Source of the DNA: Selaginella moellendorffii | Taxonomy: Eukaryota > Plantae > Lycopodiophyta | DNA length: 64,000 nt | Assembly (NCBI RefSeq): GCF_000143415.4 | Contig: NW_003314329.1 | Span: forward strand, 267,421-331,420 | Direction: 5' to 3' | In this document: in pieces, positions 1 to 64,000 of the stretch | Layout: each line of letters starts with the position of its first letter | Numbering within the stretch: the first letter of the stretch is position 1 | Made by a program: the position numbers and the translations under genes | Notes under the pieces: model-generated | Told to the model about the DNA's origin: nothing | The model's database searches: none | Seen by the model: only the letters and a program-made list of their open reading frames with translations

Positions 1-890
1 CGTCTATGGAACATCACTATCAGTCACTGATTCGAAATCGACGGGCTCGAAGACACAATCAAGTGAGCGACTTCCCGTCGGATATGGCTGAAGATGACCT
101 CGAGATGCTGGAGTCACAAGACGTATATTTGCCTAGCGAATTTTCGTACTGATAAAATATTCTATGTTCACAGATTCAGGATTTTGTAGAGGACATGGAC
201 GAATGGAGCTCTGTGCTCGAGTCGATCATGGCCAAGGCTGCACAGATGTATTTTCAAGACACCTTGGATAGAGCCATTTTTGGGAACAAGTGGTGCAGAA
301 TGCTAGCCGGAATCCAACCGAGCTTTCCCATCTTAGTGGACTCATTCGAGCGAAGGTACTCTTGAAAGCTGTTCTCACAAGGGTCATATCGTGCTGCTTA
401 CAGGGTGACATCTGAGACGGAGAATGCCGTTGTCAGCCACCACGAACAGAAGAAACCTCACAAAGGTAAAGAAGCTCTTCTTGGATTTTGGTTCTGACTG
501 CTGTGTTTTGTTTTTTTGGCAACAGCCAGTGGATGGTTTGACAGATTGGGACTCAACTTGCCAGCTCAAACGTGCGTTGATCCGCTAATTTCTATATATG
601 CGTTCCCACTGACGCTGTTATCGTTCTCCAGGCCCGAAGACGAGGAGGAGCTAAGCACGCAAACTCCACATCTAACTGTAGTCGCCGGCATTGCTGGAAG
701 TTCCACAGACCAGGTGGTGAAAGCCGCGTCTTCTGCGATTCAAGAGGCCAGAGACAAGATTGAGAGGAACGAAATGACTCTGGAAAATCTTTTCATTGCG
801 GACTTGGGTGGTCCTCATATATGGTCCAATCCCAGCGCGGGGCTGTCCGGACTTGGAGGAGGATCATCTGACGAGCGTAGCGAAGCATAG
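1..890 (+). CDS. 3' part of an uncharacterised multi-exon protein gene (5' end outside window)
   Basis: Short GT-AG introns (e.g. 123-173) separate coding segments ...YFQDTLDRAIFGNKWCRMLAGIQPSFPILVDSFERR...; last exon ends SDERSEA-TAG at 890. Family not recognised. Confidence 0.6.
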
Positions 891-897
891 ATAACTG

Positions 898-1260
898 TCA
901 GCTGTGCTGGTGGTGTTTGAGCACATCGCGGACCTCGAACGCAGTCCGGCTTTGGACAACAATGTCATACATGTGTGTCGTCTTCAGCTTGGTGAAGTCC
1001 GCCGGCAGCGAGATGAAGTATGGCCCGTTGACGCTGCGAAAGTACTGCCGGCTCTCCTCCGCCTCGGAATCACACCTCTCCCATCCCAGCGCGAAAAGCT
1101 TGTCCTCGAGCAGATCGAAAGACGTGATGACTTCGTTCGTGGCCCGGTACACGAGCTGCTTCTTTGGCGGCTCCCAAGCCTTGAAGTTGTCCAGCGGTTG
1201 CTTCATCGGATTCCGCACAAGCGTGGCCACGCCGTCTCGAAACAGCCACACACCCGACAT
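898..1260 (-). CDS. FPF1: Flowering-promoting factor 1-like protein, single exon
   Basis: N-terminus MSGVWLFRDGVATLV, internal LEDKLFALGWER and C-terminal HMYDIVV..R..FEVRD match the FPF1 family. Confidence 0.88.
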   Translation of the reverse strand: MSGVWLFRDGVATLVRNPMKQPLDNFKAWEPPKKQLVYRATNEVITSFDLLEDKLFALGWERCDSEAEESRQYFRSVNGPYFISLPADFTKLKTTHMYDIVVQSRTAFEVRDVLKHHQHS

Positions 1261-1643
1261 ACCACCACACTCCCTGGAGAGGAAACGTTAGAGCGCTCAA
1301 GCTTTGCGAAGAAATGAAAAGGAAAGAAGCTGCGAACAGGAGTGAAGTTCTGCGAACCTGAGTCGACCCGCCCCAAGCCGAGACTGCGACTGACAAGGAG
1401 ATCACAAGCGCGAAAAGCAAAGCATTGCTCGGTGACAAAGTCAAGAGAAAAATGATTGCGCGAGCCACTGTAGGCGCCGACTAGTGAGGGAGCGAACGAG
1501 AGGCCGATCCATTTGGAGCCCACGACATCCCAGAAAGGTGACGCATCTCATAATTCCCCCACTCAGCTCGCGGTGCCCCGCTGGTCGGATCCACCAACAG
1601 ATAACTGCTTTGCTCCAAGTACACACGTCCGTACGATGGCCCA

Positions 1644-3195
1644 CTAAGTTGTCACCCGTGCCGCCGAGGCCGAGAGGACCGCAAGCCCGCGGTTGAGATC
1701 GACGAGTGCCTCCTCGCACTCGGACACGAGCTTCTCGAGGGAGCCGTCGGCGCGAGCAGTGGTAGCAGCACCATCTTCCACGGAGGTGGCGGTGGGAGAA
1801 GTTGAAGTTTCAGAGACGGCGGCGATGGCTGCATGCGAGTCCCGCAAGCTACGAAGGTTGCGAAGCAGCTGCAACCACCGGAGGATTGGAGGGTTCAGTG
1901 CAGTTGATTGGTTTTCACGTCTCTCACCTTGAGGAGGAGTTTATACGACTCCAACAGCCGGTTCGCAGCCGGTCCCAATCCATGCAGCTGGGGCAGCTCC
2001 ATCGTGTGTGTCCAGGGTCGTATTTCCTGCGGGGTATACGTGATCACAACAAACATACATCGTACGAGAGCGAAAGAAAGAGGGGGAGAGCGCGGGCACC
2101 TTTGAATATATATGATTGAATACTTTGGCGGTCTCGAGGAAAGATTCCAGCTGCGCCTTTAATTCGTTCCCAGCCTCGGAATGGTCTTCATTCGGGTTGT
2201 AGTTTTGCTGGACCAATGGCAGAACTCAGCGGTTTTGGATCCGAGTCAAAGCAGCACATGAAGCTCAAGCATTAAAAAACGAGAGGAGAAACCCACCTTC
2301 GAGGCCAGATCATCAACAACCTGCTGGAGATCGGCCAGGTGCTTGACATAGTCGGCGAGTTTGTTTTCTAGCTCGGACACGTCCGGCCTGCAAACAAAGT
2401 CAAGGTCGAGCGTTAACCAGACAGACACAAGACGCGTCACTTACACTGGGAAGCTCGTCTGGATCTGTACGTCGGGCGGGAAGAGCTTGCATTCCTCGGA
2501 GAAAACTTGGGCCTGCTTCTCCGAGATAGCATCAAGGAACTGGATGTCCTTGGCAACCTGGTCATCCACACTATAGGCACGCACGAAACGAGGATGAGGG
2601 TGGTGGCGTTCATACGGGTTTGAGAGGAAAGAGCACCAACCTCCATTCCGGATTGTCAGCGACGCAGCTCGCCTCAACCAGGTTGACAATCAAGCGCAGC
2701 ATCTCGGCACGACTTTCGTAGCTCCCTTTACCCTGTGGTGGAAGGAGCATTGGTTTGCCGGATCCACAAAATCCACACACTTTAAGCCAGAGTTACCTGG
2801 ACAGCGTCTAGATCCACAGTCGGTGTCAAGCCCAGAAACCTGGCGATCTCAGCTAAATCTGCGAAAGAGATGAAAAGGTCGTCGCCTTTGCCACAATCAC
2901 AATCTGGATTCGAGAATGGGCTCACGCTGTGTTCGCGTAGATTCTTCGTCCCGCTCGGTGCCATCGCCCTGTGCTCCTTGCTGCGTGAAAGGCGACTTAT
3001 CCCCTAGGAGCCTAATCAAACACCAAATGCCAAGAGAGCGTGGCGTGGAAAGGGCGAGCAAAGCTCAAGAACTTACTTGAAGAAGAGCCACTCGAGCAGC
3101 GCATAGCGCTCCAGGCCGGCGTAGAGCAGCGATTGCGCCGGCACCGAAGCTCGCGGGTAGTCGAGCGCCATGAGCTTGCTCTGGACCTCCTCCAT
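1644..3195 (-). CDS. AUG7: AUGMIN subunit 7 (HAUS7-like), multi-exon
   Basis: Spliced product [40 protein letters not shown]...[15 protein letters not shown]...[15 protein letters not shown]...[26 protein letters not shown] matches plant AUG7. Confidence 0.9.
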
Positions 3196-3390
3196 CGCAA
3201 ATGTAGATGCTAGAGCTAGGGCAAGGCGACCATGGAAGAAGTCTCAATCTTCTGTTGCTTTTACCTATAATGTATGTATGGTTGCTCCCTTCTACAACCC
3301 AGGAAGGAGAACAAGAACAAGAATCCAAAATCCAAGAATGTGGGATGCGATCCAGCGATGGATCGCGCCGGACCACCGGTGCTCACGAAT

Positions 3391-3403
3391 CTCCCTCTCC
3401 CCC

Positions 3404-3441
<38 letters not shown>
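3391..3441. repeat. (CT)n microsatellite between the GATL stop and AUG7 start
   Basis: Visible CT-dinucleotide run. Confidence 0.85.
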
Positions 3442-3443
<2 letters not shown>

Positions 3444-4564
3444 GCCACCATGGAGAGCGCGAGCGCCAGTTGCGGGTGGCGATGGCGGTAGCGGAAGAGA
3501 TCATAGGGAGCCCAGAGGCTGTCGAGCGGGCATGGCGTGCCCGAATCCAGGCGCGCCCATGGCTTGCCCTTGCCGCTCCAATGCAGCAAGCTCACTGGCC
3601 CCGGGTGGAGATCCCGGCAGCTGCCCACCACGCAGTCCCCGCCCAGGCCGTGCTGGTTCCACCGGTGCTCGATCGCCTCCACCTCGCCCGCGAACACCAG
3701 CAAGAAAGGGGGCAGCGATCCCAGCTCGTAGATCTTGCTCTCCTTGCGCACGTCCATCCAGGCCTCGAGCATGGCGGTATAGCCGCCGCGCCGCCACGCG
3801 CGCAAGTCCATCACCATGACGCCGGTGTTGAAGTAGCAGGGCGTGGAGGACCTGGCCGCGAAGGTGGACGCCAGCGTCTCGTTGCTCCAGAAGGCGGGCG
3901 TGAAGTACCTGGTGAAATTGGCAGCGCAGTACTCCGGGGCGCCCAGGACGTGGCCGTCCCGGAGCTCCGTCCGCCATAGCTTGGCAATGTCGTCCACCAC
4001 CACCACATCGGAGTCGAGGTAGATGACGCGGTGGATGCACTCGTCCAGCATCGCCGCCAGGTAGTTCCGCGCGTAGTTGAGGGGCTGCTCGAGGTCGGAG
4101 CGCACGCTGGAGGAGATCCGGCCGCGGACCAGCGCCTCCTGGAACTCGTACGCCTTGAACCTGAGGTACGGGAACGTCTGCTTCACCACGGATTGGAGCG
4201 CGTCCATGGGCAGCTCCTCGGGATGGTGATCATGCCCGGGCGACGCGATGAGGAAGTGGAAGACGATGCTCTCGGGGCAGACGGCGTGCTGGACGATGGA
4301 GAGCACCGCGGCCATGGAGCCGCGGAGATAGGCGCGATCCAGCGTCATTGCTACGTGAATCGCGCCCGGATCATGGCACCACCCGGGCCGCTGCGCTGGA
4401 TCTAGCCTCTGCCGCGGGCACTCCTTGCCGTTTCGAAACGCTGGAGCCTCGTGGAAGAGCTGCTGCTGCCCGAACTGGGAAGATCGGATGGCCTCGGCCG
4501 CGGGAGCCCACGAGTGCATCGCCGGCAACAAGATGGTGAGGAGCACCAGCAGCGCCCACACCAT
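3440..4564 (-). CDS. GATL: Galacturonosyltransferase-like (GT8) protein, single exon
   Basis: Signal peptide, [26 protein letters not shown] (DxD), [14 protein letters not shown] and [11 protein letters not shown] motifs. Confidence 0.95.
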
Positions 4565-6443
4565 AGCTGAGCTCCTCTCGATCTTCCTGATCTTATAACT
4601 TCCACCACTTTGCGAGAGCTGCGATTGGAATCCTTGGTCCTGGCGATAGAGCTAGCAACCTAAAGGGATGGATCATCCTGGGGGCCTAAGTATACGCGGC
4701 CCCTAAATTAAGAGCGGCGTATATTTGTAGCTGCATTTTGGCTTTCGAATCCAATGGCTTCCTTGGATAACAAAAATGGGAAAATTTTATAGCTCCAGGG
4801 GGGAATGGAATATCCACCAGCATAATCTCCCTCTCTGTTTGGTGCCAGATTTCAGATTTTCGGGTTCTTCCTTTTTCCCATGTCTCTCTCTCACATCAAA
4901 CATGCGGCGCGGCAGCTGTAGCATTTTCCCCTCTGTCCTTTTGGAACCGTACATTGCGTACGTACGCATTAGGGCGAAATAGCTCTGCGCCATCCGTCGC
5001 ACTCAGCACTGTCTGCGTCACTATTGAGCTGCATCCCGGTTGGCTCCTTTGACCGGCGCTGCGTACGCTCTGGTCAACTCAAAGACCGCCGCAGCCATTG
5101 TCCGTGGCATGAAAGGTGGCCATGCAAAAACAAAGCAATGTAAATTTTTTGCCCGGCCAGCCCACGCTGTTTTGTTTGCCCGGCTAGCTGGCTGGCCGAG
5201 TTCTTCACTTTCAACCAAAGTAAGTCTTGCTTTGATTTGCGTTGAGCGTCTACAGTACGCCAATTTCTTGTTGCTCGTCTCCTCTCCACTGAGCATAAAT
5301 AATTGCGGAGAAACTTTCGGTGATGTTTACGTTGAGCTCGCAAATGTCAATCCATTTAGTCGGACTTCTGCGGCATACGCATAGAGGAATCCCAGCTTCT
5401 CCCTCTCTTTCCCTTTTCTCTTTTCTCTTTTAGTAAAGAAAGGGAAAGCAGAGTTGAGGCTGTATCTGAGCGAGCGAGCCCCATGCCCAGCCCCACTGGA
5501 CATAAATTTGCATTTTCAACTTCATAAAGCTAAGCAAATACGAAGGCAGAGATTATCGTGCGGTATAAGATCCCATTGTGACCAGTCTTTTGAACTCTAC
5601 CATCACTTAAGATCCCATTTCGATCGATCTTTTGAGCTACGGATAACACAAAGCGGTGCTTCTTTATTTTTAGATTTCCAGGCAACCACCATCTATTGTT
5701 TGGTGAGGGGGTGCAATCCATTCCTTGACGACTCGGCAACAAACGGAGGAGGAGGAGCCCTTCCCCCGGGAATTGGGGAGGTAAGCGGAGTTCTTCTCTC
5801 TATTTTTTTGCGTTCCTTTCGTACGCCGCCAGGGCAGTGACCAATCGCGGAGCAAGGGCAAATGTCCGTCCCATGCGTACACCTGATCCTTTCAACAACC
5901 ATCAAATTCAGAAGATTTTCTATTCCTCCTCTCTCTCGATCAGGAATGAAAAGGCTGTCGCACCGCCAGCCAGCACCCACCTCGGATCATCTTTGGGAAA
6001 TATCAAAAACCCCACCCATCCAATCCAATCCAATTCAATTCAATCGTGATCTCAGTTAGAAGTAGTATAATAGTTCACGTGGAGAAGAGAGCGTAACCAC
6101 ATCTCTGCGATCTTTCCACCGCCTTTGTCTAAATGCGGCGGCCGACGCAGCTTTGCCTGGATCAAGCACCCTGAATCACGGAGATCAAGCATCCGGGCAT
6201 TCAAACGAGACTTCGCGGTTGGAAGCGAAGTCGTCGGTCCACTGTTGCAGTGCTCTGTTTTAGGGCGTTGAATCTTCTACTAGGGCTGTACTTTGTACTA
6301 GCAATCGGCACAACGTGTGTGTACTGGAGTACAGTTGGCGTGTTGCGCCCGGCTCTAGCCGAATAATTCAGCTATCGATAAATCCTATCTCATTCCCATG
6401 GTTTGGAAGTTCAAAGGTTCTAAGTTGAAAGCTTGTCTTAGGT

Positions 6444-7672
6444 ATGGCGCGATGGATCAGCGCCGCCTTGCTGCTGTGGGCGGGGATCATCCTCCTCCAC
6501 ATCGGCGCGGCGCAATCCCACGGCGGATCCCATGACGATGATGCGGATGCGGATGCTGCTGCAGCTGATCACGATTTGCGAGACAAGGGTCTCATTCTCA
6601 CCAAGGTATGGTGCTTGATCATCGCGTTCGTGGCGACCTTCTTGTCTGGAATCTCGCCCTACTTCTTCCGCTGGCATTCGTCTTTTCTGGTGCTGGGCAC
6701 GCAATTCGCCGGCGGTGTCTTCCTGGGCACCGCGCTCATGCATTTCCTCTCCGATGCCAACGAGACATTCGAGGAGAGGACCAGCAAAAGCTATCCTTTT
6801 GCTTACATGCTCGCCACCGCCGGCTACTTGCTCACCATGCTCGGCGATTGCATCATCTCCAGCGTCTACTCCAGGACCGATGCTTCTCGCCACCACGCTG
6901 ATCCAGCCAAGCTACGCGATGCCGAGGCCGCCACCGCCACCGCTGGTAAGTCATCGCTACGTGCTTTCCTCATTTCCACTGAGATCCTCAGAGAAAGGCG
7001 ATGATCTCACCAAGGAGGGTTCTACTGTTGTAAGTGAAGCCGTGTTTCTTCTAGGCCGACACTGACAAAATGCTGCAAATTTCCAGGAGGACAACACTCT
7101 CAACATGAAGAACATCGTCACCGCACCCGCCATCGTCAAGGAGGCGTCCTTTGGCGATAGCTTGCTACTCATCATCGCTCTTTGCTTCCACTCGGTGTTT
7201 GAGGGAATCGCGATCGGCATTGCAGGCAAGCTGGTTGACGATCCATCTCATGCGTCCCCGTGATCGATTGTGCTTCGCAGCGACCGAGAGAGACGCATGG
7301 AGGAATCTGTGGACGATATGCCTTCACAAGCTCTTTGCCGCCATCGCCATGGGAATCGCGCTGCTCAAGATCATGCCCAACAGGCCCTTGCTCTCCACCT
7401 CGCTCTACTCCTTCGCATTCGCCATCTCCACGCCGATTGGCGTCGCCATTGGGATCATCATCGACTCCACGACTCAGGGAGCGGCCGCGGATTGGATCTA
7501 CGCCATCTCCATGGGAATCGCGTGTGGAGTTTTTGTCTACGTAGCCATCAACCATCTCCTGGCCAAAGGATTTGTTCCCGATCGCGCATCATTCTGGGAC
7601 ACACCATTCTACAGATTTTTGGCGGTCGTGCTTGGCGCCGCCGTCATAGCGGTGGTGATGATCTGGGACTAG
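6444..7672 (+). CDS. ZIP-family zinc/metal transporter (ZIP2-like), 3 exons
   Basis: [45 protein letters not shown] and AVVMIWD-stop; introns at about 6946-7087 and 7226-7280. Confidence 0.92.
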
Positions 7673-7776
7673 AACACTACACACTTTTTCACTTTCGAAA
7701 GGCTGTCACACTTTTTTTTATATACGTTTAAGTGTAGAGAGATTTGGTTCTTCACTGTACGGTGTCGTCGTCCGTC

Positions 7777-9427
<1,651 letters not shown>

Positions 9428-9761
9428 TTTATTCCCTCCCCCTCTCTCCTAGCGATCTAGCCTCCAATCTATCTAACAGCAAGAGGCGCGCCCGAGGGCG
9501 GCCTTAGATCAACATCACTTACATCGGGCTAGCGTGTGGATCGCTCGCTCCTAGCTCTCGTCCACAAACCCTAAGTCACTAAGTTTTTATCCGGGGGCAT
9601 ATTCTCCTACACTTTCCAGCGCGGCAGGGATCCACGACGATTCATCCTACGGCGGAGAACAGCCCACGCGATGATCAAACCTTTTAACATTCCGTGTGAT
9701 GTGCTAGAACAACAACAAAGCAAAATAGGCAAAATAGGTAGAACTGGCTTGATGATGATCC

Positions 9762-10361
9762 TCAAACGTGGCTCGCCACTGGAGGATTGGTGCTGCTGGT
9801 AGATCCGAGGAAGGAGAGGAATCCAGCGCCGCCCTCTTGCTCGTCCAGGAAGAGATCGTCGGGAACTCTAAAAGCCCCATGAAGGCTCACCGCGACCGCG
9901 CCAATCGTGAGCGCCGACAGTAGCAGCGATCCCACGTCCGAGAGGAGGAACACCACCACGACCGAGACGATCCCCATGAGGATCATCACCTCGCGCTCGC
10001 TGAAGCTCCGATTGAATAGGACGACGGGCTCGGTGCGGACGAGATAGAGGTAGTACCACATGAATGCCAGCACCCCGAGCGTGAGGAGCGAGAGAGGATG
10101 ATAGACCAGGCTCGCCGCGATGCAGCCCAGCACGACCAAGATGTAATTGATCTTGAAGTAGCCGATGTTCTTGCGGATCCGGCCCAGGGCGTCGGAGAGG
10201 GACTCGGGCTTGGCCAGCGAGTTGCGATCTACAAGCTCCTTCCACGGCCTGCGCTGCGCAACCGCCATCTTCATACCATCGGAGAGACGGGAGAGGAAAG
10301 CCCGAGCCGCTGGCGTCGGCGCCAAGCTCTGCTGCTGCGTCGCCACACTGCTCGCCATCAT
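9762..10361 (-). CDS. PRA1: Prenylated Rab acceptor 1 (PRA1.B-type), single exon
   Basis: RRPWKELVD, RIRKNIGYFKINY and HGAFRVPDDLFLDE motifs. Confidence 0.93.
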   Translation of the reverse strand: MMASSVATQQQSLAPTPAARAFLSRLSDGMKMAVAQRRPWKELVDRNSLAKPESLSDALGRIRKNIGYFKINYILVVLGCIAASLVYHPLSLLTLGVLAFMWYYLYLVRTEPVVLFNRSFSEREVMILMGIVSVVVVFLLSDVGSLLLSALTIGAVAVSLHGAFRVPDDLFLDEQEGGAGFLSFLGSTSSTNPPVASHV

Positions 10362-10594
10362 CGCCTCCTCCTGGATCTAGCAGATCTACGCCTTGCCCCA
10401 AATAACCCTAGCTTTCGAAGACGCGTTTATTTCCGTTATTAGGGTTCTTGGTGCCTGGTCATTTCAAAAACGTGGGCGGAGGACTGCGATCCAGCCGCAT
10501 TCTCAAGGCGCCGTGCGTGCCTGATGGAGCTGATGTTGTGTGGATGCTCGCGATGCCCTAGCGTCCTCGGCAGTAGTGTGTAGGGCGCGCAGCA

Positions 10595-13500
10595 ATGGCG
10601 GCAGATGCCGCGGCCCCGATGGGAGGCCTGTTTCTAAATCCCGAGCATCGATCGTCAAAGGTATGGAAGGATAATGTCAGCACCGATGCTCACGGCACGC
10701 CGTTTGCGAGGAAATCACTGGCGATGGAGGACAATGAGGACGCGGAAGCGCTCATGTGGGCAGCGCTGGAGGAGTTCCCAGCCTACGAGCGCCTCCGCAT
10801 GGTTTTTTTGGACGAGGCGGAGAAGATCCCGGTGGATGTGAGGTACCTGAGCAGGGGTGAGAGGCAGCGGGTGTTGGAGAGCGCGTTTGCCACCACCGAT
10901 CAAGACAATCTCCACCTCTTGCAGCGGCTCAAGGAGCGCCTCCAGAGGTCGGTGTCCATCGATCGATTCTTGGCTGCTGGCTTTCATCTCGGCAGAGGAG
11001 GAGGAGCTCACTGTAGAACTACTGACTTGACAGGGTCCGCATTGCGCTTCCCACGGTGGAGGTTCGCTTCGAGCATCTCCGGATCAGTGCTGATGTTCAC
11101 GTTGGATCGAGAGCTTTACCAAGCCTCACAAACTTCGTGAGGAATTTTGTGGAGGTAACTGGCTTACTTTATCGATTGAGATCAAAGACCGCTCTCTTTT
11201 TTTCTTCTCAGGACATGCTAGTTTCTATGAAGATCATGTCATCGGACAAGAAGGATTTTAAGATTCTCAAGGACGTGAGTGGGGTCATCAAACCCGGAAG
11301 GTGAGCTGCTTCATTTACCTCCATTTCTCTTATCTTGGTGCTGGATTCCTTCCTTGCAGAATGACTCTTTTGCTGGGACCGCCTGGAGCTGGAAAGTCGA
11401 CGTTGCTGGTGGCACTCGCTGGAAAGCTTGAAGCGGATCTGAGGGTGTGTCCTGGTTTGCTTTCTTTTGCGGTAAACTGTCTTTTCTGCTCGCAGGCAAC
11501 CGGTACAATAACTTACAACGGCCATGGCTTCAACGAGTTTGAACCCCTGGGAACTTCTGCGTATATTGGTCAAGAGGACAACCACATTGGAGAGATGACT
11601 GTCCGAGAGACACTGGATTTTTCTGCTCGCTGCCAAGGTGTTGGCTACAAAAACGGTGCGTAGTAGCAAAAACTTTGGCGCTAGATTCTTACTCCTTGGA
11701 TCTTTTCCAGAGATGCTAACCGAGCTAGTCGGCAGAGAGAAGGAGCGACACATTCACCCGGATCCTGAAATTGATGCCTTTATGAAGGTCCGGCCGTCTA
11801 GATTTCAAGGACTAGTCTTTCCACTAAACTTTATGGTTACAGGCAATGGCTGTTAAAGGGAAAAAGCACAGTATGGCTACAGACTACATGATGAAGGTGC
11901 TTGGCTTAGAAGTTTGTGCCGACACTTTGGTGGGGAATGAAATGCTTCGTGGCGTCTCAGGAGGGCAGAAGAAACGCGTGACTACAGGTTACAACACCTT
12001 CGCTTGCTTCATAGTCAAATGCCTCAACCAAGCACAAGAGAACTCAGCAACTTAAGAACGTCTTCCTCACAGGTGAAATGGTTGTGGGGCCGAAAAAGAC
12101 GCTTTTTATGGACGAAATCTCGACCGGGCTCGATAGTTCCACCACGTTTCAAATCGTCAAGTGCGTCAGAAATTTTGTTCATTTGCTAGAAGGGACAGTT
12201 CTGATGGCGCTTCTTCAACCTCCTCCAGAAACGTATGACCTTTTTGACGACGTGTTGCTACTGGCTGAAGGATACGTAGTTTATCTCGGTCCGAGAGAGA
12301 GCATACTACACTTTTTCGAATCGATGGGTTTTAAGTTGCCCCCTCGGAAAGGAGTTGCTGATTTTCTTCAAGAGGTATTGAGTTGCTTTTGGTTCCCTGT
12401 TCTTTTCTTCTAACAGTTTTTCCCTACAGGTAACCTCGAAGAAGGATCAGAAGCAATACTGGGCAGACAAGAGCAGGCCATACCAGTACATTCCAGTCGC
12501 GGTGTTTGCCGAGGCATTCCAAGATTATCAAGCTGGTAAAGACCTTAGCGCGCACCTTGCCACCCCTTATAACAAAGCAGGCAGCCATCCTTCGGCTCTG
12601 TCGAAACGAAAGTATGCAATGTCAAGCTGGGAATTGTTCAAGGCATGCACCCAACGAGAAATCCTCTTGATTTCACGTCACAGATTTCTCTACATTTTTA
12701 AAACTACTCAGGTAAGAGTTCAATTTCTCTCCTCCTCGTGATCTTCTTATTGTTTTCCTTTGTTTCAGGTAGCCATAATGGCAATAATTACGGGCACGTT
12801 GTTCCTTCGAACGACAATAGAGCCGACTAATGAAATCTACGGGAATATGTACCTCGGCTGCTTGTTTTTTGCGCTTATTCATATGATGTTTAATGGCTTC
12901 TCCGAGATGGCCATCACGGTTCATAGGCTTCCTGTCTTCTACAAGCAGAGAGATAATCGCTTCTATCCAGCTTGGGCGTTTTCGTTGCCGAGCTGGTTTC
13001 TAAGAATCCCTTACTCGGTGGTGGAAGCGGTTATATGGTCCTGTATTATATACTATTGCGTAGGCTTCACACCAGAGGCTGACAGGTATTGGCACAACTT
13101 TTCTGTGTTACTTAAGCTGAAAGTTGATGTTTTGTCCCCAGGTTCTTCCGATACATGTTTCTATTAATGCTGATGCATCAAATGGCATTGGCAATCTTTA
13201 GACTGATTGGAGCTCTTGCTAGAGATATGGTGGTAGCAAATACCTTCGGTTCATTCGCTCTTCTTATTGTATTTTTGTTGGGTGGTTTTATTATAGCTAG
13301 AAGTAAGTTTTGGCCTTTCTTTGTTATTTTATTTCGCTGCGCTGGCTAACTGTCTGCTATCACAGATGACATACATCCTTGGTGGATATGGGGGTACTGG
13401 CTTTCGCCTCTCTCTTATTCACAGAATGCCATAGCTGTGAATGAATTTCTCGCTCCTCGATGGAACCAGGTTTAATTTCGTTGAAGCTGAGAGTATTCTA

Positions 13501-16254
13501 ATTACTCGAGCACTCTTGTTTTGCAGAATGTTGCCACTGGATATAGAAAGCTTTATATCAACATAATGAAGCCAAGAGGATTGTTTTTGGAAAGTTGGTG
13601 GTACTGGGTGGGAGTGGGCGTGCTGATCGGGTATATGCTCTTGTTCAACCTGGTTGTGATCCTTGCGTTTGCGTATCTAGATCGTAAGCATTCTCATTCT
13701 CGGTTTGGAGTGCTAAGTTAATTGATCTGGCGATTGTAACAGCGCTGGGGAAACCACAGGCTGTCATCCCAGAGGATCCTGTTGAGCCACCGTCACTTGA
13801 AGCTGCTGTTCCAGGTAGGGATCGACGCTTTCTCTTGCCATTATATCATCTCAGGTTTATTACTCGTACAGAAACAGCGACAAAGAGAACGTTTCGATCC
13901 GATGGGACTCCGGAAATGACCCTGGATGTGGCTGCACTGGAAAAAAGAGATTCAGGCAAGAAGAAAGGAATGATCTTGCCATTTCAGCCTTTGTCCTTGA
14001 CGTTTTTGAAGATGTGCTACTACGTCGATATGCCTGCTGTAAGTACGTGTTTTTTTTATCTCTTGCTCTCTGTTGAGCACTATTGTTTGTGGCTATCAGG
14101 AAATGAGAAGCCAGGGCCTGACTGACGCTCGACTACAGCTTCTTCGTAATGTGAGCGGTGCATTCAGGCCTGGTGTCTTGACTGCTCTTGTCGGTGTAAG
14201 CGGTGCGGGCAAGACGACGCTGATGGATGTTCTTGCTGGGAGAAAGACGGGTGGATATATAGAAGGTGATATACGAGTATCTGGCTACTCCAAAGTTCAG
14301 AAGACTTTCGCTCGTATTTCTGGATACGTGGAGCAGACGGACATTCACTCCCCTCAAGTGACCGTTTACGAGTCTTTACTGTATTCCTCGTGGCTACGGC
14401 TTCCACGAGAAGTGAACAAAACTACCAGATATGTAAGAGGGATTTTGTTTTTCGGATGGTTTTGTCTCATGTTGTTTTGGTTGCAGGCGTTTGTGGAAGA
14501 AATAATGTCCCTGGTGGAGCTGGATACGCTAAGAAATGCTCTGGTGGGCCTTCCAGGGAGCACCGGTCTCTCTACTGAGCAACGGAAAAGGCTGACCATT
14601 GCTGTGGAACTCGTGGCCAATCCTTCAATAATCTTTATGGATGAGCCCACATCCGGACTGGATGCTCGTGCTGCCGCGATAGTGATGAGGACAGTCCGAA
14701 ATACTGTTGATACAGGGCGCACTGTAGTTTGCACGATTCATCAGCCAAGTATTGACATCTTTGAGGCTTTCGACGAGCTCTTGCTGATGAAAAGAGGTGG
14801 TCGTGTCATCTACATGGGACCGCTCGGGGAGAACTCTCAAACGATGATTGATTATTTCATGGTATGCCTTGCATGCGCTTGTCAGAGGCTAACGCTTGCA
14901 TAAAATCCACAGACCGTTGAAGGCGTTCCAATTATTAAAGACGGATATAATCCTGCAACATGGATGCTTGAAGTAACTAGTCCTGCGGCAGAGGCGCGGC
15001 TGAAAAAGGACTTTGCTGACATTTACTCTGTTTCGGATTTACACAGGTACATCAGTCTTGTATATGATCAGTCTTTGATAAAATATGCATCATTTCTCTG
15101 CAGGGAAATAGAAGAGCTTATCGAGGAACTGAGTGTGCCACCACCTAGTTCCAGAGATCTCTCTTTTCCAACGGAGTATTCTCAGGATTCAATGACACAG
15201 TTTAAAGCATGCTTGTGGAAGCAAAACTTGACGTATTGGCGCAGCCCAAATTACAACGCTGTTCGATTTTTCTTTACTCTGATTTGTGCTTTGATTTTTG
15301 GCTCCGTTTTCTGGGACATAGGAAGCAAAAGGTACAGTCTTTGATTACAAGTCAACAAAGTTTTTCTAAACCATGTTCTTTTGCTCCCAGGGGTAGCCAA
15401 CAAGATCTGTTTAACGTCATGGGAGCTCTCTATGCAGCGGTGTTGTTTCTTGGGATCAATAACGCTTCAAGCGTACAACCGATTGTCTCCGTTGAGCGCA
15501 CGGTCTTTTATCGCGAAAGAGCGGCTGGAATGTACTCGCCTTTGCCGTATGCCTTCGCACAAGTAAGCACAAGTAATTTCTATCTTTTGCACTGAAGCTC
15601 GAGTGCTTCACAGGGTGCCATCGAGATCCCTTACCTTGTACTGCAAACTATCATTTACGGCCTCGTCACATACTCAATGATCCATTTTGAATGGACTGCC
15701 GGTACTGCTAGTGAGTATAAATTGGTGGCCTTGGAATAATGATGCGCTGTTTTTTGCAGCCAAATTCTTTTGGTATTTGCTCTTCATGTTTCTAACTTTC
15801 ACGTACTTCACGGTTTACGGGATGATGGCCATTGGCCTGACGCCGTCGCAGCAACTAGCAGCGGTCATCTCTTCTGCATTTTACTCCCTATGGAATCTTT
15901 TCTCCGGGTTTATCATACCACAGCCTGTGAGTATACATTTCGACACTCCACGGGAACTAATGCTTCTTTTTTCTACTCTGGCAGCTTATCCCTGGCTGGT
16001 GGGTCTGGTTCTACTGGATCAGTCCAATTGCCTGGACTCTATATGGCCTGATCGGCTCGCAGTTAGGGGACGTCAAGGAACGTATGACTGCACAAGGCTA
16101 TGGTACGATTCAGGTGGACGTTTTTTTGCGGCACTACTTCGGCTTCAGGCACGATTGGCTTGGATATTGCGTTGCTGTCCTTATTGCCTACATCGTGGTT
16201 TTCTGGTTTGGGTTTGCGTATTCCATCAAGTACATCAATTTCCAAAAGCGCTGA
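10595..16254 (+). CDS. Full-size ABCG / pleiotropic drug resistance transporter, more than 20 exons
   Basis: Two NBDs ([35 protein letters not shown]; [42 protein letters not shown]) and two TMDs; ends INFQKR-TGA at 16254. Confidence 0.95.
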
Positions 16255-16436
16255 CCCTGGTGCGTTTTAATACTTAGGTACCTAGTGTTCTGTGGGATCC
16301 GGGGAGGGAGGGGTGGGGGGGGGGGGGGGACATTTGGGAACGTTTGGCCTAAAAGGGCCGCTGTACAGCGCAGTTTGTTGTAAAGCAAAGCAATATTCAT
16401 CTCTGGGGCTGCCACTGGTGTAAGTAAGAAAGTAAG

Positions 16437-17752
16437 ATGCGAACCATAGTGTGGTCTTGTTCAGGAGGGCTGTTGAAGACGAAGAATGAGGTGCTGGAAA
16501 CGAGCACGAACCAGTCCATGTTCGTGTTTGGCCTTGGTTACACAGGGGTTGAACTTGGAAAGCAACTTCGTACCAGGGGATGGTTAGTGTTCTTGTTTGT
16601 TTCAAAGTTTTGTTTTTTACCAATACTCGTAAGACTAGCAGGACGGTTTCTGGGACTTGCCGCAGCGCGGAAAAGAGGAGGACGCTGGAAGAATGTTACG
16701 GAGTGGATGCTTACATTTTCGGCCCTGGTGTCAGTCTCGAGTAAGAACCATGTCTTTTTCGCCTGAACTGAACTTCGGTGTCGTTCCCCAGCAACGGTGG
16801 CTTGGAGGCATTATACCAAGCAACTCATCTCGTCAGCTGTGTGCCTCCGGACCCGGATACACTGACAGACACGGTACGTTTTGGGGATTGATGCATTTGA
16901 GTATGTCGTTGCTCGCAGGTCTTGAAAATGCACTTGGAGGACATAGAAGCTCGGTGTCGTGCACTTCGCTGGATTGGATACATATCTTCCACTGGTATAT
17001 TGGTTTTGTGACTGTAAGCTTTGTGATTGACTCACTTACGTTTTGGAGGAGTATATGGCGATCACCGAGGCGGCTGGGTGGACGAAAGGTCAGTATTTTC
17101 TAAAAGAAAGCTTCTGTTTTATAACTAAACCAACAAAGCAATTGCAGCACGCAGGCGAAGCCAGTGGATCGAAAGTCAAAAGCGAGGGTTGCCGCCGAGA
17201 ACTCGTGGCTAGAGCTTCAGCACAGTAATGCGTCAGTGCAAATTTTCCGAGCTGGTGGAATCTATGGTCCTGGTCGGAGGTAATGCGATATTGTTCAATC
17301 TGAGTTAGTGGTTTTTTTTGTTTCCTTTCCAGCGTCCTGGATACTTTACAAGGCGCTAGGCAACTAAGAGTGAGTGAAGCGAGGCATTCCCGTCGCTTCA
17401 CCTCGAGAGTCCACGTCTCGGACGTGTGCCAGGTCCTGATGGCGAGCATGGAGTCACCACATTCCGGGTAACTCAAAACCGGTTGTCAATCCAACTCTAA
17501 CTTGGTAGCAAACGCAGGAGAATCTACAACGTCGTCGACGACGATCCGGCCCCGAGATCTGAGGTTGCGGCCTTTGGAATGGAGCTCCTGGGAATGGAAC
17601 TTAAGGAAGAATCGCCAGGAAATGGAGATGGAGGAAGCGCGGCGGCGGAGAAGCGCGTGATGAACAAGAGGATCAAGGAAGAACTGGGAGTGGAGCTCAT
17701 GTTTCCGTCGTACAGGGAGGGTCTGGCTGCCGTGGTACGGGCGGACAGCTAG
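16437..17752 (+). CDS. NAD(P)-binding Rossmann-fold epimerase/dehydratase (YeeZ-like), multi-exon; start uncertain
   Basis: MFVFGLGYTG, YLSSTG..VYGD, FRAGGIYGPG, TSRVHVSDVC, YNVVDDDP and EKRVMNKRIKEELG..FPSYREGL motifs. Confidence 0.85.
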
Positions 17753-18040
17753 CCAGCCAGCCGGCAACGCACTGCCACGCGTACAGTTAAGGACCATCCA
17801 GTTTAAGTTAGCACTAATTAATTCGCCCTTTTTCTTTGCTAAAGAGATTTCCTCTCTCGCGTTTCGCCGGCGCCGTGGAGAGGCGGCGGGGATGGCGCCA
17901 CTGTGATCTCCAACGCCCGGTCGCGCGATCCAGCAGCTCCGGCACAGGATTCTATCGCCGTGCATTGTGATGCGCGGCGGATCTACGAGTTTGTAGCGCA
18001 TGCACGATTGGCATCGGGGAATCGGCCCTGGCGAGGTTCC

Positions 18041-19575
18041 ATGGATGCTTTTCCAGTGTCGAGGATCAGCTCCGCGAGCACGGCATCGACGTCGTCGTAT
18101 CGCTTCTTCCATGGATCGGCAGAGCTGAGGTATTTGTTTCCAAGGTCGAGGATCGCGGCGAGGAGTAGCCTCCAGGAGGCAACCAAGGCGGATGAATTGG
18201 CGATCAACGGGACGCGCCTGGAATCCTCCAAGCTGAACGGAAATCCCGGCCAGGAGTTGCAAAAGGGCGGCGCTTCCTCGCTCAACACGGTGCTGGCAGC
18301 CATAGCAGCGCTCCTGGTGGCATCGCCTCGGCCTTACAGTCTGGCGCTGGAATCTCCAAGGCAGGGCAGGCTCGTGGAAGGGAGGCTCGTCTATCGCCAG
18401 ACCTTCGTCATTCGATCGTATGAAGTCGGGGTGGACAAGACGGCCTCCATAGAAACACTCATGAACCATTTCCAGGTGAGTGAGCTCTCTCAGTGCTCCT
18501 CTTCGTAAGCTCTGGACAAGTGATCACAGAGTTTCTAGTGATGGTTTTCCAGGAGGTTGCGTTAAACCACGTCTGGATGTCCGGGCTTGCTGGAGATGGA
18601 TTTGGAGCAACGCATGCAATGATCCGGCACCGATTGATATGGGTGGTGTCGAGAGTGCATGTCCAAGTAGAGCGCTACGCTTCATGGTATGCTCACTTTC
18701 TTCTTTTGTTCCAGACTTTGTGACGATCTTTGTGGATCTTTGTAGGGGCGATGCGATTGAGATAGATACTTGGGTGGACGCGTCGGGTAAAAATGGCATG
18801 CGCAGGGACTGGCTCATGCGAGATTACAAGTCGGGCCAGATTTTGGCCAGAGCAACAAGGTGTGCTGTGTGAGATTTTGATTGTGATGGAAACATTGATG
18901 AGCTTGTTCTTGCAGCACCTGGGTGGTGATGAATCAGACGACGAGGAGGCTTTCTAAGATGCCCGACGACGTCCGGGAGGAAATAACTCCATTCTATCTC
19001 CAAAGACGCGCCATTGTCAGAAACGTCTCGCACAAAATCACCAAGGTCGATGGCGCTACACAGTTTGCCCGCTCGGGTTTGACAGTGAGTATCCATCTCA
19101 CTTTCCTTTCTCTTTCCTGCGCTTTTTTTAAAGTATCATCTTTGCATTTGCAGCCAAGGCATGGAGACTTGGACATGAACCAGCACGTGAACAACGTAAA
19201 GTACATCGGATGGATGCTCGAGGTGAGATTTAAAAGATTTTAAAGTAGAAGCCGCGGTCTCTCTAACTCGCTCGGGTTGTGTAGAGCGTGCCTCTCTCTA
19301 TTGTTCAAGACCACGAAGTATCGAGCTTAACTTTGGAGTACCGGCGAGAATGCGGCCAGAATGACGTTGTAGAGTCGATGACCTGGGTACAACATGCAGA
19401 TTGCTTGATCGCGGACGACAATTTGGAAACGAAGACAGCGAACTTTGGCGGAAGTGGCGAGGAGACTGTGGAGCAGCCGCCGTGCCTGCTTCACCTCTTG
19501 CGATTGCAGAGTGACGGCTCAGAACTCGTAAGAGGGAAGACCGTGTGGCGGAGGAAGAAAAATCGAGAAGCCTGA
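18041..19575 (+). CDS. FATB: Plastid acyl-ACP thioesterase (FatB-like), multi-exon
   Basis: Transit-like N-terminus; YRQTFVIRSYEVG.DKTASIETLMNHFQE, GDGFGAT, GKNGMRRDW, DLDMNQHVNNVKYIGW and LEYRRECG motifs. Confidence 0.9.
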
Positions 19576-19627
19576 TGCGTTTGTTCTTCTTTCACGTAGC
19601 CAAAATAAGAAAGAGAGATTTTTGGTT

Positions 19628-21163
19628 CTATCTCCGACTCTCTTCTCTCCTTTGGAGATCGAGGAAGATGTCCTCCATGTCTGGTGAAGCTTTGAGTTTC
19701 TTGAGAGCGAGCTGTCCGCAAGCTCCATCGATGTCCTGTCCCATTTCCTGGCGGACGGTCGTGCGGATCCCAAACTCTTCTCGGACGATCTTCTGGAAGT
19801 GGTGCACGCGATCCGCCGGAGTCGCCCTGTAGTCGCCAACCACAAAAGTGTGGTTGTAAGGGATGAGATTGAGCACCTGCAAAGCCAGCCATGAAATCTC
19901 AATCTCTGGGACGAGAAACCAACCTGGAGAACTTACAACTTTACGGTCTCGCAGCAGGCACCCGAGCTGACGAGCGTCTTGAGAGGAATCGTTGACATCT
20001 TGCAACATCACGTACTCGATGAAGAGCGTGCGATTGCTGCACGGGAGAGAGTGAGTACTCACACAACTGGAGCTTCGAGCTGGAGCTCACCTTGATGCTT
20101 GATACGCATCCACGGCGGCCATGAGCTTGTCAAGCGTGAAGGCCCGGGAGGCTGGTACGATCTGGCAGCGCAGTGCTTGAGTGGGAGCGTGGAGTGACAG
20201 CGCCAGGTTCACGCCAGGGAGATCGCCTGCTAGCGAGAGTATCCGAGGCACAATTCCCACCTGGAAGGAAAAGATGGAGGCGCTGAAACAAGAGTTTTGT
20301 TTGAGACTTCTTACAGTGGAGATGGTGATACGACTTGGCGACAGGCCAAAGCAGCGTCCAGTGAGTGTTTGCACGGCTTGCACCACCGAGTTATAGTTGT
20401 TAAGAGGCTCTCCCATCCCCTGCTCAATGAAGAAACAGTGCGTGAGATCTGATAGGACTCCATGGAGGAAACGCACCATGAAAACAATGTTCCTGATGGG
20501 GCTCATCCTTGATGCGTGAACATACTGCTCCACAATCTCTCCCGCGGTCAGGTTGGCCACGAAGCCCATCGTCCCAGTCGCGCAGAAGCTACAGCCCATC
20601 TTGCAGCCCACCTAGAAGTTGAAGAACTTTGAGTAGAATCACTTAAAAAAACCAAAGGCGAGATCGAGTCACTCACTTGAGACGAGACGCAAAGCGTCGC
20701 ACGATCAGATCCAGGTCTCGGGCCCCCGGCGTACTTCCCAGCTCCACCGTGATGCCGCATGATCACTGTCTCCACAGATTGGCCACTCTGTTCTAAGCAC
20801 ACGAGAACAAGCATGAGATAGAAGGAAGAACAACGTAAAAAAACTTTACTTGGAGCTGGAGGAGGAGCTTCGTGGTACTGCCGTTCGCGGAGGTGGAGTG
20901 AGCGGCCAATGTGGACGTGAGCGCCTTAAATCTAGTACGCAGCAGTGGATAGAGCGCGCCAGGAAGCCCCGGTACCTGGTGCAATGCCGCGTTTGGGTGA
21001 TCCATGACATGCCTGGGCACGAACGAGACGATTGAGCGATCGATCGATCCATTCGCGATGGAGATTGTTACCTCCAGATGGTGTAGACGTGTAGCGGCTT
21101 GATGCCATGGCGCTGGAGCTCCGCCTTGAGAATCCCCTCGTCGAAAATGGAGCTGAGAGACAT
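19628..21163 (-). CDS. RlmN/Cfr-family radical SAM RNA methyltransferase, multi-exon
   Basis: CVSSQVGCKMGCSFCATG (CxxxCxxC), FMGMGEPLNN, LSLHAP and GQDIDGACGQL; start MSLSSIFDEGILK at 21163. Confidence 0.93.
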
Positions 21164-21182
21164 TGTCCCCTGTTTCTTGGAT

Positions 21183-21200
21183 AAACCCTAATTAGGGTTT
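21183..21200. promoter_or_regulatory. Palindromic pair of telo-boxes (AAACCCTAATTAGGGTTT) in the bidirectional RlmN/COG5 spacer
   Basis: Perfect 18-bp palindrome made of two inverted AAACCCTAA motifs between divergent ATGs. Confidence 0.7.
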
Positions 21201-21215
21201 GTGGTGGGAGTGACA

Positions 21216-23790
21216 ATGCCGATCCAGCAGGGTACGCCCAGGATGCGATCTGCCTCGTTTCGAGATCGCGAGCACGAGGAGGAGGATGCTGGCGGCGCCG
21301 AGGTGGATGCATTGGCCGAGATGGCCCGGGATCCGGTGCTGTGCAGGTTTGTGTCGGAGGATTTCAACGCGACGCAGTTCGCGAGCGATGCGCTGCGCAG
21401 TGGCTCGGCCGCGGCGTCGGCCGAGAAGGTGGAGCAGGGCATGGCGCTGCTGGAGAAGCAGCTGAGGCGGGAGGTCGTACTGCGGCACAGTGAGCTCGTC
21501 CAGCAGCTGAGCAGCGTCAAGGACATGGAGGGCGCGCTGGGCGTGGTGAAGATCGGGGTGGGGAGCCTGGAGAATTCCGTGCGCCGGGTGAGATCCGAGG
21601 TAGCGGAGCCATACAAGAGCATTCGATCCAAGTCCACGCAGCTCTCTTCCCTCCACACCACCGTGGAGCTCTTGCGCGCCGTGGTGCGCGTGCTCAAGCA
21701 GCTCAAGCGCCTCCGCGAGCTCGTCGTCGATTCCTCCAAGCCAACCGATCTCTCCAAGGCCGCGCAGCTGTGGAGCGAGATCGATGGGCTCCGCAGTGAC
21801 GCTGATCTCTCCGGGATCGAGGTGGTGGACTCGGAGCTGGCCTGGCTCAAGGAGGCTGGCACCAAGATCCGGAGCGAGGCCATGCGGAGCCTGGAAGCTG
21901 GCATGAAAGCGTTCAACCAAGCTCAAGTTGGTGCCGCGCTCCAAGTCTACTTCAACCTCGGGGAGCTCCGGCCGACGGTGGAGAGCGTGATCCAGAAGTA
22001 TAAGAGCCAGGCGGTCAAGAGCATTGCGAGTGCTCTCGACATGAAGGCCATCTCCGCGAGCGTGGCGGCGGCGGCCACAGGCCCAGCGGGGCCAGGGGGA
22101 GCTCACAGGAGTGGGACGCCGCAGCTGGGAGCTGGATCCAGGGCCAGGGATGGGTTGTGGCAGAGACTTGGGCAATGCATGGAGCAGCTTCACTCCATCT
22201 TGGTGGCGGTGTGGCACTTGGAGCGAGTCATGATCAAGAAGAGGGATCCGGTTTCTCACGCCAGCTTCATCGATGAAGTTGTCCAGGTAGAGCAAAGCTT
22301 TGCTTGCTCGCAAGGTTCTTCTTAGTTTTTGTGACTGAACACGAATGTGTGGCTTTGCAGGCTGGAGATGCCTCGCTGACCGAGAGGGTGTGGGAGGCTA
22401 TTGTCAAGGCATTTGCCAGCCAGATGAAGTCGGCGTTCACTTCATCGAGCTTTGTCAAGGAGATCTTCGTGCTGGGATATCCCAAGCTGCTCGGGGTGGC
22501 GGACAACTTTCTCCAGAGGCTTGTCCGCGACACGGAAGTTAAAGGTGCGTCCCCGGCGATCAAGGACGCGGACAGGCAGCAGCTTGTGACGACGCTGGAA
22601 CCGTTCCAGAATGCGTACCTTGGCCAGACTCTTGCACGACTCACGGACCTTGTCAACAACATGTTTGCTTCGTCCACTCTCCTTCGCCTTCCGACTTCAG
22701 AGGAGCCGATTGCGAAGCTGGTGGCACGGATCCAGGAGGAGGTTGAGGCTGCAAAGCTGGATGCCAGGTTGACGCTCATGGTGCTTAAAGAAGTTGGGAA
22801 GTCTGTGCAACTCTTCGCTGAAAAAGCCGAGTACCAGGTGAGCTTGTTCTTCCGCCTTTCCTTGTCTTAGGCTCACTTGGGCTGTTCTATCAGCTTGCAA
22901 CAGGTCCTGATGCTCGTCAGGTGACCGGTCCAGCCACGCCATCGCAGCTCAAGAACTTTGCGCTGTGCCATCACTTGCAAGACGTCCATCACAGATTGAG
23001 CTCAATGCTGACAGGCCTATCGCCATCCGCCGCTGACATCCTCTCTCCGTCGCTCGGGGCTGTCTACGGCGTGGCAGTGGACACGGTGAATCCGCTGTTC
23101 AAGGCGATGGCGGAGAGACTGGAGAAGAGTATCCTAGAGATGCAAGGCCTGGACTTCAACTCGGATATGACAGTGGACGACGAGAGGCCCAAGTACATGC
23201 AGGAGATCCAAGAGGCCGCGACTCACTTCAGGTCCGAGTTCCTGTCCAAGCTCTTGACAGGCTCTAGCTCCGGGAATCCCAAGTCGGTGTCGATCAACTT
23301 CGTGAGGAAGATGGCTTCCAGGGTGCTCGTCCTGTTCGTGAGACACGCTGCCCTGGTGAGACCGCTATCGGAGGCTGGCAAGCTGAGCATGGCGAGAGAC
23401 ATGGCAGAGTTGGAGCTCCTTGTGGCACAGAACCTCTTTCCCGTGGAGCAACTTGGTGCTCCATACCGAGCGCTGCGGGCATTCAGGCCTTTCATCTTCC
23501 TGGAGACGAACCAGATCGCGAGCAGCCCACTGCTGCAGGAGCTGCCGGCGAGTGTGGTGTTTCACCATCTCTACAGCCGGGCGCCGGACGAGCTCGAGTC
23601 CCCGATGAAGAGATCCAAGCTCTCGGCGTCGCAGTACTCGCTGTGGCTGGACACGCACAGCGAACAAGACGTGTGGAAAGAAGTGAAGGGAACGCTGGAC
23701 GATTACGCGGCCAAGGTGAGAGCTCGCGGCGACAAGCAATTCACTCCCATTTATCCTCTCATGCTCCAGCTCGGCTCGTCGCTCCTGTGA
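21216..23790 (+). CDS. COG5: Conserved oligomeric Golgi complex subunit 5, 3 exons
   Basis: FNATQFASDAL, LQVYFNLGEL, VWHLERV..KKRDPVSH, GYPKLL, RHAALVRPLSEAGKL and LGAPYRALRAFRP match COG5. Confidence 0.92.
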
Positions 23791-23876
23791 GCGAGAGGAG
23801 AGAGAGAGAGAGCCGATTTTCAAGATGAGGAGAATATACTCTGTTCAACGGCCTCGATTAAAACTCCATTGAGGAT

Positions 23877-23902
23877 TTTAGGTTTAGGGTTTAGGGTTAG
23901 GG
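23877..23902. promoter_or_regulatory. Telo-box / telomere-like array upstream of RPL9
   Basis: TTTAGG-TTTAGGG-TTTAGGG-TTAGGG about 45 bp before the RPL9 ATG; telo-boxes are typical of plant ribosomal protein promoters. Confidence 0.75.
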
Positions 23903-23945
23903 CAGGCCGTCTTGCATTCTTGGGAAGGAGCGAGGGAGGAGCGCC

Positions 23946-24671
23946 ATGAAGACGATCCTGTCCTCGCAGACGATGGACATCCCCGAGGGGGTGAAGGTGG
24001 AGATCAGGGCGAAGCAGATCCGCGTGTCGGGGCCCCGCGGCGTTCTCCTCCGGAATTTCAAGCATCTCAACCTGGATTTCCAGATGCTGGAGAATGGGAG
24101 GAAGCTCAAGGTGGAGGCCTGGTTCGGATCGCGCAAGACCATCGCTGCCATCCGCACTGCCGTGAGCCACGTCAAGAATCTCATCACGGGAGTGACCAAG
24201 GGCTTCCAGTACAAGATGAGGTTCGTCTACGCTCACTTCCCCATCAACGCCAACATCTCGGCCACCAAGCAGAACATCGAGATCCGCAACTTTCTGGGCG
24301 AGAAGAGAGTGAGTGTTTTCTTCCGGATTTCTTCCTGCTGGGCTTGACACCACCACCGCCATTGCTTGTGCTTGTTTTCCAGGTGAGAACCGTGGACATG
24401 CTCCCCGGCGTCACAGTGACCAGGACAGAGAAGGTCAAGGACGAGCTTGTTCTCGAGGGGAATGACATCGAGCTTGTCTCGAGATCCGCTGCTCTCATCA
24501 ACCAGGTATGAGATGAGAGAAGAAGCAAATCTCAGTTTTTCAGATCTATCTCGTGGTGATGTTTCTTTTTTTTTTTGCTGCCAGAAATGCCATGTGAAGA
24601 ACAAGGACATCAGGAAGTTCTTGGATGGTATCTACGTGAGCGAGAAGGGGACGATCGCGGAGGAAGAGTAG
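23946..24671 (+). CDS. RPL9: 60S ribosomal protein L9 (uL6), 3 exons
   Basis: [37 protein letters not shown] and [18 protein letters not shown]. Confidence 0.97.
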
Positions 24672-24814
24672 CTTATGGTATGAGGACGTGTTTTCCCTTA
24701 TGTTTCGTTTTTTTGGAAGCCAATCGAAGACTGATTGATTAAATATCTAGAAAACTTTCCAAAACTTGAGAAAAGATCTAACTACTCTTAAGAACCGAGG
24801 CCGCTTGGCCGGAG

Positions 24815-26407
24815 CTAGAGCAGCAGTTTGTTGCTTGGCAGCTCCACCACTTGCTTGAAGTACTTGACCGGTATGGAGCCACTGCTGAAGATCAAGCCAT
24901 TCTCTGACGTGTAGAACTCGATCCTCCTGTCCTTGCGAGCTTTCTGGAAGTTGACGGTGATGAGAACCTCGCTGGAGTTGCGCATGCTACTCGCGATCTC
25001 CGCGTCCGGCACTGCCATCACCAGATACATCGGGTTCGAGCTCGGAGCCGTGAGGCCATTCTTCATGATCTCCTCCAGTTCCTGCTTGGATGTGCCGTAG
25101 ACACAAACCGGGGACTTCTCGATCTTCTGGAACAGCTGCTCGGTCTCACCATCAGGTGGCACTGGTTCCTGGGGTGCTCCGATGTAAAGCGCTCCGGTTT
25201 CGTCCACCATCTTGGCCAACTTTTTAGTCAGCTTGTCCACCGCCTTGATCGCCTCGGCAGCAGTGTGGGAGCTGAGAGGTACACCTGACTTTGTCATGAA
25301 ATCCAGCTCCAGCAGCTCCTTGAGCTTGCAAAAACCGTCGGGTCGCATCTCCAAGTTAGGATGAAGAACTGGCTGACGCAAAACCTTTAGCAGCGCACGG
25401 GCAAGTGCTTTGATCCTCCCTCTTTCACTCGGTTGCTCATTCCTCCCCGTCTCTTTCTTCGCCACCTTTTCCATCTCTTCCACTGGCTCTTCCCGATTCT
25501 TTTCCATCTCTGGAATGAGCCAGCGGACCTTCTTTACCCTCTCTTCCACTGGCTCTTCCCGATCGCTCGCCTTCGTTTCCACTGGCTCGTCCTGATCATT
25601 CACCTTCGTTTCCATCTCTTGGTCACTCACCTTCGTTTCCATCTCTTCCATTTCATCCTGGTCACTCACCTTCGTTTCCATCGCTTCCACCAGATTACTT
25701 ACCTTCGTTTCCATCGCTTCATCCGGATCCACCACATTCGTTTCCTCATCCGGATCCAGATCGACCACATTCTTGTCCTCTATTGGCGGATCATCAACTA
25801 GAACCGTCTCCACCGGCCGAACATTCTTCTCGAGCACCATCTCGAACATCCGCTTCCGATTACCCTTCTTCGCGACCGGGAAGTTCTCGAAAAACCTCGC
25901 ACGGATGGCCGGCCTCACGTCCTCGACTTCGCGCTTGGCAAGACCCTCGAGAAACGGCATAAGATCCAGCAGCACCCGGTCCTTCCGCAGATCAGTCCGA
26001 TTGAACGTTGGGATGATCACAACGTTGTCGGAGTGGCTGTCGTACTTGGAGCACGAATCGTCCACAGCGATCACCTGGTCCATGGGCCATTGCAGGATCC
26101 TCAAGTCCTTGGTCTTGCCATGGATCCCATTGCCGCACGAATCGAGGAAGAACCTGTGCGAGAAGCGGTGCTCATCCGGCTCCAGCGCGTCCAGCACCTT
26201 GTCAGTGACGCCCCGCGAGCGAGTGGTGTAGGGAATCAGCACGAACAGCTCCGCCATGCGCTTGAGAAACGCATCCAGATGAGGGCGCTTGATAGGCGTC
26301 TTGGACTTGCCGGTATCCAGGCGTATCTTCGATGACTCGGGCAGCTTGGAACTCAGCCGAGTCTCACAGACCATCAAGTCCCACACCTCGAAAACCAAGG
26401 CCTTCAT
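24815..26407 (-). CDS. Intronless 530-aa chimera: degenerate FCP1/SCP (NIF, HAD-like) domain + acidic repeat linker + degenerate tRNA 2'-phosphotransferase (Tpt1/KptA) domain
   Basis: N-term: KRPHLDAFL, KVLDALEP, FSHRFFLDSC, KDLRIL, VIAVDDS, DRVLLDLMPFLEGL..VEDVR. C-term: LLKVLRQ, MRPDGFCKLKELL, PVCVYGT, IMKNGL, FYTSENGLIFSSG.IPVKYF. Telo-box AAACCCTAG at 26431. Confidence 0.8.
   Translation of the reverse strand: MKALVFEVWDLMVCETRLSSKLPESSKIRLDTGKSKTPIKRPHLDAFLKRMAELFVLIPYTTRSRGVTDKVLDALEPDEHRFSHRFFLDSCGNGIHGKTKDLRILQWPMDQVIAVDDSCSKYDSHSDNVVIIPTFNRTDLRKDRVLLDLMPFLEGLAKREVEDVRPAIRARFFENFPVAKKGNRKRMFEMVLEKNVRPVETVLVDDPPIEDKNVVDLDPDEETNVVDPDEAMETKVSNLVEAMETKVSDQDEMEEMETKVSDQEMETKVNDQDEPVETKASDREEPVEERVKKVRWLIPEMEKNREEPVEEMEKVAKKETGRNEQPSERGRIKALARALLKVLRQPVLHPNLEMRPDGFCKLKELLELDFMTKSGVPLSSHTAAEAIKAVDKLTKKLAKMVDETGALYIGAPQEPVPPDGETEQLFQKIEKSPVCVYGTSKQELEEIMKNGLTAPSSNPMYLVMAVPDAEIASSMRNSSEVLITVNFQKARKDRRIEFYTSENGLIFSSGSIPVKYFKQVVELPSNKLLL
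25480..25760 (-). repeat. Coding tandem repeat (24-33 bp units, METKVSDQE / EEPVEE)
   Basis: Repeated caccttcgtttccatc and ccactggctcttcccgat units inside the chimeric ORF. Confidence 0.85.
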
Positions 26408-27189
26408 CGCTTCTCCTTCTCCCTCTCCTAAAACCCTAGAGCTGTTTGCTTGGATTGTGCATTTCTATTTCTCTCTTTTTAAAAGGGTCTGTCTTTTAAC
26501 AGAGTTCGAGTTTGTTTCCAGATATGGTTGCCAAGGAAGAAATGCATTAACATTGTCCATGGCGCTCCTTTGCGCTCCTTCCTGTTGTTTCAGTATAGAG
26601 GTCACCAGGTTGCTGCTACGCTACTGGCGATGTATATAAAGCTGGCAGCGACTCTTGGGGCGACTTCCAGCCGATCTAACAGCTTCTCGCCAACTTTGAA
26701 GGCCCGCTTGGTATAGGTAACTATATTCTTCTTGCGATCTGGAGAGGGCTACGTCAAGGCGGAGGGCTACAGCCTCAATTCTAGGATGAACGTGAAAATG
26801 TTATATGCTGGAACGCTCACTCCTTTTCTTCCTTTCTCCCTAAATGGCAATACAAAAAAGTGTTACCTTAGTCAGACCAAATCTCCAGGCAGGAACGTCT
26901 CCCCTCGCTGGCAGGAATGATCCAAAGCAGCCCGATGCTGTGATATTTGAATACGGAACATCGCAAGCTCTCGATCCTTGTCCCCGCTCGTTGTGTAGTG
27001 GAAGTGACTGATGTTGACGAAGATGGATCGGCTTCCTCTGTGGAGACTCTATATGTTGGCAAGCACAGCTGGATCAGCAACACTACCTCAAGGCCATATA
27101 CCAAACTAAACGGTGTAAACCTTTCTCTGTTGTATGATATTTGTGATCTCTATTTGCCCGTTTCCTTGAGGCCAGTACGAACTTGACTT

Positions 27190-30100
27190 TAAGTGTGAAA
27201 CTCCCAACTTCTAACCAAATCAGCCACAACTAAGCCGAGAAAGTGTGATCCACGATCAGACAGGAGGATACGAGGTACTCTATATGAGTATATATAAAGT
27301 TTGCTGTGGTAACTTGATTTGCCGCTGCATAAGAGATTGTCTCAACCCATTTGGTAACACTGTCAGTACCTGCAATGATGTACGCATGACGATTAGAAGC
27401 CAATGGGAAAGGTCCTGCATAATCAAGGCTCCACCTTGAGAATGGCGCCTCCGGTGCAATAGGATGTAGTGGGAGCTTTCCCTTCAGGCAGACGACCTCA
27501 AATCGCTCGCAAGGTTGGCAGCGTTGAACAAAACGAGTACTATCCGCATATAGAGTCAGCCAGAAATACAACACCTTTTTGCTGGTCGTTAGAGCAGCAA
27601 AATGACCACCACAATCATGGACCGCAGCTAGCACCTTCTCTGCTTCCTCTGCGTCAATTCATCGTAACAATGTGCCATCCTCTTGCCGTCGGTACAGAAT
27701 ATCATCCACTAGGAGGAATTTAGCCGCTTGCTGAAAAAGTTGATGTCATTCCCGTTTTGACAAATGCTAGCATGGATCCCCCAATAAATAGCCAGTAAAT
27801 CTTTGTACCAAGCCGTGCAGCACTGGACAAAAGAGCTTAGAGGAAGTTTGTTGACACAATGTGGACCAGTAAAACGTGTTGGTGATAATGAAGGAGATCA
27901 TATAACGGCATTGCCAACGCTGCGTAACCACATATGAACAAGAAACCAATCCCTCCCAAGAACCTTCGTAATTGTGACAAAGTGGACGGTAAGGGACTTG
28001 AGCAAGTTGCTCCACTTTGGGCCGATGCCCCGTGCACTGACAAGGTGCCCCAATAGCCTCCCTTCTGGTACAAAGAACTGGCACTTTTGTGGGTTGAGCT
28101 GGACACGAAAAATTCAACACCATTGAAGAATTTCTCTGCTAGTGCCTGTGGCAAAGTCGTCCATATAGATATGGAGGTAGTGCATTCACCAATCAGAGAA
28201 CCGCAAAAACAGGTCTTAAGTTGATCTTGAGACAAATCGGGATCAAAGCACACCGAGTTAGTGGACAGAACAGGAAAACCCTAATGTCCGTGTGTCGTGT
28301 AACACTCACCCCCAAACCGAAGCCACTCACCAAACTGCATAAGACAGTGGCACCCTGGCCATCCAACATCTCGGGACAGAGGACATGCTAGCTGACCTTC
28401 TCACCAAGCCGTTGGGGCCACATTAGTTTCAGCTCATGTATGTAGTGAAATTGGACTTCAATGTGCTTCAAGAGAGCATGGTGGATGGGGTTTTTGGACA
28501 TGGCAATGCTGCTTCAATTGTCACACCAAGAAGTAGTGGGGCCAACTTGTGCACATCCCAACTCAGCAAATAACCCTCAATCCCAAACCACATCCCTGCT
28601 ACCAGTAGTGAGTGCGATGTACTCTACTTTTCCACTAGAAAGTGCCACCATAGATTGTCACTTGGAGGCCCATGTGATGGCACCTCCTGAGAAGGAAAGG
28701 CAAATGCTAGAAGTCAAGCGATGGCCTTTGTTGTTGGCAAAATTAACATTTGTGTAGCATGTCAATGATGCATCACCCCTTGAATAAGCAATGCTATAGT
28801 CCATAGTGCCCCGGAGGTATCTCACGATACGCTTGGCAGCTTGCCAATGTATGGTGGTTGGTGATGTGTTGTATTGACTCAAAGCAATAGTCACATATGT
28901 GATGTCAGGGCGAGTCATCAAAGCCAAATACATGAGGCAACCAATGAGATGCCGATAGAGAGTCCCAATGGGTAGAGGCTCACCAAACTGCTCAATTGTG
29001 AGTTCAATAACACCAGCGACCATCGGGGTCTTGATAGGGTGGCAATCACACATACCAAACCGATCCAGCAAGACTTTGACTTTACGTCGTTAGCTAAGCA
29101 TGTAGCCACTAGACTCAAGATCACATGTGACTTCAAAGCCAAGAAAGTAAGAAACTTGGCCAAGGTCCTTCATCTAGAATTGCTGGCTGAGAGCAGCGTT
29201 TAGAGCAGCAATGGCATCAGTGTCATCACCCATGATGAGCAAATCATTAACGTAGAGGGCCATAATAAGCATGCTCTCAGCATGACCATTCACATATACA
29301 TTATGATCAGCATGGCAGCGACAAAAGCCCTAAGCAAGTAGGGTGGCATCAAATTTTTGATACCAGAGCTCTGTTTTAGGCCATACAAAACTTTCTGCAA
29401 TTGCCATATAGGGCCACCAGGGGCAGCATCGTCCTCAAAACTAGGAGGTATATGTATATAGGTGTCCTCTTGCAAATCCCTATTCAAAAATGCAATTTTG
29501 ACATCCATATGGTGGACTTGCCATTTGCGAGCAACCACAAGTGCATAAAGAGTATGGACGCTAGCCATTTTTACAACCGGTGAGAATGTTTTATTGTAGT
29601 CAAGGCCATGGACTTGGCAAAAACCACAAACAACAAACTGTGCCTTATAACATACAACTTGAACATCTTTCCCATACTCTTTGGAAAAAATCCATTTTGG
29701 ATCCAAAACACATTGCTGAATCAATTGGAACATAAGTTCTGTTAACCCGAATGGAAGAAACTTCTTCCGCAATGGCTTCCATCCAAGATGGAGCCTCAGG
29801 TCCTGAGACAGCCTCATCATAGGTCATGGGGATGCCGATGTCAAAAAGGCCACAAAAGTCATCAAACTCTGTAGCATTTGCTTTAGCATTTTCCCAGACT
29901 TTCAATAAGGGCCAACGTTCCCAAGGGTGATCAAGAACTGGCATTGGATTAGGCATGCCACAACGTTGACAAGGTGGTGGAGGTGTCTGAGGCTTGTCCT
30001 CAATTGGAGGAGCATCAATTGGTTCAAGCATGTCCAGAAGTGGAGGATTCCCCAATGGAATCTCTAGTGGCAACTCATGAATAAGATTTTGAGGTAGAGG

Positions 30101-33100
30101 TAAGAGTGGACCATTTCCCATAAGTGGGATTAAAGGAACAAGTCGAGTCTTAACAATGAAAAAAGGATCTTGAAGAACCTTTGTATGCATAGGAAAGTCA
30201 TCTTCATTGAACATGACGTCTGTGCTTACAAGAGCTTTGTGAGATGCAAGATCCCACAACTTGTAAGCTTTTCTCTTGATGGTGTTGTCCTGTGTATATC
30301 CCACAAAGATGAATTTTTTACTTTTGGGATTTAGCTTTTTCCGAAGTTGATCAGGGGTATGTGCGTATGCTGCAAAACCGAAGACCCGAAAGTGGGACAC
30401 ATCAGGAGTAGAACCTGTCCAAAATGCCTTAGGGGTTTTTCCATCCAAAGCAGCTGTGGCAAGGTGATTTTGGACATGCATTGCTATGGCTATAGCCTCT
30501 TGGCAAAACATCTTATCAAGATGTGCATTAACTAACAAAGCGTGAGTAATATTGACAAAAGTGCAATTCTTCTTTTTTGCAATACCATTTTGCTGGGGGG
30601 TGTAGTGGGTTGTGGCTTGCAATTGTATACTTATATCACAACAGATGCCCCAAAGCTCATTGTTGAGGTATTCACCACCAGCATCAACTTGAAGAGCTTT
30701 TATCTTTCAACCAAGGAGATTTTCAACATAGGCCTTGTACATTTGAAAAGCAACAACTGCATCATTCTTACACATCAAGAAGTGGATGCATGTTTGACAA
30801 CTATAGTCATCAATGAATGTGATGAAATATCTTGCACCATCGTGACTTGGCATATCCATAGGGTTTCATCTTGAATCCTATCTCTTGTTTCATGGTTTGT
30901 TGGGGATTGTAGATGGGATAGAGTCATCACTAGCTCTACGCTCTAGCGCTACTGAGGTGCGTGATTAGAACCTTTGGGATTCCAAGGCTAGAGGGAGTAT
31001 TGCGATGTGCTTGTCCTTGAATGTTCTCTTTGTTGCCCCATCGATTCCAAAGTCCATTGCGGTAGAGCTCTGGAAGTGGTTGAGCGACACCTACAGCACC
31101 AAGAGTGAAATGGATGTTTTCAACATTCATTTACAAATGGACTCCTTGAGGCTAAAGGAAAATGGCAATATCTAGACTCACACTACCAAGCTCCAAGTTT
31201 TTTTCACACAACTTGTGGCTGCTAGGGCAAAGCACTGTCTCACAGATGAGTAGCAGAGGCTGCGGCTCTACAAGTCTTTGCTAACTAGCTGGAAGAATGC
31301 AGTTGAGAGCTTGCTTCTCCAACCAGGGATGACTTGGGCAGATGCCACGAGGAGTCTTTGCAACATTGAGGCCATGCAAAGCGAGAGAGTGGAAATGTTG
31401 CAGGTTATATGTGCTTCACAGGCTTCTAGTGATGCTAGGGTGGCAAAATCGCATGCAACTGCAAATGCCCAGAGAGGGCAAAATTCCATGGCATCTGGGC
31501 ATGCCAAGCCCAGACTTCCAAGAATTAGTGCACTTGCTGCTTGGAGATGGGCCATTGGGCTTGAGATTGCATTGCTCCAAAGCATGTTAAGCAACTAGCT
31601 ACGGCGGCGAAAGCCAATCTACTTAAGGGTGATGGAATTGCTACAACAAATGAGGCTGTTGAGAAGCTCTACAATGCAGAGGCAATTGTAGCACCAAGCA
31701 GGTGGCTCCTAAACTCTAGTTGTACTAATCTTATGGGCAATAAGAAGAGTCTTTTTGAGTGTTATCATCCGAGCATTGGAAAATGTGGTGTTCATTTAAG
31801 TGACAATACCACTATCCCTGTGGAAGGCATTGGGCAATTTCAGCTCTCACTTGATCATGGGAGGACTATGGCCTTTGATAGTGCTATGCACATTTCCACC
31901 TTGCGACAAAACTTAATGTTTGTCGCTAAGATATGTGATCAAAATGCAGTGGTAGTTTTTGATGCAAAAGGAGTTTCTTTGGTTGACTCTAGCTTTCACA
32001 TACTTGGTACATAGTTGCTTTGTGGGTCATGCATTGGGGAATTCTATGAGATTACTACTGCTGACCAGGTTCAGGCCTTTCAAATTGTAGAGGCAGATTC
32101 TTGTACGGAGCTTTGGCATAAGAGACTTGGTCATGTCTATTACCAATCTCTTCAATAGATGAAATCCCAAGATATTGTTATTTTGTGAAACTTGTGTTTT
32201 AGACAAGCATCACTGCTGGAATTTCTGGCCGAGCAAGCATTGAGCAATTGGACTTTTGGACTTGGTTTATTCTAATCTTTGCAACCCTTCTCCATCAAAC
32301 TCGCGGATGGATGGTTTTCCTTCTATGGCGCTATCCCAGCTCTGTTACCATGAGACAAATCAGGATCAAAGCACACTGCACTAGTGGACAGAACAGGAAA
32401 ACCCTAATGTCCACGTGGCAAAGTGTGTCATATAACAAATCTATTTGAATCTAGTTATAACCTGAGAACCCATCCATAAAACTGTATACTTCCTTTCTGG
32501 CCACTACATCAAGAATAGCATCAACGAATGGAGTTGGGAAGTAATCATGTATAGTCACCTTGTTAAGAGCTCTAAAATCCACACACACTTGTAAGTTTCT
32601 ATTAGCTTTACATCCAGCACAATGGACGAAATCCAATCAGCAACCTCCACTAGATAGATAAAGTTGGATTGAAGTAGTTGTTAAATCTCTTGTTTGATAA
32701 GAGGCTCAAGAACAGGGTTGATCCGGCGAGCTGGTTGTTGAACTGGTATTGCATCAGGCTTGAGTAGAATACGGTGCATGAGGACAGGAGGATCTACTCC
32801 TCTCAAGTTCTTGTAACTCCACGCAAACACGTTCAAAAACTCCTTGAATAAAGCTTCCACAGATTCATGTTCCTCCAAAGACAAATGTGATCTGATAAAT
32901 AGCTGCTTCGACTCTGTGGTGTCATTGGAGAAATCGAGCTGAGTCAAGTATGGGTGGACAGCAATTGCATGGGCCCGGACATGCAAAATATCAACTAGAG
33001 AAGTACTGTCTGAAGTAGATAAAGATGCCTCCTCCAGAGCATTGTCAGCAACCAGCATTCATAAACCTTGCTTGGCCAAAGCGCCTGCAATTGCATTGGA

Positions 33101-35410
33101 TTCATGAGGGATTGCAATGATATCCCATCATTCTAATTGCTGCAGTAGGGAGAACAAGGTGAGAGCTATGAACTCTATATTCTCCTGTAACCTGTCATAT
33201 GAGAAGCTGAGAGTCTGATCGGAGACTCTACCAGCATATACTATGTTGCAAGGCCTTCTGAACTGCTTGAATCACAGTGTGATATTTGACTTCATTTGAG
33301 GATGATGCCATAACAACAGTGGAAAATCATGAGAATAATGTAGACCAACACCGCTCCGATACTTCCTCTGTTCAATACTTTTGAATATGCTCCATCACAA
33401 AACAAATAGCATGACAAGAATGATGAACCTGAGCCTTTCTCCAACAAACAATTAATACCGTTATCCATAGTCGTACCTTTTCAAGCGGTAGTAGAAAGAC
33501 ATAAAATATCTGCACTATGGAGAGAGGATAATGAGTCTGTGATGGCCCTCTGACATCCATATCTGACTCCATCATCCAGCTCTGCAGCACTGCATCCTCA
33601 CTCTCCCTTGTCTCATTGATAAGGAGAATATGGACCAAGTTTGTATGCTCCTGGAAGCTAGAGGTTGTTGAAGTGTCTACCATCCTGGATCAACCATTTC
33701 TATTATACAGTGTTGTGGTGATGCCCCCAGCAGAAATGTCCATTTGTCCATGGTCCCAATATGTGTGTGCCGAGACTCTGTCCAGCCATTCACACCACGA
33801 ATATGATTGTGCCGAATCTGCCTAAGCTCCATTGGGGAAGTCAACCACAAGGATGTCCAGGGGCATCCAAATTCCATTTACATCAACCATCGCATCTTTG
33901 ATGAGTCCTACTGGCTTCACTTGGTGTTGAGTGAATGTCTTGAGAATGACAGCAGTTTGAGCAGCAGAATCCAACTTGAGCTGGCAACAGACGTGTGTAG
34001 GCATGACGTTTGTCAAGGCACGAGACAGGAGAACAAAAGAATGCACCTGGATCAATCTGTCGTGGATGATTGACCACATGAACTCTTGCATGACGTAAAT
34101 TCTTTGTCAAAACCTGTGCCTCATCTCTAGAAGACATAAGTTCATTTAACAACTTCGGAGTGAGCTGAAGGAGTTGAGCCAAAGAGATGGATAGGTGCAA
34201 ACTTTTGAAATCTGCCACCAATGAATATGGTGGAACCTGGCAACTTGTTGAGGAACGACAGTGGACAGCACAGGATCTGCATTAGTTCTGGTCTTCATTG
34301 GTCCAAGAATTTCGGCTGCAACTTTCTTGGAATGAAAAGGTTCTCCAGCTTTAATGTGTTCTATCCTAGTTGTTATAAGCACTTTGACTGTGGACGAAGA
34401 AGTTGGCTCATCAGCAGCCTCTGGTTCCCAAAACAATTCAACCAATGAAATTTTTTTGTCCGTCAACAAACTTAACAAATCCTGAAGATTGGTCCTTGTG
34501 TTTGGATTGAAAGACTGGATGACCTCCCAAGCGAGGTGACATCAACACATCCAAGACATCTGGTTGATCCACTAGATCACATTGTCCCTGTTGATGCTTT
34601 CCAAGGCCCATTCCTTCTGACCAGCCATTCTTCTTAAGCATTTGATACTCCTTGTTGTCACAATGGATGCTGGCTTTCCAATTGACAAATCAACCAGACA
34701 AATTGACTTCTCCATGTGAACGTGATTCACAGCTGAAACAATAGATGATGAACTAGCACTTGAGGTCATTCCCCCTTTCTGTGATGTGGTGGCATGATCT
34801 GGAAGTGTTTGTGGAGGTAGACCTGTGTAGTTGGCAGAGGAGGTAAGGCCAACTATGCTGCTGATGGAAGCCTGTGCTGTTGTTGAACTTGGGTTTCACA
34901 AAACAACGATCCTCTGTGTGTCCAGGTTTCCCGCATAGAAACAGAAAATTGGGGACTGATATGGTGCTGGATACACCATTGGTTGCCAAGCCTGCATACT
35001 TGGTGACAATCCTGGAGCCGGTGGTGGTGGCCACTGAGGGGGATTGTGATAACCAGGAGGCGCAGTAGTCTGATACTCCGATGGGAACCACGTCCTCGAC
35101 CTCGTGGTCTATGGTAACTGTTCACCTGATAAACCAGGGAGAAAAGGACAGCCAGAGAGAGCACTGAGAAAGCAAAACCAGGGAGAAAAGGAAACCAATG
35201 AGAGCACTACTGAAACAAGTGCAAACCAGGGAGAAAGACCAGCGGGAGCTCTAGGGAAACGAATGAGAGAGGGGCTGTGGGCTTATATGAACGAAGAATA
35301 TTGTATATTCTAAGGAGTGAAAACTACCATAGCTCCAGCATGTGTCTTTAGTCTTGAGTGAACTATGTGTGAGATGGAGACAACAAAAATTAGAGTGCTG
35401 CGTCACAAGG
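27190..35410 (-). mobile_element. Degenerate Ty3/Gypsy (Tat-like) retrotransposon, 3'-truncated and interrupted by a Copia element
   Basis: Minus-strand order: putative 5' LTR (about 35130-35410), zinc knuckle CGKPGHTEDRC (~34920), G-patch (~34600), protease IDPGA (~34050), RNase HI-like (~33060-33410), RT DFRALNKVT/FMDGFSGYN (32440-32640, resuming at 28227), integrase HDCGGHF..CQPC..WSLDYAGPF (27230-27634). Many stops and frameshifts. Confidence 0.85.
28228..32437 (-). mobile_element. Ty1/Copia retrotransposon, degenerate, with very short LTRs
   Basis: LTRs at 28228-28304 and 32351-32437 (TG..CA), PBS TGGTAACAGAGC (Met-i-like), PPT GGGGGTGAG, TSD gatct/aatct; integrase YTPQQNG, RT HMDVKIAFL/LYGLKQS, RNase H. 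Confidence 0.9.
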
Positions 35411-36160
35411 GAGGAATTAATCTGGGCCGGCTTATAGTCAAGGAATTTTGAATTTGATCGTTGCAAGGCAAATCTATGTCAATGATGTCAATTAAGGCAC
35501 ATGCCAATGGCTCCCGCCAGGATCTCGTCTCTTCCACCGCTCACTTTGCAGGGGTTCATCGATGATCTCTGCGATCGTGAGTGTCCCGGAGACTAAATTT
35601 GCCCAGATCGGAAATCTGGACCGATACCAGGAACTGTCTCCGAAGATGCCGCGGGAAAAGTTGGGCAGTTAACGGCGTAATTTCAACGCAAATGTATGAA
35701 ATGCGTCGTGAAACCAAAAAAATAAGATGTTTCTGGCGTCTGCATATGCCCATTCTCGTTATCTTGTTTGGTGATGAATTCACGAACTTTGGCAATGGCG
35801 CACAATCCTCCGCTTAATGACCAGCACACAAGCCCGGACGCATCAGCATCCAGCACCGCCAAGTCACAAACGCTGCAAATCTGCCCGGCCACCTCCGGCA
35901 CGAACCGCACAGACCGCAGCAGGGGCACGACACCGCCCGCGTAGATGGGCGTAAACGTTGCTCCCCACACCACAAACGGGTTCCTCTCCGTCGTAGTTGA
36001 TCTTGTTCTCGTCGAGGGGGTTCCTCTCGCACGAGGACCTGCTTCGAATTGGCCACCATCTCACCACTCTCACAGAACCATTAAGCACCGCGATGAAGCT
36101 GGCGAGGCGATTGCTAGACATGAATCCAAACCAGACCGCCAGAGACAATGAGAATTGGAA
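35130..36160. repeat. Segment with an inverted homologous copy at about 53860-54510
   Basis: Shared blocks such as gattaattcctcccttgtgacgcagcac, tttctccctggttttgctttctcagtgct and gaggaacccgtttgtggtgtggggagcaacgtttacgcc. Confidence 0.85.
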
Positions 36161-36660
36161 TGCCCCAAATTTCTCCAGAAAGAGAATATAGACCGATACT
36201 AGGAAGTGTTTCTGGAGATACCAATTGCGTTTTAAAACTTGATCATTAAAATGTATGCTATGTGGGGCAAAACCAATATATCATGAGAAGTAGAAGGATC
36301 CCAAAGCAAAATAGCCTCCTGTGGAAAGCGGTGTTTTCTGCATATCCAAGAAAAACAAAAACTTTGAGAGGCTGTCGTTTCTCTACCTGATAACCTGAAA
36401 TTGGACAAGCTGTCGAAGATGCTGAAGATCGCAGATGAGAAACGACCTCAGTGCTGTCGAAGTTACTTCAGACAGTGAGCATACGCAACAGCTACTGGTA
36501 ACTCATACCAGACGGAGAGTCTGTTGTTGAGTTTGTCTTTCCATCTCAAATTATAATTATTGGTGGTTATCTTATTTAAATTGTAACGAACAAAAACAGT
36601 AAAAAATTTAAAATGTGAATTTTCGTATTAATGCTATTTTATGTTCCAAACTTCAAGCTA

Positions 36661-37405
36661 TTACAGCTCATTCAAATCCCCTTCACATGCAAGTAATATT
36701 GGAAGTTTCACACTTGGACTACTGTTCTTTTGTTCAAATCTCGTTGGTGAAAATATAAGGCTGTGTCCATAACCTGCTACATCTTTTTCCAATTTGTACA
36801 ACTCTTCGCCCGCACCGAAGTTGCCCAAGAGCTGATAATTTTCTTGGGAACCATCCATCGTAATACAAAAATCATCATTGCAAGCTGCGTTCTCCAGTTG
36901 AGTATTGTACAAAAAGTCCAAGACAGCTCTCATTTCCTTGTCAAATTCGTAGAATGGTCCCTTCTTCAGCTTTAGCTTGCCAAACTTTGATACTCCCTCT
37001 CCTAATTCTACCATAGCACCTCTATAGTTCTACACCGAGCACAGCTGTGTCAGTTCTTTTCTTTGAGCTTGTGATAAAAAGCTTTACCTGGTTGAGAAGA
37101 TGGTAGAGTCCAACCGAAGATTGCAGCAAAGCATGAAGAAGAGTTCGCTGAGGTTCCTCTGCGTCATTCCAGAGCGCCTCAAATATGTCGTGGCACTTGT
37201 AATAATCCCTCTTGTTGAACATGTCCACGGCATCGCTGAAACTCTCCTCAAAAGCTTCACTTTCCTCCCATCTCCATCCCCTTGCAATCATCCTCTGGGT
37301 ATGTACTTGCCTTAAGGCCAATCGACAGCAAGCAACAGGAAAACGGCCGGAGAGTTGCCTGCTGCATACAGGATTGCACCACCAGAACAAGGACCTCGAT
37401 GACAT
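36661..37405 (-). CDS. DUF309-domain protein, 2 exons; start uncertain
   Basis: FNKRDYYKCHDIFEALW..LHALLQSSVGLYHLLNQ|NYRGAMVELGEG. Confidence 0.8.
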
Positions 37406-37615
37406 GCCTGTTAAAAACACTTTCCCCGAATCCTCAAACAAGAACCTCAGACTTGAGATATGGATATTCCTGAGAAAGAACAAGGTCAGTAACAGCTAAA
37501 AAAAAGACACTTAATTACCTCACCACATTTTGCAATCCAGTTAGCCGGCAATCACATACTGCAGACAAAGTGACCTTCAAAACCGTACAGCCGGGATGGC
37601 TTACCATTGATTCAT

Positions 37616-39841
37616 CTATCTCCTACTGTGCCAGTGTCCAGGTGACCTTGACCTCGAGTGCTTGTGTCTAAGTAAGGTTCCAACATAAAACTAAGAAGGA
37701 AAAGGCAAAAACGTACCTCCGAGCTTCACGAGGAGAAGAAGTGGACCGTGAGAAAGAACGCGATGAACCTCTAAAACACGCAAGCAAGACGTCAGTGTTT
37801 GCACAATGTCTAAAACCAAACCTTTGAGAGTATCTGGGCGACCGAGACCTGCTTCTCCGTCGCTTGTCACTCCTGACATGAACATTTGTCAGCTCCAAAC
37901 ACGGAACTTTAAATATCACACACACACCTTCTCCGGCTTGGGCTCCTACTTCTGGAGCGCCTGGGAGAGAAACTCCTGCTTCTGCTTCGACTTCGTGGAG
38001 TATGGCGCTCGTATCTCTTTCCCTTCAGATTATGTTCAGTTCGCCTGTCCTTTCTTGATTTCTTCTCCTTCGGCTTTGCGTCACCTTCATTCTCTTTATT
38101 GCGTTCTGAATCCCTTGCCAGCAGCTGCTCACGACCAGTAGACTTTTCCTGTGTTTTGAGATGGTCCGCAACCACAGGGTTCTCACTATTTGGCACCTTA
38201 GAATGTTCTGTGTCTCTGCTGGTGGACTTCTTGTCGTTCTTTTCTGTCTGGTCGTCATCTGAATCGTAGCTTGCAAGGCCAAGGAAATTCCCCGCGCAGT
38301 TCGTATCTATCTCTGCTTCCTCACCATCGCCAGCAGCAACTACAACTCTGGCAGGAGCTGCACTGGGTGCCAGGATGTTGTCCGTCTCCCTCTTTTCCGA
38401 GGCTTCACAAAATCCATTTTTAAATCAGCACAAAACTAAAGTACCATAGAACCCGTACCCTGGGACTTCGCCTCTTCCTCGTCAAATATTTCTTGTGCAA
38501 TTTCATTGAAAAGCCCGTCCGTCACCTGTTTGAAATGGCTGATGCAAAGTAAGGAAATGATAAACTAATTATACCTTCAAAAGAACGTCAGTTAGAACTC
38601 TCTTTATCTCTTGATTGATCACAGAAGTGGCAGCACTTTCAGCATCGTCCTGCAAGTCACGAGCAAGTCCACGTAAAACAGCGAGATGCCTTTTTTGCAG
38701 TACCTCATCATCTCCTTCTGTTTCACTTCCACCTGGCGAAACTGGCGTGCTGTCTATGCCAGGCCTCAAAACCTCAGAAGTATTTTTTCTCGTCACGTCT
38801 GTGACAGGGCCAAGTGATGGCGTCCTCACTTTTTTCTTCAGTTCCTCCCTCAGCCAAGAAGGAACGGGTGCCTGTATATTAAGAGATGAACAAGAGCGGT
38901 ACTCCTTTTCCCTTGTTCACGCACCTTCTTTTGCTGCGCAGGATCAACGACTGGAACAGCTGGACTAGCTCCAAAAGCAAATGCTGGTCGATATGCCACG
39001 CCGTGGAGCCTCGGAAACGTTGGCTGTTGCTGAATGGGATGAAAAGTCTGGTCAATGAGAAACAAGCCTGAGAAGAAAGAAAAAAGAGCGGGAACAGCGA
39101 AAAAAGACATACTTGAGAAGGTGGAAGCGGCATGGTCGGAGTAACGCTCCACACAACACCTGATGGACTTCCAGAGAAGCCATGTTGCGAGGGATCGACG
39201 CTAGAAAGACGGTGTAACACTTGCGCTGGACGTGGTTGCAGTTCTGGAGGCCGAGGCAAGAAGTGAGGGTGCGGAGAAAATGCTGCTACCGAAAAACACC
39301 GAGAGGAAAACGTTGAGTGTGAGTGATCGATCATGGCAGCCAAAGTTACCTCCGTTTGGCTGCTGCAAGCTTTCCGGAGGAGGATCCAGAGCTACAGCTT
39401 TCATATGTCCCTGAGCAGATTTTGCGCTCATCCAAGCCTTGGCTTTGGCGGCCCAATCCACAGCTGGAAGACAATGTGAGCCAAATCCCTCCCACAACCA
39501 AACGTCACCGCACACTACCTTGAGTCAATCCAGAGGAAGCCTACGAAAAAGGCGACACTCGTAAGACCAGAGAAGAGGATTTCTAATCTCTCATGCCACA
39601 CAGAAGAAGCGAGAAACAATCTCTCGTATAAAATGGTGCCAGGGCGTGGGATGGAAAATGGAATGGAATCATCAAGCAAGCAGCAAACAATAGGGGTTAC
39701 CTGATCTTGCTGTGCATAAAACTGACCATGTTGTTGCTGCTGGAGAGGACGATCCAATTGCGGCTGCCATGGCGGAGGCGGCGGCTGCTGTGGAGGCGGC
39801 AGCGGCGGCGGCGGCGGCGCATCGATCCTTTGCTGCTCCAT
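37616..39841 (-). CDS. Arg/Ser-rich PNISR (SFRS18)-like protein, multi-exon
   Basis: Pro/Gln-rich N-terminus, DWAAKAKAW, IKRVLTDVLLKVTDGLFNEIA and an RS-dipeptide C-terminus. Confidence 0.75.
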
Positions 39842-39911
39842 AGCCTCGTACTCTCCAGTTACAACCCTAAAATTAAAATAATTTCTATTCCAAAGGCTCG
39901 TTATTTAAGTA

Positions 39912-42900
39912 TCATTGCAAGCCAAAGCCTGTGGAGTTCGAAATTGCCAGCTTAAGCCGGTCAGCCAGCTTTTCTTGGGAGCTATACTCCGGGAGAAGTA
40001 AAATGTTAAAACACGTATGAGCCGTCGGGAGCCTGGTAAAAAGTACAGTAAGTTAAGAAAGCGTAAGTAAGAAAGATGGAAACTTACCTCTCAGTATCAT
40101 CTCCATTGCGTTGGATTATCAGTTTTAAGCTTCCCAGGCCTCCCACGGGTGCGCGATCGTTTCCGGTGGTAAAGAAGAGGAGCTGCTTCTTCTCCTCGAC
40201 GCTCATCTCTTTCACCTGGGTTTATAACTTAGAGATCTAGAGGAAAGAACGAAAGGCTTACCAGGTTCCAAAACCACTGAATGACATTGCTGTCCTTCGT
40301 GTAGCCTCCTTTGTACGTCGTTCCTCGTTCCAGTGCCTGGAGAAAACCATGGTTCAAGGCTCTTTAGTTTTAGCGTGAGTGAGTAATCGGTCTCACGGAC
40401 ATCGAAGTCGTAGTGACGTAAACCACAGATGAGCAGCTCTAGTTCTTCATACTGGAAAAGGCGTAAGGCCGGTCCACCGCAAACCTGGACGAGAAAGAGA
40501 GAAACGATCCAGCTCAGACACAAAGAAACATTCAATGGCAACCTGAAGGAAGCCCCGCTTAAAGGCAGAAAACTGGGTCGCGATTGATGTTTCAAGCAGG
40601 TAATTGACGTATAGATCAACATATCTGTAATGAGCAAGCGTATGAATTTGGTGACGCAAATTTGAAAGCTTACCTTTGTTTGTTCTCGCCTGTAACTTGC
40701 ACGGACGAGCCGTTTGGTATGAGTTCATGTGTTTTGGTCTCTCCAAAACAGTCATATGAAACCTTCCACCACAGTCACAAAGGCCGGGTTAAAAGCCTGT
40801 TTCAAAATACATAAACAGCTACCTCGAAATACAAGTCCATTGACTCGATCTCTTCCATGGCCAAAAGGCTGTTAAGACTCCTGTAAACTTGAGGCTGCAA
40901 ATCCCGTAGGTCCTGGAGCCGAGGATCGATCCCCAGAAGCTTTTTGTACACTACCTGTAAAATTTGGAGAACTTAAAGTTTCGAGTCTTAAACATCACAC
41001 ACTTACAAGTGGAAAGTGAACGTCCAGAATGACACCGTTGTAAATCGCCAGTCCCAAAATAATTCCAACCTACAGAACGATCTATAAAGCTACGGCAAAA
41101 TGCAAGCTTTTGTACCAGCTGAAATTCAAGATCTGTCTCTATAGAATTGGAGTTGAACCAAAAGTATCGTGACTCCTCGCTGTATGTAAACATCCCTGTC
41201 CATAAAAGTTACGGCTTTCATTCAAAGGATAACAACCTCACCATAGCCAACATTGAAGAGATCGCGAACCAGAAGCTGGAAAAACTCCTTTGTGACACCT
41301 CCTTGGTCCACCCCTGATTCTCCCTCAAATATAACCTGTACTCTTTGTCAGTAAGAAACGATGGTTACGAGAAATGTCTTCTGACCATGAGTGGCTTTTT
41401 CAGCTCGTAATGATGTAAAGACAGCTGATGCAAACTGTCTTGTACAAGAGAGGTTCTTCTCACCTGTAAATTTTTCAGTAAAAAAAAAGTACTGACAACG
41501 TCCATCTTACCTGAAGAACCAAGAAGGGACTAGCCGATGCATTCCCAAGCATATGCTCAATCATGGATGCCTGCACAATATGTTGCTTTTGAATATTCGC
41601 TTCAACCTGCGAAAGAACGTGAACACAATCCAGAAAAGTAGTTTTGCGCTTACTTGTAATATTCGGCTCTTGGCTTCCGCAGAAAGAATAAAAGGCACCT
41701 GTAAATAAGAAAGGAAGATGTACTATCAATTGAGATTTACGTACACTACCTGACAGTAGCAGATCAATGGTTGCATTTTATATTGAACATGTAACCATTT
41801 CAAATATTCTGCCTACATTTAGTAGAATGGTTAAAGCTCGCATATAGAGCACAATACTGCCACCCAAAGGATTTTTCTTGTGCGGCATTCAATGCCCAAA
41901 GAGTTACCTGAAGGTCAGCGTCCTGGCTAACAGCAGAGTTATAAAATTCACTTAAATGTACAAGTTTCTCCTTTTCGTTCACAGTATGAAGTATCGACAA
42001 AACCTGGAAATTCCATATCAGGAACACTAAACAAATAATAATAATTACTGGAAACCTTCAAAGCTGCAGAGATATCAACAGGAACGGGACCTCTTCCGTT
42101 TAACAAATCGTTTCTGGTTTTAACAAAACAAAAAGCATTCAAAAGAAGAAGCAAAATCTATTCGAAAGCACCTATTTACAATGAAGTTTTGAACTCCTCG
42201 GACAAATCGACCACCAAAAACTTCTTTCGGATATCCTTTTAAGTATTCCTCCATTATCTGAAGCAAAGGACATTAAAAAAAACTTCCGACATAGAAGAAG
42301 AAAGACATACCCGTTCTCCGGACGAGGATACCTGAGTAAACAAAGTAAAAAGCTTTACAGATATAATATCGCCAAGTCTGTAATGCGGGGCACATTTAGC
42401 GGGAAAATTATGAACTTAAGTTACAGGACCCTTTCTCTCCTACGAGGGGACATTGTAGAATGATCAGCAAAGCCTGTTAGTTGGCAGAGTTAGTTCTAGT
42501 AAATTGAGATGAAAGTAGCGTACCCGCAGCCACCTGGATTCCGGCGCATTATCGATGTGCTTTTCGATGGAATCAAGTAATCGAATAATAGAGGCCCCGA
42601 GTCTTTGAACAACCTGCAATCCGGAAAAGGAAACATTAGCACATACTTGACAGCAAGATGCATTTACATCCGGGTCGTAGAGTTCCAATATTTTGTGATA
42701 AACATTTTGTATGTAGCTAATGTTAAGTTCAGTTTCCGGTGCTTTTAAATAAAGAACAAGAATTTAATGAGTAAGAATGAACTACAAAGCAAAAGACATT
42801 ACCATCAGGAGAAAATGAATCATCTTCTCTCGTTCCACACCAGCATGCCGAGTGGGACTTGAAAGACATGATTAAGAACTTAGGCGAGGAAAATACACTT

Positions 42901-44737
42901 TCCAAACTATGCAGTAATGCGGCTTTGTTCCTTGTTTCCTGTTTTAAACGCAAACAAATTTAAGGCCCAAGTAGAAGAAAAGCTCACTTGAAACAAAATA
43001 TGGAGGCAAGGAAGTTTTAACGCCCGCAATCCTGCTCCGTGTTTATCAAGTTTATGCATCTTCTTTTCATCTCCTTGTAGGCTGTGAAACAAAAGGTAAC
43101 GTTTGCAGTTGAAAGCACTTGAAGCTTACTCAATCAGTGTCGACGATTGCTTATCATCGCAGTCAAACGCTACAAGCGTATGTTCTCCCCCTGCCACCAC
43201 ATAAACCACTTGCTTGGAACTTATTTGCGACAAGTTTAGCAACAATGGTGTGAGCTGCACGATCGAACTGAAAAGGAAATATGGTTCAAATGACCACAGG
43301 CATTGCTGAGTTCTTTTAGTTACCTCCCTCCAGGTAAAACTTGTCCTTGCTCATTGTCACCCCACGCATAAACGCCACCTCCTGATGTTAAGGCTACAGC
43401 ATGACGAGCTCCCGCACTTGCCTGGACAATATTGTCATTTTCAAGCGAGCAAACCAGCTTTGGAACAAGGATGTTATCTTGAGTGCCATGGCCTGTCTGA
43501 CCCCAGTGACCATGCCCCCACTGCAGCAAGCAAACTCGTAAGCTCATCCTAGTTCATGTATGCAAAAAACTAAAACTCACCGAAAAAAGCTGCCCATCTG
43601 AATCAATGGCCATGGTATAGTCCGCACCACAGACAACCTGAGTAAGCAGACGATCACTGAGAGCCGTGACAGGCACCGGCTGCAAATGGTTTTCAACGCT
43701 TCCACAGCCAAGCTGCCCATACTTTCCTCGTCCCCAACTAAAGAGCTGCAAACTTATCAATTACAAACTTTTTGCCTTCGATGAAGTTCGAGAGTAGAAC
43801 ATACCTGACCCTCAACTGTCAAAGCGCAGCTGTGATTGTCACCGCAGGCAATCTCCAATGCACAGATCCACGGGATTCTAGTTTTCTGTATAGATAACAC
43901 AGACAAATACCTGGACGATTCCCAAGCCCCAAAGGCTGTCAACAATCACCGGCGAGCTGCAGCTTTCCGTAGTTCCGTGACCGAGAGCACCAAAAGTGCC
44001 TTGTCCGAATGAGTAAACGTCTCCGCTGCCTGGAACCATGCACAGAGGTATAAATCTTATCAACCTTGAGCGATTTACCTGTGAGAGCGAGTGTATGGCT
44101 AGAACCACAAGCAACACGGACGAACAGGAGTTCGCGAGAACCGCGAAGGAAGCGAGGCAGCGGGCTGTTAAAAACTCCAGCCGCATCCTTGAGACCGAGC
44201 TGGCCAAACTCTCCACATCCCCAGGAAACTAGCGAGCCAGTGTCTGAAACTCAAAGGTTTAAGCTAGAAGGAACACGAGGGGAAAAAAAAGATACCAGTC
44301 ACAGCGACGGTGTGACCCTGACCCGTCGCAACGTGAGAAACAAGTGAAGTATCTAGCGATGAAACTCTCACGGGAGAGAATTCACACCCGAAAGATTTCG
44401 TTCCAAGCTGTCCGGAATCGTTCGAGCCAGTTGTGTAGAGTTCCCCTTCGTCTAGAAACAAAGTTTTCAGTGGAAACAATCGCGAGAAAGAAAGGAAGGA
44501 TCGCTCGAATCACTCACTCTCACCTGTTAGAAATGCCGTATGATAATCACTGGCGGCAATGTGTACCACGTCCTTGTGAGCGAGGCTGCTGATCCAAACG
44601 AAAGTGCTGCACTGGCGAGGGAGCTCGCCTACACCAAGCTGACCAAAATCGCCCCTCCCCCATGCGTACACTACATGGATTCCATCACTGTCAGTAAGAT
44701 CATCGAAAATTTTTACGCGCGCCATACCTTGCTCCAT
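39912..44737 (-). CDS. RCC1-repeat + HECT E3 ubiquitin ligase (small HERC-like), many exons
   Basis: N-terminal RCC1 repeats ([39 protein letters not shown]); HECT motifs [33 protein letters not shown] and LPTAHTCFN (catalytic Cys); ends GFGLQ-TGA. Confidence 0.92.
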
Positions 44738-44776
44738 AGCCCTAGTCCTAAACAAAATATTAGGGTTTATAAGGAC

Positions 44777-46456
44777 ATGGACTGGGGGGAGTGTGTGTCT
44801 AAGGCAGTGCTGGAGCGCTACAAGTGCTTGCCAAAGAAAGGGAAGCCACAGGGCGGTGAATACACAGTTCTCGGAGCATTCTTAGTCTCCGATTGCAATT
44901 CGTCAATAGGTATAGATTAAATGGTTTACACGATTGTTCCAACGATTCGATTCAGCTTCTTTGCGAGTGATTGCATTGGGAACTGGGACCAAATGCCTGG
45001 GAGGCTCTCAACGCAGCCTTGCTGGCGACACAATCAACGATTGCCATGCCGAAGTGATCGCTAGGAGAACACTGCTCAAGTAAGTTATCCCGTTCTTCAT
45101 ATATATTATCACGCGCAATGCAGGCTTTTATACACGGACATCGGGTCTTTTGTAGATGAGGGGCAAGATTCTCGTTCTAAGTTTTTCAAGAGGGATGATA
45201 ATGGCAGACTGCGTATGCGTCCAGAGATTCGACTCCATCTCTACATCAGCCAGTCACCTTGTAAGCCTTACTATCTCTTTGATCATCTGGTTCTTCCACT
45301 CTATCTCTTTGATCATCCGGTTCTTCCACTCTATTTCTTTGATCATCTGGTTCTTCTATACTATAGATCTTTGATCATCCGGTTCTTCCATACTATAGAT
45401 CTTTGATCACCCGGTTCTTTCTACTTGATAGGTGGAGACGCATGCATCTTAGGAGTTGATCCTGGCGCCGGAGAAGACGATCACACTGAATTTTGCTGCA
45501 CGACGGGGGCAAAGCTGGTGTCTACACAAGTTCACTCGGAACAAAGCCTGCAGACAACGGGCATGCTTAGGCGAAAGCCTGGCCGGGGAGATGCCACTTT
45601 TTCTATGAGTTGTAGCGACAAGATCGCAAGATGGAACGTTTTGGGAGTTCAAGGTGAGTCTGGATTTCCTCCATCCCTATGGCTCCTGGATCAAACACTG
45701 TTTGTAGGAGCTCTCTTGTCCTTGTTCCTCAACGAACCAGTATACATCTCGACGATTACTGTTGCTAGGAGCACGAAAGCATCGCCACTGGTTTCCGACC
45801 TGGCGTGCATAGAGGCCCTGCAAAGAGCTACTTTCGGCCGGCTGTGCTCAGTGGCACGGAATCTAGAAGCTCCCTACAGACTCAACCAGGTAAGACTTTG
45901 TGAAGTGCTTTTGTAATCTTCGTATGCAGCCAGTGATTTGGCTGGCACCAACACCTCCGGAGGATTACATGCTCTATCCAAGTGGATTGGCCTGCGGGTT
46001 TGGCTTTCACTCCGAGGCAGCATATGTGATGCTATCGTTCCCTGTTTAGATATTCGATCAGCTGGGACTCGTCCGGCTCCCACGAGGTTGTCATTGGAAC
46101 AACGGGAAGGAAGCAAGGTGCTGCGGGCAAAGGAGCGTTGTTGCCAGCTACAGAATCAAAGCTCAACAGGTTAGACAAAGAAGAAGATCACTCCATACTG
46201 AAAAGCTTTCGTTTTTCTTCCTCAGGAAGTCATTGGGGAGATCATTTAGACACCTGTTGACGCATTTCTTCCCTGGCTTGGCTTGCAGCAACTACTTGGA
46301 GTGCAAAGTAAAGCATCCTAGTCTTCTGACTCACAGCTTCTTATCTTTTTTATTTTCTTGCAGAAGTTAGCACTAACATATTTGGAAGCCAAAGAGATTC
46401 TCCTTCATCTTAATTCACCTTTTGGTGGGTGGCTGTCGAACACCTTAGAAAAGTAA
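44777..46456 (+). CDS. TAD1: tRNA-specific adenosine deaminase 1 (ADAT1), multi-exon
   Basis: [46 protein letters not shown] and [17 protein letters not shown]; no dsRBD seen. Confidence 0.9.
45271..45422. repeat. Intronic minisatellite, about 5 x 30-32 bp
   Basis: Unit ctatctctttgatcatctggttcttccact repeated inside the TAD1 intron 45261-45431. Confidence 0.9.
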
Positions 46457-46499
46457 TACCAATTTAGCTTTGTGACAGTTTTAGTTAGATGAATTTAGA

Positions 46500-47270
46500 C
46501 AATCAGCCTTGTATCTTTCCATCAAGCTTGAAAACCTCTACGTCTAAGACTATTGGATCGCTGCTGAAAGGCACGCTGAGCTTGTAAGCCACCACGACCT
46601 TGGCTTCCAAGCAACCCTCGACGGTTGGATCACTGTCACAACTTTGGAATTCTTCGAAATTGCCCAGATGTTCTTCTAGCAACTCACAACACGGAACAAA
46701 ATCTTGTCATCGCTGGAAGAAGCGTTCGTCAGCTGGAGTGCCTCCCATGGCTTCTTGGCACGTTCGTATCTTCGCAACAACGATTCAGCCCTGTCGGCTT
46801 TGTAGATCCGGTTGGAGTGCACAAAGCAGGGGTGCCCTTGCAATCCAAGGATGTCTTGCCACTTCCCAGGAATGATCTTGTGTGGAGTTGCTCCTACACC
46901 ATCACTTGAGCTCACAACCATCTTGTTGCGATCGACAACGAGGGCCATGGGAACGGCTATGGTCTCCAGTGATGGTGACGATGGGAGAGGATCCCAGATC
47001 CTCCATTGGATTGTATACCTCAGCGTTTGGTTCCTCACCCTTATGGTTGCCACCCCTGACGTAGAGCTGACCCTCCAGGACACAGCATTGCGCTCGATCT
47101 CGGTGCCATGGTGCTCCATTGATTTGCATGACTGTCGAAGACTGTCACTGATTTCCCAAATGCCCCAAGAAGGTACTGCCTTGCCATGTGTCCGGTGGAG
47201 GAAGAATCATCCACGCTTTCTTGGTGCTACTGGGATTTAATGCAACGATTGAAAACTCTGAAGTTCAATT
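46500..47270 (-). pseudogene. Kelch-repeat (F-box/Kelch-like) gene remnant
   Basis: AQCCVLEGQLYVRGG...AEVYNP kelch motif followed by a frameshift; no intact ORF. Confidence 0.55.
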
Positions 47271-47499
47271 ATGATTCTGGGGCTTGGACTTGCTATGGCA
47301 GTGTTTCTCACTCACCTTGCCGGCACATATGTTGTTGTTTTGAAAGTAAGAACGTAAATGGTTCCAACGAATATTCTCCCACTTTGGAGAAAGTCTCAGC
47401 TTATTTTACCCTTTTTCATTTTCTTTGGCCGAAGATTAGATTTATACATATTTCTTCTTTCTCCTTTTCCTTTTCTACACAGTAACTATAGCATATGTG

Positions 47500-50400
47500 A
47501 GTGGTAGTATATTATAAAATATCCAGAATTGTTCATTTTTCATTTGAAAATCCAAATCCATGGTGGACCTAGCCACATAGATAAGTATTCAGGATTAACA
47601 TGGACCCAAGCCCATATTAAATTAGATTACAAGGTTAATATGGACCCATGCTTAGATTTCTTCTTTTTCAAAAAGACATTATTAATGAGTGGTTCCAATC
47701 TCCATTAAAATTATTGGTTTGATAACAAAGTGACATTTTTTAAAATGATTTATAAGAAACCAAAGAAAATTACTTAATAAATGATCCATTAGAATTCAAA
47801 TATAAAAAAAAGGCCCATGAACAAAAGTGTACTCTCCTTTTCAATTGATTAAAGGTTTTTGGATATATAGAATTTATATTTGATATCAACTCTACATTAC
47901 AAATTAAAATTGACATTTGGTGGTCCAAGCCACAATTTGCCCCACTCTCTAAACACACCCCTTAGGATTGTCGTAATATGGGAAAAGCTGAAAGACACTG
48001 AATTTCATATATTTTTGGAAAAGGAAATTTATATAATTTAATCCTACTAAACCATTTTTCAAGTCTTTCTCTTTAGTCTTAACAGTTTTAATGGAGATTG
48101 AAATTATTGGGTTGATGAGCATTCAAGATTGACATGGACTCATGCCCATATTAAATCATGAGATTAATATGGACGTACACCTATAGTATATCAGATTTCT
48201 TCTTCTTCTTTAACAGATATTATTAATGGGTGGATCCAATCTTTATTAGAACTATTGATTTAATAGCAAATTTATATTCTTAAAAATAATTATCATAATG
48301 CTATTGATGGGTGGCTCTAATCACCATTGGAACTATTAATTTGATGATAGTAAATTAATATTCCTGAAAAAAATTGTAACAGTAAACAATAAAATATAAA
48401 ATTTTGAGTTTAAACTTTTTGGGAAATTATTTAGCTTAGACATTTCCCATGAACAGCATAATATAAGCAACTAAAAAAAACAACTCAAGAGATGATATAT
48501 AAGGTTCAAATATAGAGGGAAAGGGCTTAGAGTGCACCTCTTTTCCAATTAGTTGAGGGTCTTGAGATACTTAGATTCTTGGTTTAAATAGTACTAGGTT
48601 AAATGACTTTCTAAGAAGTTCAAATACACCTAGGTATCTAATCTAAAAGATATTTAACTCTATATATTTTAACATCCTTGGAAAAAAATTCAAATATTTT
48701 AATCACAATAAACCATTTCTCAAGCCTTTCTCTTTGGTTGTTTATACAAGATCAATAATTGTTATAAAAAACCTAAACCTGTGTTGTCTCATTACTGCCG
48801 ATGAAGTGGAGCTCTCCTCCACCATATGCATAAAATTTTTTATATCATCATAAAGGCTTCCTTAAGAGTTCTATCATCCCACAAAATATTGATGGCAACC
48901 ATTTGGAATGCAAATAGATGTAAATTCAAAGTTTTAACATAATTGTTGCAAATTATTAATAGTAGTATGTTCCAGATCAATATTGTTAAAAATGCTAGTG
49001 AAGTGCTAGATAAAAAAATTCAAAGGATCAGTCTTCTTAAAAAGAGTAGAGAGAGATATATATAAGACTAAAATCCCTAAGTCCCAAAATAGAGCTAAAT
49101 ATATGCCATGTGGTAGTGGTTGAAGCAGAAGTTTAATAAGTGTAATACATTTAAACCAAAAGCTCAAACAAAGAATTATTAACTTATGGAAGTGTTGAGA
49201 CCAAGTTTGACATCAAATCCAAGACTAGGTCCGAATTTGAATCTAAATCCAAAACCGAAACTGAGTCCAAGTTTGAGAGTAAAAGACTAAAGCAATCATT
49301 TCCCAGAGTTTAATAAGTCCTTATGGCAAAGGGAAGACTCTAGGGGAACAAGTGTGGCTAAGAAAAGTTAGTGTGAGCAAAGAAGGTTATACCCATATGT
49401 TAGATAATGATATAGGAGACATGAACTAGGGCGACAAGCTAGATGGCTAGCCTCCTCACTAATTCCATAAATAGTGATTCCAACATTATGAAATCCAAAT
49501 ATATTGATGGAAAAATGAGGTGACTTAGTGAAGTGTTTAAGAATAAACTCTAGCTCTTCTAGGACATCAAATGGTTAATACTCCCAATCCAAAGGATATC
49601 TTATATAACTTATAAAATCTCACTCTAGCCATAAGGTTGAGCCACCTTAGTGGCAAAAGGTGGGGAAAATAGCTATAAAGTTCATATTGGTCCATAGTGT
49701 TTCAAAATGTTATTATAAAGTGATCTTGAAGTTCTCCTCGAGTTGCATCATTCTACAAGCAATCATTAGTTGCAAAGCAACCAACAATCACTCTTCAACT
49801 TGCCTTTCATAATACCGGAATAATCCTTTTGCTAAATAATCAAGAGCATGGTTACGTGGTAAGGAAATCTTAGAAGTTAGTGAAACTTAATAGATAGGTT
49901 TTTGGGCCCTAACCTAGTGGCAGTTTTAGCGAGCACTAATGTGTATGGAAGGATTTGATGGGAATTAAAAAAAGGATATTAAAGGATGGTGTTCCTTTAT
50001 ATTTTGAGGCATCCTAAAGATGCTAAAATGTTGTTATAAAATTACCACTTATTGGATAGATGGTTTAGTTTTGGAGAAACAAACCATAATATATGTGGTT
50101 TTAGAATATGACAATGAGGATAGATATAGTTTTAGTATAAGAGGTTTTATATATATTTTTCAATTAGTATTATTATATTTGTATCATGTTCTTTCATTTT
50201 GCAATGTCTTATGCCATAGGAAGCACTTCATTTAAGCTTTTGCATCTAATTATGAGGCATAAATCCCTAAGCCCCAAAGTGGAGTTAAAAGGGTGAAGTT
50301 AATACATATTAAATATATATTTATGTATGTCAAATATTAATTTTTTGCAAATATTTAAATGTTAGCCTCTCAAAATATCCATTATATAATGCTATTTTGG

Positions 50401-50700
50401 TCATGATATTCAATTCAATGCCAAAATTATTTTCTATATAATATTAAGAGAGAAGGGAAAATGATGAAAAACTATTAATAAAGACAATAGAAAATAATTG
50501 AACACTTCTTTAGTCAAACCTTAAACTAATCTAGGATGAGTTACTGGATGCCCATTTATATATATGGCTATTGGGTTCAAATATTATGAGTAGAAATGTG
50601 AGATTTGATTCCTATAGTAGACAATGGTGGCAAAATATACTTTAGTAAACGTAGAAAGATGGTGTCATTATCTAGTTCGCAACATTTGCTTGCTTTTTTT
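47500..50700. repeat. AT-rich decayed repeat/TE zone, including old copies of the 62206-type LTR (about 47751-47862 and 48462-48630)
   Basis: Alignable by eye to tgtaagcaaccaaagggaac...ggttcaaatatagagggaaagggc; other degenerate direct repeats; almost no ORFs. Confidence 0.65.
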
Positions 50701-50825
50701 CAGTTCCACGAAAATTCTCCCTGGAGCTTATGTCTGATCTAGCGTAGCAAGTGCATACATAGGGATGTAAGGTTATGCTACATTGATTGTTCTCATATCT
50801 TTATAAAAACACAGAGGATAAATGA

Positions 50826-52177
50826 CTAGCTAGAACTATTACGGTTTGTAGCAAGAGCTCTCTCTCCTTCAAACAATCTCTTGTGGACTCTAGCAAACAA
50901 AGATGGCTGCGGGCCGCAACTGTTGTCAGTCATCTTGAAGTTGTCAAAATCCAAGCCGACTTTAGCAGCAGCAAGCCGCAGCTCTGGGAAATTGGACTTG
51001 GGGAGGCTTGAACTCCGTGTGTAGACGACGGCCCCACCATAGCCGTCCCATGCATCGTTGGACCCATTGTAGTACACGAACACGTAGTCATCCGGTTGGT
51101 TGTTGAGCCGGGCGGAGATGATGAACCTGCACCAATCAATCCGTCAATTTTTCATATAGGATTCGCAGCTATGTTGGCAATCGCACACCGGACCTACACA
51201 CACCGAAGCTTTGGAAGCTTGCGAAACACTCACCAATCGTCTTTGTAATTGAGGTACTCGTTGTCATGATTGGACAGCACACCCGGGCGTTTGGGATTCT
51301 TCTGCACGAAATTTTGCATCGCGTTGCGTGTGATGAAACCGCCGTCGGGGGTGGTCACCCTCCACGTCAGTTTTCCGGTGAGCTTGTGGGGACTGGCCGA
51401 GAACTCATGGACTTGGCAATCGTAGAGATCGAACAGGGGGTTGAGACCGCTGGTGATATACCATGTGCCTGTGAAGTCTTGGGTGTTGAACTTTTCCACC
51501 AAAGCGCAGTCTGGAGGTACCGGGTAGGAGCCGTCGTTGGCACTTTGAGGGATGCACTTTTTTTTGCTCAGGAGGCATGTGTTGAATTCCTCTACGGCCT
51601 TGTTCTGGAAAATGTCTCCGCATCTGACCTATGTTCCGATACAAAATGAGAGAACAGAAACAGAGTGAGCAACTTTAAATCAAATAATACCTGGCAATTC
51701 AAGTCTCCTGGGCTGCAAGTTTCCAGACAAACTAAATTGGCAGCGCATGAAGGATCTCCCACGCATCGAACCAGCTCGGATCTGAAGAACATGCACAACT
51801 ATGAGATCAGGTGGATTCAAAATAAACAGTGGAACCCAGCAAATGAGGAGGGGAGCACAACAGCACCTGCATCCACCCAGAAGACATTTCCATGTTTTTT
51901 GAGCAGTCTCGATGTCCAGAGCTCCAGCATGGTTTGCTTGCAAGAGCAAACACGTCCCCAGGAGCAAGCCCAATGCATTGACTTTGAATCCCGGTCCGGT
52001 ACTTGTCGTTGTTACATTCTTCACACTTCGTACAAGCGGGGGCGGAGCCGTGGTACTGACAATCATCTTCTCGCTCTTCTTCCCGCATAGCAGCTTCCTG
52101 CTCTTCACATTCGGCCCAGTACTGGTTGTTGCCACTCTTCGAACAAGCCCATGCGGGGTCGTGGTACTGGCAAACAT
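50826..52177 (-). CDS. VDE: Violaxanthin de-epoxidase-like protein with a short C-terminus; start uncertain
   Basis: Bipartite targeting peptide ending AGA|LD, Cys-rich domain [24 protein letters not shown], lipocalin domain [55 protein letters not shown]. Confidence 0.88.
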
Positions 52178-52599
52178 CTGCTCCTTCTTCTCCCTCTTCA
52201 AGCCGCAGCTACTCTTTTCATTCAAGTTGCAAGCGACCGCCTTGCAGCGATACGTTTTAGAAAGCCTCCTCACAAACAAGGGAGCGACCCGAGATGGACG
52301 TGCGCGGGGCGTGGGACACTGCTCTTCCTTCCTCCTCCTACAGGGTTACAAAGTCCGTGGTTTGGTCCGAGCTGCGTACAAATCTTGCTAGGACAGAGTC
52401 TTTTTCTCGATATGACATTGGGTTGTGGGCCATTTCATTCATTAATGCGGCCCACCCGCCAGGATGTTCTTAGAAAAACGCACGTTTTCCATGTACGATA
52501 GTTTGAAGACCCGGTGTCAGCTTTAACACATAGGGTTGATTTGCAGTCGCTTTTTCTATAAAGTAATAATAAAAAAATCTTTTTCGTTGCTACAATCTA

Positions 52600-53723
52600 T
52601 TATTTTTTATGGTGACGACTTGACACCAGCTTCTCCAGCTCCAATTCTCCACCAACGGCTTCCAGCTCCTATCAGGGCCATGAATCCGTCAAAAGTTTGG
52701 TTTCCAGTCTCTCGCTCACCTTTAGCCCCAGGAACAAACCGTACGGAACGCCATCAAACAGATTGGCATGGTGAATCTGAGTGGAAGGTTTGATGGTAAA
52801 TCTAGAGCTGAATGATTTATGGACAAACCTGGTGAGCAGCAGCTACCTTCCGAAAATATGGCACATCGGCCAGTGGGCCAACTGAAAACCGTTGGTGCAC
52901 CAGGCCGTCGTGAACAAACATGTAGGCCATCCCGAAGATGGTGATGCCCAGGCCCTGACGTGATATGCAATATTTTCAAAGTTACAAGAAATGCTTCTAT
53001 TACTTACTGCTCCAAAGCACAGGCCAGGAAGGAGTCCTTCGTGGGAGAATCCGTAAGACATGAGAGCTATCGCGGGGACTGCGTTCACAATGGCAAAAAC
53101 ATCGTTGACCTCAAATGGACCTTGGCGAGGGAGATGATGAGACTGTTGTAGAGAGACTCGTGGCAATTTAACTGTCCGAAAATTTGTTTGTGCGTTACCT
53201 TGTGCATGCTCCACAAGCAAGAGTGCCATAGCGCTTTGTGTGCCCATCTAGCCCAAAACTCCATGCCCACCTGAGAAACAGAATAAAATCAATCTTGAAC
53301 AGCAGCTTTGAACATACTCACAGCTGCACCTAATGCCAAAGACACGGTACCAAGGATTTCCAGAGCAGGCAATTCACTGCTGCCTTTCTGAACATAGTTA
53401 AAGATTCTCTTTTGTGATCAAGCCTGTGTGTGTCAGAGTTCACATACCTCCTGCATTTGCCACACGAATCTGTAACACGCAGCTCCAATGCTGAGACCAC
53501 CAATCAATGTGCTTGAGGCAACAGCAGCGAACAAATATGTTGTGCGCTCTGCTTTCTTCTTCTTTGTTGCATCTTGCTTCTTGCAAGTACGAGATTGCCC
53601 ATCCTCCGACATTGACGCACCCAATACAATCGCTTTCGACTTCGGCCTTCTCAGGGATTTGCGCAATGGCGGGAGAGAAAGGAGCCCGCGAGGAATGAAC
53701 GACGAACAAGGCACTAGCGCCAT
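52600..53723 (-). CDS. BCH: Non-heme di-iron beta-carotene 3-hydroxylase, 7 exons
   Basis: ERTTYLFAAV, MEFWARWAHKALWH, HKSHH, FEVNDVFA, YMFVHDGLVH, AAAHQIHH and GVPYGLFLG; all His boxes present. Confidence 0.92.
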
Positions 53724-53859
53724 CGAAGCTGCTGCCAATTCAGATGCATGGGTAAACCCAGCGGATACTTAGAATTCTAAAAGATAGGATCTCCGTCTGT
53801 TTGAAGGTCCCTTGGAATATTTACAACTTCATTTTGCTTTAATCCCCCCTGCACACTCC

Positions 53860-54510
53860 AATTCTCGTTGTCTCCTGGTGAGGCGATTGCGAGACATGAA
53901 TCCAAACCAGGCCGGGATCGCCAATTCGAAGCAGGTCCTCCAGGCGTGCGAGAACGACGGAGAGGAACCCGTTTGTGGTGTGGGGAGCAACGTTTACGCC
54001 CATCTACGCGGGCGGTGTCGTGCCCCTGCTGCGCTGTGCGGTTCGTGCCGGAGGTGGCCGGGCAGATTTGCAGCGTTTGTGACTTGGCGGTGGTGGATGC
54101 TGTGTGCTGGTCATTAAGCGGGGGAGGATTGTGCGCCATTCCCAAAGTTCGTGGATTCTACCATCACCAAAGATTCAAACAAGATAGCGCGAATGGGCAT
54201 ATGCAGAAGCCACCGCGAGTGTCTTTCAGAATTCTTTGGAATCCTTCCAGAAACATCTTCTTTTTTTGTTGCATTATACCCCGGATTAATTCCTCCCTTG
54301 TGACGCAGCACACGCCAATTCTCGTTGTCTCCCATCTCACACAAGACGACACACGCTGGAGCGAATATACAATACTCGTCATCTAAAAGCCCCAGCCCCA
54401 GCCCCTCTCTTCTCTCCCTGGTTTTGCTTTCTCAGTGCTCTCGCTACTTTCTTTTTCTCCCTGGTTTTGCTTTCTCAGTGCTGTCGCTGGTTTCCTTTTC
54501 TCCCTGGTAC
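53860..54510. repeat. Inverted, internally deleted copy of the 35130-36160 segment
   Basis: Reverse-complement match to the 35 kb segment, lacking about 270 bp of it. Confidence 0.85.
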
Positions 54511-55199
54511 GTGGAGGTAGAGATTTTGTAGCTCTCATTCAAAGAAAATCAGCGGACCAGCTCTGGCTGGGAGCACAAGCACAAGAGGTTTGATGATGAA
54601 AAAAATGTATTATCTGCCACCGTTGTTTCTGGCTGCTGCTGTTGGCGAGCAGAAGTAGGAGCCAAGGCAGCCAACCAAAACGGCCAAGGCAGCGTGATGT
54701 GAGGTTTCGCTACCGCTTCTACCTGTGAATTCTTTCCTCATGTTGGAATAGAACTTGAGATTCCTCTTCTTTTCTAGGCTACTGATAATCACTCTCGCTT
54801 GTAAATTCTTAGCTTCCTAGCTTCCTCGTCTGTACCTGATAATCGCAGGAATGGAATCGCTATTTTCCCCTTGAAAACTTCGAAGAAATGCGCATTGGAG
54901 CAACTCGCGCACCAGAGTTTCAAGAATCGCTTTTCATTTCAGATTCTGGGCGTTAGAAGCCCATTTCTCTCATGATTCTCTTGAAACAATATTCATTCCA
55001 TAGCTAAAATTAAATAACAGTGAAAGCACAAAGAAAGAATAAAAATTTCCCGATCACGGCGCTTCGATCTGCGAAGATTTTGGTGATTATTCACAGTGTC
55101 TCGAGGATATTTGTGATATTTGTTTGGCGGGTGAAGACCTCGATCATGACTTCTCGCGGCACATCTGGCACGAGCAGCTACGCTTTCATATAATGTTTT

Positions 55200-56500
55200 A
55201 GATTGCATCTTTCTGTTTTGGGATGCCAGGTCTTGCTCTTGCCGATCACCTCTGTGCGGCTGTCCACCGGGACGGTGTGGAGCGGTACCTTCGGTGGTGA
55301 GCTTGTAGATGAGCGCTGGACCGTTGCGGACGTTTGGAGGCGGCGAGTCCGACCAGCCTTTCTCGAGGGCATACGTCAAGATGCTCGCGTGATCTCGAGG
55401 GCGATTCTAAAGACCATCCGATCAATCTGCTTGAGGGCCTCGAGCGAGCTCTGGAGGTCGCAAAAAACCGGCGCGAAGTTTTTGATCCCGAGTTGCCGAG
55501 TGAGAAGGCGCATTGCACTGTCGAAGGCTCTAAGATCCGGTCCCCGCATAGAAGATGGCGTCAACTGTCGCCGATGGAGCCTCGACTCTCTTGGAGACGT
55601 CGTTCCTCAGATTCTTGACTAGAATCAAGCCGTGCGCCTTGGCAAAGCGGTTGCGGGGCACGAAACACCCCACGACCCGCTGGCTTTCTTCGGCCGAAGT
55701 GTCATTACTTCTCGGGATTTGTACGTACTGTTGTGACGGGCCGAGCATAAAAGCACGGCGTTCTCCGCTGGATTGCAAGACAATCTTCTCTGATTCAGCT
55801 CCGCTCTTCGAATGTTTATCAGTGATGTGTCCTCTGAAGTGGCAAAGTCGTAAGTCCTCAAAGCCTTTTCTTTGACGTAATACAGCACCCCCGCACTGAT
55901 TGTATAAGCCGGCCTCTCTCTTTCGAGCTTGAAGACGATAATTCCACTGCCCTGTCCTGTCGCAAGAAAGTTCATCTCGGGTCCCTCCTGAAAGTTTGTA
56001 CGGCAGAACGCTTGGACAAGTCCCAGACTCGAGTTTGATGTCCCGGCAGTGTGGAACATGACACAGGAAACGTTGTTGGTGTGACCAACCTCCCAAGCCT
56101 GTTTCTGGAACCAATGCAAGCGTTTAGAAACTAGAACAAAAGAACAAGTCCACATATTAACATTTATCCTCCACAGCTTTACTTGTCGATCGTCAGCACC
56201 AGAGACAACTAGCGGCAAGCTTGGATGGAAAGCAGCCCTGTCATGCCCCTCGAGAACATACTTGACCACCGCATCGTCACCACCAAAACGTTAGCTGTTC
56301 ATCTGCGTGAGTCTCAGAATTCTGTGAAGATCCTCGGCTGGAGAGACCGTCTCAGCGACGCAAACACCATGAGATCGTCCTTGACGTGAAACGAAGCCGT
56401 AGTGATTGTGTCCCGTCAGCACGTCCGGGACTGCTAGTTCCAAATCCTGATGGCTTGATCGTCGCTAGCACTTACGATCCAGGGATACTCCTATGAACAT
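55200..56500 (-). pseudogene. COPA: Coatomer alpha subunit pseudogene with large internal deletions
   Basis: YPWIVSASDDQ.IRIWN, LTGHNHY, GGDDAVVKYVLEGHD, FHPSLPLVVSGADDRQVKLW, VFKLERERPA, then C-terminal AMRLL.RQLGIKNF; frameshifts present. Confidence 0.8.
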
Positions 56501-59500
56501 GCACCTTCTCGTCTTGTAGTTCCAGACCTTGGACAAGATCAATTGAAACATCGATGATGAGAATGCTGGTTGGCGGCTTACTTAAAGAGGCTGAGAGATG
56601 TGAAAATGGACGACGCCCGTCGTGCTCACGAGAGATCCCATCTGACGCCGGTGTGGAGACTGGCCAAGATCATCCATGGCGCGTTGCGAATATTCGAATT
56701 TCTTTCTAATTCGAGCACGATCTGGCTAAACAATGCCTCGATCGGGGTAGGGGCTGTGATTTCCAGGATCCTCCGTCCTCCTCGCGTTCTCAAGCAGGAA
56801 TTCGAAAGCGAGATTCACGATCGCACGCCGCATAAAGAGGGCTATTCCTCTGCTCTGGAGCTGTCTCATCTCGCCATTCAACGAAGAACACAGTGCGGGG
56901 TTGAATCACCGCCGCGAGATGGCTTTCGCTTGAACCTCTCGTCTGTGTAGAGTGCTCCCTGGAAGAACGTAGAAGTCATAGAAGTGATGTGGTGTACCTT
57001 CATAAACATGAACTACAGCTGAGTTGCCCTGTGCATACAGGTCAGTAGAAAATCACCAAACTTACGCCAAACAACCTCAGAAATCAATACGCTCAGTGAT
57101 CCACTTCAAGTGCCCTGTCACATAATTTAACTAAATACTAAATACTTTTGCCTAGTAGGAGATAGATGAATCTCAATGAACTCTTCTTCATGTTGCTGCA
57201 ATCTTCAGTTGGACTCTACCATCTTCATAACCAGTAGAGCTTTTTATGAAAGCTCAAAGAAAAGAAGTGGAATTGGGAGAGGGAGTATCTATCTATCTAT
57301 CTACTTATATTCTGTTTTGGTAGTCTTGCAGTGCCCAACAAGAAGTATGAGACCCCTCCTCACTTTTGCTCTTCTGATGATTTGTATTACTCTCAAGAAA
57401 TCTATCAGCTCTTGGGCAACTTTGGTGCAGGTGTTATAAATTGGAAAAAGATGTAACAGGTTAGAACACTTGCTTTAATTCACCAACTAGATTTTATACA
57501 AAGAGCATACTTCTATGCAAAGCCAATTTGTAACAAGCTCAAGCTCTATATTTATTTAGAGAATTAAAAGATATTTTTAATGGTACTTTTATGTTTTTTC
57601 AAAACACATAAACTATGTAAAAAAAAACATGAAAAACTATTTATTATTTATTATTAAAATGAAAAACACATAAACACCATCTGTGAGTGCATAGAATATG
57701 GAAAGGGAATACAGAAATGTGCATATCAATTAGCCCAAAAACCCTAGCTTATATACAGGAGCAAGTGGTCCGGATTGAAACAAATTCAATGGCTACCAAA
57801 ATCCCATTACGTTAATATTAGTATATGGCATCGTAGCCGTACACTTGGCCCTCACATCATCCCCTCCTCTCGGAATAATGGAAGGCTGTTAGGGTTCTCT
57901 TGTAGACAGGCTGAGATCTGGAGGAACGTCAGGAGGAGGCATCGGTGGATCTGTAGATGGCATTAATTGCTCTTGATCCCTTTGAATAAAGCGTTTCAAC
58001 CGCTGCACATGCACAATCTCCGGAGGATTGGCCTGGTGGACGTCATGCCAAACCTCATAAACTTGTGGTCCAACTTGCCGCAACACCCGATACGGTCCTT
58101 TCCATTATGCAAGGAGCCCTTTAAATAAACCACGTACTATAAGATGGGGAAAATGGACTAACACCAAATCATCCACTTTGTACTTCGTAGGTGGACGATG
58201 ATGGGAGTTGTAGTGCCATTATTGTCCCACTTGTACGCGGCCTAAGTGTTTGGTAGACTTTGTTCGGACAAGTGGAAGAATGCTCGTCAAATATTGATCC
58301 CATGACTTAGCATCGAGAGCTCGTGGCAATCACCCAACTCTGTTAGTAATATTGGATTATGACCATTTAGGAGTTTATATGGTGAAGCACCAACAGAATT
58401 CTGCACCTCTATGACATAGGCATACTAAAGAGATGGCAAATAACCATCCCAATCTGAATGTTGAAAGTTCACATACTTTGCAATCATCCCTTTGAATGTC
58501 CGAACGAGTCGTTCCACCAGACCATTTGATTGTGGATGATAAGCACTCGTGAAAGTGTGGCATATCCCCAACCGAGATGTCAAAACATGAAATGCCTCAG
58601 CCATAAATGCAGGACCATTATCCGAAAGAATCCGCTCTAGACAAGAATGCTAGAACACCACTCGATTGAGGAGGAAGTATCCAACAGCAGTTGCCGAGGC
58701 ACTAGTAAGAGCACCAACTTCCACCCAATGAGTCAAGTAGTCAGAAGCAATAATAACATACTCATTACTAACAGTCGACCATGGAAAAGGTCCTATAAGA
58801 TCAAATGCCACCAACTCAAACGAACAGGAAACTGCAATTGACTCCAACCGTCCTTCCGCAGCACAAGGGGGAGTATTACGAGCTTGGCATCAAACGCAGC
58901 TACGCACATACTGGATAATATCACGTCGCATCTCTGGCTAATAGAAAGACCTGCGCAGCTTCTCGGTCACATGACGATGTCCCATATGCCCACCTAAAAC
59001 AGGAGAATCATGGTAGGCATGGAGAAACCACGGAATAAAGATAGAAGGCACCACCAGCCGTAAATAATCATCAGGATCCGTTCCCACAAAATAAAGAAGA
59101 CCGTCTTCAAGACGATATTGAGAATGTAAATGCTGAAAAGGCAAGTCATCAGCAAATGATGCAGAATTCTCAAATGCATCTCGAAGCTTTCGAATCCATG
59201 GCTCAATCTTTTGAGCCTTGCGAACCTCATCAAGAGAAGGTAGATCTTGCTCTGTGCCTTGTGGACATTGAACATCAAGTATAGCAACCGTCGATGGCAT
59301 AAAATCCTCGTCTAGAAAATCCATAGATGCTGGAACAATAGGCTCATTAGAAACATGAGAAGAGAGTGGAGAAGGAAGAGGAGTTCAAGAAAGGGCATCA
59401 GCATCAGCCATAGAACTCCCTAGGCGATGAACAATATCAAAATTATATATTTGAAGCTTCAAAGCCCACCGAGTAGTACGACCAACCAAGTTCTTCCACT

Positions 59501-62205
59501 TCAATAATGAAGTAACGGCAGCATGGTCACCTTCAAGTAACGTTCGAGAACCATGTAGATATGCATGAAGTTTCTCAAAACCCCAAATTGCCGCTAAACA
59601 CTCCTTCTCTGTCGTGGAGTAGTTCACCTCTGCTGGTTGTAACATATGGCTTATATATGTAATGGGATGACGCTAACCAGGCACACTCAGGCTTTCTTGC
59701 ATTAGCACACCTCCAAGACCAATATCAGAAGCATCTACATGCAAAATAGAAGGTTGAGTGTAGTCAGGATATGCTAAAACCAGAGGAGTCGTCAAGAGCT
59801 CTTTAAGATCCACAAATGCCCACTCACAATCTGAAGACCAGATGAAAGATGACGTTGATGACTTCAGCAACGTTCGCAACGGTGAAGTGTGATCAGAAAG
59901 ATGATCCACATAATGACTGAGATATTGCACCTTGCCCAGAAAGCACTGCACATCATTCACACACTTCAGAGTAGGGAACTTTAGAATGGCTACAAGTTTG
60001 TGAAGATCAACTTGCAAACCTTTACGAGAAATATGGTACCCAAGATAAGTTGTGTTCTTGGACCCAAATATGCACTTCGACCGCTTCAGTTTTAAACCAA
60101 CGTCCCGTAGCTGATCCAACACTTTACACACATCACGAATGTGCTCCTCCCACGTCCCCTCCGAGTGAATCAAGACATCATCAATGAAGTCAGCAGTCGG
60201 CCATCGGTACTTGCCAGTACCCAGAAGCAAGATCGAGCTTGGTGAATTAACGACTTCACCCTAGACGATCCAAAAGATCAGTAGTGTGAGGAAGAGGGTA
60301 CACATCCGGGATCGTCACTTCATTTAACGAACGATAGTCGATGCAAAAACAAATACTCCCATCAGGCTTCATCATAAGATGAGGTTCACATGCCCAAGGG
60401 CTCTGCGACTTCCGAATAACACCCTTCTCCAACATCTCCTTGACGTTTGCATGTAAAATCTTGATCTCCTTGGGTGAGCGATGACGAACAGGAACCTTGA
60501 TTGGACGAGCATCCCCGGTTAGAATCGGATGACATGTGGCAATCTTGGCCCTAAACGATAAATCAAATTCAAAGAGATTAGAATACTCCTTCATGAGCCG
60601 GTCAACAGCTGCAACACAAAGATCATCAGAGGGATTGGAAAAGGGAAGAGCAGAACAAGATGGAAACATAGGAGGAAATAGTGGGGGAATAAAAGTAATG
60701 GAAGAAAAATTAGAAGTAGAAGGACGAAGAGGTACGGAAGTGAGAGGAATGGATGAAACATAAGTATGAGATAAGGGGGAGAAGCCTCAAAGTCAAACTT
60801 GGCATGATTGCATTGCAACCAATGCATACCAAAAATGAGGTCAAAAGCTTGACTCGGCACCACTTGCAACGACTGGAACTCAAGCTCGAGATCGCTCATA
60901 CGCACAACCAGGTCCACCTCATCTCGTGCACATGCATGTGTACAGCTGTTGCCATAAAGAATGAAAACTGGATCCGCTGCACGACGCAAGTGTAAACGAC
61001 AATGTGTGGTAACAGGTCGAGCAATAGAAGATAAACTCGAACCTATATCAACCAACATGGAGAGAATAATAAGAGACCTCTTGTTATAAAAACGAGCTTG
61101 GAAAGTAAACACTGGATAAATTGGTGCCAAGTGAACCCCTTGATAATACTCTCGAAAGAAAGATTGAGGGGTCACTAACTTATTTGTGCAAGGTCCCTTT
61201 GTTACTTGCATGACTCTTCGTTTCCCGGATGCACCTTGGTGTCCAAACCTTCCACCGTAGCAACACTAATGGGACGTTGCTGACGCCAAGGTCTCCACCT
61301 AGGAAGTGGAGGTCGCCAATTTGGAAAGCGCTGACAACGCCAATAAGTATGACCAACTTCATCACACGCTCAGCAACGAACATCATGGCCATGACCATGT
61401 CCTTGCCCTTGTCCTTGGACTCGAGTAGTAGCAGCATCAACCTCTATTGGAACAGGACCATCACTCATAGGAAGTGGAGCTGAAGGACGTGCAACGAGAA
61501 GTGGAAGAGGCAACGTCTCATAACATTGTGCCAAACGAAGAGTATTGTCAAGGGTGGCAAGAGCAAGTGCATGCATAAGTCTGACAAGATCTTGACGAAG
61601 TGCTGGCCACAACATTCCTAGCTCCTGGAAGAACACTCTAATCCCCACAAGTGGCTGCGCTCAATCCATTGTACCACTGCAACGCCATCCCTTGGAGACA
61701 CGTGGGGAACTCATGCAAACGTCGAGCATCATCCCAAGAATGATATATGGCAATCATCATGAAGTAATCGAACCAATGGTACACATCATCCCCAGGATTC
61801 CCACGAAAAAACTCTGGCCGAACGCGAGGATTGGCACCAAGAGTAGGAGGAGTTAGACCGCGGGCTATGAATGCCGCCATCAATTGAGTTTGATTGTTTA
61901 ATTGCAAACACATAACATCACGCAATTGAACCAACTGCTACTTTAAAGTCAAAGGAGGAGATTGTTGATTTGCCATGAAGATGAATGAAAAAGAAAGAGC
62001 AAAAGAAGAGAAATGATAAAAAGCTGGAAGGAATGGTAGGTCTAGACAATGCAAAATGCTAAATCTAAACCAAAATCCTGAAAGGAAAGAACAAAAAGAA
62101 AGGAAATGGAAAAAGCTAGATCTAGACGATGCAAAAGCTAGATCTAAACCGAAATTCCAAATCCAAGCACTCCCTAGGGACAATCAAAGGTGCCCCTCAC
62201 CTCCA

Positions 62206-63562
62206 TGTAAGCAACCAAAGGGAACGACTTGAGAGACGATCCATGGGGTTCAAATATAGAGGGAAAGGGCCCATGAACAAGAGTGCACCCCCTTTTCCAA
62301 TCGGTTAAGGGTCTTGGGATAGTTGGAGTTAAGCGTCCTTGGGTTTGAATAGTACTGGGCTGGGTGATCTCCCGGGAAGTCCAAACTCAGGAGCTTACAT
62401 TTGGTATCGGAGCGGTCTCAGGTCCGACTCTGTTGGTTGGCTAAGGGAATCACACCACATGTTGATTGACATCTGGCTGGTCCAGTTTGCTCCCGTTGGG
62501 CTCCGACTCTGTTGGTTGGCTAAGGGAATCACACCACATGTTGATTGACATCTGGCTGGTCCAGTTTGCTCCCGTTGGGCTCGACCCGAGGGGTAGGGTG
62601 TCAAGAGAGCGGGGCTCTCAGGAGAGCTGCGGCTCTTAGCTTCCGTTCACGAGGGCGTGAACTTGCAGGGAAGCGTGGTGGATTTATAACACATCTCCGC
62701 AAGTCCCAAATGACTTACCCAATCGGTCTGGTCTCCCGAGACATAGCATCGCAAATAATCCTCCAGCTGCCTATTCACCCTTTCCGTTTGTCCGTCTGTC
62801 AAGAAGTGTTAGTGCCAACAACTTGACTCAATACCCCATACCTGTCTGTGGGTGATAGGCTGTGCTGAATTTCAACTTGGTGCGATACTGTTCCAGGAGA
62901 GTCCTCCAGAACCTACTGGTGAAGATCTTATCTCGATCTGAGATGATCTCTTCTAGTCTTCCCCGCACCCGAACCACTTGTTCGAAGAACAGCTTTGCCA
63001 CACCTTCCGCATCCACCTCCGTTGTGGTGGGTATGAAGTGTGCCATTTTCGAAAATCGGTCCACCACCACAAATATCGCATCAAACCCCTCACTTGGGGG
63101 GAGTCCCGTGATGAAGTCCATAGTAAGATATTTCTACGGGCGATCTGGAATTGGGATGCTTTGCAACAAGCCCCCACTAGCCTTAGTCACGGCTTTTACC
63201 TGCTGACATGTTGGACATGTCTTTACATAGTCTTGGACGTCCTTAGCCATATCTGGCCAATGGTACTTCCTTTTGAGTAAGCCCATCGTCTTGGGCACTT
63301 CACCGTGTCCCGCAAGAGGTCCGTCATGACACTCTTCTAAGGCCACCTTCTTTAGTTCCCCTTTTGGAACATACACCCTCGTTTGCTTGTAATAAATGAG
63401 TCCGTTGCGTTCCGCATAGCCCGTTTTCTCTTCCGTTGGCAGCTCACCTCTCTGGTGAGCTTCCCGCGCCTCTAAGGGGGTGCACTCTTGTTCATGGGCC
63501 CTTTCCCTCTATATTTGAACCCCACAGATCGTCTCTCAAGTCGTTCCCTTTGGTTGCTTACA
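62206..63562. mobile_element. Rearranged Gypsy-derived insert: LTR+PBS on plus strand, integrase fragment on minus strand, inverted partial LTR
   Basis: LTR 62206-62399, PBS TGGTATCGGAGC 62402-62413, integrase CHDGPLAGH..MDFITGLP..AYHPQT 62830-63473, inverted LTR start 63474-63562, TSD CTCCA. Confidence 0.85.
62423..62580. repeat. Perfect 79-bp tandem duplication in the retroelement leader
   Basis: 62423-62501 is identical to 62502-62580. Confidence 0.95.
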
Positions 63563-64000
63563 CTCCACCAATGTGAGTGCATGGAATATGAAAAGGGAAT
63601 ACAGAAATGTGCATATCAATTAGCCCAAAAACTTATATATAGGAGCAAGTGGTCCGGATTGAAATCAATCCGACGGCTACCAAAATCCCACTACGCTAAT
63701 ATTAGTATACGGCATCGTAGCCATACACTTGGCCCTCACACATCTTTATATAATAACTATGTATTATATGTAGTATGTAATATATCACATTTTTTCAATA
63801 TGGCTACTAAAAAATTATAAATCTCTAACTCCAACTATATGCTTCATTATTAAGAGTTATAACATAAGTTCATACTTTTAAGCTTTCTATTTCAACACTA
63901 TAAATTAAGATTTTTCTTTAATATTTGATAAATTTTATCAAAAACTTTTTTTATATTATAATTATATTTTGCAAAGAAAGTTAAAGTTATCTTTATGGCT

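What the first reader, a model, noticed from the sequence alone, without database searches (positions are those of the whole stretch)
24815..26407. Intronless double-pseudoenzyme fusion: SCP/FCP1-like phosphatase domain + acidic repeats + Tpt1 domain
Seen: an uninterrupted 530-aa ORF among intron-rich genes. The N-terminal domain follows the CTD small phosphatase pattern, but DLDETL is replaced by EVWDLM. The C-terminal domain aligns along its length with plant tRNA 2'-phosphotransferase, but LRH is LRQ, KQRF is KKLA, RANQGH is GAPQEP, HGT is YGT and the GLxxMxR Arg is absent. Known: DxDxT and the Tpt1 Arg-His-Arg-Arg tetrad are essential for catalysis. Inference: a retro- or shuffling-derived chimera kept open despite heavy divergence, possibly a phospho-CTD/RNA-end/NAD-binding adaptor or decoy. 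An upstream telo-box suggests it is expressed. I know of no described protein with this architecture.
Basis: partly seen in the sequence, partly recalled or inferred. Interest (0 to 1): 0.75.

Follow-up and report, generated by a model that had tools for sequence, protein, structure and literature searches.

The report
Dead phosphatase–dead Tpt1 fusion gene
The spikemoss Selaginella moellendorffii carries a one-of-a-kind gene that joins a small-CTD-phosphatase-like domain to a tRNA 2'-phosphotransferase-like domain; both have lost their catalytic residues, the gene is kept open in both haplotypes, and it evolves almost as fast as neutral DNA, so it is a curiosity of gene birth or decay with no demonstrated function.

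Summary
Window 24815-26407 (-) is an uninterrupted 530-codon ORF of Selaginella moellendorffii. It has a NIF/FCP1-homology domain (Pfam E 1.6e-27), a polymorphic acidic repeat linker and a Tpt1/KptA domain (E 1.3e-28).

- **Folds:** both domains model confidently (pLDDT 87) onto Scp1/Tim50 and Tpt1 structures.
- **Catalytic residues:** motif I DxDxT reads E-V-W-D-L. The Tpt1 Arg-His-Arg-Arg tetrad keeps only the first Arg.
- **Canonical enzyme:** an intact, intron-containing Tpt1 exists elsewhere in the genome.
- **Architecture:** an exhaustive search of 1.84 billion representatives found no other NIF+Tpt1 protein. The protein itself is already in GenBank, RefSeq and UniProt as an uncharacterised entry.
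- **Second haplotype:** it carries a syntenic intact 534-codon allele.
- **Constraint:** allelic dN/dS is 0.54, not significantly below 1. pN is 4 times that of neighbouring genes. The terminal branches are 4-6 times the family median.
- **Long-term maintenance:** a frame this diverged would hold about 24 stops by chance, so it was kept open for a long time.

Best reading: a lineage-restricted chimeric non-catalytic gene under weak constraint. It was probably built from an intronless NIF paralog plus a processed Tpt1 copy. Recent complete loss of constraint cannot be excluded. Expression and function remain untested.

The parts
24815..26407 (-). Complete 530-codon ORF plus stop. It is the allele of RefSeq LOC9662741 and corresponds to GenBank SELMODRAFT_424529.
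25874..26407 (-). NIF / FCP1-homology (small CTD phosphatase-like) domain, residues 1-178. HAD motifs II-IV are kept (T61, K100, D116-D117).
   Evidence: Pfam. PDB sequence hits to SCP1-3, Tim50 and CTDNEP1. AF2 pLDDT 87.4. Foldseek Scp1/Tim50 TM 0.70-0.78.
26375..26389 (-). Degenerate HAD motif I. E7-V-W9-D-L11 stands in place of D-x-D-x-T at the end of strand beta-1.
   Evidence: Alignment. Strand E2-6 in the model. Identical in the other haplotype.
25418..25795 (-). Acidic linker, residues about 205-330. It contains imperfect 27/33-nt tandem repeats (METKVSDQDE-like units) and is length-polymorphic between the haplotypes.
   Evidence: TRF. A 12-bp in-frame indel and 530 vs 534 codons.
24818..25417 (-). 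Tpt1/KptA-like domain, residues 331-530, with both lobes. The tetrad R-H-R-R reads R344-Q345-L397-S457, and HGT reads YGT.
   Evidence: Pfam. Alignments. AF2 pLDDT 86.7. Foldseek human/mouse TRPT1 E 1e-11.
26431..26438 (-). Telo-box (TAGGGTTT on the coding strand) 31 nt upstream of the ATG.
   Evidence: Conserved in L003, and the same motif sits at the RPL9 and COG5/radical-SAM promoters.
25082..25149 (-). 68-nt GT-AG 'intron' of GenBank model EFJ13404.1. It shifts the frame and truncates the Tpt1 domain, giving 450 aa. It is probably a prediction artefact, because Tpt1 homology continues in the unspliced frame to the last residue.
26850..36602 (.). About 9.8 kb of nested retroelement remnants, starting about 440 bp upstream of the ATG. 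Present only in this haplotype. Boundaries are approximate.

Best explanation
This is a real, lineage-restricted chimeric protein-coding gene of Selaginella moellendorffii. Its product cannot work as either of the enzymes it derives from.

Origin (inferred): a copy of the species' intronless small-CTD-phosphatase-like (NIF) gene family became joined to an intron-free, probably processed, copy of the tRNA 2'-phosphotransferase gene. The join is a linker that has since expanded by slippage of an acidic 9-13-aa unit.

Loss of chemistry (shown):
- The NIF half lost the nucleophile and general-acid aspartates.
- The Tpt1 half lost His and two Arg of the essential Arg-His-Arg-Arg tetrad.
- Both folds, and some ligand-contact residues, are retained.
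- An intact canonical Tpt1 elsewhere in the genome does the housekeeping job.

Evolution (shown): the gene evolved 4-6 times faster than its relatives. It stayed open over more than one substitution per site, and both haplotypes keep an intact frame.

Function (inferred): any function is non-catalytic, meaning binding or scaffolding through two folded modules on a flexible acidic tether. Present constraint is weak, with omega about 0.5.
For: - Domains and folds.
- Catalytic residues lost. The tetrad is essential according to PMC10622864.
- Canonical Tpt1 (P0027, XP_002993383.2) has all motifs intact and contains introns.
- The nearest NIF relatives are intronless Selaginella genes.
- The Marchantia Tpt1 domain is split by about 6 introns.
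- A syntenic intact allele lies on a second scaffold.
- Long-term frame maintenance: terminal branches are 2.94 and 1.68 against medians of 0.5 and 0.4, and shuffles give 23.7 expected stops.
- Coding-type composition: GC3 is 0.72, like the neighbouring genes at 0.65-0.86.
- Allelic mismatch density is 1.57% against 2.67% in intergenic DNA, p = 0.048. There are no frame-shifting indels, against 22 indels in 1.3 kb of intergenic DNA.
- The telo-box is conserved at -31.
- NCBI's pipeline calls a full-length protein on the other haplotype.
Against: - Allelic dN/dS of 0.54 is not significantly below 1 (17 nonsynonymous, 9 synonymous; p = 0.10).
- pN is 0.0138. That equals an out-of-frame control ORF (0.0136) and is 4 times the pooled neighbours (0.0032).
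- Each allele carries a change at a family-conserved position. P513L in the other haplotype hits a Pro that is invariant among 9 Tpt1 sequences. A336 in this haplotype stands where homologs have Gly.
- The indel argument weakens under a different neutral proxy. The dead fragment copies show only about 2 indels per about 80 substitutions.
- No ortholog was found outside this species.
- No transcript evidence was obtainable.
- Retroelement DNA sits about 440 bp upstream in this haplotype.
Confidence: 0.55

Rival explanations
1. It is a gene that has recently lost all constraint, an intact-looking pseudogene in the making. The ORF is still open in both haplotypes only because too little time has passed for a stop or frameshift to arise.
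For: - Omega of 0.54 is not distinguishable from 1.
- pN equals the out-of-frame control and is 4 times the neighbours.
- There are replacements at conserved fold positions in both alleles.
- With only 25-26 allelic substitutions, the chance of no new stop is about 0.35 (my estimate, assuming about 4% of random substitutions are nonsense).
- No orthologs were found.
- Several truncated dead copies of the 3' half exist.
Against: - Substitution density is lower than in intergenic DNA (p = 0.048), and synonymous changes are over-represented relative to sites (9 of 26 against 22% expected).
- GC3 and codon-position periodicity are undecayed.
- The promoter motif is conserved.
- The frame survived more than 1 substitution per site on its own branch, so constraint existed for most of its history.
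Confidence: 0.3
2. It is a set of gene fragments captured and moved by a transposable element (Pack-type, Helitron or retroelement transduction). On this reading it is not a host gene.
For: - Partial copies of the Tpt1-like 3' half sit at three or more other loci.
- Retroelement remnants lie upstream in this haplotype.
- The chimeric, intron-free structure is typical of captured fragments.
Against: - The full-length gene sits at the same gene-dense position, between DUF309 and RPL9, in both haplotypes. The retroelement block is absent from the other haplotype.
- No long direct repeats were found in the upstream insertion block, and the ORF's flanks align collinearly with the other haplotype's unique sequence; terminal or inverted repeats immediately flanking the ORF were not searched.
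- The paralog copies cover only the 3' part, and one includes the unique 3' flank. They therefore derive from this locus, not the reverse.
Confidence: 0.07
3. One or both domains are still catalytic through substitute residues. For example, Glu7 could act as nucleophile, or Lys395/Lys396 and Arg476 could replace the lost arginines.
For: - R344, K395/K396, T439, R476 and the SENG motif are retained in the Tpt1 half.
- T61, K100 and D116-D117 are retained in the NIF half.
Against: - Each tetrad residue is individually essential in yeast, E. coli and Runella Tpt1 (PMC10622864).
- The general-acid Asp is a Trp and the motif I Thr is a Leu.
- The accelerated rate and weak constraint are not what a working active site shows.
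Confidence: 0.04
4. It is an assembly or gene-prediction artefact that joins two separate genes.
For: The two public gene models disagree with each other (450 aa and 521 aa), and a third model covers only the Tpt1 half (219 aa).
Against: - A single uninterrupted frame spans both domains in the raw DNA.
- It does so on two independently assembled scaffolds, at 97-98% identity with collinear flanks.
Confidence: 0.01

Closest known systems
Tpt1 / KptA RNA 2'-phosphotransferase (PF01885), e.g. Selaginella XP_002993383.2, human TRPT1 (7YW2/7YW3), yeast Tpt1 (7YW4)
   Same: Full-length homology across both lobes (Pfam 4-177 of 177). The predicted fold matches the solved Tpt1 structures. The first tetrad Arg, the Thr of HGT, the 'SGMR' Arg and the SxNG motif are retained. 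The domain falls among land-plant Tpt1 sequences in the tree.
   Different: His and two Arg of the essential tetrad are replaced by Q345, L397 and S457. NQGH, HGT and NHVHF are degenerate. Identity to any Tpt1 is only 30-38%, on a branch 6 times the median. The domain is intron-free and fused behind a NIF domain.
Small CTD phosphatases (SCP1-3 / plant SSP-type, NIF/FCP1-homology domain, PF03031), nearest being Selaginella P0021/P0153/P0022
   Same: Same fold, including the three-stranded insertion. Motifs II-IV are retained. The closest relatives are intronless genes of the same species (41-43% identity).
   Different: Motif I DxDxT is E-V-W-D-L, so there is no nucleophile or general acid. A C-terminal extension carries an acidic repeat and a Tpt1-like domain.
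Tim50 (mitochondrial presequence receptor), a NIF-fold protein used for binding
   Same: Structural match as good as to Scp1 (TM 0.71-0.78, rmsd 2.2). It is a precedent for a NIF fold used as a peptide-binding module (my knowledge of Tim50, not tested here). UniProt auto-names this protein 'TIM50'.
   Different: There is no transmembrane or presequence-receptor context, and the protein is not orthologous to Tim50. The UniProt name is an automatic transfer.
Arabidopsis CPL1/CPL2: FCP1-homology phosphatase fused to dsRNA-binding motifs
   Same: A plant architecture that couples a CTD-phosphatase-type domain to an RNA-binding module (abstract of PMC3841200).
   Different: CPL1 is an active phosphatase. 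Its RNA module is a dsRBM, not a Tpt1 fold. CPL1 is conserved across plants, whereas this gene is known from one species.

Membership tests
Tpt1/KptA RNA 2'-phosphotransferase | Sequence homology to PF01885 above the gathering score over the whole domain | tested here: met
   100.6 bits against 26, profile 4-177 of 177
Tpt1/KptA RNA 2'-phosphotransferase | Two-lobe Tpt1 fold (RNA lobe plus NAD+ lobe) | tested here: met
   AF2 pLDDT 86.7. Foldseek ranks human, mouse, bacterial and archaeal Tpt1 structures first, E 1e-11 to 1e-6.
Tpt1/KptA RNA 2'-phosphotransferase | [quoted passage not shown] | tested here: not met
   The tetrad reads R344-Q345-L397-S457, so only the first Arg is kept. Essentiality is from PMC10622864.
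Tpt1/KptA RNA 2'-phosphotransferase | His-Gly-Thr motif contacting the NAD+ adenosine ribose | tested here: inconclusive
   The motif reads Y437-G-T439. The Thr is kept, and single His-Ala mutants are tolerated in yeast according to PMC10622864.
Tpt1/KptA RNA 2'-phosphotransferase | NAD+-dependent removal of RNA 2'-phosphate / complementation of yeast tpt1-delta | not testable with these tools
   Needs a biochemical or genetic assay.
NIF / FCP1-homology (SCP-type) phosphatase | Sequence homology to PF03031 above the gathering score | tested here: met
   96.6 bits against 21.8. The profile match starts only at position 24 of 160.
NIF / FCP1-homology (SCP-type) phosphatase | HAD-type fold with the SCP insertion | tested here: met
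   AF2 pLDDT 87.4, pTM 0.83. Scp1 TM 0.70/0.77, Tim50 TM 0.71/0.78.
NIF / FCP1-homology (SCP-type) phosphatase | Motif I DxDx(T/V), the nucleophile and general-acid aspartates | tested here: not met
   E7-V-W9-D-L11 after the hydrophobic strand ALVF, in both haplotypes.
NIF / FCP1-homology (SCP-type) phosphatase | Motifs II (Thr), III (Lys) and IV (DD/DN) | tested here: met
   T61, K100 and D116-D117 align with the Scp1 motifs.
Processed (retro-)gene | Lacks the introns of its parent gene | tested here: met
   There are no introns in the Tpt1 half. The Selaginella Tpt1 gene spans 1228 nt for 290 aa, and the Marchantia domain is split about 6 times. The NIF half resembles already intronless paralogs.
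Processed (retro-)gene | Poly(A) remnant and target-site duplication | tested here: inconclusive
   Only an A-rich stretch about 125 nt past the stop. Divergence is too deep for such marks to survive.

The most novel reading that the evidence does not exclude
The protein is a maintained, fast-evolving non-catalytic 'reader'. A Tpt1 fold that still binds an NAD-derived ligand (ADP-ribose or ADP-ribose cyclic phosphate) or a 2'-phosphorylated RNA end is tethered by an acidic linker to a NIF groove that binds a (phospho)peptide, as Tim50 or Scp1 does. This would couple tRNA-splicing or ADP-ribose signals to a protein partner. It would be the first pseudo-Tpt1 and the first double-pseudoenzyme of this kind.
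Probability: 0.08. Interest if true: 0.65.

Novelty: new variant of a known kind. Interest (0 to 1): 0.35.

Why it matters
No catalytically dead Tpt1 homolog turned up in the papers searched here, and I know of none. No NIF+Tpt1 fusion was found among 1.84 billion protein representatives. If the gene proves to be expressed and constrained, it would be a tractable example of two things. One is how a retro-copied housekeeping enzyme and a duplicated phosphatase are welded into a new non-enzymatic protein. The other is what a Tpt1 fold can do without its tetrad. If it proves neutral, it is a clean snapshot of a chimeric gene between birth and death, with the two haplotypes of the reference genome serving as an internal control. 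In either case it does not bear on tRNA splicing in Selaginella, which has its own intact Tpt1.

Tried and rejected
1. **Word-index searches.** I searched with the whole ORF, the Tpt1 part and the NIF part. Only same-species entries were found, and nothing for the NIF part, so no ortholog-based dN/dS was possible.
2. **Exact-product look-ups.** Looking up the 530-aa and 534-aa ORFs in public assemblies, including Logan, found nothing. This is not informative about expression, because a bona fide Selaginella gene cluster (P0021) also lacks Logan members.
3. **Polarising substitutions.** I used the two dead fragment copies. The tree is unrooted and counts are small: 5 synonymous and 7 nonsynonymous on the branch that includes the gene. 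At three sites that can be polarised by family conservation (G438, L452, R476), the fragments changed and the gene did not. That is too few sites to test.
4. **Indel test.** The result against intergenic DNA is formally very significant (6e-11, or 7e-6 after clustering). I discount it for two reasons. Intergenic DNA is low-complexity and indel-prone. The dead coding-like fragments show a far lower indel-to-substitution ratio.
5. **Multi-stretch hits.** I suspected these hits in the exhaustive search were fusions. Pfam shows they are tandem repeats of one domain only.
6. **LTR search.** No long direct repeats were found in the upstream insertion.
7. **Literature searches.** Searches for the locus tag, the architecture and Selaginella CTD phosphatases found nothing on this protein.
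8. **Earlier scan notes.** A search by sequence was blank.
Full report
**What is there.**

Window 24815-26407 (minus strand) is one uninterrupted ORF of 530 codons. There is no earlier in-frame start after the preceding stop. Pfam assigns residues 26-165 to NIF (PF03031, E 1.6e-27). It assigns residues 333-510 to PTS_2-RNA, the Tpt1/KptA family (PF01885, E 1.3e-28), covering profile positions 4-177 of 177.

Sequence searches of the PDB return human SCP1-3, Tim50 and CTDNEP1 for the first half. They return human, mouse and yeast Tpt1 for the second half.

Between the domains lie about 125 residues rich in Asp and Glu. They are built from imperfect 27/33-nt tandem units.

AlphaFold2 models of the two halves, made with 36- and 40-sequence alignments, are confident: pLDDT 86.7 for the Tpt1 half and 87.4 (pTM 0.83) for the NIF half. 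Foldseek ranks Tpt1 structures first for one half (E 1e-11) and Scp1/Tim50 first for the other (TM 0.70-0.78).

**Organism and prior annotation.**

The first 420 residues are identical to GenBank EFJ13404.1, SELMODRAFT_424529 of Selaginella moellendorffii (UniProt D8SQ72). Both Pfam domains are already recorded for that entry. That 450-aa model removes a 68-nt GT-AG segment (25082-25149). This shifts the frame and cuts off the Tpt1 domain. Because Tpt1 homology runs to the last residue of the unspliced frame, I regard that intron as a prediction artefact.

The same 90% cluster holds RefSeq XP_002987040.2 (LOC9662741, 'uncharacterized protein', 521 aa) and a 219-aa model of the Tpt1 half. Both are on another scaffold.

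**Catalytic residues.**

[quoted passage not shown] In addition, NQGH reads PQEP, HGT reads YGT and NHVHF reads NPMYL.

The tetrad is essential in yeast, E. coli and Runella Tpt1. Its residues hold the 2'-PO4 and 3'-PO4 of the junction nucleotide and the AMP phosphate of NAD+ (PMC10622864).

Some Tpt1 residues are retained: the first Arg, T439, the non-essential 'SGMR' Arg (R476) and the SENG motif.

For NIF, the gapless match of the N-terminus to hhhh-D-x-D-x-T gives ALVF-E7-V-W9-D-L11. The nucleophile Asp is therefore Glu, the general-acid Asp is Trp and the Thr is Leu. Motifs II-IV survive (T61, K100, D116-D117). Neither canonical chemistry is possible as known.

**Relatives and uniqueness.**

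The exhaustive HMMER search of 1.84 billion representatives gave 3,476 hits. A protein matching both domains would outrank single-domain hits, yet only this protein's own cluster does so. The multi-stretch hits are tandem repeats of one domain only.

The best NIF relatives are Selaginella's own 'probable C-terminal domain small phosphatase' genes (P0021, P0153, P0022; 41-43% identity). The best Tpt1 relatives are land-plant Tpt1 proteins from Marchantia, Riccia, Victoria, Psilotum and Welwitschia (33-38%).

Selaginella's canonical Tpt1 is P0027 (XP_002993383.2). It has every motif intact and is only 30% identical to the ORF's domain.

In maximum-likelihood trees the ORF's Tpt1 domain sits, unresolved, among land-plant sequences. 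Its terminal branch is 2.94 substitutions per site against a median of 0.5. The NIF domain is nearest the Selaginella paralogs, on a branch of 1.68 against 0.4.

No ortholog from another species appeared in any search. How well other lycophytes are represented in those collections is unknown to me.

**Origin.**

The closest NIF paralog is itself an intronless 600-nt gene. The canonical Selaginella Tpt1 gene spans 1,228 nt for 290 aa, and only its first 101 residues lie in one exon. The Marchantia Tpt1 domain is split by about six introns. The ORF has none of these introns.

The simplest history is a duplicate of an intronless NIF gene joined to a processed Tpt1 copy. The linker then grew by repeat slippage. 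This is inference: no poly(A) remnant or target-site duplication can be expected at this level of divergence.

**Second haplotype and selection.**

L003 (scaffold GL377643.1) is collinear with the window at about 97.8% identity, in the order DUF309 - ORF - RPL9 (convergent) - COG5 - radical SAM. It carries an intact 534-codon allele.

- **dN/dS.** Nei-Gojobori counts are 17 nonsynonymous and 9 synonymous differences, giving dN 0.0139, dS 0.0259 and omega 0.54. The excess of synonymous changes is not significant (p = 0.10).
- **Neighbours.** The same calculation on COG5, RPL9 and radical-SAM exons gives omega 0-0.31. With the ORF17903 exon added, the pooled neighbour pN is 0.0032. An out-of-frame control ORF gives pN 0.0136, equal to the target's 0.0138.
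- **Target vs neighbours.** The target's nonsynonymous rate exceeds the neighbours' (binomial p = 2e-4). Its N:S ratio also differs from theirs (Fisher p = 0.03).
- **Target vs intergenic DNA.** The ORF has fewer mismatches than intergenic DNA (1.57% against 2.67%, p = 0.048). It has a single in-frame 12-bp indel in the repeat, against 22 indels in 1.3 kb of intergenic sequence.
- **Caveat on indels.** I do not lean on the indel contrast. The dead fragment copies of this same sequence show only about 2 indels per about 80 substitutions.
- **Conserved positions.** Both alleles carry a change at a position conserved in the family: P513L in L003 and A336 in the window.

Taken together, present-day constraint is weak at best. 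Long-term constraint on the reading frame is secure. Shuffled sequence of this composition carries 23.7 in-frame stops, and the domains have accumulated well over one substitution per residue on their own branch. GC3 (0.72) and codon-position periodicity match the neighbouring genes.

**Promoter.**

TAGGGTTT lies 31 nt upstream of the ATG in both haplotypes. The same 8-mer marks the RPL9 promoter and the COG5/radical-SAM divergent promoter in this window. The roughly 440 bp upstream are homologous between haplotypes but riddled with indels. Beyond that, this haplotype alone carries about 9.8 kb of retroelement remnants (Integrase_H2C2, RVT_2, SH3_retrovirus).

Expression itself could not be tested. 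Exact-product look-ups found no further contigs.

**Paralogous fragments.**

Two other loci were fetched, and cluster membership (P0156, P0157) points to two further copies. The two fetched loci hold 5'-truncated copies of the Tpt1-like 3' half at 88-90% nucleotide identity.
- L001 covers residues 383-519 and has a 12-bp and a 1-bp deletion.
- L002 covers residues 424-530 plus 195 nt of the 3' flank.

These are annotated as 127-137-aa hypothetical proteins. They already share the degenerate motifs, so loss of catalysis predates them. They have decayed further at conserved residues (G438, L452, R476).

**Verdict.**

The 'double pseudoenzyme fusion' description is correct, and the architecture is unique as far as could be searched. 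The protein is already deposited but uncharacterised. The proposed adaptor or decoy role has no support so far.

I consider a weakly constrained, lineage-restricted non-catalytic gene the most likely state (0.55). An ORF that has recently become neutral is the main rival (0.30).

No spliced model needed joining, because the ORF is continuous and all searches used references to it.

Noticed in passing
L004:3001-3600 (+); proteins P0021, P0153, P0022: Selaginella's own small-CTD-phosphatase-like genes, the nearest relatives of the NIF half, are intronless. They read D-M-N-H-T in motif I, so the general-acid Asp is Asn. They may themselves be atypical or inactive. One lies next to an NB-ARC/LRR gene.
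   Followed up: partly
window 26850-36602: A haplotype-specific block of about 9.8 kb of nested retroelement remnants (Integrase_H2C2, RVT_2, SH3_retrovirus). It has no detectable LTR pair and lies between the DUF309 gene and the ORF. It is absent from scaffold GL377643.1.
   Followed up: partly
L001:9951-10377; L002:9927-10466: Truncated, decayed copies of the Tpt1-like 3' half, annotated as hypothetical proteins (SELMODRAFT_431743, 426290, 404571, 404569). The L002 copy runs 195 nt past the stop, into sequence antisense to the 3' end of RPL9. It therefore came from this locus, by DNA duplication or from a long 3'-UTR transcript.
   Followed up: partly
window 25596-25745 (-); L003 about 10700-10800: Each acidic repeat unit carries a consensus 5' splice site (AAG|GTGAGT). 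The RefSeq model on the other haplotype removes exactly one 39-nt unit as a GT-AG intron. This could be real micro-splicing, or RNA-seq reads from the shorter allele.
   Followed up: no
window 21183-21200 and 23885-23892: Telo-boxes sit at the divergent COG5/radical-SAM promoter (a pair, one on each strand) and just upstream of the RPL9 start. The window has 10 copies of the 8-mer, against about 2 expected for equal base frequencies.
   Followed up: partly
proteins P0006 (780 aa) and P0012 (776 aa): Representatives with four tandem NIF domains or four tandem Tpt1 domains in one predicted protein. They are either merged tandem gene arrays or real multi-domain proteins. Their source organisms were not looked up.
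   Followed up: no
proteins P0008, P0010, P0013, P0020: Liverwort, fern and clubmoss Tpt1 proteins (450-554 aa) carry N-terminal extensions of 250-330 aa (where scanned, P0008, P0010 and P0013 have no Pfam domain there; P0020 was not scanned). The Selaginella and seed-plant enzymes listed are shorter (about 290-345 aa).
   Followed up: no

Follow-up and report, generated by a model that had tools for sequence, protein, structure and literature searches.

The window analysed here, a 64,000-nucleotide stretch of Selaginella moellendorffii DNA, is identical to scaffold GL377633.1 and holds two carotenoid genes side by side on its minus strand. A paralog of beta-carotene hydroxylase (BCH) lies upstream of a violaxanthin de-epoxidase (VDE) paralog, and the two are co-oriented. 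The BCH gene (52600..53723) encodes 266 aa in seven exons (53723-53448, 53387-53322, 53270-53199, 53142-53008, 52954-52829, 52776-52720 and 52668-52600, the last including the stop), with its ATG at 53723 and its stop ending at 52600. The VDE gene (50826..52177) encodes 365 aa in four exons (52177-51867, 51781-51691, 51628-51234 and 51126-50826, again including the stop) and runs from an ATG at 52177 to a stop at 50828-50826. All introns of both genes have GT-AG borders. The initial annotation had placed two non-homologous, co-oriented carotenoid genes here, a few hundred base pairs apart, and the gene models and RNA contigs bear this out: the BCH stop is 422 bp from the VDE ATG.

Every intron of the pair (9/9) is backed by spliced RNA contigs. 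All six BCH introns appear as joints in contigs from runs X1 and X7, while a 1221-nt contig of run X1 spans the four VDE exons with zero mismatches. The BCH reading frame is intact, and its splice sites are good in 12 of 12 cases. The spacer (52178..52599, minus strand) was characterized from the RNA depth table and from contig pieces. The BCH 3' UTR reaches ~52548 and the VDE 5' UTR extends to at least 52304; at 52397-52537, between the two genes, no RNA was found and depth is zero, which rules out a single bicistronic BCH-VDE transcript. The two transcripts are separate. Their relative abundance also varies about 50-fold between runs, with a BCH:VDE depth ratio of ~0.05 in runs X23/X24 and ~2-3 in X1/X7. 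In X23 and X24 BCH is nearly silent and VDE-type reads are abundant; in X1 and X7 the BCH contig is deeper than the VDE contig. RNA levels of BCH and VDE are not tightly coupled, and the suggestion that the genes are co-regulated was not upheld.

The surroundings had been described as repeat-rich, which is true only weakly. A 43-bp tandem repeat at 54409-54508 is the closest one, and retroelement open reading frames (ORFs) lie several kb or more from the pair. The window also carries a 530-aa intronless ORF; no intronless gene was found within 10 kb of the pair.

The BCH paralog and the rhodoxanthin question

All four His motifs that supply the ligands of the di-iron centre (HX4H, HX2HH, HX4H, HX2HH) are kept in the BCH paralog, as initially annotated. 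By profile and alignment, motifs 1 and 2 (H125-x4-H130 and H137-K138-S-H140-H141) lie at 53134..53240 on the minus strand. Motifs 3 and 4 (H198-x4-H203 and H224-x2-H227-H228) lie at 52768..52912, minus strand, across intron 5, with S207 in between. Database searches were queried with single exons or stop-free stretches, and single BCH exons are too short for a Pfam match (PF04116 superfamily). A profile built from 118 plant BCHs gave the paralog 409 bits and its own members 468-562. In the core, 71% of residues are identical to those of P0286, the canonical S. moellendorffii BCH.

The paralog deviates at 18 columns whose conservation among the 118 plant BCHs is 95% or higher, and it has a 3-residue insertion. 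Its branch length in the tree is 1.96, about seven times the median of 0.28. The four motif differences singled out by the initial annotation are all present in the sequence. Three of them, MHKSHH (E138K), RFSVGP (P207S) and FLGLKE (P243L), fall at columns that are 99% conserved in the 118 land-plant BCHs, and K138 sits inside His box 2, where other BCHs carry E. The fourth, HHANLF, belongs to a variable motif that reads HHADLF in the canonical Selaginella BCH. As judged from the sequence, the non-conservative changes E138K, P207S and P243L at near-invariant sites could alter or impair catalysis.

The pair had been proposed to make rhodoxanthin, by analogy with the honeysuckle rhodoxanthin synthase LHRS, in which three residues, T72, I102 and P103, suffice to turn a BCH into a rhodoxanthin producer (PMC7176425). 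That study tested 23 positions. We mapped LHRS position 72 to the residue directly preceding the first His ligand, and positions 102 and 103 to the residues 30 and 31 further on. In the numbering of PMC7176425, position 72 corresponds to A124 (codon 53241-53243, minus strand), just upstream of the first His motif, and positions 102 and 103 correspond to F154 and A155 (53092..53097, minus strand). All three are the residues of an ordinary BCH. The accompanying claim that Selaginella species accumulate rhodoxanthin found no backing either: our literature search found no such report, and the co-mention of the two that was examined was generic. The same search found no paper on a Selaginella BCH-VDE pair or on a tail-less VDE. 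The rhodoxanthin reading of the pair is not supported.

The VDE paralog and its missing tail

The first 86 residues of the VDE paralog (51919..52177, minus strand) are presumed from the translation to be a bipartite targeting region. A Ser/Thr-rich part comes first, and the hydrophobic stretch after it ends in A-G-A ahead of the mature N-terminus. The region contains an internal duplication of ~25 aa (51980-52168) and evolves almost neutrally (dN/dS 0.94). The Cys-rich N-terminal domain (aa 97-159; 51553..51888, minus strand) extends across introns 1 and 2, and in the alignment with the canonical Selaginella VDE all ten conserved cysteines (as listed in PMC13181403) are matched. The lipocalin domain (50916..51552, minus strand) was aligned residue by residue to PDB entry 3CQN, which matches with E = 2.9e-36 and 3.8e-30. 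Pfam PF07137 matches exons 2-4, with E = 1.3e-50 for exon 3 and 1.3e-22 for exon 4. The domain shares ~60% identity with its counterparts in the Arabidopsis VDE and in the canonical VDE of Selaginella. In Arabidopsis numbering, the kept residues are D98, D114, D117, Q119, H121, F123, R138, Q153, F155, H168, D177, W179, Y198, D206 and Y214. With roles as assigned in PMC13181403, these include the catalytic D177 and Y198, W179, D114, Q119 and H121, and the pH residues D98, D117, H168 and D206. Every catalytic, substrate-binding and pH-sensing residue is present.

The protein stops 29 residues past the lipocalin domain, after the DNSC motif (50826..50915, minus strand), and the Glu-rich C-terminal domain, about 90-100 residues elsewhere, is therefore missing. 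Among the 144 members of the family in which the motif is present, 80-120 aa follow DNSC in most. The remaining 29 aa contain six basic and two acidic residues and are net basic, and the predicted pI of the mature protein is 6.1, compared with 5.3 for the canonical one. In the 2.3 kb downstream of the gene, no similarity to a Glu-rich tail was found. An RNA contig of run X7 continues unspliced through the stop, with a loose end at 50849. The lack of similarity and the unspliced RNA past the stop rule out a hidden downstream tail exon. A word search with a 208-aa tail-less fragment (P0001; reach 364 aa) found no further tail-less protein.

According to a 2026 review, VDE needs both of its terminal domains for activity (PMC13181403), and a nearly tail-less VDE might therefore be inactive or act differently. 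Partial truncation of the C-terminus, in the passage of PMC4412432 that cites Hieber 2002, reportedly leaves activity largely intact. Algal VDL enzymes are without a Glu-rich domain, yet act on carotenoids (PMC13181403).

Family placement, second locus and selection

Both genes are extra, diverged copies, as had been supposed. Our check for canonical homologs placed a canonical VDE (P0005, 438 aa, tailed) and a canonical BCH (P0286, 302 aa) on scaffold GL377637.1, where they are unlinked, neither lying within 10 kb of the other. An allele of the window pair is expected on scaffold GL377643.1, near 615-618 kb. The genome has about three VDE-family genes. In Riccia, no VDE was found within 10 kb of the BCH. 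The label "VDE-like" understates the relationship of the window VDE: with its ~60% lipocalin identity it belongs to the VDE clade itself. The C-terminal domain is absent. The tail-less VDE clade has 100/100 support and is placed among land-plant VDEs; the window copy, which keeps D177, groups with these, apart from VDL/VDR and distant outliers.

The intron positions of both window paralogs are those of the canonical genes, so both arose by DNA duplication; the conserved introns rule out a retroposed origin of either copy. For both genes dS relative to the canonical genes is saturated. Approximately unbiased (AU) tests do not reject a Selaginella-specific origin of the paralogs (p = 0.29 and 0.19), and since the backbone of the tree is unresolved we assign no timing. 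The matches listed in a word search with the canonical BCH were seed-plant BCHs, 80-87% identical, and the diverged copies were not among them.

The adjacency is no one-off. A second locus (L003) repeats the BCH-then-VDE order, and the BCH-VDE pair was duplicated as a unit. There the BCH is dead and the tail-less VDE (P0405) is intact, which contradicts obligate pairing of the two genes. P0405 carries D177E, the VDL/VDR-type residue. The window BCH and the dead BCH differ by 15 amino acids, 13 of which could be polarised: 12 changed on the dead copy and one on the window copy. For this comparison dS was 0.25 and dN/dS 0.27, while the mature window VDE compared with the second tail-less copy gave a dN/dS of 0.20 at a dS of 0.19. 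Both window genes are under purifying selection.

Interpretation and comparison with known systems

The reading that fits best is that of two selected xanthophyll paralogs in inherited linkage. With moderate confidence, we take the pair to be two functional, lineage-specific paralogs of ordinary zeaxanthin-forming enzymes, adjacent since before the segmental duplication, and to be neither an operon-like nor a rhodoxanthin cluster. The BCH paralog would be a plastid di-iron beta-ring hydroxylase in which changes, E138K in a His box among them, came in a burst, after which it was held constant. Hydroxylation of carotene rings is most likely still its reaction, with changed properties or in another expression niche. 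For the VDE paralog, whose active site is intact, the most likely role is that of an ascorbate-dependent de-epoxidase in the lumen. Without the acidic tail, and with a mature protein that is less acidic overall (pI about 6.1 rather than 5.3), its pH-dependent membrane binding or oligomerisation should be changed, and the enzyme could de-epoxidise more constitutively or with a shifted pH response. We count as points against this explanation the near-silence of BCH in X23/X24, the loss of the sister-locus BCH, the substitutions E138K, P207S and P243L, and the essential role that the review gives to the terminal domains of VDE.

A rival reading makes the pair a specialised cluster, in which the diverged BCH and the tail-less VDE are held together by selection and share a single new pathway, its product being an unusual xanthophyll or a retro-carotenoid such as rhodoxanthin. 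Such a cluster would comprise only the two genes. It draws on the adjacent, co-oriented position of non-homologous carotenoid genes at two paralogous loci, on the long divergence of both from the canonical genes and their present constraint, and on a BCH variant being a known rhodoxanthin maker (PMC7176425). However, A124, F154 and A155 stand where LHRS has T, I and P, no Selaginella rhodoxanthin report emerged from the literature, co-mentions being covered in part, and the VDE active site is unchanged. The uncoupled expression and the survival at the second locus of a VDE without a working BCH also count against it, and we consider it very unlikely. Another rival is chance adjacency, in which two unrelated duplicates became neighbours and their linkage has no biological meaning. 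Separate transcripts and uncoupled expression agree with it, as does the lack of adjacency between the canonical Selaginella genes and of a VDE within 10 kb of the Riccia BCH. But with about three VDE-family genes in the genome, a VDE directly beside a BCH is improbable by chance, and the arrangement persisted until both genes were duplicated together; we give this account little probability. It overlaps with the preferred explanation, which claims no selected linkage.

Two further readings concern the individual genes. If the VDE alone matters, the BCH is expressed but impaired or redundant and heading for loss, and the adjacency is a relic. The 18 near-invariant substitutions on a very long branch, the dead BCH at the sister locus and the near-silence in X23 and X24 speak for this reading. 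It is nevertheless unlikely in our judgement, given a BCH with an intact frame, good splice sites (12/12) and all His ligands, contigs deeper than those of the VDE in X1 and X7, and a single one of the 13 polarised post-duplication amino-acid changes on its lineage. Alternatively, the tail-less VDE might have a VDL-like role. It would then belong to biosynthesis and not to the light-regulated cycle, and would isomerise violaxanthin or convert it otherwise, neoxanthin being one example of a product. Algal VDL enzymes offer a precedent for a missing Glu-rich domain (PMC13181403, PMC2483416), and the D177E change in the sister copy P0405 is of the VDL/VDR type. Yet the window VDE retains D177, shares ~60% identity with canonical VDE and falls in the tree among land-plant VDEs, away from the distant outliers, which makes such a role highly improbable.

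Beyond the preferred reading of inherited linkage, we entertain only tentatively, as a rather improbable extension, a functional link between BCH and VDE: a linked module, evolved and retained in Selaginella, whose re-tuned carotene hydroxylase and tail-less VDE would form zeaxanthin or a related xanthophyll without depending on the pH switch of the lumen. If true, this would be a rare land-plant carotenoid gene cluster and a natural experiment on the function of the VDE C-terminal domain, whose role the 2026 review treats as an open question (PMC13181403). Clustering of carotenoid genes in a plant would be unusual, and the pair would be such a case should its linkage turn out to be conserved and functional. 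The tail-less VDE is itself a natural variant with a complete set of active-site residues; the genome has a canonical VDE as well, and purifying selection acts on the tail-less copy. A comparison of the two Selaginella VDEs would be a direct test of whether the tail sets pH-dependent membrane binding. As for the BCH, rapid change that later gave way to constraint is what an altered function would be expected to leave behind, in a di-iron enzyme family where three substitutions are known to yield new chemistry.

Both LHRS and the window BCH are BCH paralogs that depart from the consensus at conserved positions, but T72, I102 and P103 of LHRS are A, F and A in the window BCH. With the ordinary plant BCH1/2 (CrtR-b; canonical XP_024515817.1) it has in common the four His motifs, 71% core identity and a seven-exon structure, and it differs by the 18 conserved-column changes, the 3-residue insertion and the roughly sevenfold median branch. 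The window VDE shares with plant VDE (Arabidopsis NPQ1/VDE, 3CQN; canonical XP_002986185.2) the ten-Cys domain, ~60% lipocalin identity, the catalytic, substrate and pH residues and four exons, but ends in a net basic 29-residue remainder, with a predicted pI of 6.1 instead of 5.3. Algal VDLs are relatives with a three-domain plan whose Glu-rich domain is either missing or uncharged, a loss thought to alter pH dependence and membrane association (PMC13181403, PMC2483416). They have E for D177, a larger lipocalin domain and a clade of their own, whereas the window protein has D177 and falls in the VDE clade. As far as the account in PMC4412432 of Hieber et al. 2002 goes, laboratory C-terminal truncations of VDE likewise lose acidic tail sequence; the truncation in the window is natural, fixed in a paralog and under purifying selection.

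Structure and transcription of the gene pair

Both genes of the pair are complete and lie on the minus strand within 50826-53723. The upstream gene has seven exons (ATG at 53723, stop ending at 52600) and encodes a 266-aa beta-carotene hydroxylase (BCH); the downstream gene has four (ATG at 52177, stop at 50828-50826) and encodes a 365-aa violaxanthin de-epoxidase (VDE). A spacer of 422 bp separates them, and every intron has GT-AG borders. The region is identical to GL377633.1 over 6.6 kb (record position = window position + 267,420); GL377643.1 represents the other haplotype, with about 98% identity. Two scaffolds of S. moellendorffii GCA_000143415.2 encode a product identical to that of the intronless PRA1 gene of the window.

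Reads and contigs from four public RNA runs (X1 and X7 as contigs, X23 and X24 as raw reads) were placed on 50000-54200. All nine introns (three in VDE, six in BCH) were seen as RNA joints at their predicted sites, and an X1 contig of 1221 nt spanned the four VDE exons with no mismatches. Because an X7 contig runs unspliced beyond the VDE stop region, the mature mRNA includes the stop. Depth was zero at 52397-52537 in all four runs; thus, BCH and VDE are separate transcripts. In most spliced reads of X23 and X24, 51628 is joined to 51692 and one T is added; these reads are off the window's own junction and carry many other differences from the window, which suggests that an allele or close paralog differing at the exon 2-3 junction is expressed.

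The initial annotation had proposed a co-regulated pair, an expectation not borne out by these runs, which showed no sign of a fixed BCH:VDE expression ratio. VDE depth reached 25-54 and BCH depth 0-2.7 in the raw reads of X23 and X24, and BCH was deeper than VDE in the contigs of X1 and X7. Contig depth is a poor measure of expression, and some VDE reads derive from paralogs.

Just upstream of BCH, a short match to the coatomer-alpha C-terminus (PF06957) occupies 53868-54383 on the plus strand, where RNA reads fit 53963-54012 only and are unlike the sequence on either side. Together with a WD40 coatomer-like ORF at 55625-56269 (minus strand), it looks like rearranged or partial coatomer-alpha pieces. 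The sole tandem repeat within 47-56 kb is a 43-bp unit in 2.3 copies at 54409-54508.

Divergence of the two paralogs from canonical genes

The search for canonical copies elsewhere in the genome, suggested in the initial annotation, found both on GL377637.1: the BCH (P0286, XP_024515817.1) near 512 kb and the VDE (P0005, XP_002986185.2; 438 aa, with a full C-terminal Glu-rich tail) near 839 kb. They are not adjacent, and within 10 kb no VDE accompanies the former and no BCH the latter. Exon structure is common to paralog and canonical gene in both families; therefore, both paralogs arose by DNA duplication.

The window BCH keeps all four His motifs intact. Its core is 71% identical to the canonical protein; the latter has 82% identity to a consensus built from 118 land-plant BCHs. 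In that set it deviates at 18 columns with at least 95% conservation, among them E138K (which falls within the second His motif), S132C, P207S and P243L, and three extra residues are inserted. In the tree its placement is uncertain and its terminal branch measures 1.96 (median 0.28); a Selaginella-specific origin was not rejected (p = 0.19). Lysine occupies the position equivalent to E138 in some bacterial CrtZ enzymes, a likeness on which no conclusion here depends.

Exons 2-4 of the window VDE match Pfam PF07137, and exons 3 and 4 are about 60% identical to the Arabidopsis VDE lipocalin structure 3CQN. Against the residue list of a 2026 review (PMC13181403), the protein has the catalytic D177 and Y198, the violaxanthin-binding W179, F123, F155 and Q153, the ascorbate-binding D114 and Q119, the pH-trigger residues H121 and Y214 together with R138, and D98, D117, H168 and D206 of pH activation. 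In the N-terminal domain, none of the ten conserved cysteines is lost. The protein ends only 29 residues (2 acidic, 6 basic) past the DNSC motif, compared with 80-120 in most of 144 motif-bearing family members, and the next 2.3 kb downstream holds no tail-coding remnant. For the predicted mature protein, the pI is 6.1 and the charge at pH 7 is -2, versus 5.3 and -7 for the canonical VDE.

In a tree of 49 VDE-family members, the window VDE groups with a second tail-less Selaginella protein at 100/100 support, among land-plant VDEs and on a poorly supported backbone; a single Selaginella VDE clade was not rejected by the AU test (p = 0.29). This placement among land-plant VDEs makes the window gene a VDE paralog and neither a VDE-like (VDL) nor a VDE-related (VDR) protein. 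Within exon 1 (51980-52168, minus strand), a segment of about 25 residues of the putative targeting peptide is duplicated (S-T-T-x-P ... T-T-S-T-G-P, twice), a unit that is single in the second protein. Among gymnosperms, the VDE-family proteins P0009, P0155 (Taxus chinensis), P0203 (Araucaria) and P0167 (Cryptomeria) have 9-53 residues after DNxC, and two of them, P0009 and the one from Taxus, group together with 100/99 support next to angiosperm VDEs. These could represent independent tail shortening; some may be truncated models, given the partial annotation of the Taxus entry and the short models from Araucaria and Cryptomeria.

A second copy of the pair and the age of the changes

The second tail-less VDE (XP_002986217.2, P0405; 393 aa), of which the 208-aa fragment P0001 is a part, lies on GL377637.1 near 220 kb. 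Immediately upstream, in the same orientation, is a BCH remnant with exon 1 missing, frameshifts, deletions and lost His ligands (e.g. H198 to Q, with the HxxHH motif disrupted); an SDR gene follows the VDE. The two loci share 84% DNA identity over VDE, introns included, and 75.5% over BCH. This identity and the same BCH-VDE order indicate that the pair was duplicated as a unit. One third of X23 and X24 reads over 51513 have a 3-nt deletion typical of the second locus, so both tail-less VDEs are transcribed. In P0405, Glu replaces the catalytic D177 (YREDW vs YKDDW in the window), a state described for VDL and VDR and derived in this copy.

Between the two loci, mature VDE gave a dN of 0.038, a dS of 0.186 and a dN/dS of 0.20, and the putative targeting region, assigned by eye, a dN/dS of 0.94. 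The dS between the window and canonical VDEs is saturated at about 2, which places the origin of the tail-less lineage long before the pair duplication. For BCH, the 113 codons that align cleanly between the window gene and the dead copy gave a dS of 0.25 and a dN/dS of 0.27. The dead copy shares E138K and S132C, and changes of this kind therefore predate the pair duplication. Judging from these alignments, the window BCH changed fast early and has been near-constant since the duplication, which counts against decay. The reading of it as a decaying copy is opposed by the 15 amino-acid differences, 12 of which are derived in the dead copy, one in the window copy, and two ambiguous.

The second pair (stretch L003), the canonical BCH (L002) and the canonical VDE (L001) all lie on one 982-kb scaffold, which hints at family growth by local duplication. 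Flanked by two BURP genes, a partial VDE-like stretch (parts of exons 2-3; 48-53% identity to the window VDE) lies at L001 4956-5359, roughly 5 kb from the canonical VDE on its upstream side, and is probably a gene fragment.

Predicted activities and the rhodoxanthin question

The best-supported reading is that the two genes are lineage-specific paralogs of zeaxanthin-forming enzymes, each under selection, whose linkage was inherited. A functional link between them is possible because both feed the zeaxanthin pool. In the VDE paralog, de-epoxidation should persist, and loss of the acidic tail with the higher pI would be expected to change how the protein oligomerises or how it associates with membranes in response to pH. 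Published views of the tail are divided: partial truncation is reported as tolerated (PMC4412432) and VDL enzymes function without the Glu-rich domain (PMC13181403; PMC2483416), whereas the 2026 review considers the domain essential for VDE and describes its role as unknown (PMC13181403). The BCH paralog probably keeps ring hydroxylation, with altered properties.

The pair had also been put forward as a candidate rhodoxanthin cluster, on the premise that Selaginella accumulates this pigment. In the literature covered, four papers contain both names, at least one of them mentioning rhodoxanthin in general terms only. In the honeysuckle rhodoxanthin synthase LHRS, T72, I102 and P103 are the decisive residues, and placing them in tomato BCH or bacterial CrtZ leads to rhodoxanthin synthesis (PMC7176425). 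Position 72 lies just before the first His ligand, and 102 and 103 are 30 and 31 residues further on. The absence of these determinants speaks against a rhodoxanthin synthase: where LHRS has T, I and P, the window BCH has A124, F154 and A155, the ordinary BCH residues.
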